From Selaginella moellendorffii (lineage: Eukaryota; Plantae; Lycopodiophyta), in NCBI RefSeq assembly GCF_000143415.4, contig NW_003314274.1, forward strand, positions 1,003,788 through 1,067,787: DNA of 64,000 nucleotides, given 5' to 3'. Both the position numbers and the translations under genes were made by a program. The notes under the pieces were generated by a model, which saw only the letters and a program-made list of their open reading frames with translations, was not told the DNA's origin and ran no database searches. Below are positions 1-64,000 of the stretch, one piece after another. Position 1 is the first letter of the stretch; every line of letters begins with the position of its first letter.

Positions 1-2850
1 GTTTGTCACCGCAACACACGGGACACCCTTGAGTAGTGCGGCTCGAAAGATTAGTCCGCCGCAGTTGTACTCGACAACGCAGTTGTACTTTGCCCTTGGA
101 GTCGGAAGCAGGTGACCCACCCGCTATTGCGTTGAAGACCCAGCTGAGCATTTCCCATGCTGCACCTGGAGCTTTCTTTGGATTTGAAAGCTTCATAGCC
201 GTCTTCAGTTCCTCAGGCACGGGTAAATTGACATCCCTCAGATCAATTCGATCGGCCTTGTCGAACGAAGCTGGGAAGTCACTCCAGTCCCACTCTGCTG
301 CAGGACCAATAACAAGGGCGAGTGTGAAGATGCGGACATTCGTCGGTATCTTCTTCTTAGCCATTATCCCATGGATCTCCCGTATCTCCTTGCCTTTCAA
401 CCGAGCCTTCACCTCGTTCAAGGCCTTCCAGAACTTGTGATAGGATTCGGAGTTGTAGATCATATAGTGGACTGAAGATTCCACCTCCGCAAGTCCCACC
501 ATTAAGTCAATGATAGAGCTGACTTTGTCTGCATGAGTGATCTCCTCGTTTGTGAAGTCCATCACACAAAAGATGTTCTTGACCTGCTCATCTCCGCGGG
601 AAACGATGCTCCTCCACCTTTGATCCTCATCCGAATTCACGTATACCCGGTAAGGTTCTCGATAGGCCTCTGCTGCGGGGTCGAGCTGTTTCTGAAGCCG
701 GCGGTCGACATCCCTCTTAATGAAATTTGGATACTGATCCAACTTCTCAGCTTTACTTTTCGTGGCATCCCACAACAGATTGATGAACTTGGGGCCCCCC
801 TTCACGTACTCGTCGATGTCTTCATTTGACAACTCCAGCGCTTCCATCATCTCTTGCGTGGTGTCGATGCTCACCCTCTCCACGGCCACTTGCTCGAAGA
901 TCCAATCCTTCAATAGCGCACGAGCTCTCAGAGTCGTGCACAAGTCCTCGTATGTCACAATATGGCCGGGAGTCATTTTGGTCTTGTTGAAGACTACCTC
1001 ACCACGTAGAAGAGCATTAGCCACTGTCAGAAGGTCGTCGTCGTCTAGAGACCGCGAGAAACGCAAGGCGTTGAGCTTCAAATCATTGGGCTTCCGGCCG
1101 TCCTCCACACCCATTGAGTTTAGCAACTCCCCGTCATGGTACCTCCTCAGCACATCTACCCATTTGTCAAAAACAACTTTTGTCGCGAGTAGAATGTTAT
1201 GGATGCTGAGTGTGTCATTGACCCCCACTCGAGACTTCCTGCAATGGAAATGGCGTGAGGCCACATGCTATGCCACATGCAACGAGGCTTGCCTGCCAGG
1301 CGCTAGTTGCTAGTGCACGTCCTTGTCCTGGTTTTTGTGGCTTCTTCAGTTGAACCCAGAACTTCCGTGTTCGTGCCAATGTCTCGTGCAGACCCGATTT
1401 GTAGCACGTTTCTTGCTTGACATTTTGCGCGTGGGAGATGTATATGATAGATCGGAGGGGCGAGTTGCCTTTTATCAGGCGGACAACTCTTGTCTTGAAG
1501 ACTTTCTTCACCTCCTCGCCCACCATAATATCCACAACTATCTCTTGCATCGCTAAGCTAGAATGCTGCCCGGAGACGGCATAGAACCGGATGTTCTGAT
1601 CGTCCAACACCTTCCTATTGATCAAGTCTGGAAACCTCGTCTCGCCCTTCATTGTTCGGTAGTAGGGGATCACGTCTGCGATGTCGGGTGTTACTGGACT
1701 TGCCAGCATCTTCTACTTCAGTTTCTCCACCCACTCATCAGATACTAGCCTGTGGTTGTATTTGCTTTGGATGTCGATACGGCTCACGTCGATTGTATAT
1801 ACTTTGTTGGAATAGTAACAAGTACTATTATCTGCGACGATTTTTGCTGCCTCTTCTTGCTCTTTCTGCTCTTTGCGGCTCTTCTTTTTGGTGGGTGTAG
1901 TGTTCGAACCCAAGGCAATGGCATCACCGAGTAGCTTCTTTTTTGGAGCAGGAGAGTCGGACGTCGGCTTGAGCTTGACCACCCTTTTCTACTTCGGGGT
2001 AGTTTCCAGATCGACCCCCTTCCCCTTCGCTTTGCGAACTAGAGGCACTCTCAACGGCTCAATGTTGGAATATAGTTTTTGAACATCGCCATAGGTGAGG
2101 TCCGTGGATTCCATGTGATCTTCATAGACCCGCAACGTCTTTGAAATTGTGGGCCTCCTGGACAACCTCTCCCTAGCTCCCTCTAGGAATTCCTCATAGC
2201 CGCTGCCCCCCTTCGGGAAGCCGCTAGGATGTGCAAGGTGGATCTTGAAGGCGGACGCTATCTCTACCACAAGTGCCAGTCCATATTCTTGCATGGAACT
2301 GCATGGAGTGTCTGTCACTTGGATGAGGATCCCCATGCATTCTTTTCTCCCACCATCTGTGTTGTACAACCTCAGATCCTCGCCTTCCATCCCGAAAGTC
2401 CAACTAGTGAGCTCCTCCCCCTTCTCTGCATCCACATTGACAGTGGCTGGAAGAAGAACGCAATTCCTCGCCTGTTCAGAAATGCACAACAATTAGAGCT
2501 GATAGATGAAAAGCTAGCAGCTGGAAATAACGTGAGGCCACACGCCATTCACCACTACATCAGATGTCTTGAGGCTGCATCCTAAGATGGCGTGAGGCTA
2601 CACGCCATCTGTAACCGGACTGCACTCGAGAGCCCAATCGGTGCATGCCAATGTTGCTACTAAATGGCATGTGGCCTCATGCCATTTTCTACTTGGCCTA
2701 AAAGACTTACCATTTGAAGCCGAATGGAGGCGTGACAATCGAGGCCGGACTCGCTGGCGAATGTGCACTGTGTGTGCAGCGGATCTTAGCAGCAAGGCTA
2801 CTCTGCCACTTACAGTTAGAGAGTGGCGCTGAAATCTCCCAGGACGCCAA
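1..2850 (-). pseudogene. ParB/Srx-like domain protein with putative degenerate DNA-methyltransferase-like C-terminus; runs off the window, 5' end uncertain
   Basis: ORFs 1989-2492, 1713-1982 and 1215-1709 are one frame broken by TAG stops at 1989 and 1713. ParB-like motifs YTIDVSRIDIQSKYNHRLVSDEWVEKLK and FYAVSGQHSSLAM. After a probable GC-AG intron (1292-1239) and a 1-nt slip, a ~400-codon stop-free frame (VNDTLSIHNILL...KKAPGAAWEMLSWVF) continues to the window edge. GTAAGT donor at 2710. Confidence 0.6.
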
Positions 2851-2929
2851 GTGGGCTGCGTGTGGGTGGCGGAGTGGGCGGCGGAGTTGGCAGCGAAGTT
2901 ACAAACTGGGTGTGTCTTGAAGTGGACGC

Positions 2930-3250
2930 CGATGCACACGAGCGCGATGCGAGCGCGAGTGTGATGCAAGCGCGAGTGGACGCCGATGCACATGAGAAAC
3001 CTGTAGAGAAGGTAGATGAGCGCGAATGTGAGCGTGATCGCGAGTGGGAGCGCGATGCGAGCGCGAGTACGATGCAAAACCTAACCTCACACGCGCGAAA
3101 TGTCACGATGGTTGGTAATCCCGCAACGTCATCATTCCTCGGACTTGGGTGCCACCATTAATTTCTGGATCGCCGCGCGCATGCATGCACGTGAAATCCA
3201 AAAGAAATCCGCAACGTCATCATTCTTCGGACTGCATGCACGCGAAATCC
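2930..3250. repeat. GC-rich short tandem and direct repeats (GAGCGCGATGCGAGCGCGAGT; ATCCGCAACGTCATCATTC-like x2)
   Basis: Repeated units are directly visible upstream of the ParB-like gene. Confidence 0.7.
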
Positions 3251-3367
3251 GAAAGAAAGATCATGATTGGGATATCATTTAATACCCTTGCTATATTTAT
3301 ACCATGCATGATTGGATATTCCAAAGCATCTTGTATTTCCAAAAATGCCAGATGTTCAGCTAAATAA

Positions 3368-5272
3368 AGAATGGTATACAATGTCCTTCTTGATGACCCT
3401 GCAAAGAAGCATCTCGATCGGACACCACATGAGACCACACGAGCCTTACAATGTTTCAGGGGCATTTGCCATAGATCCGACCGTTATTTTGCTCCAAGAT
3501 TCTACAATTTGGTGTGCATTGACCTTTCCATTGACACTACAAAGGGACATCACAATCAAATGCGGGATCACAAGAAACCAACTTCACTAACTCTGGTTTC
3601 ACCAAGATCTACGTAAGGAGTTATGAAATGAAAGGACCCTCTCTATTGAAATGTGTTTATGGTCCTAACATATCAAAGGATTTTGCATCAAGTTCTGTAT
3701 TTGCATGTTTATCAAGCTACTGAATTGCTAAACCCTAAACCCTAAATATGTGGCAAATGCTGCGTGAAGAAAGATGCCCTTTCTGGGCAAATGCTGTAAG
3801 AGGTAGATGCCGAGCAGTTACACGGCGAATAATCTTGGCGCGGATCACTGACATGGCATGGCAAAGTTCAAATCACTAACATAGCACAGCTGGATCGAGG
3901 CAAGGACATGATGTGACAAAGTTCAACGTCTAACAGCAAAGTCTAGAAGCTACTCAGTTTGAAATTTGTCAAAGGAATTATAACATCTGGTTTGTCAGAG
4001 GATTTAATGTGACGTTCAAGTGTGTGGGCTCATGCAATTTTGATCCCAAAAAATGCACCAAAAAATGCTCGGCGTCATCTGGCGTTATCTCTTGAATGGC
4101 GTGGGGCTGCATGCCATTTTCAGGGGCACATAGAAGTATATTCCTAGAATATTCTGATATGCGCGAGATTTTTTTGAGTTTTCTGGAGATCCAACCGTTA
4201 GATCGCAACTAGATTTTACAGAATGGTATACAATGTCTTTCTTGATGACCCTGCAAAGAAGCATCTCGATCGAACACCACATGAGACCACACGAGCCTTA
4301 CAATGTTTCAGGGGCATTTGCCATAGATCCGACCGTTATTTTGCTCCAAGATTTTACAGTTTGGTGTGCATTGACCTTTCCATCGACACTGCAAAGGGAC
4401 ATCACAATCAGATGCGGGATCACAAGAAACTAACTTGACTAACTCTAGTTTCACTAAGATCTACGTAAGGAGTTATGAAATGAAAGGACCCTCTCTATTG
4501 AAATGTGTTTATAGTCCTAGGGGCATTGTGACATATCAAAGGATTTTGCATCAAGTTCTGTATTTGCATGTTTATCAAGCTACTGAATTGCTAAACCCTA
4601 AACCCTAAACCCTAAACATGTGGCAAATGCTGCGTGAAGAAAGATGCCCTTTCTGGGCAAATGCTGTAAGAGGCAAATGCCGAGCAGATGTATCTCAAGC
4701 TAGCAAAGGGGACAAACGAAAGCTAGCTATAAACATGACGGGATGCAAATAGATTACTAGGCTGGTCTTGCGAAAATCAAAAACCATAATTGAAAACATT
4801 GAAAATGCAAAAAGAAAGGTTTATAATATTTTTGAATTTTAAGCAACCAAAGGAATGTAAGTTTAAAAATGCCTCAACCACTTAAATTCCCAAGTAAATA
4901 AAGCTGTTTTTATTTTTGGTACAGGTAAACTTTATAGCGTATGGGCTCATGCAATTTTGAACTCAAAAATGCATTAAAAAATGCTCGACTAACATTATTC
5001 TTTGAATGGCGTGTGGCCTTATATTGCCATAAATGGACGTACACACACAGCATAATTATTCCTTTACACGGCGAATAATCTTGGCACGGATCGCTGACAC
5101 GGCATGGCAAAGTTCGAATCACTGACATGGCACAGCTGGATCGAGGCAAGGACATGATGTGACAAAGTTCAACCTCCGACAGCAAAGTCTAGAAGCTACT
5201 CAGTTTGAAATTTTTCAGAGGAATCATAAGATCTGGTTTGTCAGAGGATTTGATGTGACGTTCAAGCGTGTG
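3368..5272 (+). repeat. Shuffled direct duplications A-B-C...A'-C'-B' containing (AAACCCT)2-3
   Basis: A 3368-3817 matches 4220-4687. B 3818-4025 matches 5064-5272. C 4025-4118 matches ~4942-5030. Telomere-type heptamers at ~3730-3746 and ~4593-4617. Confidence 0.88.
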
Positions 5273-5862
5273 TTATTTTTGAATTCTCGAACTCATTCCT
5301 AGGTCTATCATTTTTGTGCGCCGTGTTCTTGGTTCCGCTGAGCGTAGTGAGCGCTGCTTGTGTAAGCGGCGTTGTGAGCTGTGGTTTATGCGTCTACAAG
5401 CGGTTGCGGCATTGCGAGCGCCATTGCAAGCGGCAGTTTATGCGAGTGGCAGTTTGTGCGAGCGGCACTACGAGCAGTTGCGGTGTTGCGAGCGGCACTG
5501 TCTTTGGTGTGGCTACCGCTTCCTCTTGATATTCGGCACTTGTGCTTCCTGGTATGTTCACCATTGAATGGCTTAGGACCATATTTAGAAATGGCATGAG
5601 GCCACATGCCATCTTGGGCCCTTTCAATTTCATGGCTAGCGTATTGTCAAAGATAGCGTGAGGCCTCATGCCATTAGTGGTACCACTAATGGCATGAGGG
5701 CTCATGCCAATTTTGTGAATGCGAAATTTCACGTGGGTGTCAATAGCATGTTTGAATAATGGCATGTGGCCTCATGCTATTGAGGTTGTTTGGTATGTTA
5801 TGATTTAGGCCATTCTCCAATCATTTTTTGTATGGTCTTAACTTCTTTTCTGCACTTTCAAA

Positions 5863-8800
5863 ATGGCCTTCACGGTTGGGGAAAAGGTTTACATTTTGAA
5901 TGGTGGGAAGAGAGTTGCAAAAAGGACCCTTGTGTCTATGGATCGGAACTTTGTTATACACTGTCAAAGGCTTGGGGAAGGCAATGCTACTGTATCAGTA
6001 GAGACTGTCTTCGATGGGAATGTGGTCGCTATTGAACAAGGAGAGATGGTCGTCGGGGTAAATGTTGTTGTTGCCTTGAAAAATCTTCAGAAGAAAGCAG
6101 ATGTTGGGGACAGCGCAAGTGCGACACATGTTCCCTCCGTGGATCTTAAGAACCATGCTACATGGATTCAGGCAAAGGTGTTTCTAAACAACCCCGAGGG
6201 GGAGGTGGTAGTTGAGGGCTTAGCCACAGTTGTCGATCCAAGAGATGCGATTGCTAATCAAGAATTGGGCTGGGATGATATTGGAGTTGCGATTTTAGAG
6301 GTTGTTGACACAGAAGAAAACAGTCTGACTATTGGAAGCATTGTGCGGTGGAAATTGAGGCACTTAGTGTTTGAGAATGTGAAGGATTCACAATCAAACA
6401 CCACTACAACTAATGACAGAACATCTCTTCATGGGAAAAGAAAGTACACCTTCCTAAAGCGCAGCCAAAGGGATCTGAGCAACAAACCGAAAAGGCAGAA
6501 AATGGCGATGGAGGTTCGAATGGTCTCGACAGTTGCTTGTTGCAAAAGGAGGTGCTGTCAACATGTTAATTGGGATGCTATTGAAGAGGAAAGAGCAAGA
6601 TACAAGACATTGTCCTAGAAGGCAGCTCGCAATTTTGTGTATAAGGCATTACGGTCATCTGTTGATGCTTCAGAACATCAGGTGGGGGGCATGGTCTTCC
6701 AGAGGGGTTTGGTCTGCATGAAGGCATGGAGAATCATTTATGGAGTCCCTCGAACCACATTCTACAGAATCAAAACTGAGTTCGAGGAACAAAGGGTTCA
6801 ACAAGCAATCCATGGGAACGACGGTACGCACAAAACCAGGGGTCATGTTGTATATGGAGAGGCAATCTTCAAGAGGTTTGTCGAGACATGTAGCAAGCAG
6901 CAACCACATAAAACCCACCTCTTGGAAGATGGAACACGAGACACTCAACGAGTTCTCCCTTCCATGTATACCAAGGAGGCCATATTGGAAGATGTGAATC
7001 GGGAACTCCAGAGTAATGGCTACAGGAAGCTGAGCCAATCTAGATTTAGTAGATTGTGGAGCAACAAGTTCAGGGATGTGAGTATAGGAAAGTACTCCAG
7101 CTTTTCAAAGTGTGACGAGTGCACTGCTATCAAAATGGCTTTGTTGAAGAATTCTTGCAGCGCTCAAGAGCGAGAGACGTTGGTTAGAAGGCGGCTCGAC
7201 CACAACATCGAGCAGAGAAGCTACAGGACTGCATATTATCATAACAGGATTCTCTTCATGGAGAGACTTGACTCTTACCTCTACATCATCCACGACAAAA
7301 TGGACCAGAAAAAGACGTGCTTACCTCGACTCAATCCTGCCCCCAAGGCAATCTCTTCATCCATGCAGCTGCCTGTGTCTCTGTTTGGCATAATTGCTCA
7401 TGGGCATGGTGCCCAGAACTATGGGAACTTCTTTGTACCTCTATGGGGTGGCGGGGGTGTAAACATGATGATTGCGTCCCTAGCAAAACACTTAAGGTCT
7501 CTGCAAAGTGCGCAGACTGAGCTGAACGGCCAACCCTTGCATAAGGCCCTTGTCGATCGAACCCCATACAGAGTTCAGCTGGAGGAGGAGCAAAGGCTTG
7601 TAGTATCGCGTGGGGCTCCATGCCATCCCAGTGAATATGTTGGCCGTTAGATTGTAGGGTTATCACGTGAGGCCTCATGCCATTCCGACGAGGCTGGTCG
7701 CCTGGTGAATGCACAACCTCATCCAAACGAAGCAGAATCTTAAGGAAGTTCTTGCGGCCGATGTGGCCTTCCACCCCATCTTCTGCTCCAAATAGACAAT
7801 GCTGGCAGTGAGAACAAAAACATGTACGTCTTCACGTACTTGGCGATGCTTGTTGCCAAAGGCATATTTGAAACAGTTACACTTGGCTTTCTCATGGTTG
7901 GGCACACTCATGAAGACGTCGATGCCATGTTCAGTCACCTGGCAAAGTCCCTCCGGCGATCCAATGTCCTCACCCTCCCACAACTCTACAATGAATTCCA
8001 AAATTGCATCAAAGGCACTGTTGAAGTTGCACTTGTGACAGAGGTTCCAGACTTTAAGGGGTTTGTAAGAGGCTACATCAGGGACGGATCCGAAACGCTG
8101 ATTGGCCACTCCAAGCCTCTTCAGTTTCATTTCAGCATGCGTGATGGTGCTCCAGTGATGAGGTACAAGATGAGAGAATGGGACACAGTGTGGCTACCAG
8201 TGGACGGCATTGAACTCTTCAAGAGAGATCCCATAACTGGGGAACCTATGATTCCTCAGGGTTCCCCACGGCCGATGCACCCGGATGGACTCAAAGACCA
8301 GGAAAGTATAGTGGCCGGGATTAGACAGCATATTGCCTTCTGGAAGAGGGGGTTGGTGTTTGGTGGAGAATCCTATTTTCAGAGGTGCAAGCCTTTGCTC
8401 GAATACTGGGAGAAGATTATATCTGCTATCCAAAATGGGCCGGTTGTATATGAAGAATTGGAAGAGTCCTTTTGGCCAGAACCCAGAGCACCAGATAGTA
8501 GCGTAACAATGTCCTCTGGAAATGCAGTGACAGATAACGATGTTGAGGATCACTATTGTGGGCTGAGGAACAAGAAGCCGGATTCAGCATTCAATCCAGT
8601 ACAGGTCTGCAAAGGAATGGTTGTGCTTGTCAGACCCAGTAATAAAAAACAAATGATATGGGTGGGGCGTTGCATCACTGATGCAGAGGAGGACGTGGAA
8701 ACTAACTCCTTCACTGTAACTGTGGAGTGGTTCAAGCCAAGTTCCGGATATACGAAGGATTGCCTAGAAAAGAGATGGGTGCTGAATCCAAGGGATCCCA

Positions 8801-9004
8801 GCATGAGCATATCGGTGGATAATGTTGTGCATGGTTGGATGCGGAAGCAGAGTGCCAAAATCACCTTGCCAGACCATGCAAGAGATGCAGCAAGAGCATT
8901 CATAACCCGGGTTCAAGGTGAGATTCATTAATATTCCTTTACTAAGTTTCTAATGTATTTTATTTCAAGGTGAACAATCCGAATCTGAATCAGAGGAGGC
9001 ATGA
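5863..9004 (+). pseudogene. Sola1-like DDD/E transposase (~1030 aa) with three premature stops
   Basis: ORFs 5863-6618, 6637-7650 and 7822-8931 share one frame (stops TAG 6616, TAG 7648, TAA 7741). Motifs CCKRRCC, VCMKAWRIIYGVPRTTFYRI (HTH-like), FSKCDEC, IIHDKMDQKK, LLLQIDNAGSENKN and GFLMVGHTHEDVDAMFS. A probable last intron at ~8919-8969 gives the end EQSESESEEA*. Confidence 0.8.
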
Positions 9005-10479
9005 TGGCATGTGGCCTTACGCCATTCCTAGGTGAGATGATACAAATAACAAGTATAAATTCTTAGTTGTTCTAGCAAATCTTACTTAAAGTTCAAGGTG
9101 AACAAGCCGAATATGAATTCATCGGATTGTTATAACAAATTGCGAGGTGATGGCATGAGGCGATACGCCATTTGAGGGTGGTAGCCATTCCTATATGAGG
9201 TGAGTGAAATATTTATTAGAAATACCTCATTCAATTGTGCACTTCTAAGTCTTGGTCCACTCAGTACTATTTGCATGTTTCTATTTTAATTCTTTCTCTA
9301 AAATGTTATTTAGCATGTGGCTTCATGCCATTGCTCTCCACAATCATGCATTGAATTTTTCTATCCTTGCATAATACTTCTCCATATATATAGCATGTGC
9401 GCACATGTGATATGGTTCATTAGGCCTGATATAGTGTGTGAGGTAAAACAAAGATGATGTGACATATGCATTTACCAATCACACGTGCATAAATCTAATA
9501 ATATGGCATGTGGCCCATATTAATGGCACATAAACCCATATTGTGGGCTTACGTGCTTTATGTACCATCATTCCCTTGCAGCGTGTGTGTTGGTTTCCTT
9601 TTATAACACAACGAACTCCATATTTTAGGGTGAAGAGCGTTCTCATGGCAAGCATAAAATCTGTAAGTGAGGCAGAAAAGGAGACGGAGAAGGAGATAGG
9701 TGAAGATGTAGAATATATAAGTCTTCCAAACTCCCCGTACTATACTCCAGGTGATCATTTTTCTGAACAAACGGCAACATTAACAACTATCAAGAACGCC
9801 CCAGTAACGTCAGAGACAACAATCCAAAGCAAAACAACTGACCCGGAGAAGGATGATAGTACCGCTGAGAGTACCAAAAAGGAGGTGTCCACTAGCACTT
9901 AGGCTTATAATGGCGTGTGCCCTCATGCCATTTACTTGATCACCAAATACCTTTTTCCCTTTGCACTAGTATATCTTAATACCGGTCTGAGAAATAGAAT
10001 GGCATGTGCCCTCAGGCCTTTTACTAAATCACCTTTGAAAGAAATGCAAGCCTCTATGTCATAAAAAAAAGGTACTAGAGAAATTCCTTAATAATATGAA
10101 TGTTATTTAGTTTCATGAAAATACACTAAGGGTCAAATGAGTTAAATGACTTCTCCAGACTAGCAATGCCTCTTGCTACACCTTCACAATTAGATTCGTT
10201 AGAAAAAGATAACATTGAATAATATCTAAATGTTCTCACCATTAAGTTATATGTCTGGCTAATAGGAATGACGTTCATCTTGGAAAGCTCACCACATGCT
10301 CAATGAATAAACAAATAGTGTGTGCGCGCATGCCATCGCTCTTCTTTAGCTTCAGATTCGGCTTGTTCACCTTGACAATGAGATTTATTATACAACCAGA
10401 TGGACTCAGTCTTGACACAAAGTCATTGCGCTAGTCACCATGCCCTAGATATGTCTAGCCCCTGGACAAAAAACATATA

Positions 10480-11280
10480 ATTTCACGTCATTTTCAAATA
10501 CTTGAAAATTTGTACCTAGTCCCATTTTACTGAATAAATCCCACTTTAACGAAATAGAGCTTTAAGGCACAACATATCTTGGTAATAACTTTTGAGACAA
10601 AGATCCCTTATTATTCAAGTTCTGAGAAGATAGCACACCTAATCTCCCACTTGATAGGATACATCTTGATGATGTTGATCCTTATCACGTCGATACCTAT
10701 CCCAAGCTTTGCTCATTGCCTCAATAGCTCTAGACCAACTATGGCGTAGCTACTCCACTTAAGTCTCAATAGCCAGGACTAACACTTCAGACATTGGTTT
10801 CGGTACAACAATCTGTTGAGGAACCCCACAAGCATTCCCTTGCAGCATCTCCCATGAAGAACAACTAATAGCACTGTAAAATGTGTTATTATAACAGATT
10901 TCTTCTATGTCTAAATGCTCAACTCAGTCACGTTAGTCCGCCGCAACATAGTACCATAAATAATCCTTAACTTGAGCATTCACACATTCGGTCTACCCAT
11001 CGGTTTGAGGATGATAAGCTATACTAAACTTCAATTTGGTACTGAATAACTGGAATAGTATGCCCCAAAACTTCCCTGTAAATCTTAAATCTCTATCCGA
11101 GATCATCTCTTTAGGAAGACCACAAACCTGTCTTACTTCATGGAAAAAAAGCTTTGCTACTTGTTTGGTATTCACTATTTCCACAGTTGGAATGAAGTGT
11201 GCAATTTTCGACAACCGATCCACAACCACCATCAAAGTATCATAATATTTAGACTTCAGTAAAAAAGTGATGAAGTTGAA
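10480..11280 (-). mobile_element. Ty3/gypsy integrase remnant
   Basis: FITFLLKSKYYDTLMVVVDRLSKIAHFIP...GLPKEMISDRDLRFTGKFW...SIAYHPQTDG. Confidence 0.88.
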
Positions 11281-12910
11281 CTTAAATATGAAGTTGAAAC
11301 TATTTAGGATTCTCAGTTTCGGAAATAGGCTTGTGTGAAAGAATATCTTATTAAGTGGAAAGGTTACCCAACTTGTGAATTAACTTGGGAATCTTACATA
11401 TGCTCGTGAGTTTGTCACAGAGTATGAGAATTGTAATAAAGACTAGCTTTTGTAAATCTTGTAATAAATGTTGCAAATCAATAAAGTAATATATTTCTAT
11501 AAATCAAAGTCTTGTTTTTCTCATTCGTTAGTACTTAGGTCAGTTTTGGCAGGTTGACTTCAACACTTTAGTGCATAGGTTCAATCCATAATAATAGGGA
11601 TAACTATTATAGACTAATCACAAATCTCCACCTCTCTCTCGTTACTCATTATTGAAAAAGGGTGTGGTCATGAAAACAACTTCATTTACTAGTTTATAAT
11701 AGTTAAATTTTCCCAACAGGGTTGATTTCTTGCTCAGGGGAGTTGGGCTTCTGGCTCTCTCCTTATGTCCCTGCGGGCAGGGATGTATCATTTCTTTGTA
11801 AGCCGAGTGGTATTTAGAGTAGTAAGGATGGATAACTTTATTAGTCATTTCTTTGTCGGTGATGGCCAAAGGGTGTCTAAGTCTTAACATCTTTGGATGT
11901 AGAGGAGAGGTAGTTCTATAACTCATTTAAGTCAATGTGTTTCTCACATAGTGTGCTTTCCATTAACTTTTGGAATTATTTCCTTGATGGTTTGGTAGAC
12001 TCGGGTATGCATCGACAATAATGTCAATCTTCCCTAAGGGGGAAAGAGTGTTACAAATGTGATTTCAGGTATCAAAAGATACTTATCAACCAGTCCTTAC
12101 AGACCCTCTTTCCTTACTGCCATAACAGCAGGAAGTTAATACAGTTGGATCTCTTTGGTAGCCCCTTTTGTGCTAGTGGAGTTAATTAGACATTTCGAGT
12201 GTACTTAGACTGGACGAGCATAAAAACAAAATTCTTATGTGCTATTAACTAAGCATACTTAGCCTGGTAAGGAGTTCCCATCTCATTGTGTCTTACACTA
12301 GCTAGTGACAAGAACTCTCGTGTATTAAGTGTAGTCTCTCAATATCGCTACATGATAGTTTACCATGTCTGCTAAACACCCTTGCTATCATGCCCTATAT
12401 GTTAGTTCCATTCCAAATCTATATGCTATTTATGGTAAGTGTCTAGATTCGTCTAAGAGGTATATTTACAGAATGTAGATAGTGTCTTGAACCCTATGAT
12501 GTTGTTCTTGTTTCCAAATTTACAATCTAGCATCATTCCATATTTAGTAAATTTCATGCTTGTCCTAAAGATTAACTCCTAGTACTAAGGGAGGCTTGGG
12601 GTGAAAGCCCAAAGTATGTGTTCCTCAAAAGGAGGGTTATAGAGGGTTCTAAATGTATAGTAGGGATAGGTGTTGGAATGTATGTCTGACCATTTAAGAC
12701 ATTAATTTAGATATCCTAATCACAAGAATATCCTTTTTTGTCATTTCACGTTCAACCACCTCACTTCTATTAGGATGTGTCATTCCTTGTTCTGCATCTA
12801 GCTTGGGTCTAAGCCTAAACTCCATGCTACTCTAGTCGGTGGGGTACCCTCCTCCTCGCGTTAGGCCACCGGTATACTGAAATTGTGGCAGACACCATCT
12901 GACACCATTT
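11280..12910 (+). mobile_element. Old chromovirus 3' end: chromodomain, 3' UTR, PPT and partial 3' LTR; same family as 17686-24954
   Basis: YEVETI*...EYLIKWKGYPTCELTWE at ~11290-11390. PPT AAGGGGGAAAGAG then TG at 12049. 11530-12910 aligns by eye to the reverse complement of ~18020-19370. Confidence 0.8.
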
Positions 12911-15855
12911 AGTATGCAAGTGTTGGATATAGGGAGCTAGTGTTCGTGGGATTGTGAGTGTATTGGACCCTTGTTTCATAATGCAATAGACTTGGAGTTC
13001 AACTCCAAATTTAGGTGCTCTATAATAGCAAACAATTCTAAAATTCCCACCCTATAACACTAAAAAAATGGGATAAGTTTCAACAAGCTTCCCTCTCCAG
13101 ACACTCTAAAACTTCTTCCAACACACTTACATTGCTACTACAAATTTAGGAATACTATTAGACTGTGGCCATTCACAAGTGACAAAGAAATTTATCTCAA
13201 AACACACTCTCTTATTTCTAAAGAAAACTTATTCCTAAGACCAAAGGGCTATGATTGTCCTTGGAATGAGACCTAATTTGACCTATTTCACTCCATCCTT
13301 TTCTAGAGTCGAAATCCTTGTAATATTTATGATGCCCACCATCTTCCAAAATATTGGATTATTGTCCCAAACTTTTGTCCTCCTTGCCTTATTTGTGATC
13401 TTTCTAAACCCATCCATGCTCCTTAGATTGCCTCATTCCTAATTCTCCCACTAGATTCCTTAAATTTTGCTATCTAGCATACTATTGTCCACATTATTTG
13501 CCATATGGATTTAACTATACTTTACTATTTCTATCCTTTCTCTAGTACAATTATATTACTTTGCCCATCTCTAGAAAGTTGTGATAGCAAAGGATGCTAG
13601 AAACAAGGATATAGGAGTTAAAAAATGTAAGCATAATAAGGATACAAAAGAACTCTACATGTTCTAATTCTTTTTCAATTATTGGGATTTCCTCTTCAAT
13701 TGCTAATATAATTAAGTTTCTTTGAATTCCACTCTATCAATTTTCACCTCCTTCAAGATGCTTTAGTCTTGAGTCCCCTTGACCTCATTACCCTTACTAT
13801 TTACTCCTTTTGCATGGACCTCTTCTTGATACCCCACTTTGTGGTGTACTCATATTGATTCCACTTATAATTTCCTTTAGGTCCAATTGATCTTGTTTTG
13901 TTGAAGCCTCCATATCCCTAGGTCTCTTCCAACATTCTCTATTAAAGGGCTTGTTTTTCTCCTTCTTTCAAGTCTTGGCTTACTTCGGGTAGTATTTTTG
14001 CATCCTATCACCCTAGAGACCCTTCGGAGTCTTAATCCTCATAAGATTCCCAAAATGCAAACTTAACCCTGTTCTACCAAGTTTTTCCTCCATAAGCATC
14101 TATAATTCTTCTTTTGCCTTCCTATGGAAATATTATAGATTTTGCCATGAAAAACATTTCCTATGTATTTTTCTCTCTAGAAAGTATTACTTCCTGCCAT
14201 TCTTTAGCCATTTCAATTATTTGCATAGCCATATTTTCCTCTTGAATGATCATTTCTTTCTTCAACCACTCGATCTCATATTTAAACTTATTAGTGTCTT
14301 CCACCATCATTTCTAACTCTTGGATTCTCAAATCCTTATTTTTGAGCTTTTGTACCATATGATCCCTATGAGCATACACCATCTTAACCTTCTTTGTTGT
14401 TTTTGATTGAAGATGGCAAAAAATTTACTACCTTCATAAGTAGCTCCTAGGTACTTAAGCAATTTTCTAAAAACAAATTTGTCTCTTAAATATCCTCTAA
14501 CATCATTTCCCATTGCCCCCCTAAGAATCTCAATCTCCTTTCTTAAAAGTTTTATATTAGAATTTTTATATTCCTAGAGTTTCACTATCAACTCCCTTAT
14601 ATACTCTATGAGCTAATATATTATAGTCAAATGTTCTTCATCTCTCCCCTAGACAACCTTCATGAGGAATCTCATTCTGAAGATCTATCATAAACTTTTC
14701 TTTCTTATATCCCTATACCTTGAATGCATCCATAAGTAGATATTATTGGATCACTACAACCATAAGCTTCTTAGAACCAAGTCTTGAATATGGTAGGTTC
14801 CTCTATCTCTCTAGAAAAGCATATCTAAAAAGCCAATCTAAAACCTCTCCTTCACGTATTTTCTTATGAATTTCTAACTTTATTTTCATAGAGAGCTCCA
14901 TAAAATAGTATTCCACCTCGTTCTAATTAAACAAGTGCACCCAAGTAGGAATGCCACTATTGATTGTTGCATACTACATTCTACATTTAGAATTTCCTCT
15001 CCTTTCTAAGAATCTTCAAGAATCTCTTCCTCTTCTGCCTCATTGAGGATCTTTTGTAAATAAAGATCCTTTATCTTCCTTCATGTACCTAAAGTTAACA
15101 TAAAAATGCTCATAAACATTTCCAAGCTAATTAAATCTCCATTTGTAGTGTTATTTTAAATCTAAGGCCTTATGTTAGTCATAGTAAAATGGCTTTAATA
15201 TCTTGTGTCAAAACCTCTCTCTTACTTAGGAGATTTTAGAGAAGAGATGTTATCTTATCTCAAGATCATGATTGCTTTTAAACCGACCCTCTCATATTTG
15301 TTGATAAGTGATCCTTCTTTATTTAACCTATCCCTTTAATTCCCCTTTTCCTTAATTAGATTATATTTTTTTTATCATTTGGGTGAAGGCTTTACTTTTG
15401 CACTCATAGCCTTTTTTTTGGACAATTTAACTCCCCCACTCTTTGCTCTATTTGTTTTCCTAGAAGATTCTTTTTACAAATGTTTTCCTCGTGAGGCACT
15501 TTATTCATGTTCATGGCAATGCCTCCTCCAACTCTTCACCTAAACATGTCACACCATTGTTGATCAATTACTTAGACTTTTGATTCTCATCAATTCCTTG
15601 GAAAACTCTCAAGATTTGCCCACCCCAAAACTAAACTCTCTTCCTAAATGGATCTCAACCATTGATTTCATGTCCTCTTGCATTAAAAGAACTATCATTC
15701 CCTATGCCATATGTTTGTTTATCCATTATTTTTTTGTTTATTTACCTTCCTTACTTCCCTCATGCTCTTCTTGATGCTTTTTTATGGTGTAGTATTGTAT
15801 CCCATCAAGCACAAGGGAATAATTATCTCTTATGCTATTAGTGCTACTCTTTATT

Positions 15856-15955
15856 NNNNNNNNNNNNNNNNNNNNNNNNNNNNNNNNNNNNNNNNNNNNN
15901 NNNNNNNNNNNNNNNNNNNNNNNNNNNNNNNNNNNNNNNNNNNNNNNNNNNNNNN
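15856..15955. other. Assembly gap (100 N)
   Basis: Run of N. Confidence 1.
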
Positions 15956-17685
15956 ACCTTAGCGCGCGAGCTGCATATTTACTAAAAGAACTCTTCCTGT
16001 AACATTACTAAAGTTCTATAGATTCCAAAAGTCCCCCTACCTATAAACCTCATAGAATATATATTCTCTTTTATTAATGGTTGGAATCTCATAAATAAAC
16101 CTAGACTTACTAAACTTACATATCAAATAATTCCCTTTTGAATCAGTAATACTTGGAATACTTCCTTCTGATCCTTGAAAGGGGAATTTTTAATAATTGT
16201 CAAAGCAGAAATGGAAAAATAAAAAAAGAAAATATGCTTATAGTTTAGAGAATATGGTACCTTTTGATATAAAATATTTTGGCCATCACAAAATAAGTAG
16301 GAGGTTCACACCTCTGAACCTTCTCATCACACAATTTAACAATTGAGGCTAGAAAATCAATATAAAAGTCTATAATTTCAAGGGAACATATAAACCCTTT
16401 AGTAATAATGGTAAAACAAAGACTCTTAGTAACACTTATAATTTGGGACACACATTAAATCTAAAACTCTAGTAAAAGTGATTCAACCCTTGGAATAGAG
16501 AACTAATTAACACTAAAACTGATTAAAGGCTTTACCAACAAAATAAAATCAAAATTTTTAGCTTCAAGTTATAATATATTTTATTTCACTCCCCTTAAGC
16601 CAATTGGAAAAGGGGTAATTGTTTAATAAAAGAGCCTTTAGTGGCTATTTTATCCCTATTTATCCCGAAAGTTCCAAAGATTCACGGTGATAATATATGT
16701 AAATCTTATCCCATATCAACATGCTACAAAACACATATTCAATATTTAGATTAGTATGAAAAAAACAAAAACTACTCAACTCAACACTAAACTAAAAATG
16801 AGAATCATAAGTGTCACAAAAGATCAATATATTAGTAGAATAAAATATTGCAAATAAAGAAGAAACATTAGGAATATAAGAAAGTGGCTTAAGTTGAGAA
16901 ATAAAAAAAAAGTTGGGAAATAAGGCAAAGAAAAATAATTAAATGGCAGATTAAAGGATTGATACCTACCTCCAACTCATCTTCAAAGGTATCCTTAAAG
17001 TAATTAAATTCTCGTTAATAGGAATCCATTTAAGCTTATAAATATTATCTTCCTATAAATTCATCATTAAATATTCTTTAAAAACTGAATTACAATCAGT
17101 TCTCTAATTGATATCACAATCGTACTCCATATCAGTAAAAAATAGCAGGACATTGAGAATAGGAGAAGCCATATAATCATGTCACACAGAAACTAGAGAT
17201 AACAACATGGAAGGATAGTTATAATTACATCAAAGATTGGAACAACATCAATAAAATCATGCCGCACAACACCAAAAGTTTAATCTAAAAAGGATATAGC
17301 CACAGGAATAATATTGTTAAATGACAACAATAATGCATTATTTGTAGTCTTAGACAATAGATTCCTCAATTAACAATGACATGATATGGTGGAAGAAGAG
17401 ATTATAATAAAGATTGAAAAGGAAAAACTAATTTAATAGGTATAATTCTAGATTTGTAGAAAAACTAATACAAGTGTCAATCAAAAAAAGAATGAAGAAA
17501 TAAAAATAAAAGTACAATCTTAAATACTGAGCAAAGCATTGTCAAAACCCTTTACTCTCTACAAATTATAATGCCCCTCACTTCGACCAATCTGAGTGTT
17601 AAAGATATAAAAAGAGGTACATTAATTGGTAATTAAACACTTTCTTATATACAATAATGGATGGACCAAATTCAGTCCCAAATAG

Positions 17686-18831
17686 TGTAGCGCACGTGGT
17701 TTTGACCCTTTATCCTATGGTGATTTACCATAGGATAACACCACGAAGCGGAACCTAAACCCTCTTTGTGCCACGTGACAAATGCCATGTGTCACATACC
17801 ACGTGTCCGTGCCACGTGTCCATAGGAACCTGAGGTTCAGGGCCTTGGGCCACTGAACGAAGGAACGGTGCCAAACTCCCAAGCGTGACGCCAAGGAGTG
17901 ATGAAACCGGACCACGGAGCAACTCCCGAGCATATAGCCCAAGGAGCGAAGGGACAGGAGCCCGGAGCGACTTGGAATAGTCCTGGAGCAACCAGCATAC
18001 CAATGCCAGGACCAGCACGCAAAACGGAGCCAAACGGAGTCTGGCGCTATTTCGGCATACCGGTGGCCTAACGTGAGGATATGGGTACTCCACCAACTAG
18101 CATGGAATGGAACTTGGGCTTAGACCCAAGCCGGACGCAGAACAAGGACAGACACGCAAGCGGGAGCTAGACTATGCCTCAGGTTGGTCGGCCATGCCCG
18201 ACCTACCCACTATCCCTACTATACATTTGGAACCCCCCATAGCCCCCCCCCCTTGAGGAACACACGCTTTGGGCTTTCACCCCAAGCTTCCCTTAGTATC
18301 AGGAGTTAGTCTCTGGGACAAACTCAAAACTTACTAAATATGGAATGTCCTTAGATTGCGAATTTGGACACAGGACGAACACCATTGTGTTCAGGCCAAT
18401 CTCTACATTCCGTAGATATGCCAAATGAGCAAATCTAGACACTTTCCATAAATAGCATTTGGGACCGAAATGAGACTAACACAAAGGGCATGATAGCGAG
18501 GGTGTTTGGCAGACACGGTAAGCTATCATGTAGCGATATTGAGGGACCAATCTCAATACGCGAGGGTTCTTGTCAAGCCAGTGCAAGACAGAGCAAAAGA
18601 GAACTAACAAGCCGGGCCGAGTATGCTCAGCTAAATAGACACTTAGGAATTCCTTCCTTATGCTCATCCGGCCAAGTACAGATGCAAAGTCCAGTTTACT
18701 AACACTTGAACAAGAGGGACTAATAAAGGGTCCAGCAATACCGACCTCCTGCCATCGTGGCAGTAAGGAAAGAGTGTCCGTAAGGACTGGTCGACAGGTA
18801 ACTTTCGATACCCAAAGTCACATGCGCGACA
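17686..18831 (-). repeat. 3' LTR (1146 bp)
   Basis: Near-identical to 23808-24954. Adjacent polypurine tract (CTCTCTCCCCCTT on +, 18832-18844). Confidence 0.95.
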
Positions 18832-21800
18832 CTCTCTCCCCCTTGGGGAAGATCGACGTCCTCGTCGATGCATACTCCAGTCTAGAATACCGCCAAGGAA
18901 ACAACTCCAGAAAAAGTTCACGGTACTCACACTATGTGAGAAATGCACCAACTTAAATGAGTTAGGGGGCAACCTCTTTGTCTAACGCGGATGCGCTACC
19001 AGCTCAGACACCTTCCGGCCGTCGCCGACAAGGAAATGACCAACGGAGTCAGCCACCCCTGCTGCTCTGGGAGTCACCCAGCTTACAAAAGTGTGATATG
19101 CCCTGCCCGCAGGGACATAGAGAGAGAAGCCAGAGGCCCCAACCCTCCTGAGCAAAGAAACCAAACCCGTCGGTAAGGTTTAGATAGACTACTGTCAACA
19201 GGCAGTTTAGAGTTGTTTACACGGTCACGCCCTTTCAACGAAATAAAGAACATCGACAGAGAGGCGGGTTATGTGACCAGTCGACAGTAGCTACCCCATG
19301 ACTAGAGATTTCACCATGCACACGAAGTGCCGAAGCCAGTCTGCCCATTACTGGCCCAAACTCAAAGATCAATAGATGGACAATATCAAAGTCATAGACA
19401 ATGATATTTTAGAGATTTAATTATCAGTGAATAAAGCTTAGATTAGAACACAAAAGTATTCCAAGTAAGTTATCATCCGATAAACTAGTATTATAGTATA
19501 AGAACCACCAAGATCACTATCATTGGAAAACATAGAATTCACTATCTAACAAAATTCAATAGCAAGTATATCATCAAGTAAACTCAATGATAAAACTTAA
19601 CTACCGAAAATGGCTGATAGCATGCCAAACAACTCACAAAACACAACTCAAAGAACACAAAGTATCATTGACTAACAAGCACAATGCGCGCGAATGTATC
19701 ACCCGAAGGAAATAACATCCAAATCTATCAAAACTAACTCAAGCAACAATCAACAGAAGAGAATGAATGTGGTAAGACCAACAAACACTCATTCCTGCCA
19801 ACTATCACAAAAGCCAATTTGAATAGATCCCAGTCAACAATACCAAGGAACTCAAGTTGCCTAAGCAAGTGTTAGCAACATCCTACTGACGTATCAAACC
19901 CAAGAGACCAATCCAGAGCAAACCACAAAGAACATGTGGTATTGCCAAAAGCCAAAAGCTATCAAAGAGAACAACTAACTATCATGAAAGATCGTCAATC
20001 AGCCCATCAATGTAGTGATGTATAATCATCGTTGAAGAAAGAATCTACCATCCCGAAGAATAGCAAATAATTCCAAACCAACAATAATCAAGCAAAACTT
20101 GTGATAAGGACAATCAACTACCCTAGATGATAGTCAATCATCACCAATGATTGCCATATGCAAATACTAACTTCAACATTGAAGCTAATGAGCCAAAATG
20201 CCTTCCCCAACAACTTCTAACAAATGGAACAATGAGCATAAAACTCAAAGAACCAAAGCTCGAAGAAGCCTATAGCCAAGTCTTGCCTAATAATGATCAC
20301 AAGTCTCATAGAAGCTAACTTCAATGCTAAAGAAGAAATCATGGTGCAACCCACAATGTCTTCTTCAACACATCCATAAGCCAAACTTCATAATGCCAAA
20401 GCTAATGAAGAGCATTTCTGCATCAATCCAAAAGCTAAGCACAATGAAGCTATGCTTAACAAGTGATCATCAAACGATCCTCCATGAATCCATCTATAGC
20501 AAGACGTAATGCACTTCATAACAAGCGCAAGACGAATCATCAATGATTGATAAATCTCAATTCAAACCCAACAAGGATTTAATCACTTCAATATCAATCA
20601 CTAACACATCATCTCGTAAAGTTAGCATAGTCCACGACTAAATCACTTTTCAAGGAAAAGCCAAAGCTTAACCCCTACTAAACAATCTCACCTAAAACAC
20701 AACTAACCCAACTTGCCACTCAGTTCATTTGAACGTCAACATAGTTGCTAACTAACAAATGTACGAATGCCAATAACATAAAGCCATAGCCAAATCATCA
20801 ACACTATCTTCATCAAGACTAATGAAACTCAATATCAATCCTTGGAAGGATATCTCATTTCACTCAAATCTCAATATCAACAATATCAATGACAAGGCAT
20901 CACTTCAATGCCATCAACATCAGGACAAAGCTAGAAGAAAGTAAGAGTGAATCACCACTCGGAGCTTTCCAGCAACCAAGCTAACCAAAGTCGAAGATAC
21001 TATACTTAGTATCCGAGACCAATCCTTCAGCAAAACTCAGTGACAGATAACACATCATCAAGGAGTGAATCACCACATCCAAGACTCAATGAAATCCAAC
21101 ACCACGGACTAAACGTAACCAAATGATATCGACAGAGATAGAATCGATATACTAACATAGAAAATCTATGCAAGTCTAACGACACGATCCTCCGCAACAC
21201 CATCCGGTAAAGCAAGCCCATCACTGCTAAATCATCATCGAGTAAAGCAAGTGTCAACTGTCCTTGATGAAGTCTACAAGTAATCACTAGTCGCAAAGCA
21301 ACTAACAATCACTCCTCAACTTGCCTTCACAAGACCCAACACCAATGCTTGTCACCAAGTTATATACTCGTCCAACAAGAACGTGATACCCCAGGTACGA
21401 GATAAAAGTTCATAGACAAGCATAAACTAAATGACCACTCGAATCCAATTCAACCGCAATAAGCTCACTAGAACATTTAGCCACTAGCTCTGAGCATGCC
21501 TTGAAGAGGCTAGCTATGCATGATCAACACTCAGTCGAAACTAAAGTGAAGACCATGAGATGAACTCATATCGGTACAGAACCTCCTCATAGACAAAGCT
21601 ATAGTACGGGTACCAACATCTCAACCTCAAACAACTAAGTTGGACATCACCATCCTCAACCAAGGTGCAGCCACCAAGACCAAGTCAAGATCAGTGAGAG
21701 CTCACTACTCTCATAGAGTCTAACGTAATGCAAGGTGCAAACTGCCACCAAGCACAATGCTACAAAAGAAAGGCACAAGGGTCACCTTTCTTAGAAAAGC

Positions 21801-23794
21801 GCAACGGCCACTTTTCTACACCAACTCCAGACTCTATCCAACTCAATTGCCTTAGCCCCAAAAGTCAGCATCCCTTTCGGGTTGCATCATACAAACTACC
21901 TACCAAGGTCTAAGCTAACCGAAGTCAACTCCAACCCCTTCACTAGTTTGTACTGGCCTACGAAAACGGAATGGTTTTCGGACAAAATGATCAATAGATC
22001 AGCCATTGGAAAAGTCTAAGAAAATTTGTGGAAAATTTCCCATCCTAGATAAAGAATGACTCTCAGTCCAGGATTGCAAACTTTCCAGACTTCACCAACT
22101 TCCTCCTACCAACAACTTCACATAGGCTCACCTCAACACAAATTCTCATGATCGAACAACATGCTTAAGCATCGAACATCTTTGCCCATATAACCGACAT
22201 CCAACACTGACATCCGCAAAGTGCAAAATGAACATCCAAGGCTTGATCACGAAGACCACATCTTCGGATATCCATATTGCACTAACACTCTTCTTCAATC
22301 ACCTTCAAGATCCAATGTGAAGCCAAAACACTAACAAGAAAAATGACATGGAAAATCAAGCTCTAAGGAAAATTCCTCATCACTCGAATCAACAATGCCA
22401 CTTCCACTAACACAAGTGCTAGTGATGTCAATGCCCCAACTACACATCTTCTCCATCCAACAATCTACTCCAAGTGCTAACGGATCAACCGACAAGCTAT
22501 AGCAAATGAATGCTACAACCCATTCCCAACACCTAATGGGCAAACTCAAGGAAACAAGGTACCAACATAAGCTTAGCATAATGGACCACCATTGAGAATC
22601 CAGTCAAAGCTACGACAATGCTACTTCGTGCAAGTAGACTAGCTTCTCCATCAACCACTTTGGGGTTGATCATCATTTACCCAAGCAACTTCGTAAACAC
22701 ATTGCTCTTTATCACATGGATATGATATAAGCATCACAATGACTTGATCATCAATTGAGTAACACAATGAGCAATGCCTATGTCATTACTTCAAACGTTT
22801 ATGTGAGTATCAAATGCCAACTCGATTCGACAAAATGCAACATAAATGCCACACTCCACGAATAGAGGTTTACGACACCCAACACCACTAACTTTTGTTC
22901 ACCACACGGGCAAGCTCATGCCACTCTCTTTCCGACCAAACTCAAAACTAATCCAACACCAATCTACTCAAGGAGCAATAGCAAGGTTCGCCGGAAAAGA
23001 ATTGAGCATTGCAACCCAAGTCTTCCAATAGCGAGCCTAAACAAAATGGTTTAGTGTTTCACCACTATCCATCCCATAACTCACCACTTGTAAGACCATC
23101 ACTTCCAACATGCATCAAGGTAGGGATTCTTGATTGCATGAGAACACAAGCAATGAGTTAACACCTCGTTGCAAATCATCTCTCCAAGAAGAGAAGATGA
23201 TTTACGTATTTGATCCTCCGTCCTCGATGACTCTCTTTTCGGTCTCATCTTTGACCAAACCTCAAGCTTGCTTTCGCACTGCCTTCAGTTCAACCCAAGA
23301 AAAGTTTATGAGAGAGCACGGCAATGATTACTTGAACCAATAGACTATTCCCTACAGTCTTGATTGATCCAATTATAATCATGCCTAGGAAGGATCCACT
23401 AGTGCCGTGCTAAACAGCTACGGACCAGCCTAATTGCCACTCATAGCAAACCAAAGGAAAGTTTATTTTCACCCATGGTACATGGAACAACTCATCGAAC
23501 CAACAATAGGCTAACATTAATCCTGCCAACTCAAAGTGTAACCTCGAGTTGCTAATGTGCCTCACTCACGAGCCCAAGCGCAAACTCGTGTAATGGAACA
23601 ACTCAGTCCACCCTATGAGCCCAAGAGCAAGCTCACATAATATAGAACAAAAAGGTAACCAAAACCTATCCCAAGGAACCAATGCGAAGTCTTTGCACCA
23701 AAACGTGTACCCACTCGGATCATCGTTTTCATCTCTGCGTATGCAACGAGACTAGTTGCCCAATCTCACTGAATAGTACTCGCTGAGACTCATC

Positions 23795-23805
23795 CTCTGA
23801 TACCA
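23795..23805 (-). promoter_or_regulatory. Primer-binding site complementary to initiator tRNA-Met
   Basis: CTCTGATACCA on + reads TGGTATCAGAG on -, 2 nt from the LTR. Confidence 0.9.
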
Positions 23806-23807
23806 AA

Positions 23808-24954
23808 TGTAGCGCACGTGGTTTTGACCCTTTATCCTATGGTGATTTACCATAGGATAACACCACGAAGCGGAACCTAAACCCTCTTTGTGCCACGTGA
23901 CAAATGCCACGTGTCACATACCACGTGTCCGTGCCACGTGTCCATAGGAACCTGAGGTTCAGGGCCTTGGGCCACTGAACGAAGGAACGGTGCCAAACTC
24001 CCAAGCGTGACGCCAAGGAGTGATGAAACCGGACCACGGAGCAACTCCCGAGCATATAGCCCAAGGAGCGAAGGGACAGGAGCCCGGAGCGACTTGGAAT
24101 AGTCCTGGAGCAACCAGCATACCAATGCCAGGACCAGCACGCAAAACGGAGCCAAACGGAGTCTGGCGCTATTTCGGCATACCGGTGGCCTAACGTGAGG
24201 ATATGGGTACTCCACCAACTAGCATGGAATGGAACTTGGGCTTAGACCCAAGCCGGACGCAGAACAAGGACAGACACGCAAGCGGGAGCTAGACTATGCC
24301 TCAGGTTGGTCGGCCATGCCCGACCTACCCACTATCCCTACTATACATTTGGAACCCCCCATAGCCCCCCCCCCCCTTGAGGAACACACGCTTTGGGCTT
24401 TCACCCCAAGCTTCCCTTAGTATCAGGAGTTAGTCTCTGGGACAAACTCAAAACTTACTAAATATGGAATGTCCTTAGATTGCGAATTTGGACACAGGAC
24501 GAACACCATTGTGTTCAGGCCAATCTCTACATTCCGTAGATATGCCAAATGAGCAAATCTAGACACTTTCCATAAATAGCATCTAGGACAATTTGAGACT
24601 AACACAAAGGGCATGATAGCGAGGGTGTTTGGCAGACACGGTAAGCTATCATGTAGCGATATTGAGGGACCAATCTCAATACGCGAGGGTTCTTGTCAAG
24701 CCAGTGCAAGACAGAGCAAAAGAGAACTAACAAGCCGGGCCGAATATGCTCAGCTAAATAGACACTTAGGAATTCCTTCCTTATGCTCATCCGGCCAAGT
24801 ACAGATGCAAAGTCCAGTTTACTAACACTTGAACAAGAGGGACTAATAAAGGGTCCAGCAATACCGACCTCCTGCCATCGTGGCAGTAAGGAAAGAGTGT
24901 CCGTAAGGACTGGTCGACAGGTAACTTTCGATACCCGAAGTCACATTCGCGACA
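23808..24954 (-). repeat. 5' LTR (1147 bp)
   Basis: Near-identical to 17686-18831. Adjacent PBS. Confidence 0.95.
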
Positions 24955-25235
24955 AATAGATCCATATGATATAATACTATAATTAGCATATTACCTTTTA
25001 TTTATTTATTTATTTTCTATATATATATTCTATTTTAAAAATATATATTATTGTTATCAAAATATCTAACCTATAAAAATAATATTATATTATATTTTTA
25101 AAAAAATAAAATATTAGATCTAAAAATATGGAAGGTTTACGGAAGACTATCAACAACTTCTATTCCAAATTTTGGGGATTCTACCTTAGGCTAACTTATG
25201 AGTGCTAGCTAGTGAGACTGTATATCACATTGTAT

Positions 25236-26733
25236 ATGGAGCCACTTTGGTTTTTTGTCTGCGCTCTGTTTGCTGGTGCCTATTCAAAAGTTTTCAAGGT
25301 ACCTGATGTTTAACGAACTAGTATACAGTTTTCCGTTTAATCTGGTTCCAGTTATCAAATGGAGACATTGTAAAATGCATCACAATACAAGATCAGCCTT
25401 CTTTGACAGATCCTTCTCCCATCCAGGTGAAAAAGACTTGGTCACTTTTACTGTTGTAGAGATCTCCCCTTGTCCAGATGGAACCATCTGTAGCGCACCA
25501 GCGTGCATTTGGAAATGCAACACAAAAGCCTTCGCTTGTTCAGATGTTTGCAAAAGAATTCGGATCATGTCCAATGGGCCAAATACCCATTCACCATGCC
25601 TCAAAACACAACTACAATCTTGGAACGAATGAGTTTATTATGAAGAAAGAAGCCGGGTATACAAAGAAATTTGCTACTCCACAGACATTAAGTGGCATAG
25701 AAACACATCAGGTTCTCTTGTCACAATGTTCTAAAATCTACAAAATATTGGCTGATCATATTCTTTGTAGCATGCTGCTCTGTATACTACGGGAAGCTTT
25801 CTAGGATTCTCCACAACCATCAACGTATGGCAACCGTACGTGGAGAAGGCCTCCGAGTTTAGCTTATCACAACTCTGGCTTATATCATCCAGAACAAGTC
25901 GAGGAATTCCACGAAACACTATTGAGGCCGGATGGCAAGTCTGTCTATGGTCTTCTTCCATCGTTAGGTCGTTATACAAGTTTTGTAGGTGTACCCAGCT
26001 CTATACGGTGGATACCAACCAAGACTTTTCGTCTATTGGACGGTAGGTTGATCTGTATTATTATATTCTTGTGGGTGATATCGAAATCTTAGGCGGATGG
26101 GTACAACAAAACTGGATGCTGCAACTTGAAATGCCCTGGATTTGTCCAAGTAAGCAACACAATCGTCCTGGAGGGAGTATTAGCTCAATCCACGTCCAAA
26201 TCTTCTCAACAAGAACTAGAGTTTCTCGTGTTCCAGGTAAGTTTAAAGTAAGATTATTTAGAAGCTAAAGATCGCATAAACTTTAGGACCAAAAAACAAA
26301 GAATTGGTGGCTGCGATTAGCTGGAACTTACGTGGGTTACTGGCGTGACTCGTTCTTGCAAGATTTTCGACTTGGTGCCACCGAAGTTGCAAGTGGTGGT
26401 GAGATTTACTACGACAAAGTGAGTGTCCCTCTCAAACTTTTTAGAGTCGATCGAATCTAATCTCTATCTATTCAGATGAATGGGGTCAGGCACACAAGAA
26501 CGCAAATGGGGAGTGGTCGATTTCCAAGCGCATCATTTCGATACGCAGCCTACCATCGGAAAATCCAGACTGTGAAGCAAGATTTTAAACTGTACGACGC
26601 CACGAGCCTGGGGCGATGGATTGTAGCAGCTCCTGGATGCTACAACGTTGGAGATCCAACTTACAACGATACGAACTGGGCAACTTTCTTCTTCTTTGGA
26701 GGGCCTGGATACAATCCAGCAAGTTGCCCATGA
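25236..26733 (+). CDS. Neprosin-family (DUF239/DUF4409) secreted peptidase, multi-exon
   Basis: Signal peptide MEPLWFFVCALFAGAYS. Motifs NGDIVKCITIQDQPS, EFSLSQLWLI, NTIEAGWQV, YPALYG..PRLFVYWT, GCCNLKCPGFVQV, HTRTQMGSGRFP and the C-terminus FFFGGPGYNPASCP. Confidence 0.9.
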
Positions 26734-26918
26734 AAAAACACAGTTCTATAAATGAGAATATTCCCCTGATAGTTTCAAACAATCGTCACCGTCGGTGGGT
26801 CAACGGCTGGATCCACTTTTCCTTGGGTTCTAGGGTTGCACGATTGGAGCGCAAACGAAGCTGCCGATCTCCTTGTTTGTGAGTCTTCTTGGAAGAGTTT
26901 CGGGCGATCTCGAAAGAA

Positions 26919-27341
26919 ATGCCGTCCATCCAGTACTCGGAGAAGTACTTCGACGACGTCTACGAGTATCGGTGAGTTCAGCTGTTGTGCTCGGAAAAAA
27001 TCATTTTTTTCTTCATCTGTGGTGGTTCTTTTCTTGGTTTTTCTTCCAGGCATGTCGTGCTGCCACCTGATGTTGCCAAGGCTCTTCCAAAGAACAAGCT
27101 TCTCACAGAGGTGTTTGCGTTCTTCTTCTTTGCATTTGTTTTTGCTTAACCCGCTTGTTTTCTCTCAAATTTCTAGAACGAATGGAGGACAATTGGAGTG
27201 CAGCAGTCTAGAGGCTGGGTTCACTACGCGATTCACAGACCGGAGCCGCACATCATGCTCTTTAGAAGGCCTCTAAATTACCAGCAGCAAAATCAGCAGC
27301 AGCCATCACAGATCCAAACGCAGCAGCAGCCGCAGCAGTAG
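26919..27341 (+). CDS. CKS1: Cyclin-dependent kinase regulatory subunit CKS1
   Basis: [18 protein letters not shown]|[20 protein letters not shown]|[38 protein letters not shown]; 3 exons and a poly-Q tail. Confidence 0.97.
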
Positions 27342-27895
27342 CAGCACAAGAATATATACACCCACAGGTTTGGAATTTATTTAAGCTATTTGTATTGTAG
27401 TGTAGCTGGCTTGTTTTAGTCCTTCTCTTCCTCGGAGATTTGCCTCCTGAGGAGAAAAACTAGAAAGAAAATCCAAGACTTGTGAAAGCGATATGGTATC
27501 AACTACAGCTCATTCATGTTTATGGAAATGCGTGTCCGAGCCCAATCAAAAGCACCAAATGCTTTTAGTGGGGCGAATGGTAAACCAGTCATATCATAGC
27601 AGCAGCACTACCAGGCAGTGCCCGAGAGAACATTGCAACTTGGAATCCATCCATGGTCAAAAAAGCTCTTTCCAGATAAAACTTCTCGCTTAGCAGGCCA
27701 CCTTTCTTCATTCCAAGCACTAGGAGAGATTTCAGCCATGGGGAAAGGAGGTGTTAATCATGGAAAAGATGCAAACCAACACACAAAAGTTTATTATATT
27801 GCCAAGCAGGATGTTTTACCATCTTTTGATAGAGGACATCACACACTTATTGTAATATTAGCCATCCTGGCCATTGCAACTTGGCTTGGTGTTCT

Positions 27896-28195
27896 TCACG
27901 GGAGCTCCTCGTCGGCAGCCACAACAAGAGGATAGCTATAGTTTGTAGCAGCCGTGATTTGGAACTCCGCTGCTGCGGCAGACCTCCAGCACGGGCCGGC
28001 GATGCAATTCCCTCGCCCGCAGTACGCTCGCCCGGTTCCACACCAGTTGAATCGACTGCAGCATCGACCGGGATTGCAGTACTGGCGACCCGCCGGGCTG
28101 CATGTTGGATCCGCGACGCTCAGCTCCACGGCAATGAACGCGAGCACGAGCATGAGCGCGAATGCGAGGGCCACACGGGAGATGGAAGCAGCCAT
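27896..28195 (-). CDS. 8-Cys hevein-like chitin-binding peptide precursor (ginkgotide-like)
   Basis: Signal peptide, mature domain DPTCSPAGRQYCNPGRCCSRFNWCGTGRAYCGRGNCIAGPCW, short C-tail. Intronless. Confidence 0.92.
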   Translation of the reverse strand: MAASISRVALAFALMLVLAFIAVELSVADPTCSPAGRQYCNPGRCCSRFNWCGTGRAYCGRGNCIAGPCWRSAAAAEFQITAATNYSYPLVVAADEELP

Positions 28196-28288
28196 TGATG
28201 AAAGTAGATTAAAGTTGCTCTTTGGTGACAAAGGAGAGAAGTTGTGGAAGCTTTGCTGCTAGATGGTTACAAATGGAGACGCCCTGCG

Positions 28289-28296
28289 TTTATATA
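28289..28296 (-). promoter_or_regulatory. TATA box of the hevein-like gene
   Basis: TATATAAA on the minus strand, ~95 bp upstream of the ATG. Confidence 0.6.
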
Positions 28297-31200
28297 GCTC
28301 GAGAGATTCTCTGCTTTGGGTTATTTTATTCACAGGTTGGATCGAGCACGCAGTTGAAAAGTAAAAACGAGATTCTTAATCACGGATTAGAAAACACGTG
28401 GGAATCCCAATGCACGACACGAAGAACAGTAAATATATGTTGATAATCAAGGAGATTTAAGTGGAAGAAAGAGAGCATTTGTAAAAATTGCCATGGATGG
28501 ATCACGAGAAACTTTGAGCGATGGGAGGGCAGCGCAAGAGCTGATCCCCAAGCAAGTTATGATGCCAGAGTGGGGAGCTCGTGTTTCAGTAATTCCAATG
28601 CTCAATGCACATGAGAAAACAACATGTTTTGTTTCAATTTCAAAACACGGATTTTTTAAAAGACCATCTTCTGGAGTTGAGTGTTCTTGAGGCCAGATTT
28701 GCTGCTGTGATATGTTACAGGATGACTTCAATGTACCCCCGTTTTAACTGCGATCTCGTAAGCCTCGAGCTTTGTAAACTTGGACTCCGAGCTTTGTCAC
28801 TCATGTGTTCTTTCAAAAACCTTTTTTTTTCTTCTCTTGGTTTCGATTCCCCCAAATGGTTGGAGTCATAAACAAAGTTTCCCAGGAATCCGATTTCAAG
28901 GAAGTTTGCTTGACCTGAGGGAGCACGGATGAATCCAGAGGTATAAGTTATGTTTTCCCGGGAGAGCCTCTGTACTTGAGCCTTGTATAGCGTATTTATT
29001 CGATCACGTGAGGTCATTGGGAGTATATTATTGTCAAAGGAGGCTCCTACACAGAATGGCGCATGAACTTCTTCAGAAAGTTGGGGGATTTCGGGGATTT
29101 TTTGCTTGGCACTCAAGGCGTTCTGTGAATCAAATCAAATCAATCACAGTCTGCTCTGCTCATCAGCACACGCAATGCATCAAAAAACTACATTAGAGCA
29201 AAAGATATTTGGTTTTGTTTCTGGAAGGAATTGCATATGTTTCGTCCTCCCCACAGAGCGACAAGTGTTTGTAGTCTGGATCATATCAGATGTAGGCATG
29301 CAAGCAACGCCAAAGATATTCCAGAGACAATATTGGTAAGTTTGTTTTGTAAGATAGAATAAGTTGATAATACCATAAGAAATAGAAAAAACTTTGAAAA
29401 AAGTGTACAAACAATGCCCAAAAACTGCTTTGCCTTCCTGTCAATCAGAAAAAATATATATATATCTCCCATAGTAGCCGCATTGCACGATGGAAAAAGT
29501 TGGCTGTAGGTTTTTGATTGAAGACCAACTATTCCTTGTCCTCATGAAAAACAAATATTAGAAAATGCAAATAAAATAAGCCGAATAGTTTGTTGCTGGT
29601 CATGACTTTCATGTACACAGCTTTTTCTTCCTGTACAAATTGAGCTGGAGAATGATAGATAGAGAAATAGATAATGGAGTCCCTGCTGAGTTCCTGACCC
29701 TCTCCCAGGAAACTGTCCAGACCACTGCCACCAGTGCAGCCACAGCTGGTTGGAAAACAATGTTATCATAATACCATACTCCCTATAGCAAGTAGCATGT
29801 ACTTGTAGCATCAGCTCTAGCCCTGATCTTGGAGTAAAGGCCACTTTTCCTCTCCTCTGAGTTCACTTGTGATGCTGAACTCCATGTCAAGCCAGGCTTT
29901 GTGATGACAAAACACTCGTGAATGGAACTCATGTCATTCTCTAGGCTAACTCTGTATCCTGTTACCGCTTTGTATGTTACGCTCTTCCCTGGGATGATTC
30001 CTTTCATCGCGCGAAGTGCCACACAACATGTTACAGTCCTAGGGGTCGTGTACTTTCGCGAAAATAACGAAAGGCAGTGCCAGTCTAGCGAGCCAGCCAG
30101 CAGCAGTAGCAGCGCCAGCCTCAAAAGAATGAGAAGACAAACAAAAGTTCAACATTTTGTTCTAGTCCTGAGTACAGGAATTGAAAGAAGTTGAGTGAGA
30201 CAACAAACTGTTGAAACTTCATCACTTTCACCAAGGCAGCGGGAGGTTGCTGTATTATTGTATACAGGTCTCTGTATAGAGGCTTCTCGTATAGCGATAG
30301 TATGGCATTTTACAGCTTCACAAACCCAAAGACGTATTTTCATAAAATATAAAACTGAGATGTCCGATGTTCTGCATTCTGTCGTCATCTTGTCCAGTGC
30401 AATAAAAAACATACTTTAAAAGTTTTTAAAAAAAAGAGAAGAAAATTGAAAAGAAGAAGAACCATGGGGCCAGCGCCACCTTTTTGTTTACACTAAAGGT
30501 TTAAAGGAGATCTGTTATGTTAAATTACACACCCCAGCCATGCGTGGAATATGCCCCTGTTCGCCCTTTTGTTGCTTGCGAATAATTTCTTTGTTTGACT
30601 CTTTTGCGGAGCATGAGAGTGCGCTGTTTGGCATGACATTTCCTCAGCCCAGAATGAATTCCTTGTCATGGGCAGCAGCAGCCAGAAAAAGAGCAGCAGC
30701 AGCGAATCTTGGTGAAATTCCTCGCACGAATCGATCGATCCATCCATCCCATTCCATTCCATTCCATTCGGCATTCCATTCTCCTAAAGCGATCTCTCGC
30801 CTCTCTCGTGTGGGTGCCATTTCTGCGTGACAGCGAGCTTGTAAAAAATCTCTTTGTTTTTTCTAGTTTGCGATGGGCTTGTTCTTCGTGACGCGCCCGC
30901 CGGGGGTGGTGTGAGAGAGGAATGGCGATGGTGTCTCGAGCAATGCGAGAAATGCGAGAGTCTTGGATCGCGCAAGGGAGAGAAAGTAGATCATTGTTTC
31001 GTGATCTTCAGGTTGGCGGGTGATACGCTCTTTGGATCCACCGTAACGGCGTGATTTCTCTCCTTTTCTTTTTCACCCCTGGGATCTCTACTTCTCGATC
31101 AAGCTCTAGTTTTTTCTTTTTCCTCGCTTTCGATCGCGCGAGTAGCCGCCAAAGGAAGAACAGTTTGGCCGAAATCTTGTGGTTTGTCCTCCTTGGTACG

Positions 31201-31311
31201 TTAGAAACAGTCGCGGCGAGGAAAGAAAAGGAAAAGAATGGGCAAAGAAAGAATCGGCTGATCACACAGGAGGGAGGGAAGAGAAAAGAATTGTGGCTCC
31301 AGCTCGCGACC

Positions 31312-34300
31312 ATGATCGCGAATTTCATCGCCATTCTTGTCACTGGGCTGTGGATTTCGACGAGCAGCGGGGCGAGCGTGAATCCTCTCCTGGATTTCCG
31401 AAGTGGGCTCACCAATTCCCAGGCTCTGGGCGACTGGATCATCGGTTCGTCGCCATGCGGCGCCAAGAAATGGACAGGGATCTCGTGCGCGTCCACGGGG
31501 GCAATCGTGGCCATCTCGCTCAGCGGCCTGGAGCTGCAAGGCCCAATCTCCGCCGCCACCGCGCTGCTAGGGCTCCCGGCGCTCGAGGAGCTCGATCTCA
31601 GCAGCAACGCCCTCTCGGGCGAGATCCCTCCACAGCTCTGGCAGCTGCCCAAGATCAAGCGCCTGGATCTCAGCCACAATCTCCTCCAAGGCGCCAGCTT
31701 TGATCGGTTCGTCTCTCCACCGCCCCAAAATCTCGAGGAGCTCAATCTCGCCTCGAATTCTCTCACGGGGAGGATCGACCTTTGCGCGCTGTTGGGTGGG
31801 CAGCTCAGGAAGCTCGATCTCTCCGCGAATTTCTTCTCGAGTCTCGACCAGCAGCCGTGCGCTGGGCAGGATCAGCGCCTAGAGGAGCTTGTTCTTGGCG
31901 GAAACAGTCTCTTCGGCTACATCCCTCCATCGATCTTCTCCCTAGCGGCGCTGCGGCAGCTGGATTTGAGCAGCAATCTCTTGTTCGGCACCATCCCAGC
32001 GTCCAATCTCTCGCGCTCGCTCCAGATCCTCGACCTCGCCAACAATTCCCTCACTGGCGAGATCCCGCCCAGCATCGGTGATCTCTCCAACCTCACCGAG
32101 CTCTCGCTCGGCCTCAACTCTGCGCTGCTCGGTTCCATCCCGCCCTCCATCGGGAAACTCTCCAAGCTCGAGATCCTCTACGCCGCCAACTGCAAGCTCG
32201 CAGGTCCCATCCCTCACTCCCTCCCGCCATCGCTCCGCAAGCTTGATCTCTCCAACAATCCCCTCCAATCGCCCATCCCGGATTCTATCGGTGATCTCTC
32301 CCGGATCCAATCCATCAGCATTGCGTCCGCGCAGCTCAATGGATCCATCCCGGGGTCGCTCGGGCGGTGCTCCAGCCTCGAGCTCCTCAATCTGGCCTTC
32401 AATCAGCTCTCCGGGCCTCTCCCTGACGATCTCGCGGCGCTGGAAAAGATCATCACGTTCTCGGTAGTGGGGAATTCGCTCTCGGGACCAATCCCGCGCT
32501 GGATCGGGCAGTGGCAGCTCGCGGACTCCATACTGCTCTCCACGAACTCGTTCTCGGGCAGTATACCGCCGGAGCTCGGGCAGTGCCGCGCGGTAACAGA
32601 CCTGGGCCTGGATAACAACCAGCTCACCGGCAGCATACCGCCCGAGCTGTGCGACGCCGGTCTCCTCTCTCAGTTGACCCTTGACCACAACACGTTGACC
32701 GGGTCCCTGGCAGGCGGTACGCTGCGGCGGTGCGGCAATCTCACGCAGCTCGACGTCACCGGCAACCGGCTCACGGGTGAAATCCCGCGGTACTTCTCGG
32801 ATCTCCCCAAGCTCGTGATCTTGGACATCAGCACGAATTTCTTCATGGGATCCATCCCCGACGAGCTGTGGCACGCGACGCAGCTCATGGAGATCTACGC
32901 GAGCGACAATCTTCTCGAGGGTGGGCTGAGCCCGCTGGTGGGAAGGATGGAGAATTTGCAGCACTTGTACCTGGATCGCAACCGGCTCAGCGGTCCGCTG
33001 CCCAGCGAGCTCGGACTTCTCAAGAGCTTGACGGTGCTCTCTCTGGCTGGGAATGCATTCGATGGGGTGATTCCACGAGAGATCTTTGGTGGTACCACTG
33101 GGTTGACGACGCTGGATCTCGGTGGCAATCGCCTGGGCGGTGCCATACCGCCCGAGATCGGTAAGCTGGTCGGGCTGGACTGCCTGGTTCTCTCGCACAA
33201 CCGGCTCTCGGGGCAAATTCCAGCCGAGGTGGCGAGCTTGTTTCAGATCGCAGTGCCGCCCGAGTCGGGCTTCGTCCAGCATCACGGGGTTTTGGATCTG
33301 TCACACAACTCGCTCACGGGTCCCATTCCTTCCGGGATCGGCCAGTGCTCGGTGCTCGTGGAGCTCGATCTCTCCAACAATTTGCTCCAGGGGAGGATAC
33401 CGCCCGAGATATCTTTGCTCGCCAACCTCACCACCTTGGATCTCTCGAGCAACATGCTCCAGGGGAGGATTCCCTGGCAGCTCGGGGAGAACTCCAAGCT
33501 CCAGGGGCTCAACCTCGGGTTTAACAGGTTGACGGGGCAAATACCACCCGAGCTGGGCAACTTGGAGAGGCTGGTCAAGCTCAACATCTCGGGCAATGCT
33601 CTCACGGGATCCATCCCGGATCATCTCGGGCAGCTCTCAGGATTGAGTCACCTCGACGCCAGCGGCAATGGGCTCACTGGATCGCTCCCGGATTCCTTCT
33701 CCGGATTGGTTTCCATCGTGGGCTTGTTCCTCCAGAAGAACTCTCTCAGCGGGAGCATCGATCGGCTGCTTAGAAACAGCTTGCAGTGGCATCAGGCGCA
33801 GGCTCTCAATCTCAGCTACAATGCCCTGACCGGGGATATCCCGAGAAGCATTGGAAACTTGACGGGTCTCTCGTTCCTCGACTTGAGCAAGAACTCGTTG
33901 ACTGGCGAGATTCCAAGCGAGATTGGAGGCATCTTGCAGCTGAGCTACCTGGATCTGTCTGTGAACAAGCTCGTCGGGGGTATACCAGGTAGTCTCTGCG
34001 AGTTAACCGAGCTCGGCTTCTTCAACGTCTCGGACAATGGGTTAACGGGTGATATACCCCAGGAGGGCATATGCAAGAACTTCTCGCGGCTCTCGTATGG
34101 CGGCAATCGAGGGTTGTGTGGATTGGCGGTGGGAGTGAGCTGTGGAGCGCTTGATGATCTTCGCGGCAATGGCGGCCAACCCGTGCTTCTCAAACCGGGT
34201 GCCATTTGGGCGATCACCATGGCCAGCACGGTTGCGTTCTTTTGCATCGTGTTTGCGGCGATCCGGTGGAGGATGATGCGGCAGCAGTCGGAAGCGCTGC

Positions 34301-35442
34301 TGGGCGAGAAGATCAAGCTCAACAGCGGCAACCACAACAGCCATGGATCGACGTCGAGCTCGTCGCCATTCTCGTCCGATCGCGGCGGCTCAAGCTCCTC
34401 CAGCGGGTTGAGCTGCCTCAAGAGCGTGATATCGGGTACCGCGGCCAGCACCCGGATGATCACGAGCTCGGACGGCAGTAACACCGATGTGTCCCAGGAG
34501 CCACTGAGCATCAACGTCGCCATGTTTGAGAGACCGCTGCTCAAGCTCACGCTGTCCGACATCGTGACCGCGACCAACGGCTTCTCAAAGGCCAACGTGA
34601 TCGGGGACGGCGGGTACGGCACGGTGTACCGCGCGGTATTGCCCGACGGCCGCACGGTGGCGGTCAAGAAGCTGGCGCCGGTCCGGGACTACCGCGCGGT
34701 AAGGAGCGGTAGCAGCTGCCGCGAGTTCCTGGCCGAGATGGAGACGCTGGGTAAGGTAAAGCACCGTAACTTGGTAACTCTGCTGGGTTACTGCTCGTAC
34801 GGCGAGGAGCGGCTGCTGGTGTACGACTACATGGTCAACGGTAGCCTTGACGTGTGGCTCCGGAATCGAACCGACGCGCTGGAGGCCCTGACGTGGGACC
34901 GCCGGCTGCGCATCGCGGTAGGCGCGGCACGTGGTCTGGCGTTTCTCCACCATGGGATCGTGCCACATGTCATCCATCGCGACGTCAAGGCGAGCAACAT
35001 TCTCCTGGACGCCGACTTCGAGCCACGTGTCGCGGACTTTGGGCTGGCGCGGCTGATCTCGGCGTACGACACGCACGTCAGCACGGACATCGCCGGGACT
35101 TTCGGGTATATCCCGCCCGAGTACGGCATGACGTGGCGTGCTACGTCAAAGGGTGACGTCTACAGCTATGGCGTCATCTTGCTGGAGCTGGTGACGGGGA
35201 AGGAGCCGACTGGGCCGGACTTCAAGGACACTGAGATTGGTAACTTGGTGGGTTGGGTGAGGTCCATGGTACGGCAGGGTAAAAGTGACGAGGTACTCGA
35301 CGTGGCGGTGGCTACGCGCGCCACGTGGAGGTCCTGCATGCACCAGGTCCTCCATATTGCGATGGTGTGTACGGCGGATGAGCCCATGAAGCGCCCGCCC
35401 ATGATGGAAGTTGTACGTCAGCTCAAGGAGTTAGAGCTATAG
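31312..35442 (+). CDS. EMS1: LRR receptor-like kinase EMS1/EXS ortholog (single ORF)
   Basis: Signal peptide, about 30 LRRs, EMS1-type island segment FQIAVPPESGFVQHHGVLDLSHN, TM helix, juxtamembrane EPLSINVAMFERPLLKLTLSDI and a full kinase domain (HRDVKASN, DFG, GTFGYIPPEYG). Confidence 0.93.
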   Translation: MIANFIAILVTGLWISTSSGASVNPLLDFRSGLTNSQALGDWIIGSSPCGAKKWTGISCASTGAIVAISLSGLELQGPISAATALLGLPALEELDLSSNALSGEIPPQLWQLPKIKRLDLSHNLLQGASFDRFVSPPPQNLEELNLASNSLTGRIDLCALLGGQLRKLDLSANFFSSLDQQPCAGQDQRLEELVLGGNSLFGYIPPSIFSLAALRQLDLSSNLLFGTIPASNLSRSLQILDLANNSLTGEIPPSIGDLSNLTELSLGLNSALLGSIPPSIGKLSKLEILYAANCKLAGPIPHSLPPSLRKLDLSNNPLQSPIPDSIGDLSRIQSISIASAQLNGSIPGSLGRCSSLELLNLAFNQLSGPLPDDLAALEKIITFSVVGNSLSGPIPRWIGQWQLADSILLSTNSFSGSIPPELGQCRAVTDLGLDNNQLTGSIPPELCDAGLLSQLTLDHNTLTGSLAGGTLRRCGNLTQLDVTGNRLTGEIPRYFSDLPKLVILDISTNFFMGSIPDELWHATQLMEIYASDNLLEGGLSPLVGRMENLQHLYLDRNRLSGPLPSELGLLKSLTVLSLAGNAFDGVIPREIFGGTTGLTTLDLGGNRLGGAIPPEIGKLVGLDCLVLSHNRLSGQIPAEVASLFQIAVPPESGFVQHHGVLDLSHNSLTGPIPSGIGQCSVLVELDLSNNLLQGRIPPEISLLANLTTLDLSSNMLQGRIPWQLGENSKLQGLNLGFNRLTGQIPPELGNLERLVKLNISGNALTGSIPDHLGQLSGLSHLDASGNGLTGSLPDSFSGLVSIVGLFLQKNSLSGSIDRLLRNSLQWHQAQALNLSYNALTGDIPRSIGNLTGLSFLDLSKNSLTGEIPSEIGGILQLSYLDLSVNKLVGGIPGSLCELTELGFFNVSDNGLTGDIPQEGICKNFSRLSYGGNRGLCGLAVGVSCGALDDLRGNGGQPVLLKPGAIWAITMASTVAFFCIVFAAIRWRMMRQQSEALLGEKIKLNSGNHNSHGSTSSSSPFSSDRGGSSSSSGLSCLKSVISGTAASTRMITSSDGSNTDVSQEPLSINVAMFERPLLKLTLSDIVTATNGFSKANVIGDGGYGTVYRAVLPDGRTVAVKKLAPVRDYRAVRSGSSCREFLAEMETLGKVKHRNLVTLLGYCSYGEERLLVYDYMVNGSLDVWLRNRTDALEALTWDRRLRIAVGAARGLAFLHHGIVPHVIHRDVKASNILLDADFEPRVADFGLARLISAYDTHVSTDIAGTFGYIPPEYGMTWRATSKGDVYSYGVILLELVTGKEPTGPDFKDTEIGNLVGWVRSMVRQGKSDEVLDVAVATRATWRSCMHQVLHIAMVCTADEPMKRPPMMEVVRQLKELEL

Positions 35443-35527
35443 TGAATGTAACAATGGTAAAGTTAATCTTTTGTAAGTCCAGATTATATCAAAATGGTTA
35501 AAACAGGATTTTAGGGTTCTTGCGAGA

Positions 35528-36780
35528 ATGGAGGCGCTCAAGGCGTATGTCAAGGGCCCGGCCTCGCTCCAAGGCGATAGTAGCGGCGTCTCCACGGCGC
35601 TCGTCTCTGTCTCGCATTCTAATCTCAAGAACTACTCCAACGAGCTGCGCCTGGATCTACATGTAAGTCGGGCGCGAATGGATTGATGTTTGATCCCTGG
35701 CAAAATATTTTAGAGCACTGTGGAATCCCTAAAAGAGAGGCTTGGGCGACAATGTGGGACATCGCCGAGCTACATGCTGCTCCAGCTCTTCGATGGAGAC
35801 AACCACAAAGTCTGTGACATGGCCGAGGGATTTCGCCCAGTTGGATTCTATTCTCCTCACGACGGGTAAGATGATCTTAGCGTGATTTCTTTTCATTCTT
35901 TTTTCCTTTCTTGCTCATGAAACGTATCAGGTTTTTGTAAGGTATCGCGTCCACATTGTCGATTTGGATCCCGGCTCCGTTACTGCTGGTGGATGGCTGG
36001 AAGATGTCTCGAAAGTGGAAAAGTTCACGATCTCGGACGATGCGTACAACAAACGCGATGGTATGTCTTTCCCGCATCTCGCATTTTTATCAAGTTTTCT
36101 TTGCTCTTATCTATCCCTTGACAGATACTTTCAGGAAGTTTAAAGAGAAAAAGCTCGCGGAAGGTGCTTCACGGTCTGCTGCTACTGCGCAACAAGAGGT
36201 TCTTCTTTGCGACGTTCCCTCTCTTTGTTTTTTTCCTTAAAAGTCGTGACGTGCCCAGATAACGGATGATTTTATGGCCGATCTAGCCGCAAGCATCAAA
36301 GTGAGTGACCCTTGTCGTTTCTCCGGTTTAAATGCTTCCCTGCCAGGATGCTAAAATGGGGTACAGGTTGGTGATCGATGCGAGATTGTTGCTGGCCAAA
36401 AGAGAGGCGAGGTGATGTACGTTGGTAGAGTGGAGGGCCTTCCCGCTGGGTTTTGGATTGGAATTCAATGCGATGAACCAGTTGGCAAGCACGATGGCAT
36501 GTAAGTATGCGAAGGTTTTCCTCGCCTAGCTCTCCTGTTCTTGGTTTTAAGAGATGTCACGATCTCTTTCTTTATTTCTTTTTCTTTGCAGGGTGAAAGG
36601 CAAGCGCTACTTCACTTGTCCAAACGGTCACGGTGTCATGCTTCGACCGGACAAGCTTAAGGTGAGCTGCGCTTTGCTTATCTTGGCGTGAAGCTGGGAC
36701 CGTTATCTAATGAAATTCCTTCCCAGGTGGGAGACTATCCCGAGATTGATCCGTTTGAAGCCGAGCTCGACGAGATTTAA
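35528..36780 (+). CDS. TFCB: Tubulin-folding cofactor B (Ubl + CAP-Gly), multi-exon
   Basis: VSHSNLKNYSNELRLDLH; VEKFTISDDAYNKRD; CAP-Gly GFWIGIQCDEPVGKHDGM|VKGKRYFTCPNGHGVMLRPDK; ends VGDYPEIDPFEAELDEI*. Confidence 0.93.
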
Positions 36781-36832
36781 GCAAGTTTTCTATCTTTCGA
36801 AAAACAAATACCAAAAAGTTTGTACGTCTCGC

Positions 36833-38725
36833 TCAAGGAAACAGAGGTTGCTGCAACAGTCCGGTACTCTCTGGAAAGCCCATCATAAGATTGAGGTTTT
36901 GCACAGCTTGGCCAGACGCGCCTTTGACGAGATTATCAATCTGCCAAGCGAAAAGGAAAGTGTTTTTTCTTTCATTCCACGTAGATGTGTTTGGACTTAC
37001 CACAGAGATGATGATAGCTCTTGCAGAGATCCTGTCTTCAAAGACATTGATGAAGCAGTAGTTTGATCCTCGAGCGTGGCGAGTGTGTGGGACGATTCCC
37101 TCGCCGAGAACTTTGACAAACTCCTCGCTCTGGTATGTTTCCACCAGGTGCTTTCGCAAATCTCTGGCGCTCGCGCCAGCTTTTAGCTTCACATAAATGG
37201 TCGATTGCATGCCTCGGCTCTGTTGCATTGAAACCGCGACGATAACATAAGAGGGAGGAGACGTAAGTTTCTTTACCATTGGCATCAAATGTGGTGTGAA
37301 GCTGACTTTGAGCTTGGAGCCAGCTGCTTGTGCCAGGCCCTGCTCGATCTCTGGCACTGCAAAACAAATCAAAACGTGAGCTTTTCTTACGTGAAAAGAG
37401 GAACGTGGTTTTTTACCATGGCGGTGCCTGGTGACACCGTAAGCGTGCAGGCCTTCTGCGACTTCTGTGTAGAGATTTGCTTCCTTTGCAGAGCGGCCTG
37501 GGTGAAAAAGAAAGATATTTACTCGTGAAGAAGCTAAAAAATATTTACCTGCGCCGCTCACTCCAGATTTTGCATCGATGATGATATGGTCTGGTTCTAT
37601 AAGTTGGCTCTGCGTGGAAAGTTACGTAGTTTTGAGTGATTTTTGAAAGTGAGTACCTTGAGGAGTGGGACAAGGGGAATTTGTACAGACGTCGGATAGC
37701 AACCTGGATTTGCAACCAAGCGGGCTTGTTTGATTTCTTCTCGGTGGATTTCCGTTAGCCCGTAGACTGCTGTTTCCTAGAAAAAAAAAAAAGAAAAAGA
37801 AAAAAAAGATCGTGAAACTTGATGCCGATTCAAAGTGGGATTTTACTTGCAATTCTGGAGCGCGATGCGAGCCGCCATACCACTCCTCGTATTCTTTTAT
37901 GTCTGCCAAGCGAAAGTCCTACACAGACAGACAGACACACGGAAAACTTCAGAGATGTATTTGCTTTAGTTTTTCTTGGATGACTTACAGCCGAGAGATC
38001 GACGACTTTCAATCTCTTGGGAAGAGCTGCGATGATTTCCTGTTTTCTTGGAGGAACAAAACCATTAAAAGTTCTCTGTAACAAAAGTGGCAAACTTTAC
38101 CTGAGTTGTTCCATGCGGGAGGCAGCAAAACACGGCCTCGACGTCGGAGAAATTCGCGTCTTTCACGGCCACCATATCAGGCAAGCTCTGAAAGAAAGGA
38201 AGAAAGAAAGAAAAAACAATTAAAAGAGAGAGAGAGAGAGAGAAAATGCGATGGCTCTCACCTGAGAGATAACCAAGTGCGGGAAAACCGTAGCGAGCGA
38301 TTGACCCGCCTTGCGATCCGCGGTCATGAGCTTCACATTGAAAAAAGGATGCGTTGCCAACAATCGTATCACCTATGATCCCGAGAACAACCATAGTTTC
38401 TTCAACCAAAAGTAAAAGAAGAAAGAAAAAACCATACCTCTGATCCAGTGTAGCCACTCGCTCCTAGCACTCCCACCGGAATCCTCTCTTCTCCCTGCCG
38501 CTGCTTCAGTCCAGACGGATCAATCTCCTCCCTGACCTTGGTCACCGATGCTCTGATCGCCGGGAACTTGGAGTGGCAGGAGTCACTAGGTTTCGCGCTC
38601 CAGGCCTGTGGAATTCAGCAAACGCATGATCAATGAGAATGTGGAAGAGGTAAGACCTCAACCTCGCGTGGCGATAGAACTAGAGAGCCGGCGCCAAAGG
38701 ATCGCGTCACAAATCCAGCCGCCAT
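36833..38725 (-). CDS. argC: N-acetyl-gamma-glutamyl-phosphate reductase, plastid, multi-exon
   Basis: [58 protein letters not shown] and [22 protein letters not shown]-terminal transit peptide. Confidence 0.96.
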
Positions 38726-38739
38726 AGCCACGAAGAACT

Positions 38740-38740
<1 letters not shown>

Positions 38741-38770
<30 letters not shown>
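38741..38770. repeat. (GA)n microsatellite immediately upstream of the argC ATG
   Basis: About 14 GA units. Others: (GA)n ~38225-38243, (CATTC)n ~30749-30769, (CCAAT)n ~40055-40080. Confidence 0.85.
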
Positions 38771-38910
38771 ACCACGTTTATCACAACGTCAGCTCTTATT
38801 AAACCAAAAAAGAAAGAAAACCAAGCAATGGTTGCAAACCACGCTCGATTTTTCTCTTCTTTTACCACGCCTATATCGTAAATAATAGAATGCATGGCGA
38901 GTTCTTCGTC

Positions 38911-39969
38911 TTACGCTCCGGCTCTCGGTCTGGATCCACACAGGCGCTTTCGGATCTGTTGCAAAATCTCGTTAGATAGATTCTCCATCGGAAAGGAGAA
39001 ACTCTTTGCTTACTTCTGGAAGGTTTTGCTTGTGAACGATTTCGAGGCGAGAGTCGAGGGTGTTGTCACACACGATCTTGCCGTCCTTGGTTGCGAGAAC
39101 TATCCCTCCGGCGCTGCAAAGATATGGAAGTTATTCTTGATCCTTTGGAAGCAATGAAAGAGATGGATCTACCAGGAGAGGCCGTCGGCTTGGCGAGAGG
39201 GGAGGAACTTTCGACCGTCCACCATGACTTCCGAGAGCTGCAGCTTGGTCTTGGACGTGTACTCGTCTTTCGCGGAGTCGAGGACAGACTCGACGAGCTT
39301 ATAGTCGGATTCTCGGCAGCGAATTTGCACGGCAGGCTCCTTCAATCTTATCAGGGCCTGAGTTGAAAGGAAAGAAACGAGAAAAGCTCTTTGCTACTGC
39401 TCGACAAACTGGGAAGACTTACCTGGACGATGAGGTCTTTGAGAAGCTGCTTATAAGCTCCTTGGTTGTTTGATGTGTTTTGGAGCTGCTTCATGGCAGC
39501 GTCCTTCATCTCACAGACGAGATCGTCCTGCGCTTGCAGGATTTTCAAGCGCGACGCATTGAGCTGCGTGGAGTACTCGCTACAAAACAGCGAAAATCAA
39601 GCCTTTAAGCTGTCCGAAAGCAGGATAACGAGACAAAAAGCGAAGAAAAAGAAGGATGGAACTCACATCTTTCGACGAACCTCGATTTGTTTCTCCTTGC
39701 GCTCGTATTCTTGGCGGACTTTCTTCTTCTCGGCCTCCACGATTTGCAGCTTCTCAATGTTAAACTCCTGGAAATCCAATGTCAGCTCCACAGAAGGAAA
39801 GAACCCATCCATCCATCTATCAATTTATTCTAAGTCTACAAAGAAGAGGAGGAGAAGAAAACCTTACCTCTTCCGCGGAGACCGAGATCTCGTTGGCTTT
39901 CTCCTCGGCTTCCTGGCGGATGAATCTCACCATCTGCGCGACCTGCTTGGCGACCTCGGCATCGTTCAT
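38911..39969 (-). CDS. VHA-E: V-type proton ATPase subunit E, multi-exon
   Basis: MNDAEVAKQVAQMVRFIRQEAEEKANEISVSAEE|EFNIEKLQIVEAEKKK; AYKQLLKDLIVQ; GKIVCDNTLDSRLEI; ends IRKRLCGSRPRAGA*. Confidence 0.96.
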
Positions 39970-40179
39970 CGTGGACGGCGCACCCGGGGATTTCGATCAG
40001 ATCCAAGCGCCTCGGCACTGGAATCGCGAGAAGAGAGTAATCCAGCAATCCATTCCAATCCAATCCAATCCAATCCAATCCTAGCGTCTTACCTGCAGTG
40101 CTCCTCCTCTTTCTCCCTGCTGAGGCAAGAAATTAGGGTTCTTGGTAAGAAATATTTTTACTCATTGCAAGCTCTCTCC

Positions 40180-41245
40180 ATGGCTCGTCTTGGAGCTGTG
40201 TTCTTCGATCTGGACGACACGCTGGTGCTCACTCACGCCGCGACCAAGATCGCCAACGACGCTGTCAAGGCCGTGCTCGCGAATCGAGCGCCGTCGTCCA
40301 ATGCCGACGAGGTGGTGAGCGCGTTTCTCGAGGGTTTCAGCTCCAGCCCCTGGGATCCAGTCGGTCAGGTAATTCTAGCTTGGCGATAGCTACATTGCTG
40401 TAGATTTTATTTGTGGATTCTCCAGGTCGATGTTACTGAGTGGCGAGCGCGAATCTGGCACGTTGCTCTCCAGAAGTGGAGCGTCCAAGACATAGAACTA
40501 GCCAGAGTGAGTCCATTGCTCCAAGTTGTTAGTTTACTACCTCCATCCTTTCTCCTTTTTCTAGGATTTGCAAGCTTGCTTCGACCGGGAGAGAATGCTT
40601 GCGTTCCAGTGGGCCGAAGGTGTCGAAGCGGTAAGGAGATTTCTAGTTTTTCTTCTCTTTCTCTCGTTATGACTTTCGAGCTTTAGAAGAGCAGCTTGTG
40701 CGGGAATTGCAAAATCAAGGCTTGAAAGTCGGGCTCATCACGAATGGACACACTGTGGTAAGCTTGTTCTTTCCTGGGAATTTTCACATGAAAAGAGTTC
40801 TTGCAAGGTCCAAAGAGCGAAGCTGGAAGCGTGCAAAGCTCAAGAACTCTTCAACGTTATTCTCGTGGGTGGAGGTGAAGCCCTTCGTTTTTCTCTCAAC
40901 TCGGTGATAACTTTCGTGTCAAAACATTCACAGAGGAGCCCCGAGAAAAGCCACACAAGGAGATTTTTCTCAAGGCTTGCGAGCTTGCCGGGTGTGATCC
41001 GCGAGAATCTGTCATGGTTGGAGACAATCTCTTGACAGATATTCAGGTGGGTGTGATAGACAGTACGCGTTTTGGTGCTCACTTTGATGCATCAGGGGGG
41101 TCTAAACGCTGGATTTCTCGCAACAATCTGGGTGAACTTACACGGCCATCCACCATCAAGCTCGATCCATCCGAGCTATACAATCTCTAGCATTGCGGAG
41201 CTACCTTGCGTGCTCAAGGAAATCCAGAGGAAGTACACCAATTAA
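40180..41245 (+). CDS. HAD-superfamily phosphatase (NANP/HDHD4-like), multi-exon
   Basis: Motif I FFDLDDTL, motif II LITNG, EKPHKEIF, and motif IV MVGDNLLTDIQGGLNAG. Confidence 0.9.
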
Positions 41246-41310
41246 TAACGGACCCATTTTCTTATATTCACGTATCAAACTTTCCATCGATTCCAGAGCT
41301 AAAATGACAG

Positions 41311-44300
41311 TTAATCATCGACCAAAATTTGGAGCTTGACTGGGCGATTGAGCAAGCTCTCGAACGCAGCCTCGAGAGCCGCGGCGTGCTCGTGCTGCTG
41401 GAACTTTCTAACGAACAGAGGAGACGATCCTATCGTCACGATTGCCGGCTGCGAGGTCTTTGAGATCGACACGAGTGATCCCTGCCAAAGAAGAACAAAC
41501 CAACAAGTGAATCAATGAATCATCTAAGTTCGCGGCAAGTACCTTTTGTGTCGCGAGAGCCAAGGTTGCTGGAGAGCTTTGAAGCACCGTGGACACTTGC
41601 TGCCATAGCTGCTCTAGATCTTCTCCTGGAGCTTGAGCGGGCTCCTTCGTCTTTGAATCTCTCGAGTTCTTCGTCTTGACTTTCGTAAAGCTCATGATCT
41701 TGTGCCAGAGATTTGTCCCTTGATCCGCATCCTCGTTTCCAGCTTCCTCACCACAGCTGCTGCTGCGCGCATTCTTCTCCAGAAGCTTGCCGGCCCTCCT
41801 GCGAATCCACTCCGGATAATCCCCGCTCTGGAACCATCCGGCGGAGGAGCCAAGCCGGGAAACAATGCATGCGACGAAGAGAAGTGACACGCTGTAGCGT
41901 TCACAAGCTCGGTGTGAAAGTTCTCGTAGTAGTCTTCCATGGCGAGTAGAGCTCTTGCGTTTACGTGGTTTGCCAGGTACTCCATCACTGCTCTCAACAA
42001 GGCTGCCTCGGTCTCTTGGAAGCCAGTTCTCAGCCGAAAGTCATCCAGAAGAACGAGCGAACTGCTTGTGACTTTGTCCAGGACCTTTCTTCCATCGGGC
42101 CAGTCGACGCTGTAGATTCCGTCCGCAATGGATAGTCGAGCTTCTTTAGCCGGTACAAAGCTGCCGATCTGTGCCAGCACCTGGATGAGAGCTACTTGTT
42201 GTAAGTAGCACGTCTTGCCACTGCCTCTGGGACCGGTGACGATGAGCAAGTCGGGCCTGTCTTCTACCTTCTTCGAACGACCGCGTCTCGGCTGGTAGCC
42301 CAGCGAGCACGAAGTCGGCTGGAAGTCTTTACGTATTTCAACCAGTGGATGTCTACCATCCACTATAGTGATTTGTCGTCCATCTGGTACTAGCTCTGGC
42401 TTGCTGAAATCCCTTGCTGCAGCGATTTCTGCATGAAACAAAACAAAGGTCGGCAATGGCGTCGTTTTGGAAAAGACATACCAGCGAAGTTGCAAAGGAC
42501 GTCCAGTGCGGCCAATGCACTACTCGTTTCTTGTAGCGTCAGCAGCGAGTCTGTAACTTTCTTTCTCAGACTCTCCACAAGGTCCGAACGCTCAGAGATT
42601 GTATCGCTCGCTTCGAAACCAATGTCAGCATCAGTTGCGGAACTCCTTGCCACCTTCAGCAGAAAATACAAACGTAAGGTTCAAGCTCTTAGGCAGCCAA
42701 ACGGTCAGTGTAGATCATTCAACATTCTATCAAAAGCCGTGACAAACCTGAATCTCTTCGGCCAGTTTCTCGGCAAAAGCTTGATGGCGAATAACAGCCG
42801 AAAAATAATCATTTCCTGGAAATTCTTCAAGCATCTGAGAAATCCTGGGTAGCATCAACAGCGAGTCTGCCAAAGCAATAAGCTCGTCCCTGGCAAGCAG
42901 CTTGATCAGTACATTAGAAAGATGTTGCAGAGACCCACCAAGAAAAGGTGGACTGTCGTGCAATACTTCCCGAAAGGTTGGCAATATCCACCATGGTCGA
43001 GAGACAGGAACGCAATGCTTCACGGACAGGACTATTTTTTAGGAGAACCTGAGGAGCTATTTAGTTGGATAAAAATCATAAGAGTCATTGCTACTGACCT
43101 CCACGGCATTTTGGCGTAAAAGAATTGATTCAAGACTTCTTAAAGGGTGTAACATCCATTGCCTCAGTAAACGAGTACCCATACTACTTTTAGTTTCGTC
43201 CATTGCCCAAAGAAGGGACGCGGTCTCAGTTCTTTTACCTTCGACTAGCTGGAAATCACAATGATGAACAAGAACAGAATATAGCTATTTAGTACCTCTA
43301 AGTAGCTTCTTACGCCTTCATCAAGACGAAGATAATCTTCGGTTTTATACAAAAGTAATTGCCGAAGGGAAAGCTCGTCAAGTGCAAACGCTTGTATTTG
43401 CTGAACGTATCTGAGCACGAAAGTGTCACATACACTCCACTATAAAACTCGAGATATAACTTAAGGACGCACCTTAGTAAGGCCCTGGCCGCAGTGTCTG
43501 TTAAAGACCACTGCTGAATTGCATCGACAGTTTTTTCTCCGATGTATGGAAGTAAAAGCTGCACAATAGAAAAATGTCTCATCGTTTACAAAACTATAAA
43601 GACCTTACAGTATCGTTTGAAATGGGAGAAAACTCTGACGAATCGCGTGCTACTACGCATACTTCTTCTAAATATGTTCTAATCGCCTGTGATGAGAAAA
43701 AAACAAAGATATATCATGAAGGCAAATTCAAGATCAACAAACTCACTTGCGAGTTAAATATGGCCTCTCTTGGTTTTAGTCGACCCAGCTCGTCCATCAA
43801 AGCGGCCAAACCTTCAGATTGTGTAGCACAAAAATCTCCTGCAATAAAGATGTAAGCAAGATACAAATATCATCATTTCAACCAACAGTACCGGTCGCTA
43901 AATCACAAAATGCTAGCCCCCAAGAAGAATCAGCGGACACGTTTACTGCGACCAAATAATTATTATGTGTCTCGTCTATAATCCCTTCATCGAGAAGCAT
44001 TCCTGGCGTCAAAACGCATATAGATTCTTGGACCTCATCACCAACCTATAACCATTTCCAAAACAGATATCAGCTTTGTATGCCTACAAAAAGCTTGCAC
44101 GTACCTTTACAACGCTTGTTCCTCTATCTAACAAAATTTTTGTATACACATAAAATTTACACGCTGGAAACCTCGTAACTGGAACTTCGATCTGCGTTTT
44201 GCATCATCATCGTAAATCAGAGACGGTAAACGTAGCAAGCAACGTACCTCGCCATCTTCGACTGTGCTTTGCCGAATCTTGCACGTTCTAGACAAAGAGA

Positions 44301-45983
44301 TTGCATCTTCAAAAAGAGCCTGTAGCGTCATGTGCATAAAGAAAGCTCTCAGAGTGCGGAATGTAATACCTCGTAAAAGTCACCAGCTTTTAAGAGGTGA
44401 ATAAAGCTTGGTCTCTTTCTTTTTGCCTCGACATAGTTCGCAAGAGCAGGGCTCAAAACTGTAGAATCCACAGATCCGGTATCCAGAAATGTCCTGCTCG
44501 ACTGCTGCTCCATCTCAACCCTGACCACTTCCACATCTTCTTCTAATACCATCTCTTCCTCCACTTCATCAACCGTGATTTCCAGTTCCAAATCCTCCCA
44601 AGGAACGTTAAGCCTATCCTCCTTTGTCAGCTCCTGTGTAGCTGATGAATCCGTCACTAACTCCCCTCTATCCATATCTTGGAAAAGCTTGGAGCTGGCG
44701 TATACTTCGTCAGCGGTGAAGGCCTTTTCTAAAAACACACTGGCCGGAAGCTGAAGTTCGGATACTATTGCCTCCAGCACCGAAGCAAGCATATTCACAT
44801 CTGCCATGGCGCGATGTGCACGCTCTGTGGAATGCAGACCATATGCTTCATGTAAAACAGAAAGTTTCAAAGACCGCCAGTTATATCCTGTAGTACGGTT
44901 ATGAGACGCGAGCAAATGGTATTTATAAACACGTACCGAATTTTTTCTTCGCTTCCCGAGCCAGAGGCATGGAATCTAAAAAGAGCCACCACTCAGGCAC
45001 TTGTATCCCGCAACTCTGAAACTCTTTAAGAAGAAATGGAACGTCAAACCTCTTCCCGTTGTGCGCGACAAGGATAACAGGCTCATCACCCTTTCGACGG
45101 CTTTCTACAAACTGAATAATGGACGGGCCAACCTCTTTCCAGCTGCGAGGGAGAAAGAAAGAAAAGAAGATATTAATGAAGTATGAACACAAAAGTAGTT
45201 TTCTTACCTGGGAACATGAGGCTTGTTCACCATCTGATTCGTTATTCCTGTAACAGCTGTTATAAGGTAAGGAACAGTCCGGCCGGGATTCACTAGAGCA
45301 GAAATGGTACTGCGATCACCCCCAGCAAGATCACGAGCTGCAAACTCTATAATGCGATCACCAGCAGCTCTAAAACCTGTTGTCTCGAGGTCGAAAACGA
45401 TGATCGTCATCTTTGGAGCAGGAATTTCTGAAGTAATGCTGCTGTCACTTGTGCTGCTAACCAAAATCTCTTCTTTGCTCCGTAGCAGTACCTCACTTTC
45501 CTGTGACGATGCCTCACTTTGCTCCAGGCCTGTTCGCTCCAAGACGCTCGAAGAAACCTTTAGCTCCATCCCATTGTCAGTTTGAAATCTTACGCTTTCT
45601 CCAAGATCTTTGGGGACTTTGGATGTGGAGGTGTCGATCTCGGAGCTCCCGATCTCTTCCTCCTCACGTAAAGCTTGATCGGGACTCGAGGATGCCCACG
45701 TTGAAAATCTAGAGCGCAAGAACTGGAGATTGATGTCTCGCAACGATGTTCTTGACAAGTAACGAGGATGAGGCTTGACGATAAAACACCTGAATGGCCC
45801 GAGCGATCAACTGGAAATCACTGGAAACGGCAACATTTACCTGGAAGAACAGCACGAACACGAAGAAGGAACAATTCGCCCGACGAAGAGCCTTGCTCCT
45901 GCGAATTCGTGCTTGAGGAGTCCATAGCACGCAATGCCGGACTCCATATTCTCCACGATCTTCCTGACGATGCCGGGGCTCAT
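41311..45983 (-). CDS. Organelle-targeted DEDDh (DPD1/DnaQ-like) exonuclease fused to bacterial-type MutS1 and a DnaX tau-C-like domain; one apparent 1-bp frameshift
   Basis: Transit peptide. ExoI VFDLETTG, ExoII VAHNGKRFDVPFL, ExoIII AHRAMADV. The same exon continues into MutS domain I (KAGDFYE|ALFEDA). Then LTPGMLLDE, WGLAFCDLATGDF, IVDGRHPLVE, TGPRGSGKT and AQIGSFVPA. Frameshift at the C4 run 41821-41824. The start could be 45947. Confidence 0.85.
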
Positions 45984-46294
45984 ATTCGCAGCTCACGGGC
46001 ACTCACCGGGGAGAATCGCTGCCCGCATTGCAATTCTTCCTCACATAAACCCTAAAACTCGCTCCAGCCCTAACCCACGCTATCCGCTGATGTGTCGTAG
46101 TCACAGTGACGTGGCCTGTCCACTGTGGACACCACGTCAGGTCTTCTTCCGCCTGTTCTTCTTCCACATTCTTTTATAGGACCTGGAAGGAAGGGAGCGC
46201 CCTGGAGCTCTGGCATAGGGTTTGTGGACGCGCGCGTGGATAGCGGCGTCTTGGCGCGCTTTAGAGGAGCGAAATCTTTCGGTGCGCAGCAGCT

Positions 46295-49200
46295 ATGGGG
46301 TGAGTGAGCTCAGACTAGAATTCCTGCATTGCGCATACACCGGGTGTGAGATTTTCGGCAAGATCAGGCTAGATCCAGGCGGTCTATGGCGGAAGAATTG
46401 GTCCTAGAATGTAGAGTTCAGTGCTTAGTTTTGCGTTATTGGAGACTTACCTATAAGAATGTGTGATGTGATGTTCTTAGGAGTCAAGAGATGCTACTCC
46501 AGAGGTACCGGCGTGACAGGAGGGAACTTCTCTCGTTCATTCTATCGGCTAGCATTTTCCGCAAGGTGGTCATGCCTCCCGGAGCTGTCACTCTTGACGA
46601 TATTGATCTAGAGCAAGTTAGCATTGATTATATCCTGGAATGCGCGAAGAAAGGTGAGGTTGAATGCTTTTGCTTTTCTAAAAGATAGCTTTTCTGATAG
46701 GTGGAATTCTCGAGCTTTCGGAGGCGATTAAAAAGTTTCACGATGATGCTCACATTCCAGCGGTGGTATGTTCTGGTGACGTGCTGCTAATTCACACTAA
46801 AAGTTTTCTGGTTCTACAGGCAAATTCTTTAAAGGGTGACATCTATTATCTCGTTACAGATCCGCAAGTTTCAGGTCCACCTCCTATGCGCTCGGTCCCT
46901 GCGCCTGCGGCATTGAGTCCACCAGTCGCAAAATCATCGCTATCCAAGTCTATATCTATACAGTCAACTCCATCGCAGCAAATCTCCGTTGATGACGAGA
47001 TTGATGATTTTGAAGATGACAATGAGGTGACGGGGGAGCTGTCAAGAAGAAAGCTAAATGACGCGAGTGACCTCGTTTTGAAACTTCCTCCCTTTGCTAC
47101 TGGTATGTCGTGTTACTTTTTAGATTTTACTACTAAAGCTCCATTTCTCAGGTTTATCCGAGGATGATTTGCGTGAGACTGCTTACGAAGTTCTTCTTGC
47201 ATCAGTTGGTGCGACAGCGTATGTTTCACAGTTGATATGTTATCTAAGCGTTAATACTGGCTGGAACAGGGGTCTTGTTGCACCGCCCAAGGAAAAGAAA
47301 GAGGAAAAAAAAATGAAGCTCGTGAGGAAGTTTACCAGGAGTAAGTCCGAAAAGCACAAACCCGAGCCAACAAAAGCACAGGGGCTTGCTGGTTTACTGG
47401 AACTAATGCGTACACAGCTGGAGGTTTTCTTTTGTTTTCATTTATTACAGCTACGGGCATTTTATTTTCTCTGTTTTCAGATTTCTGAGGCTTCCGACAA
47501 AAGGACAAGAGAAGCCTTGCTGCATTCTTCCGCCGGGAGGGTGGGCAAAAGAATGGACACTTTACTCATTCCACTTGAACTGCTTTGCGGTATTTCGAGA
47601 GCAGATTTCACGGAGAAGAAAGTTCATCTACGCTGGCAAAGAAGACAGGTAAATGTAAGTTAAACTTGTTTTTTAGCTGACATAGTTTGTTACAGCTAAA
47701 TCTTCTAGAGGAAGGCCTTGTCAATTTTCCTGCTGTAAGTTTAGAGCACAATGATCGCCAAGCTGGCGAGTTGAGAACATTAATAGCTAAGATAGAGGAA
47801 GCAGAGGTAAAAAAAAAAGGGCTCGTTTTTATGTCTGAAAGCTGTTTCTTTGTTGCTTGTAGACACTACCATCCCCCGCGGGTCCAGCACAACATGCCGA
47901 GGCTTTGAAAGCGTTAAGAGGTGTTTCATTAGCGTTGGCAGAAAGAGCTAGCAGAGGGGATCAGATTGGGGAAGTTTGTCATTGGGCTGATGGCTATCAT
48001 CTAAACGTTCGAATCTACGAAAGGTTGCTCAGCAGTACGTTTGATATTCTGGATGAAGGACAGCTAATCGAGGTAATTTCACAGGCTCTAGTTGAAATTA
48101 TTACGATATGGTTTTGCAGGAGGCAGACGAGATCCTTGAGCTTCTCAAATCTACATGGAAGATATTAGGAATCACTCAAACTGTGCATAACACCTGTTAT
48201 ACATGGGTCCTTTTCCGTCAGGTAACCATTTTTTCCACATTGTACGTCAACTTGGATACTACATGTGTGTATATTTAGTTTGTCATCACTGATGAAGTCT
48301 CGCTTTTACAACATGCTGCACAACAAATGAAAAGAATAGCATCTGATAGTCAACGCAGCGCACAAGAAAGAGCGTATATGAAGAGCTTGCGGTCTACCAT
48401 TGTTTTGAATGGCACGTCCCAAGATCTTTCTTTTGTTCAATCTATAGTCGAGCCTATCAAGACTTGGGTAGAGAAGCGGCTTAACGATTACCACCTGCAT
48501 TTTTCCGAGGTACTTACATGACATTTTCTTTGTTATAGCCATGACATTTTGATGCAGGACGCAGCGAAAATGGAACAGTTTATTACGTTGGTTATGATCG
48601 CTGGAAGGTTAATAGCAGAAGAGGACGAAAAGACCGAAGTAAGCGTTTGATAGAGATAAATTCGGAGGTTTGATTTTTCTTTGTTCAGATAACGAGAATG
48701 ACGTCGGCAGCAAATCAAGCAGCTATTGCTAAACAGGCAGAGGAGTATATTTGGTCCTCAGTAAAACTCGCTTATGAGAGGGTATGTCATGATTTATTCC
48801 TCCAGGTGATACTACTTACAGTTTTGATAGGCTTTGGAAGGTGTGGATGCTAAATCTGAAGCAGAGCACGATCATCCTCTGGCTTTGCTCGCGGAAGATG
48901 TGGAAGCTCTTGCCAGGAAAGATGCTTCAACCTTTGCCCCCATTTTGTCTCGCTGGCAACCGCAAGCCAAAGCTATCACTGGCTCTCTCTTGCATACGCT
49001 GTACTACAAAGAACTGGTACCTGATTTGGTTTTCATTCATCTTTCATTTCTAAGTAACCTGTTTCTACCTAGAAACCATTTCTAGACGGTGTATCTCACT
49101 TGACAGATGACGTTGCGTCTGTTCTTCCTGCTGCTGATAGCCTGGATCGCTACTTGACCGAACTTGTTGGAGCTGTTGATGATGGTAACAACGTTTATCG

Positions 49201-51010
49201 CCAGCAAATGACTTTTTACGAGGTGAGTAGACAACCCTTTCTAATTTGCGATGCGGATAACTTTTGTTGTTCGAAGGTGGAAAATCTGTCAGCAACTCTT
49301 ATCATGCGTTGGGTAAACGCTCAACTGAGCAGATTGTCTGACTGGGTTGATCGTACTGTTCGTCAAGAGGTACAAACATTGTATTTTTTATAATCATGAC
49401 ATGTAGCCTGTAGAAATGGGAGCCCTTGTCCATGCAAAAGCGGCAGGGGGAATCAGTCGTTGAGGTTTTTCGCATTATAGACGAGGTTTGTTGTCGTTGT
49501 TTTCAATTCTGCTTCTAACCTTTTCAGTGCAGACCGTTGAGCAATTTTTTGGTTTGAAGCTTCCAATGAAAATTTCTCTTTTGAAAGGTCTAACAAACGG
49601 CTTAGACAATGCACTACAGTTGTACTGCAATAAGATTGTCGGTCAGCTAGGTACGTGGATATTGCTTGTATGTTTCTATTTATTTCTCTCAATGCAGGCA
49701 CCAAAGCTGATTTAATTCCTCCTCCACCAAGTTTGACACGTTATGGTAAAGACACTTCTTTGAAAATGTTTTCGAAAAAGAGGTTCGTGGATCCTAGCCT
49801 ACCGGATGATAGGAGGGGGGACGATATTAGACTTCTCACAACGTCCAGGCTATGTGTTCGTCTTAATTCCATTTACGTGAGTTTGTTTCATGAACTAATG
49901 GTTCCCATGGACTGAGTATTTTTACCTTTGTAGTATATACTCAATCAAGTGGACGTTCTAGAAGACAACATCCGAGATCGATGGCGTTCTGGAAAATCAA
50001 CTATAAAACCAAAAACTGAGGCAAATGGAAGTGAGTATATTTATCATGTATTTCCCCGTTACTTACATATTTGCAGGAAACGGAGATGTAAGAGTGAGGC
50101 CTCTTGACGAAATCTCGTCTTCATTTGATGGTTCTCGAAAGGCAGCAAATGCAGCAATTGACAAGATATGTGAATTCACAGGTATGAATTCTCTGTGCTT
50201 TTTTCCAACCAGAGACTTAACGCTCTTTTAGGAACAAAATTGATTTTCTGGGATATGCGAGACCCATTCATCGATGGGTTGTATAAAGGAGGCGTTACGG
50301 AGGCACGGATGGAACAAGTTGTTAACAACCTTGATCCCGTAAGAACGTTCAAACGTGCTCCACTGCGCGGTTTTTAACTCGATCTTAATATTTCCAGATT
50401 CTGGGACAAATTGTTGAAATGGTGGTAGAAGCGTTGAGAGACAGACTTGTGTTGGGCCTTTTGCAAGCTGCAATCGTAAGAAACTCCTACGAGGTTTTGA
50501 TTCTCACCACAATGGCTTTGCAGGAAGGTCTTATCCGTGTGCTTCTTGATGGTGGCCCTTCGCGTGCATTTTCCCATAATGACGTGGATATGCTGGAGCA
50601 CGATCTTAGAGTGTTGAAGGTTTGTAGGATTCACCGTGTCCTCGCTCATGCAAGCCTTGTGATGTTTCTGCTAGAATTTCTTCATTGCCGAAGGGGAAGG
50701 TCTTCAGAGGGGAGTTGTCGAAAATGCTGCTGCCCCTGCACAACAGATTATCGAGCTATATCGACTTGAGGTGCACCTCGTTTTTGCTCATGTCGTGATC
50801 AAATTTGTTGCGTTGCGGCAGACATATGTGTTAATCGAGAACTTTCGTAAAGCAAGCGATCGGATGGCAAGCGGTACCAGCGTCCAGCGGACGGGGATTC
50901 GAGCTGCAAGCGACGCAGACACACTGCTTAGAATACTTTGCCACCGCATGGACGACGACGCCTCACAGTTTCTCAAGAGACAGTACAAGTTGCCAAAGTC
51001 AACGGCTTGA
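46295..51010 (+). CDS. PATROL1: PATROL1 / Munc13-homology (DUF810) protein, multi-exon
   Basis: LLQRYRRDRRELLSFILSASIFRKVVMPPGAVTLDDIDLEQVSIDY; LRETAYEVLLAS; EVCHWADGYHLN; VLLDGGPSRAF; DADTLLRILCHRMDDDASQFLKRQYKLPKS. Confidence 0.93.
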
Positions 51011-51118
51011 TCACATCACTCCAGCCAAATTTTCTCCGTTAGAGAACGTGAGTGTTTCTATCTCGCAAATGTATACTTTTTACTCGAAATCAAAACGTTG
51101 GTTTGTGCAGCTTCTCCT

Positions 51119-51625
51119 TCATCTTCTCATTCGCATTGTTGTGGATAGCATCACGTATGGAGTCGAGCGCCTCGAGAGCGTATCTAGCTGCTTTACTCGT
51201 TCCTCCATACGTGCCTCGAGAGCGTATCTAGCTGCTTTACTCGTTCCACTGTGACTCTTCGAGGCCAGAAGCAAGCAGTTCCAGTCCAGAAAAACGGCAT
51301 ACTCCAGGCAAGCTCTCGTTTCTCCAGATGCCCAGATCGGGCCGGTATGTCGATCATACAGCTAAAGTGGTGCTTGTTTTGCGTCAGATCATGGTCACCA
51401 GTCACGGACACGAAAACTCCAGGCCAGCTTCTAAGTCTCCAAAATGGCTGCAGCCAAGCAGCGCACAAGTGAAAGAGGTATCGTTGGGCCTCACGCCCTC
51501 AACTTCCATGGCCTTCAAGAGCTCGATGCACTCTCCCGAGTGTCCATTTTGGGCATACGTCGTCAGCATCGCGCCCAGTGCTTACTCCGGCATCTCCACA
51601 ATACCCGGGCACCGTCGCTCGCCCA
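51119..51625 (-). pseudogene. Truncated PPR (PLS-E) paralog of 59861-61366
   Basis: The 3' half is highly similar to 59861-60440, with frameshifts, deletions and a ~35-bp internal tandem duplication (51169-51247). Confidence 0.85.
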
Positions 51626-54072
51626 GGGTACAGAGGATACGATGCACTTTTCACAGAACCAGTGCCTTTCTTCTATGGGCAGATAGTCGTTTACTGTTGA
51701 GGTATACGCTCTCTATGACATGATCCTAGGTGGCAGGAGTGCCACTTCACTGATCCAGGTGTAGGCTAGAGGCGTGTTTCTTCATCATGTATATATAGCT
51801 ATGATATATATGATTATCCTGAGAGTCATCCTTGTCCATCGTAGCTTCCGCTCTTCTTCTCTTCATTTACTTGAGGAACAAGACCTCGGAGAGCTTGTTG
51901 AGGTAGATGATGTCTACGCATTTGGCGATGGCTACGTCCTATTCAAGGGCGAGGAGACGGGGGAAGATGGTACACCAGGAGATCCTGCAGATGAACTGGT
52001 GGATAACCATGGCTGGCCTTCCGGTGCTTCTATTCCCTAGAGCACGTTCTGTGTCCTCTATCCAACACACTGGCCGGATCTACAAACGTTTGATATATAA
52101 GGACTGCAGAAGGTCGCTTGGGAATCTTCATCACTTGCCTGAAGGTCTACAACCTGGAACTAATCTGTCAATGTTCAGGTTCGAGTGTTCTGCCTATGTG
52201 GAGCATGACCGAGTGGGAAAACTTTGGAATTCTACTTGGACAAAATGGTGAAGACGTACCCAAATGATATCAAGGCAACGAGTGTGTGTTCCATGTACGC
52301 TTTGATCCCGTTCGTTGAGAAGGCTTTATATGCGAACCAAGAAAAGCACACTTGATTGCCTTGCTGCAGGCCTTGGTCTGGCTCCATAGCAAGAACATCA
52401 TGCATAGGGATCTGCATACGTGAAATGGGTAGATTGTCTTAATCTTTGGCTCTAGCATAATCAGATGCTTCATACTTTATGATTGAGGCAACTCATGACA
52501 AAGTTTAGATGAGAAGACATTAGTAAAGAAGAGGTTAAAGGGCTAAAGGGTATGCTTTGCAATAGTTAAAAGTGTAAATTTCACTATATAGAAAAAGTGA
52601 TGAAAACTTTATTTTGCCAAAATGCATAACTTGGTGATAAGAAGAGTTTTTCTGTATAGGGTAGAAAGTGCAAATACCTTTAGTCAACATTTTGATGATT
52701 GTGTAGAGGGGTTAAAAATGTTAATTGGGCAAAATCACATTAATGGAGATTTTTTATCTCGGAAATGTGGATTTCATTCTTAAGATGTTATAGTTAGCAA
52801 AGATGACCAAGTGATAAAGTGGAATATTAAATGTGTCTCACTAGAGTATGATGGCATTATGTCTAGTTTGGAAAAGGAGTTTATATATTTTAAACAAACT
52901 TATCATACTTTTGAGTTATTTCTAACTTAGGGAAAAGTAACAATGCATGACTTAAAAATATCTAAATTAAAATCCCAAATTTAAGCACTCCCTAGGAACA
53001 ATCAAAGTTACCACCAATATGAATGTAGGGAATATAGATATGTGCATATTAATTAACCAAAAACCCCTAGTTTATATACAAAAGTGAGGAGTTCAGATTG
53101 AAATTAATTCAATATATGGCATTTTAGTTGTACACTTGGACCTCCCAATAGTATTTTATTTAATATAATATAATAACACTATCAATATATAATAGAATAT
53201 ATTAATACTGTTTTCAAAGTAAAATAAGAGAAAATAATATATAATCCACATACTTGCAGCTATTGACCTAAATAAAATCTATTTCCATCTACCTAAATAA
53301 TATTAGAAAAATTTATATTAACTAATTCCTTTAACCAGACTTATAACCAGCTTAAAGTATATTTATAAATATATATATATTTCAAAGTCATTATTCTGTC
53401 CATAGTGTCTTTTGCTTTGTTAGGCTTCCTCCATAAAATATAAAAAGCAAAGATGATGGTATAGCTGTGTTGATCATTTGAAACATGTTTTTGCCCATCT
53501 AGTATGCATATTCATACTCCATCCTATGAAATGTTAAATTAGCTACTGCAAAAAAACGAGGAGGCATCTTGCAAGATATCAGACTGGCTCCTTCTACTCA
53601 CAATCTTCCTGCTGCCAGTCAAGGGTCCATAAACTATGGACCCACTAACCATCGATATTAAAAACAAAGAAAAAATCAATCTTTCCAAAGGCACACCTGT
53701 AAACCAGGTACTTAAAACCAGGGCTTATAGCAATTTATTACTTTCTGGCAACTTATTTCCATGTGCAGAAGGTTTCAATTGCTCCCAGCCAATGGCACCA
53801 AGTGGAAGGAGGCACAAATGCACAAGTGCATGTGGCTAAACCAGGATATAAACTTTTTAGTTTAGATTTCCCAGGCCCAATACTACTCATAAGTCTAAGA
53901 ACATATCATATCCCGATCAACCATGCCTCCTAGCATAGCCCCTATGAGGACAATATAATGTTCATGTTTACAATTCACAAATGTGTCTCAATAATCCTTT
54001 CGCAGGTTCACCTATGGAAACCTTCATGCGACGCGACACAACGCTCTCTGGATTTCCATCCTTCTCCTTCCT

Positions 54073-54971
54073 CTAAATGATAAGAATCACGCTTTTGGAC
54101 AAGCATAGTGCAAAGGCAACACCGCTGCAAGGATTTAGTCTAAGAGCATACCTTGCTGCTCGTTCAATCTCACCATGGACGGCACAAGCCCCTAGCAAAG
54201 TTGTCCAAGCAATCTCGTCGGCTGCAAAGGGCACGCTGTGGAGCAGCTCCTCGGCTTGCTCCAGCCACCTTGCTCGTCCCAGAAAATCTATCAAACAGTG
54301 GAAGTGCTTGACCACCGGCAAAATGCCATGAGCTTCCACCATGATCCCAAAGTGCTCCCTTGCTGAGTTGACCACGCCTTTGTAATTGCAAGCTGTGAGA
54401 ATGCTCATGTAAGTGATGTAGCTCGGTCTCACTCCTTCGAGGAGCATTGAGCCAACGAGCTCCAGTGTGGTTTTCCAGTCCTCATTCTGGGAAAATCCCC
54501 GGATAATTGAATTCCAAGCGTAGAGATTGGGCATTCGATTAATACCCTCCTCAAGCTGGCCATTTTGGGTAAAGCCAGAAACCATAGTTGTCCATGAAAC
54601 TTTGTCATGGACAGGCATTTCCTCAAAGATAACGCGGGCATTACGCAAATGCCCGGACATGCCATTCGCAGAAATAAGGCAGTTCCATGAAAAAGCAGTT
54701 CGTGTGGACATGATGTCAAACGTACCTTTTCCATCTCAAGCTTTCCATTCTGAGAGTGTGCCTGAAGCATGGCCATCCATGCGACCGGGTCCCAACAAGG
54801 CATCTTTGCAAAGACAAACTCCGTCTCATCAAGATCCCAGTTCTGGGCATAAACCAGGTCCAGCATCAGCTGCATCACCTCGATTGCCTTCTCGACTTTT
54901 CCAGACTGGCAGAAGCCCGAGATGAGAATGTTGTAAGCAAGCTTGTCAGGCTCGCAGCCACTGTCTCGCAT
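54073..54971 (-). pseudogene. Frameshifted PPR (PLS-E) gene with a P-type motif at its 5' end
   Basis: ORFs 54429-54971 and 54073-54711 are in different frames. Motifs VFEEMPVHDKVSWTTMV, HFHCLIDFLGRA and WTTLLGAC. Confidence 0.8.
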
Positions 54972-54989
54972 CGTCTTCTTGGGGGTGCA

Positions 54990-55490
54990 AATGTTACCAT
55001 CAACTTTGTGGATCAGCGTCTTTCCTTCACGTTTGAAGGGCAGGAGGTGGAATGGAGGGGAGTTTGTGAAGCCTCAACTGCACAGCCACTGCCTTTTATG
55101 GGGAGGTGAACCCAATCAACCGCCCCCATTTCCATCACATGAAAGTTTTCCACGAAGGAAAAAAAATCAACTCTGAATCAACTCTATCCACCCGTATCAG
55201 TCCCCTCTTGGCAATTTCGCTCCAGATGCTGGTTGTATCACTATCCTCAATCTGGACATTGATAAAGGAGTGGGACGCACCAGAGTCCACTAACACAAAC
55301 GCTTGCCTCCCCAAAAAGGAGGGAAGTGAGATTGTAGCACTCGAGCATGCTCCTGTCCCCTTTGCCTATGCATATATGAAATTTTTTTGCTCCAAATCCA
55401 AGTCTTTAAACAGTGTTATAACTAAGTCTCCATCATCATTCATTTCAAATTGCATGCTCATCAACTTGCCCCGATTTGCTCCTTGCAACT
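54990..55490 (-). mobile_element. Ty3/gypsy aspartic protease remnant
   Basis: FVLVDSGASHSFI encoded at ~55261-55300 on the minus strand. Confidence 0.75.
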
Positions 55491-56879
55491 AATCTAACAA
55501 TCACATCAGAATATATACTTAAAATATGTAGTGAAGGGTTTAAAGATGTATATTATTAATCATATTCTTTAAACACAAAATGTTGCTCATTTTGCATGGT
55601 CGTGATGTTTGTGGAGTTTATGTTTAAACTTTTCTAGAAATCCCTTATTCAAAAGAAGATCTACCATAACTAGATCATGCAATTTCATCAAATAAGTTAT
55701 TCAAGTTTGAGCATTTAAGTCTCTCAAAAGCTGGCCATAAAATAATAAAATTACTCTTCACAAAAATATGGAGATCACCACAAGTAAATATAGCCTTTTA
55801 AGATTTATAAACAATGTAATCACTCACAACATACTTGAATGATAAAATAGTGGCAGTGGCTAATGCTAAATTAACACTAAATGTGAGCTTGAGCCTCTTT
55901 GACTTTATATGTATTCCATAACAAAAATGATAACTCAGTGATTGTGCTTGGAAATGGTGTGTGCTCCCAATTAAACCCAAAAACACTAATTGGTATTAAA
56001 TGGTGTTTTTCTTACAACCCAAAAACACCAATTAGTACTAAATGGTGTTTTTCAAAGTTGCCCAATACACCATTCAGTGATTGACTGTTGTTTAAGGTAT
56101 TTAAAATACATCATTTGGTCACCAAATAATGTTTCTTGACAAACTGATTGGTGTCTAAGGCACTTTCAAAAACACTTTATTGTGTCACTGAATAATATTT
56201 TTTAGGGTTGAAAAAAAAAAGATTAAATCATTAATCACTCAAAAAATTAAGGTTGACCCAATGGAGACTTCACTCTGCATTTGCAGCCAAATGGTTTTAG
56301 CGTGGCACAAGTTAATTAAATTGCTCCATTCAAATAGAAGGGATTAAATAGTTGTAGAAGTTGGTAGGAATTTAAATTTTTAAATCAACTATAAAAATTG
56401 TGAAAGATTCTTTATTCATTATTTTATTGAACAAAGTAAAGAAAAATTTAAATAAATGTACCAAATTACCACAGAGTAAAAAAAAGAACTGTAACATTCT
56501 AAGAATATACATAGTCAGACAGTTGGATAAATAAACCCTTAAGTTGTACACACTCTATCCCCTTGCAAACTTGTCAATAACCCCACCCCCACTTTGCTCC
56601 ACAGTAAAAGCATCTCCCTAACTTCATGTCTTCAAGACACTTAAGTCAATCCTACAGTATAATCATTGGAGCTAGCAAAGTAGATGTCTTAGCTGGATGG
56701 GCCAAGGGAGCGTTGCCAGGTTTGCTCGAGCCAGAGTCCCCACCTAAAGTATGTTGTTCTGCATCTGGTGGATGTTCCGCAGGTCTACTTGAACTTGGAA
56801 AAGCTGTCTAAGACTGAAAAGGTCTAGTGCAGCTGGCCTTATATTGAGGCCTTATGCTATATATTCTTTGTTCGTCAGC

Positions 56880-59100
56880 CTTCTCATGGTCAGATGGCAG
56901 ACTTCGTTTGATATATTGAAGCAGCACTTACTTTCAGCACCTCTCCTTTCTCTTCCAGATTTTGCAAAGCAATTCATTGTTGAAACTGATGCATCAGATG
57001 CAGGAGTTGGTGCAGTGCTGCGTCAGGGAGACGACTTTATCGCTTTCGACAGTCAGTGTTTTTCTATCTCAGAGTCTCACCTCCCAGTCTATGAGCAAGA
57101 GATGCTTGCTGTTATCCATGCTATCTCGAGATAGAATGGATAACAGTGAGCATCTCTTGCTCATAGACTGGGAGGCGAGATGGCAACATTATCTCCTCCC
57201 GTGACATTTTCTACTCCCCACAGACCATTACAGTCTCAAGTTTATCTTGGATCAACAACACCTATCAAAGAAGCAGCAGTGGTGGGTCGAACTCCCCCAA
57301 GCTTTGAACTTTTCGATTGAATTTCGTCCAGGAAAAGGTAACATCCTTCCTGATGCTTTATCACGTCACTTCAAGTGACCAGAAACGTCCTCGTTTTCTA
57401 GCATTTCCAGAAGAGAAGCTGCATATATTGACAAGATACAGGAAGGTTACAACTCTGACCCAGTGCTCGAAACCATCTGGCATTCTTTTCGTTCCAGTGA
57501 GGAGTATACCCACAATAAATATACATACCACAACAGTCCTCTATGGCACACAGGTCTCAACGCTCATCATGATCTCCATAAGGATATTTTCCAAGAATGC
57601 CATTCCAGTATCTTGGCTGGCCATCCTGGTGTCCAAGGAACTATAGCTGCTATTTGGCAATGATTTTGGCCTGCAGTGTGAAGTCCGTCAATCCGCAAAT
57701 GTCAGGTTTGCCAAGTCACGAAAGCAGAAACAGTGGCCAGACTTCTTTTGCCACTGCCATCGGCTTCTGCGTCCTTCCACAGTATTTCTATGGACTTAAT
57801 TGCTGGCCTTCCACAAGTATGGGGATATGATTCTATCTTTGTAGTGGTAGATCGGTTCACTAAGGTGGCACTATTTATCCCGACTTCCACCTCAGCAAGT
57901 TGCAGAGGTGTTTTGGCTCGAGGTGGTCCGTCACCATGGTTTGCCTGTGGATAATGTTTCTGACCGGGACACCACGTTCATGAGTACTTTCTGGTCGTCC
58001 ACGTTTCGGCACCTGGGGATCAAGATAAATTTCTCCAGCACATATCACCTCGAAGTGATGGCCAGACGGAGCACACCAATCAAACTTTGGGATTTCTTTG
58101 TGGCTATACTCTGGACAAACCTTGATCGTGGCTTCAGCGGCTACCTTGTGCTGAATTTGCGTATAACACGGCCTTCCATTCTGCCATTGGAATGCCCCCA
58201 TTTACTGCTCTTTATGGCCAAGAGGTATGCAAGTTTCCAGTTCCAGGTGACTTAATTGGCTCCCCCAACGTGCTGCTCCATATTCATGAGATGGAGAAGT
58301 TCCAGCAACATCTGCAACGTCATCTGGACGTAGTTTGCCAGGCCATGAAAGTCTCCGCCGATAAGTCCCATTCGTTTTGGAAATTCCAGGTGGGCGAATT
58401 GGTCTACGTCAAGTTTCGACTGGAATGGCACACCCTGGGCTATCGCGCAACTGCTCGTTGTAAGCTTCACCCGAAGTTTTTAGGCCCTTTCGAGGTTATG
58501 GAGCGTGTGAACGAGGTTTCTTACAGGTTGCATCTTCCTGGTGCATCCAGAATCCACGATGTCTTCCATGTTTCCAAGTTGAAACTCCATGTTGGTCCTC
58601 CAGTCATCAATGCTACCTTAGCAAGTTTGTGACGATCAGATCCTGCTTCAGCCCGACAAGGTGGTTGATGTGTCTTACCATAACCTTCGCCATCGGCGAG
58701 TTCCTCATTTTCAATTCGCTGGGTGGGCATAGATTCTACTATGGATACGTGGGTTACTCGGGACCAGCATGAGTTACTCTGCGATCTCTTTCAGTGGAAT
58801 CCAGTTTTGCCAGTAGAGGCTGAGGGACCAACGGATCCTTTCAAGAGGGGATGTGATGTTAGGAGGTGCTCAGTCAGATTACACAGTGGAAGCAGAGGTG
58901 TATGGTGATATACCGAGTGAGCATGTATAGTAGGGTGGGCTTGTATGCAAGTACTGGGTAAAAGGAGGAAGAGCATATGGAAGGTTTTATCATGGATCTT
59001 CTACTTTTTCTTTCCCTTCCTTTTTCCCCTCTATCTTTCATGGATCAATCCAATGAGATCGGTCTGGATCTTTACAATATGAATCTCTACATGTCAGAAG
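56880..59100 (+). mobile_element. Degenerate chromovirus pol 3' half (RNase H, integrase, chromodomain), PPT and probable LTR start
   Basis: FIVETDASDAGVGAVLRQ; ISMDLIAGLP...VVVDRFTK; VSDRDTTF; KLHPKFLGPF; IHDVFHVSKLK; IRWVGIDSTMDTWV. AAGAGGGG at 58843-58850. Many frameshifts. Right boundary approximate. Confidence 0.88.
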
Positions 59101-59699
59101 TTCCTCGTTGGGAGAAAGGAAGACAACAAAATTACATATAAAAACAATGAAGCACTGAAGAAGAAAAGAGAAATTATGTTAAACACTCTATTAATTGTAA
59201 AAAGTTTAATACTGTCATTATTTATGAGGTATTAAAAGTTTTCCTTTCGGACATTGTCCTTATTCAAGAACATAAATATTGTATTATCATTGAATTTATT
59301 TTTACTTAGGAACATTTCTAGCAAAGGATCCAAGTCCATACAATCGTTCTGTGGATCAATACTCCTGAAGAAAAGGAGAAAATGATTTGCTCACCCACAT
59401 AGATTCTAGCTTTTTTGTTCTCGTGGAACACACTGATCATGTCAAGCAGGCCTTGAGGATTCAAGATGTAGAATGCACGAACTCGGCTGTTCCCAGTAGC
59501 CGAGAACATACAGCTCTCATTAACCAGAGCTGGCCTCCGATGGAAGCCCTGCACAATTACTCACTTCCATCACTTATCTAGAGAACTTACTGGAAATATG
59601 ATCAGGCTTTGAATTTTAGATTGATAAATATTCTAGAATTTCCCGGATATTCTAATTATCATTAAGGTGAGAACTTTTTGTAAAGCAAGTGCAACTAGG

Positions 59700-59860
59700 T
59701 GGCAACGTCCAGTGGGGATTCGAGCTGCAAGCGACAAACACACTGCTTTTGCCTCACAGTTTCTCAAGAGACAATACAAGTTGCTAAAGTGACTCCAGCC
59801 AAATTTTCTCCGCTAGAGAATGTGAGTGTTTTCATATCTTTGGTTTGTGCAGCTTCCTTT
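59700..59860 (+). pseudogene. Decayed duplicate of the PATROL1 last exon and 3' UTR
   Basis: GGGGATTCGAGCTGCAAGCGAC...GCCTCACAGTTTCTCAAGAGACA...CTCCAGCCAAATTTTCTCCG matches 50890-51060 with deletions. Confidence 0.85.
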
Positions 59861-61366
59861 TCATCTTCTCATTCGCATTGTTGTCGATAGCATCACATAT
59901 GGAGTCGAGCTCTTGGAACCAGCCTCGAGAGCGTGTCTAGCTGCTTTGCTCCCGGTCTTCATATCACTGTGACTCTTCGAGGCCAGAAGCAAGCAGTTCC
60001 AGTCCATAGCCTCAGGGACAAACGGCATACTCCAGGCAAGCTCTCGAGCGTTTTCCAGATGCCCAGATCGGGCGAGTATGTCGATCATACAGCTAAAGTG
60101 GTGCTTGTTCGGTCTTAGATCATGGTCACCAGTCATGGACACAAAAAACTCCAGGCCAGCTTCTAAATCTCCAAGATGGCTGCAGCCAAGCAGCGCGCAA
60201 GTGAAAGAGGTCTCGTTGGGCATCACGCCCTCAACTTCCATGACCTTGAAGAGCTCCATGCACTCCTCCGAGTGCCCGTTTTGGGCATACGTCGTCATCA
60301 TCGCGTTCCACAGCGCCGTGTCCTGCCAGTGCTGTGGAGACGAATCGAAGACTCTCCGGCACTCTCCTAGCAGCCCGTTGCGAGCAAACGACGTGAGCAG
60401 CACGTTCCAGGACACGGAGTTGTGCTCCGGCATCTCCACAAACAGGAACTTTGCGTCGTCCATATACCAAGCCTGGGCATAGGCGGACACCATCGCTGTC
60501 CAAGACACGGTGCTCCTCTCGGGCATCCCGTCGAAGATGTTCTTGGCGAGCTCCAGGTGGTCGTTCTCCGAGTAAGCCACCAGCATGGCTGTCCAAGTTA
60601 CCATGTTCTTCTCCGGGCTGCTATCGAAGAAACACTTTGCATCCTCGAGTCTCTTCTTGTGGATATATGCCGTGAGCAGTGCATTCCAAGAGACCAAGTT
60701 CCACTCCGGAGCTGTGTCAAACATTCTCTTTGTTGCTTCCAGATGCCCGTTCTGGGCATATGCTCCAAGCATAGCTGTTCTTGACACGAAGTCTTGCAAA
60801 GGGGTCTCGTCGTATAAAAATTTTGCTTCTTCCGCATGGCCTTTCTGACCGAGTAAACTTATAATAACAGTCAATGAAACGAGATCTCTTTCCGGCATGG
60901 AGTGAAAGAGGTTTCTTGCGTTCAGCAAATGCCCAGATCCGGCATATGCTTCGAGCATGGCAGTCCATGAAATAAGATTCTGCAGGGGCATCTCAAAAAA
61001 AACAGCTTTAGCCTCTTCCAAATGATCGTTTTGCGCATAAGCGACTAAAATAGTGTTCCATGCGAAAAGGTTTTGCTGAGGCATTGCATTGAGAGACCTT
61101 TTGGTCTCTTCAAAATGCCCATTTGCGGCAAGTGCGGAGATCATCAGCACCCAGGAGTATGAATTCTTGTTGACGATCTCGTTAAAGACGCCTCTGGCGC
61201 TTTCGACACTTCCACACCTTCCATACATTTGGACCAACAAATTGGAGAGGTATCTGTAGTTGTCACTGGCAGCATGCAGGCTCTTTGAAATATAAGCATG
61301 GATGGCTCTTGCCTGTGCCAGGGACTCACAAGACCTTATTAGTTGTGCACAGGCATTTGTATCCAT
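59861..61366 (-). CDS. Pentatricopeptide repeat protein, PLS/E class (no DYW), 501 aa, intronless
   Basis: Intact ORF with tandem short PPR motifs (F..MPE.NLVSW.AML.AYAQ.GH) and the E-domain start MPFVPEAMDWNCLL. Confidence 0.92.
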   Translation of the reverse strand: MDTNACAQLIRSCESLAQARAIHAYISKSLHAASDNYRYLSNLLVQMYGRCGSVESARGVFNEIVNKNSYSWVLMISALAANGHFEETKRSLNAMPQQNLFAWNTILVAYAQNDHLEEAKAVFFEMPLQNLISWTAMLEAYAGSGHLLNARNLFHSMPERDLVSLTVIISLLGQKGHAEEAKFLYDETPLQDFVSRTAMLGAYAQNGHLEATKRMFDTAPEWNLVSWNALLTAYIHKKRLEDAKCFFDSSPEKNMVTWTAMLVAYSENDHLELAKNIFDGMPERSTVSWTAMVSAYAQAWYMDDAKFLFVEMPEHNSVSWNVLLTSFARNGLLGECRRVFDSSPQHWQDTALWNAMMTTYAQNGHSEECMELFKVMEVEGVMPNETSFTCALLGCSHLGDLEAGLEFFVSMTGDHDLRPNKHHFSCMIDILARSGHLENARELAWSMPFVPEAMDWNCLLLASKSHSDMKTGSKAARHALEAGSKSSTPYVMLSTTMRMRR

Positions 61367-61557
61367 GGTAGCATGGCATCCAAAGAAAAAGAAAAGAGCC
61401 TCTTTGGGATTTTTCCCGCCTTATTGTTTAAACACATATAGAATAGCCTTCACGCCGTTTCTCATCAATCGAGCATTCCACTTGGATCGCAGCTCCTTTC
61501 TTGTCAAATTTCTGGCACAGCATTTGTCAAGAGCGGTACACAATATTCTCGGAGATT

Positions 61558-61870
61558 TATATCCATCTCTTGCTCCTCGAGCTTGCACCAGCAACGATAT
61601 CTAACAGCCTTGGATTATTTTCGTATGACCAAACGTGGTAAGCTCGGGATCTTTGAAGACCAGGTTGACTTGATCTTACGCATCCTAGCATGTTGCAGAC
61701 TCCAAGCTTCATATCCATCTCTCGTTACGGCCAGAAACGATCTAGCAGCCTTGGATGTTCTCTCGTCAAACGTGTTAAGCTTGACAGGATCTATGGAGAC
61801 TTGATCTTACGCATCCTGCATTTTGCAGACTCCAAGCTTCATATCCATCCCTTGTTTCTGGAGCTTGTGC
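61558..61870 (+). repeat. Degenerate ~130-150-bp tandem repeat (2-3 units)
   Basis: GACTTGATCTTACGCATCCT..GCAGACTCCAAGCTTCATATCCATC at ~61667 and ~61798, with a partial unit at ~61558. Confidence 0.7.
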
Positions 61871-62589
61871 CTGCAATGATCCATTGCTGGTCGTGGTCAG
61901 AATCTTTCCATTGGAGACTATGATCTCACACATTCCAGTTGCGTGTTATAGAAAACCAACTCAAGGACGGCATGCATAACTAGCTTTGATGGTGTTTTTT
62001 TTCTTATTTTACATTGTTTCTTGTGTGTGTAGCTGATGAGAACGTCCTCTTTATCAAGTAAGCCCAAGGACAGCTGTGCCCACACTATCAAACACTTAGA
62101 CAAGATAAATTCTGGTGGTGAGAAGGTGAAATTAAAAGATTCCAAATGTATAAGCTTTAATGGCTATTTCAATGGTTTTGCATAATGTAGGTCTTTAGTG
62201 GTGGAATTGACTTGAAGAGTTTTGTATGGATAAAAACCACTAGTGTGTACCATGGATGAATTTGAGGTTGTTTTTCATTTAAGTTTTGCTTCTCGCTATG
62301 ACATAAAAAATGTTTGCATAAAATTTTATTTCTAACAATTGAAAATGATGCTGAAAGACATTGTCAAGTTGATGAATTATATTAAAGAGTTCCTCCAAAC
62401 TCTTTATAGACTGAGAATGATGCAAGTGTTACTATATACTCTCTTTATGAAAGTTATCAATGAAGTAGAATTTGTTTTGATTTGGATCTTTCATTGGAAC
62501 ATGATTAATCAAGTGAGTTAAGTTTTTCAATATAGGACAAACATAAGTTTCAAAAACATTTAAAGAGTCTTTTTGTAGAGAATTATAGT

Positions 62590-63060
62590 GATGAAACTTC
62601 TGCTAAAAATGTTGTAGAAAAGGTTAAGGCTGAGTTAAAAGAGGCTGAGGCTGAGTCAAAAAAGAAAGAGCCAGATGCTATAGCACTAAAGTGTAAGGCT
62701 CAGGAAGTTGAGATTAAGAATTTGTGAAGAGAAATTAAGAAAGAGAACAAAAAGAGGAAAAAAAAAAAGCTAAAGCAACTAAACCAACTAGATCTAAACA
62801 ACTAAATTCCTTTTTAAGTTCTGAGGATGATGAAATTTTGCAACCACCTTTGGTTGTATAAATTTCAAAGTTCAAGCCTTCAAAACTACCCAATTTTAAA
62901 AGCATGTGGGATTATCAGGTTTTGGAAGATTAGGTTTACGATATAGAAAATTATTTCGTACTGGTAGACATAAATAATTGTATGAAAGTTGTGTGCACGC
63001 AATCTTTTTTCACTGATTATACCAAAACTTTGGTTAAATCTTCCATAACTTTGAGATAAA
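62590..63060 (+). mobile_element. Retrotransposon gag remnant
   Basis: Coiled-coil K/E-rich stretch followed by KFKPSKLPNFKSMWDYQVLED*VYDIENYF, a gypsy Gag-like segment. Confidence 0.55.
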
Positions 63061-63395
63061 ATCTCTTTCTGAAATGTTGAATCTTGGCAATTACATACTG
63101 CAAAGTCTCATATTTGTCACACTCGCCACTCCCAGTCTTCCCATCAAAGCCCTCAGCTCTATTGCCCTTGCATTGTCACATCCCCAACTTCTTGGTAGTT
63201 CCAGCCTGTCACAACTGAAGATGCTCCTAGAATATACCTGGATGTGTCCTCCATCTCAAGAGCAACAGAGTTTTCTACTGTTTTTGATCCATGCTGCCTC
63301 TTGGGGCACCTGAAGAAAAGAATCCATACCTGTTTTCGAATTTTTTAACTAGGAAAAGAATGTGAAGCAAGTATTTATTATAATAAACCCTAAGC

Positions 63396-64000
63396 TTATT
63401 TGACCGGCATTGACTGCCATTTCATGGCCGTGGACACAAGGACGTATGGCGCCGCCGAGTTGACCCTCTCCAGCTTGGCGGCGTGCCTGGCGGCGCGCCC
63501 GGCGTCAAGGTGCCTCTTGCAAGCCCCCACCAAGCACCGCCAGTCCACATCATCTGGAACAAACGGCATGGCCGCCACGAGATCTTCCGCCTCGCCCACT
63601 CGCCCCGCTCGTCCCAGCGCGTCCACCACGCACGAAAAGTGCTGCTTGTGTGGCCTCAGCCACCGATCCTCCACCATCGCCACCATCCAGCTCCAAGCAC
63701 CGCCCACGTCCCCGGCTTGGCTACAAGCCGCCATCACCGAAACCAGCGACGTCTCGTTCGCCGCCACCCCCTCGGCCTCCATCTCGCGAAGAACTCCCAC
63801 AGTCTCCTCCACCTCCCTGCTGTTGTGCGCCTTCGCGGCGAGCATCGCGTTCCACACCGATCCGTGCTGCCTCTCCGGGCACCGCTCCAGCAGCCTCCGT
63901 GAGCTCGCCAAGTCCCCGGCTTGGCCATAGCCGATGACCATCGAGCTCCACGAGAGAGCGTCCCTCTCCACCATCGCGTCGAACAAGCTCTTGGCACCGG
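63396..64000 (-). CDS. PPR protein (PLS/E class), 3' part; start lies beyond the window
   Basis: LFDAMVERDALSWSSMV...HFSCVVDALGRAG...MPFVPDDVDWRCLVGAC. Confidence 0.88.
   Translation of the reverse strand, partial: GAKSLFDAMVERDALSWSSMVIGYGQAGDLASSRRLLERCPERQHGSVWNAMLAAKAHNSREVEETVGVLREMEAEGVAANETSLVSVMAACSQAGDVGGAWSWMVAMVEDRWLRPHKQHFSCVVDALGRAGRVGEAEDLVAAMPFVPDDVDWRCLVGACKRHLDAGRAARHAAKLERVNSAAPYVLVSTAMKWQSMPVK

Follow-up and report, generated by a model that had tools for sequence, protein, structure and literature searches.

The question raised by this locus of Selaginella moellendorffii is whether an exonuclease of the DPD1 type and a bacterial-type MutS1 are made as one polypeptide and what such a protein could do when much of the MutS machinery is missing. 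The locus lies in a 64,000-nt stretch of genomic DNA (the window; contig NW_003314274.1, positions 1,003,788 to 1,067,787), corresponds to LOC9645946/SELMODRAFT_440920, and matches RefSeq and GenBank Selaginella proteins. It is one of two alleles of the already published plant DPD1-MutS1 gene, the allele of the other haplotype being XP_002981449.1 (1254 aa). A first-pass annotation had inferred a second, independent MutS-nuclease fusion, which does not stand as a discovery: the architecture, its distribution among taxa and the hypotheses of excision and of recombination were all put forward by Sloan et al. 2024 (Plant Cell koae277, PMC12292046), who have priority for the fusion class and found it in many Viridiplantae, with loss in seed plants. 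Because the joining of an exonuclease to MutS for organelle DNA had been published before, the fusion opens no new question alone. The additions to the published description are the MutS losses, a C-terminal domain, a gap in an A-run and retention of intron 4; in its main text, that paper mentions neither Selaginella nor the C-terminal DnaX-C/DnaA-N-like domain.

Gene structure and transcription

The gene is divided into 17 exons (Table 1), all 16 introns are of the GT-AG type with lengths of 47-94 nt, and the reading frame is unbroken after splicing. The product comprises 1254 aa when the A-run is read as AAA, as in RNA, and 1147 aa from the window as given; the spliced translation of the unaltered window equals RefSeq XP_024530404.1 letter for letter. 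The assigned ATG is the first in-frame ATG downstream of a stop, and transcript contigs start at 46008-46017. Four studies supplied spliced transcript contigs that cover the gene, and exons 1 to 16, the last being the MutS ATPase exon, are joined on the single spliced contigs X12 (4797 nt) and X5 (3629 nt). A further joint between 41245 and 41296, which skips 50 nt, was rejected as an intron and represents a small inter-haplotype indel in the 3' UTR.

Table 1. Coordinates in the window of the DPD1-MutS1 gene, its motifs and its altered sites
Feature	Position	Strand	Remark
DPD1-MutS1 coding region	41311..45983	-	17 exons
Exon 1: short 5' UTR, start codon (45983-45981), first 48 codons of putative presequence	45841..46008	-	contig ends 46008/46017, joint between 45787 and 45839
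Exon 2: Ser/Glu-rich, poorly conserved N-terminal region and start of DEDDh domain (ExoI)	45208..45789	-	Pfam RNase_T, motifs
ExoI, DLETTG	45392-45375	-	D181, E183
Exon 3: ExoII	44937..45142	-	motif coordinates
ExoII, AHNGKRFD	45066-45043	-	D275
Exon 4 (junction): ExoIII, acidic linker (31% D/E), start of MutS domain I up to GDFYE	44370..44887	-
ExoIII, AHRAMAD	44819-44799	-	H335, D340; in exon 4
Phe-X-Glu, GDFYE	44384-44370	-	F481, E483; Glu codon is last codon of exon 4
Intron 4, 50 nt	44320..44369	-	transcript contigs
Exons 5-15: remainder of MutS domain I, domains II and III	42482..44319	-
PMAGIP replaced by VPVTRFP	44185-44165
Lever tips and clamp domain IV missing	between codons 42774 and 42603		alignments
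Exon 16: MutS domain V and spacer	41543..42428	-
P-loop, GPRGSGKT	42234-42211
ABC signature, 16-residue deletion	between 42123 and 42091
Walker B, LVLLDD	42057-42040
Thr-His replaced by Met-Glu	41943-41923
A-run	41832..41833		AA in window
Helix-turn-helix remnant	41821-41771
Stop reached with the AA version	41694-41692
C-terminal DnaX-C/DnaA-N-like domain (PF23007)	41314..41623	-	Pfam, fold matches; intron 16 (41482-41542) inside
Stop codon	41313-41311	-	after C-terminal domain

The open reading frame pieces, motifs and coordinates agree with the earlier description, and so does its assertion that the fusion is not a gene-model artefact. An annotation or assembly error merging two adjacent genes found no support, and all that can be said for it is that contigs alone are no formal proof of one molecule. 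Against it, ExoIII and the Phe-X-Glu motif lie within one exon, the frame is unbroken, and single spliced contigs carry the exonuclease and MutS parts together across the junction. The same architecture also occurs in the second haplotype, in Riccia, in ferns, in a moss-like Logan protein and in chlorophytes. The artefact reading has almost no probability left and is refuted for practical purposes.

Two irregularities affect the products expected from this allele. In the window, the A-run reads AA, which shifts the frame to a premature stop and truncates the RefSeq model. The other haplotype has AAA at this site, as do each of the four sets of RNA contigs and one independent transcript fragment, and three RNA contigs with the base of this haplotype 72 nt away still have AAA; the one-nucleotide gap is probably an assembly error. 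A 60-base query centred on the AA version listed no run, a weak result from 2 sampled words only. The other irregularity concerns intron 4: contigs from runs X5 and X12 have it removed, and those from X1 and X2 still contain it. When the intron is kept, a stop follows GDFYEVLHSAL, and the resulting 489-aa open reading frame comprises the exonuclease, the linker and some 30 residues from the start of MutS domain I, with no further MutS. Run X1 retains intron 6 as well, a sign of unprocessed RNA, and the transcript, with its premature stop far 5' of later junctions, may simply be degraded.

Exonuclease module and N-terminus

Pfam matches to RNase_T (PF00929, E 5e-22) and MutS_III (E 2e-33) on the annotated product exclude chance resemblance. 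As claimed earlier, the DEDDh catalytic residues and the Phe-X-Glu motif are intact: all five catalytic residues are present, and their spacing agrees within one residue with that of D276, E278, D370, H431 and D436 in Physcomitrium patens. The activity expected of a DPD1, that of an Mg2+-dependent 3'-5' DNA exonuclease of plastids and mitochondria, is predicted for the domain. Its best matches are angiosperm proteins annotated as "exonuclease DPD1, chloroplastic/mitochondrial" (41-52% identity, E 6e-46 to 1e-36), whereas bacterial DnaQ-like proteins reach E 1e-20 or worse against the same domain. A quick tree made without bootstrap places the exonuclease together with seed-plant DPD1 in one group of streptophytes (SH-aLRT 91). 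By these sequence comparisons the domain is of the DPD1 type, as the first reading had supposed. The seed-plant enzymes, such as Arabidopsis AT5G26940, share the DEDDh domain but are stand-alone proteins of ~315-340 aa, whereas the Selaginella domain continues into the linker, MutS1 and the end domain. The further suggestion that DPD1 arose from the fusion by loss of MutS is compatible with the topology of the exonuclease tree, and the evidence goes no further than that.

The first 80 residues include 12 R/K, 4 D/E and 13 S/T, a composition weakly suggestive of a transit peptide; three acidic residues stand within the first 26 positions, which is untypical of such peptides. The Selaginella protein may be organellar.

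MutS module

Pfam detected MutS_I (partial), II, III and V (profile positions 1-46 only) on the annotated product and no MutS_IV. In alignments, ~115 residues comprising the lever tips and the entire clamp are missing, and in the structure model the lever helices are joined directly. The P-loop keeps the GxxxxGK[ST] pattern with the conserved Asn replaced by Arg, and the trans-acting G-x-S-T-F-x-x-E-M signature of the ABC ATPase is deleted, the 16-residue gap in the HMMER alignment to MSH3 lying exactly over it. In domain V, the catalytic Glu of Walker B is replaced by Asp and GRGT by RLRT, in addition to the replaced Thr-His pair. Replacement of the Walker B Glu by Asp is sometimes tolerated, with low activity. 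Since Asp may stand in for Glu in this way, the absence of turnover is something that we infer. The clamp, the signature and the substituted motifs are all retained in aligned Riccia and Diphasiastrum proteins, and the Riccia and chlorophyte copies have all canonical motifs. Of 132 near-invariant bacterial MutS columns, 70 are kept in Selaginella and 117 in Riccia, and the Selaginella copy is the most decayed of those sampled.

The overall fold is kept. The AF2 model of the MutS part (pLDDT 84) aligns over 640 residues with E. coli MutS 3zlj_A (Z 38.7, rmsd 3.7 A), although the model owes much to its input alignment, which consists of canonical MutS proteins. The best bacterial match is cyanobacterial (Nodularia MutS, E 8e-86). 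Fold, Phe-X-Glu and P-loop are shared with bacterial MutS1 (E. coli 3zlj/1e3m, Taq 1ewq, and cyanobacterial proteins such as that of Nodularia). Unlike these, the Selaginella protein lacks the clamp and signature, has altered Walker B and Thr-His motifs, and carries a DnaX-C-like domain in place of the C-terminal tetramerisation region. Bacterial MutS sequences saturated the word filter of a full-length protein search, which for this reason returned only three fusion clusters, and no other Selaginella species.

C-terminal domain

The last ~85 residues match PF23007 (37 bits against a cutoff of 27), and the same family is matched in 8/8 land-plant orthologues; by this profile, all the land-plant copies compared end in a conserved DnaX-C/DnaA-N-like domain. 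Its model (pLDDT 76) has an alpha-alpha-beta-beta-alpha-alpha-beta fold like that of DnaA domain I, and in its fold it matches DnaA domain I (4tps_B, TM 0.74) and a cyanobacterial DnaX C-terminus (TM 0.73, rmsd 2.0 A). Foldseek against the PDB reached E ~6e-3 at best, which made an atlas shape search necessary, and a profile of the domain had no matches among PDB sequences. The PF23007 match and the fold are shared with the DnaA_N-like C-terminal domain of STICHEL and DnaX (PF23007, PF20964), in which it is carried on a clamp-loader ATPase, whereas in Selaginella it is carried on MutS.

Comparison with known fusions

In Selaginella, DPD1 lies N-terminal to a cyanobacterial-type MutS1 in one open reading frame and one transcript, which is what defines the published fusion. 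The Viridiplantae proteins, with P. patens as the reference, likewise have an N-terminal DEDDh domain with five catalytic residues, a cyanobacterial-type MutS1 with Phe-X-Glu and a long N-terminal extension, and they are present in non-seed plants. Riccia, fern and Logan orthologues align with the Selaginella protein over its whole length. Plant MutS1 was stated to keep the full domain set, Walker A, Walker B and the signature (Sloan et al. 2024, PMC12292046); the Selaginella copy differs in lacking domain IV and the signature, in having Asp for the Walker B Glu, and in its length of 1254 aa as against 1556-1864 aa in other members. Plant MSH1 also unites a MutS-type sensor with a nuclease in one organelle-directed polypeptide, but it belongs to another MutS subfamily, bears a C-terminal GIY-YIG endonuclease instead of an N-terminal 3'-5' exonuclease, and keeps domains I-V. 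Nuclease activation and cleavage by Arabidopsis MSH1 require ATP hydrolysis (bioRxiv 10.64898/2026.06.11.731605), which, given the dismantled ATPase site of the Selaginella protein, argues against an MSH1-like coupled mechanism. Fusions of DPD1 to RecG are reported from some green algae (Sloan et al. 2024, PMC12292046); in these, too, a DPD1-like exonuclease is placed N-terminal to an organellar DNA-binding motor, the partner being a helicase rather than MutS.

Proposed function

The analysis shows how the gene is built, that it yields a single transcript, which domains it encodes, the state of their motifs, the fold and the orthology. Beyond this, a function is proposed in which the clamp-less MutS body serves as a scaffold for a tethered organellar exonuclease; this reading is favoured, with some reservation. 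One nuclear mRNA encodes a protein with a presumed organelle presequence, an intact DPD1-type DEDDh exonuclease, predicted to be 3'-5', an acidic linker, a cyanobacterial-type MutS1 body and a small DnaX-C/DnaA-N-like end. The MutS body may dimerise and bind a DNA distortion or heteroduplex, and it may bind nucleotide without running an ATP-driven sliding-clamp cycle. The scaffold could then bring the exonuclease to 3' ends close by, in the DNA of plastids and/or mitochondria, candidate substrates being recombination intermediates, nicked DNA and DNA under degradation. The end domain would be a docking site, for the protein itself or for a partner. The outcome would differ from canonical MutS-MutL-type mismatch repair.

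A fully working single-chain mismatch excision, in which MutS1 senses the error, an ATP signal follows and the fused DPD1 degrades the error strand, was proposed for the family by Sloan et al. 2024 (PMC12292046) and agrees with the Phe-X-Glu motif and P-loop that are retained, with the fold kept in the model, and with the Riccia and chlorophyte copies. Because the motifs of those copies are complete, such a mechanism may hold elsewhere. For the Selaginella copy it is quite improbable, and the earlier description as a single-chain mismatch-processing enzyme is not supported here in its canonical sense: neither the clamp nor the ABC signature is left, and other residues stand in place of the Walker B Glu, GRGT and Thr-His. 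Moreover, exonucleases of the 3'-5' kind start from a free 3' end, and there is no sign of a partner that would supply a nick; MutL has been lost in Viridiplantae (Sloan et al. 2024, PMC12292046). The MutS part could instead be a functionless relic in a gene heading toward a stand-alone DPD1, with only the exonuclease, and perhaps the 489-aa product, of importance. Selaginella has the strongest decay of the sampled copies, two of the four runs have contigs that keep intron 4, the assembly of this haplotype has a frameshift, and in seed plants DPD1 has survived and MutS1 has not (Sloan et al. 2024, PMC12292046). Between haplotypes, dN/dS over the whole gene is 0.57 (19 nonsynonymous, 10 synonymous; P = 0.11), not significantly below 1 and thus not distinguishable from neutral drift, which would allow a decaying MutS body, and the N-terminus and linker carry 8 nonsynonymous changes and 1 synonymous. 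On the other hand, the MutS part has a dN/dS of 0.39 (9 nonsynonymous, 7 synonymous; P = 0.057), a hint of residual constraint; ~770 MutS and C-terminal codons stay open over 13 exons in both haplotypes, and the C-terminal domain is still in frame and above the Pfam cutoff. The frameshift is carried by no RNA contig, including the three assigned to this haplotype by the nearby base, and the retained-intron transcript may be merely degraded, X1 also keeping intron 6. The relic reading is judged unlikely, and the clamp-less scaffold is preferred.

A wider interpretation is possible, though doubtful. Land-plant DPD1-MutS1 could be a three-module protein whose strongly conserved C-terminal domain links the epsilon-like exonuclease and the mismatch sensor with a partner in the replisome or nucleoid. 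On this view the Selaginella protein, with no clamp and its ATPase site dismantled, would be a natural variant, and transcripts that keep intron 4 could represent, in a living plant, an intermediate step of the fission from which stand-alone seed-plant DPD1 arose.

Implications

Two database models can be corrected, one RefSeq isoform being truncated and one GenBank model having an invented intron. The Selaginella copy has some value as a natural dissection: it retains exonuclease, Phe-X-Glu wedge and C-terminal domain and has lost the clamp and the composite ATPase site. It bears on the question, arising from Sloan et al. 2024, of the role of DPD1-MutS1 beside MSH1 in non-seed plants. Functional studies, for example in Physcomitrium, should take in the conserved third domain. 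If the three-module interpretation is true, Selaginella would show that a MutS body can be kept for something besides ATP-driven repair signalling.

Gene Structure and Transcripts

ORF and contig analysis of the window showed that the region is occupied by a single minus-strand gene, DPD1-MutS1, with 17 exons. The DEDDh exonuclease motifs, the Phe-X-Glu motif GDFYE, and the MutS ATPase block all lie on its six-frame ORF pieces, on which Pfam matched RNase_T, MutS_II, MutS_III, and MutS_V. The stretch is present in 20 public runs with a word share of 0.3–0.67, which is consistent with exons only. Transcript contigs from four RNA runs of four studies (X1, X2, X5, and X12) were aligned to the window, and the 16 gaps in the alignments are all minus-strand GT-AG introns of 47–94 nt when ambiguity of the cut is allowed for; the contigs are therefore spliced RNA. 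Single contigs of X12 (4797 nt) and X5 (3629 nt) each run from exon 1 (start 46008/46017) across the exons of the exonuclease and the junction exon and into the large exon of MutS domain V, and thus span the exonuclease–MutS junction. The joined exons form an open frame from the ATG at 45983, which closes at 41692 when the window is read as is (1147 aa) and at 41311 with an extra A after 41831 that is present in all RNA contigs (1254 aa). The first-pass annotation had placed the gene at 41311–45983, which is the frame with the extra A, and its assignment of ExoIII and GDFYE to one exon was also correct.

Features of the DPD1-MutS1 region and its flanking genes (window positions)
Feature	Position	Strand	Remarks
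Exon 4 (junction exon)	44370–44887	minus	ExoIII, acidic linker, and GDFYE
ExoIII	44819–44799	minus	within exon 4
GDFYE	44384–44370	minus	exon 4; its Glu codon is the last of the exon
Intron 4	44320–44369	minus	immediately follows the Phe-X-Glu Glu codon
C-terminal DnaX-C/DnaA-N-like (PF23007) domain	41314–41623	minus	Pfam and fold matches
HAD-like hydrolase gene	40142–41300	plus	converges on the DPD1-MutS1 3′ end
UNC13/PATROL1-like gene	46491–51010	plus	divergent from DPD1-MutS1

Transcript contigs cross between the HAD-like hydrolase gene and DPD1-MutS1, so the 3′ UTRs of the two genes overlap or abut. A skip at 41245|41296 was rejected as an intron and is a small 3′ UTR indel between haplotypes. 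On the other side, about 480 bp separate the 5′ ends of DPD1-MutS1 and the UNC13/PATROL1-like gene, and the two may share a promoter region.

Database Models and Haplotypes

With the domain V exon as query, HMMER recovered from 1.8 billion representatives a protein of 1208 aa (99% identity) and a row of long proteins from plants. By cluster look-up, the gene is Selaginella moellendorffii SELMODRAFT_440920 / LOC9645946, with the products EFJ29104.1 in GenBank (1208 aa), XP_024530404.1 in RefSeq (isoform X1, 1147 aa, identical to the as-is spliced model of the window), and isoform X2 (973 aa). The sister allele SELMODRAFT_420926 / XP_002981449.1 (1254 aa) sits on another scaffold; its locus (GL377613.1) has the same neighbours as the window (UNC13/PATROL1-like, HAD-like hydrolase, and V-ATPase E) and is the second haplotype.

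Between the haplotypes there are 29 substitutions in exons (19 nonsynonymous and 10 synonymous) and 15 in 909 nt of intron. An A-run at 41832–41833 also differs in length, being AA in the window and AAA in the other haplotype. The AA version ends isoform X1 at 1147 aa, and EFJ29104.1 bridges the frameshift by an intron that was found in no RNA contig. All four RNA contig sets carry AAA, including X1, X2, and X5, which have the window haplotype's base at 41903, 72 nt from the A-run, and the independent transcript fragment P0069 reads through in the AAA frame. In a weak search (60-base query, two sampled words), the AA version was found in no indexed run. The AA is probably an assembly error rather than a real null allele.

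Exonuclease Domain and the Known Fusion Class

The exonuclease domain best matches angiosperm proteins that bear the name exonuclease DPD1, chloroplastic/mitochondrial (41–52% identity, E 6e-46 to 1e-36), and bacterial DnaQ-like proteins match from E 1e-20 only. In a quick maximum likelihood tree of 56 domains with no bootstrap and a limited outgroup, the streptophyte domains form one group (SH-aLRT 91). In that group, the stand-alone DPD1 of seed plants (19 rows, 91) stands beside the fused non-seed copies and two stand-alone Spirogloea proteins, a topology that fits orthology with a putative fission in the seed-plant line. The DPD1-like proteins P0189 and P0191 (eukprot SM000082S22842 and SM000017S02771), which stand alone at about 320 aa and seem to come from a streptophyte alga, group with the fused land-plant clade and not with seed-plant DPD1, which could reflect independent fission or split gene models.

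The exonuclease–MutS fusion is real and was correctly read, but it is not new: the gene is annotated in databases, and N-terminal DPD1 fused to cyanobacterial-like MutS1 has been described in many Viridiplantae, with the five catalytic DPD1 residues conserved, MutS1 lost in seed plants, and DPD1-RecG fusions present in certain algae (Sloan et al. 2024, Plant Cell 37:koae277, PMC12292046). Sloan et al. queried the absence of DPD1 in Ceratopteris; P0159 (KAH7291802.1, Ceratopteris richardii, 1592 aa) contains the domain (300 bits against its profile), so the missing part looks like a gene-model choice and not a real truncation.

MutS Part

Among bacterial proteins, the MutS part comes nearest to a cyanobacterial MutS (Nodularia, E 8e-86). 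Modelled with AF2, its residues 440–1160 (pLDDT 84, pTM 0.87) align with E. coli MutS over 640 residues (Z 38.7), and as modelled the MutS fold is retained. Plant MutS1 was described as retaining all of its domains and the ATPase elements (PMC12292046), from which the Selaginella copy departs. Domain IV has no Pfam match on the protein, the match to domain V covers no more than positions 1–46 of the 188 in the profile, and alignment to human MSH3 leaves a 16-residue gap exactly at the G-x-S-T-F-x-x-E-M signature. Compared with Riccia, Diphasiastrum, fern, and bacterial sequences in alignments, the copy has a deletion of about 115 residues that takes out the lever tips and clamp, together with changes of Walker B DE to DD, GRGT to RLRT, T-H to M-E, the P-loop Asn to Arg, and PMAGIP to VPVTRFP. 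Among 132 columns with an invariance of 92% or more across 39 bacterial MutS, Selaginella keeps 70 (21 deleted), an Adiantum fern and two Logan proteins 86–94, Riccia 117, and the chlorophyte-like protein P0117 118. Since the clamp, signature, and Walker B DE are all present in the other lycophyte, Diphasiastrum, the decay seen here is specific to the Selaginella line.

The Walker B Glu is also lost (DG or DD), with parts of the signature and GRGT, in P0012 (Adiantum), P0022/P0159 (Ceratopteris), and the Logan copies P0006 and P0174, so ATPase decay is not limited to Selaginella; Riccia retains all these ATPase motifs.

Between the haplotypes, dN/dS was 0.57 for the whole gene (P = 0.11), 0.39 for the MutS part (P = 0.057), about 0.3 for both the exonuclease and the C-terminal region (aa 1126–1254; one nonsynonymous and one synonymous substitution each), at least 1 (1.48) for the N-terminal region (five and one), and undefined for the linker (three and none), counts too few to tell weak constraint from drift.

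C-Terminal Domain

The last ~85 residues are conserved in every retrieved land-plant MutS1 copy (including P0004, P0006, P0012, P0159, P0172, and P0174), with 27 invariant columns across eight sequences, and were not found in about 140 retrieved bacterial and chlorophyte MutS proteins. All eight sequences match PF23007, the STICHEL DnaA_N-like domain (best 37 bits, cutoff 27). The domain model (pLDDT 76) resembles DnaA domain I (4tps_B; TM 0.74, rmsd 2.9 Å) and a cyanobacterial DnaX C-terminus from the ESM Atlas (TM 0.73, rmsd 2.0 Å over 86 residues), and language-model features agree with a DnaX-C/DnaA-N-like assignment. The text of Sloan et al. 2024 (PMC12292046) does not mention this domain.

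Possible Function

For DPD1, an excision step or trimming of invading strands has been proposed (Sloan et al. 2024, PMC12292046). That the Selaginella protein is a full mismatch-excision enzyme is quite improbable; S. moellendorffii is unlikely to use canonical mismatch signalling driven by ATP, and the AtMSH1 nuclease requires ATP hydrolysis (bioRxiv 10.64898/2026.06.11.731605). It is also doubtful that the gene is a decaying relic heading toward stand-alone DPD1. Some colour is lent to that reading by intron 4, which is kept in contigs of two of the four runs and whose retention gives a 489-aa ORF ending in GDFYEVLHSAL, with the exonuclease, the linker, and the first ~30 MutS residues but without the rest of MutS; run X1 retains intron 6 too, which puts part of the signal down to unprocessed RNA. 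In the preferred mechanism, a DPD1 exonuclease, putatively directed to organelles, would be carried on a MutS-derived scaffold without a clamp and probably without ATP turnover, which may still wedge into distorted DNA via Phe-X-Glu, and a conserved docking domain would lie at the end of the protein. The additions to the published class are modest, namely a decay specific to Selaginella, a third domain, and corrected gene models.
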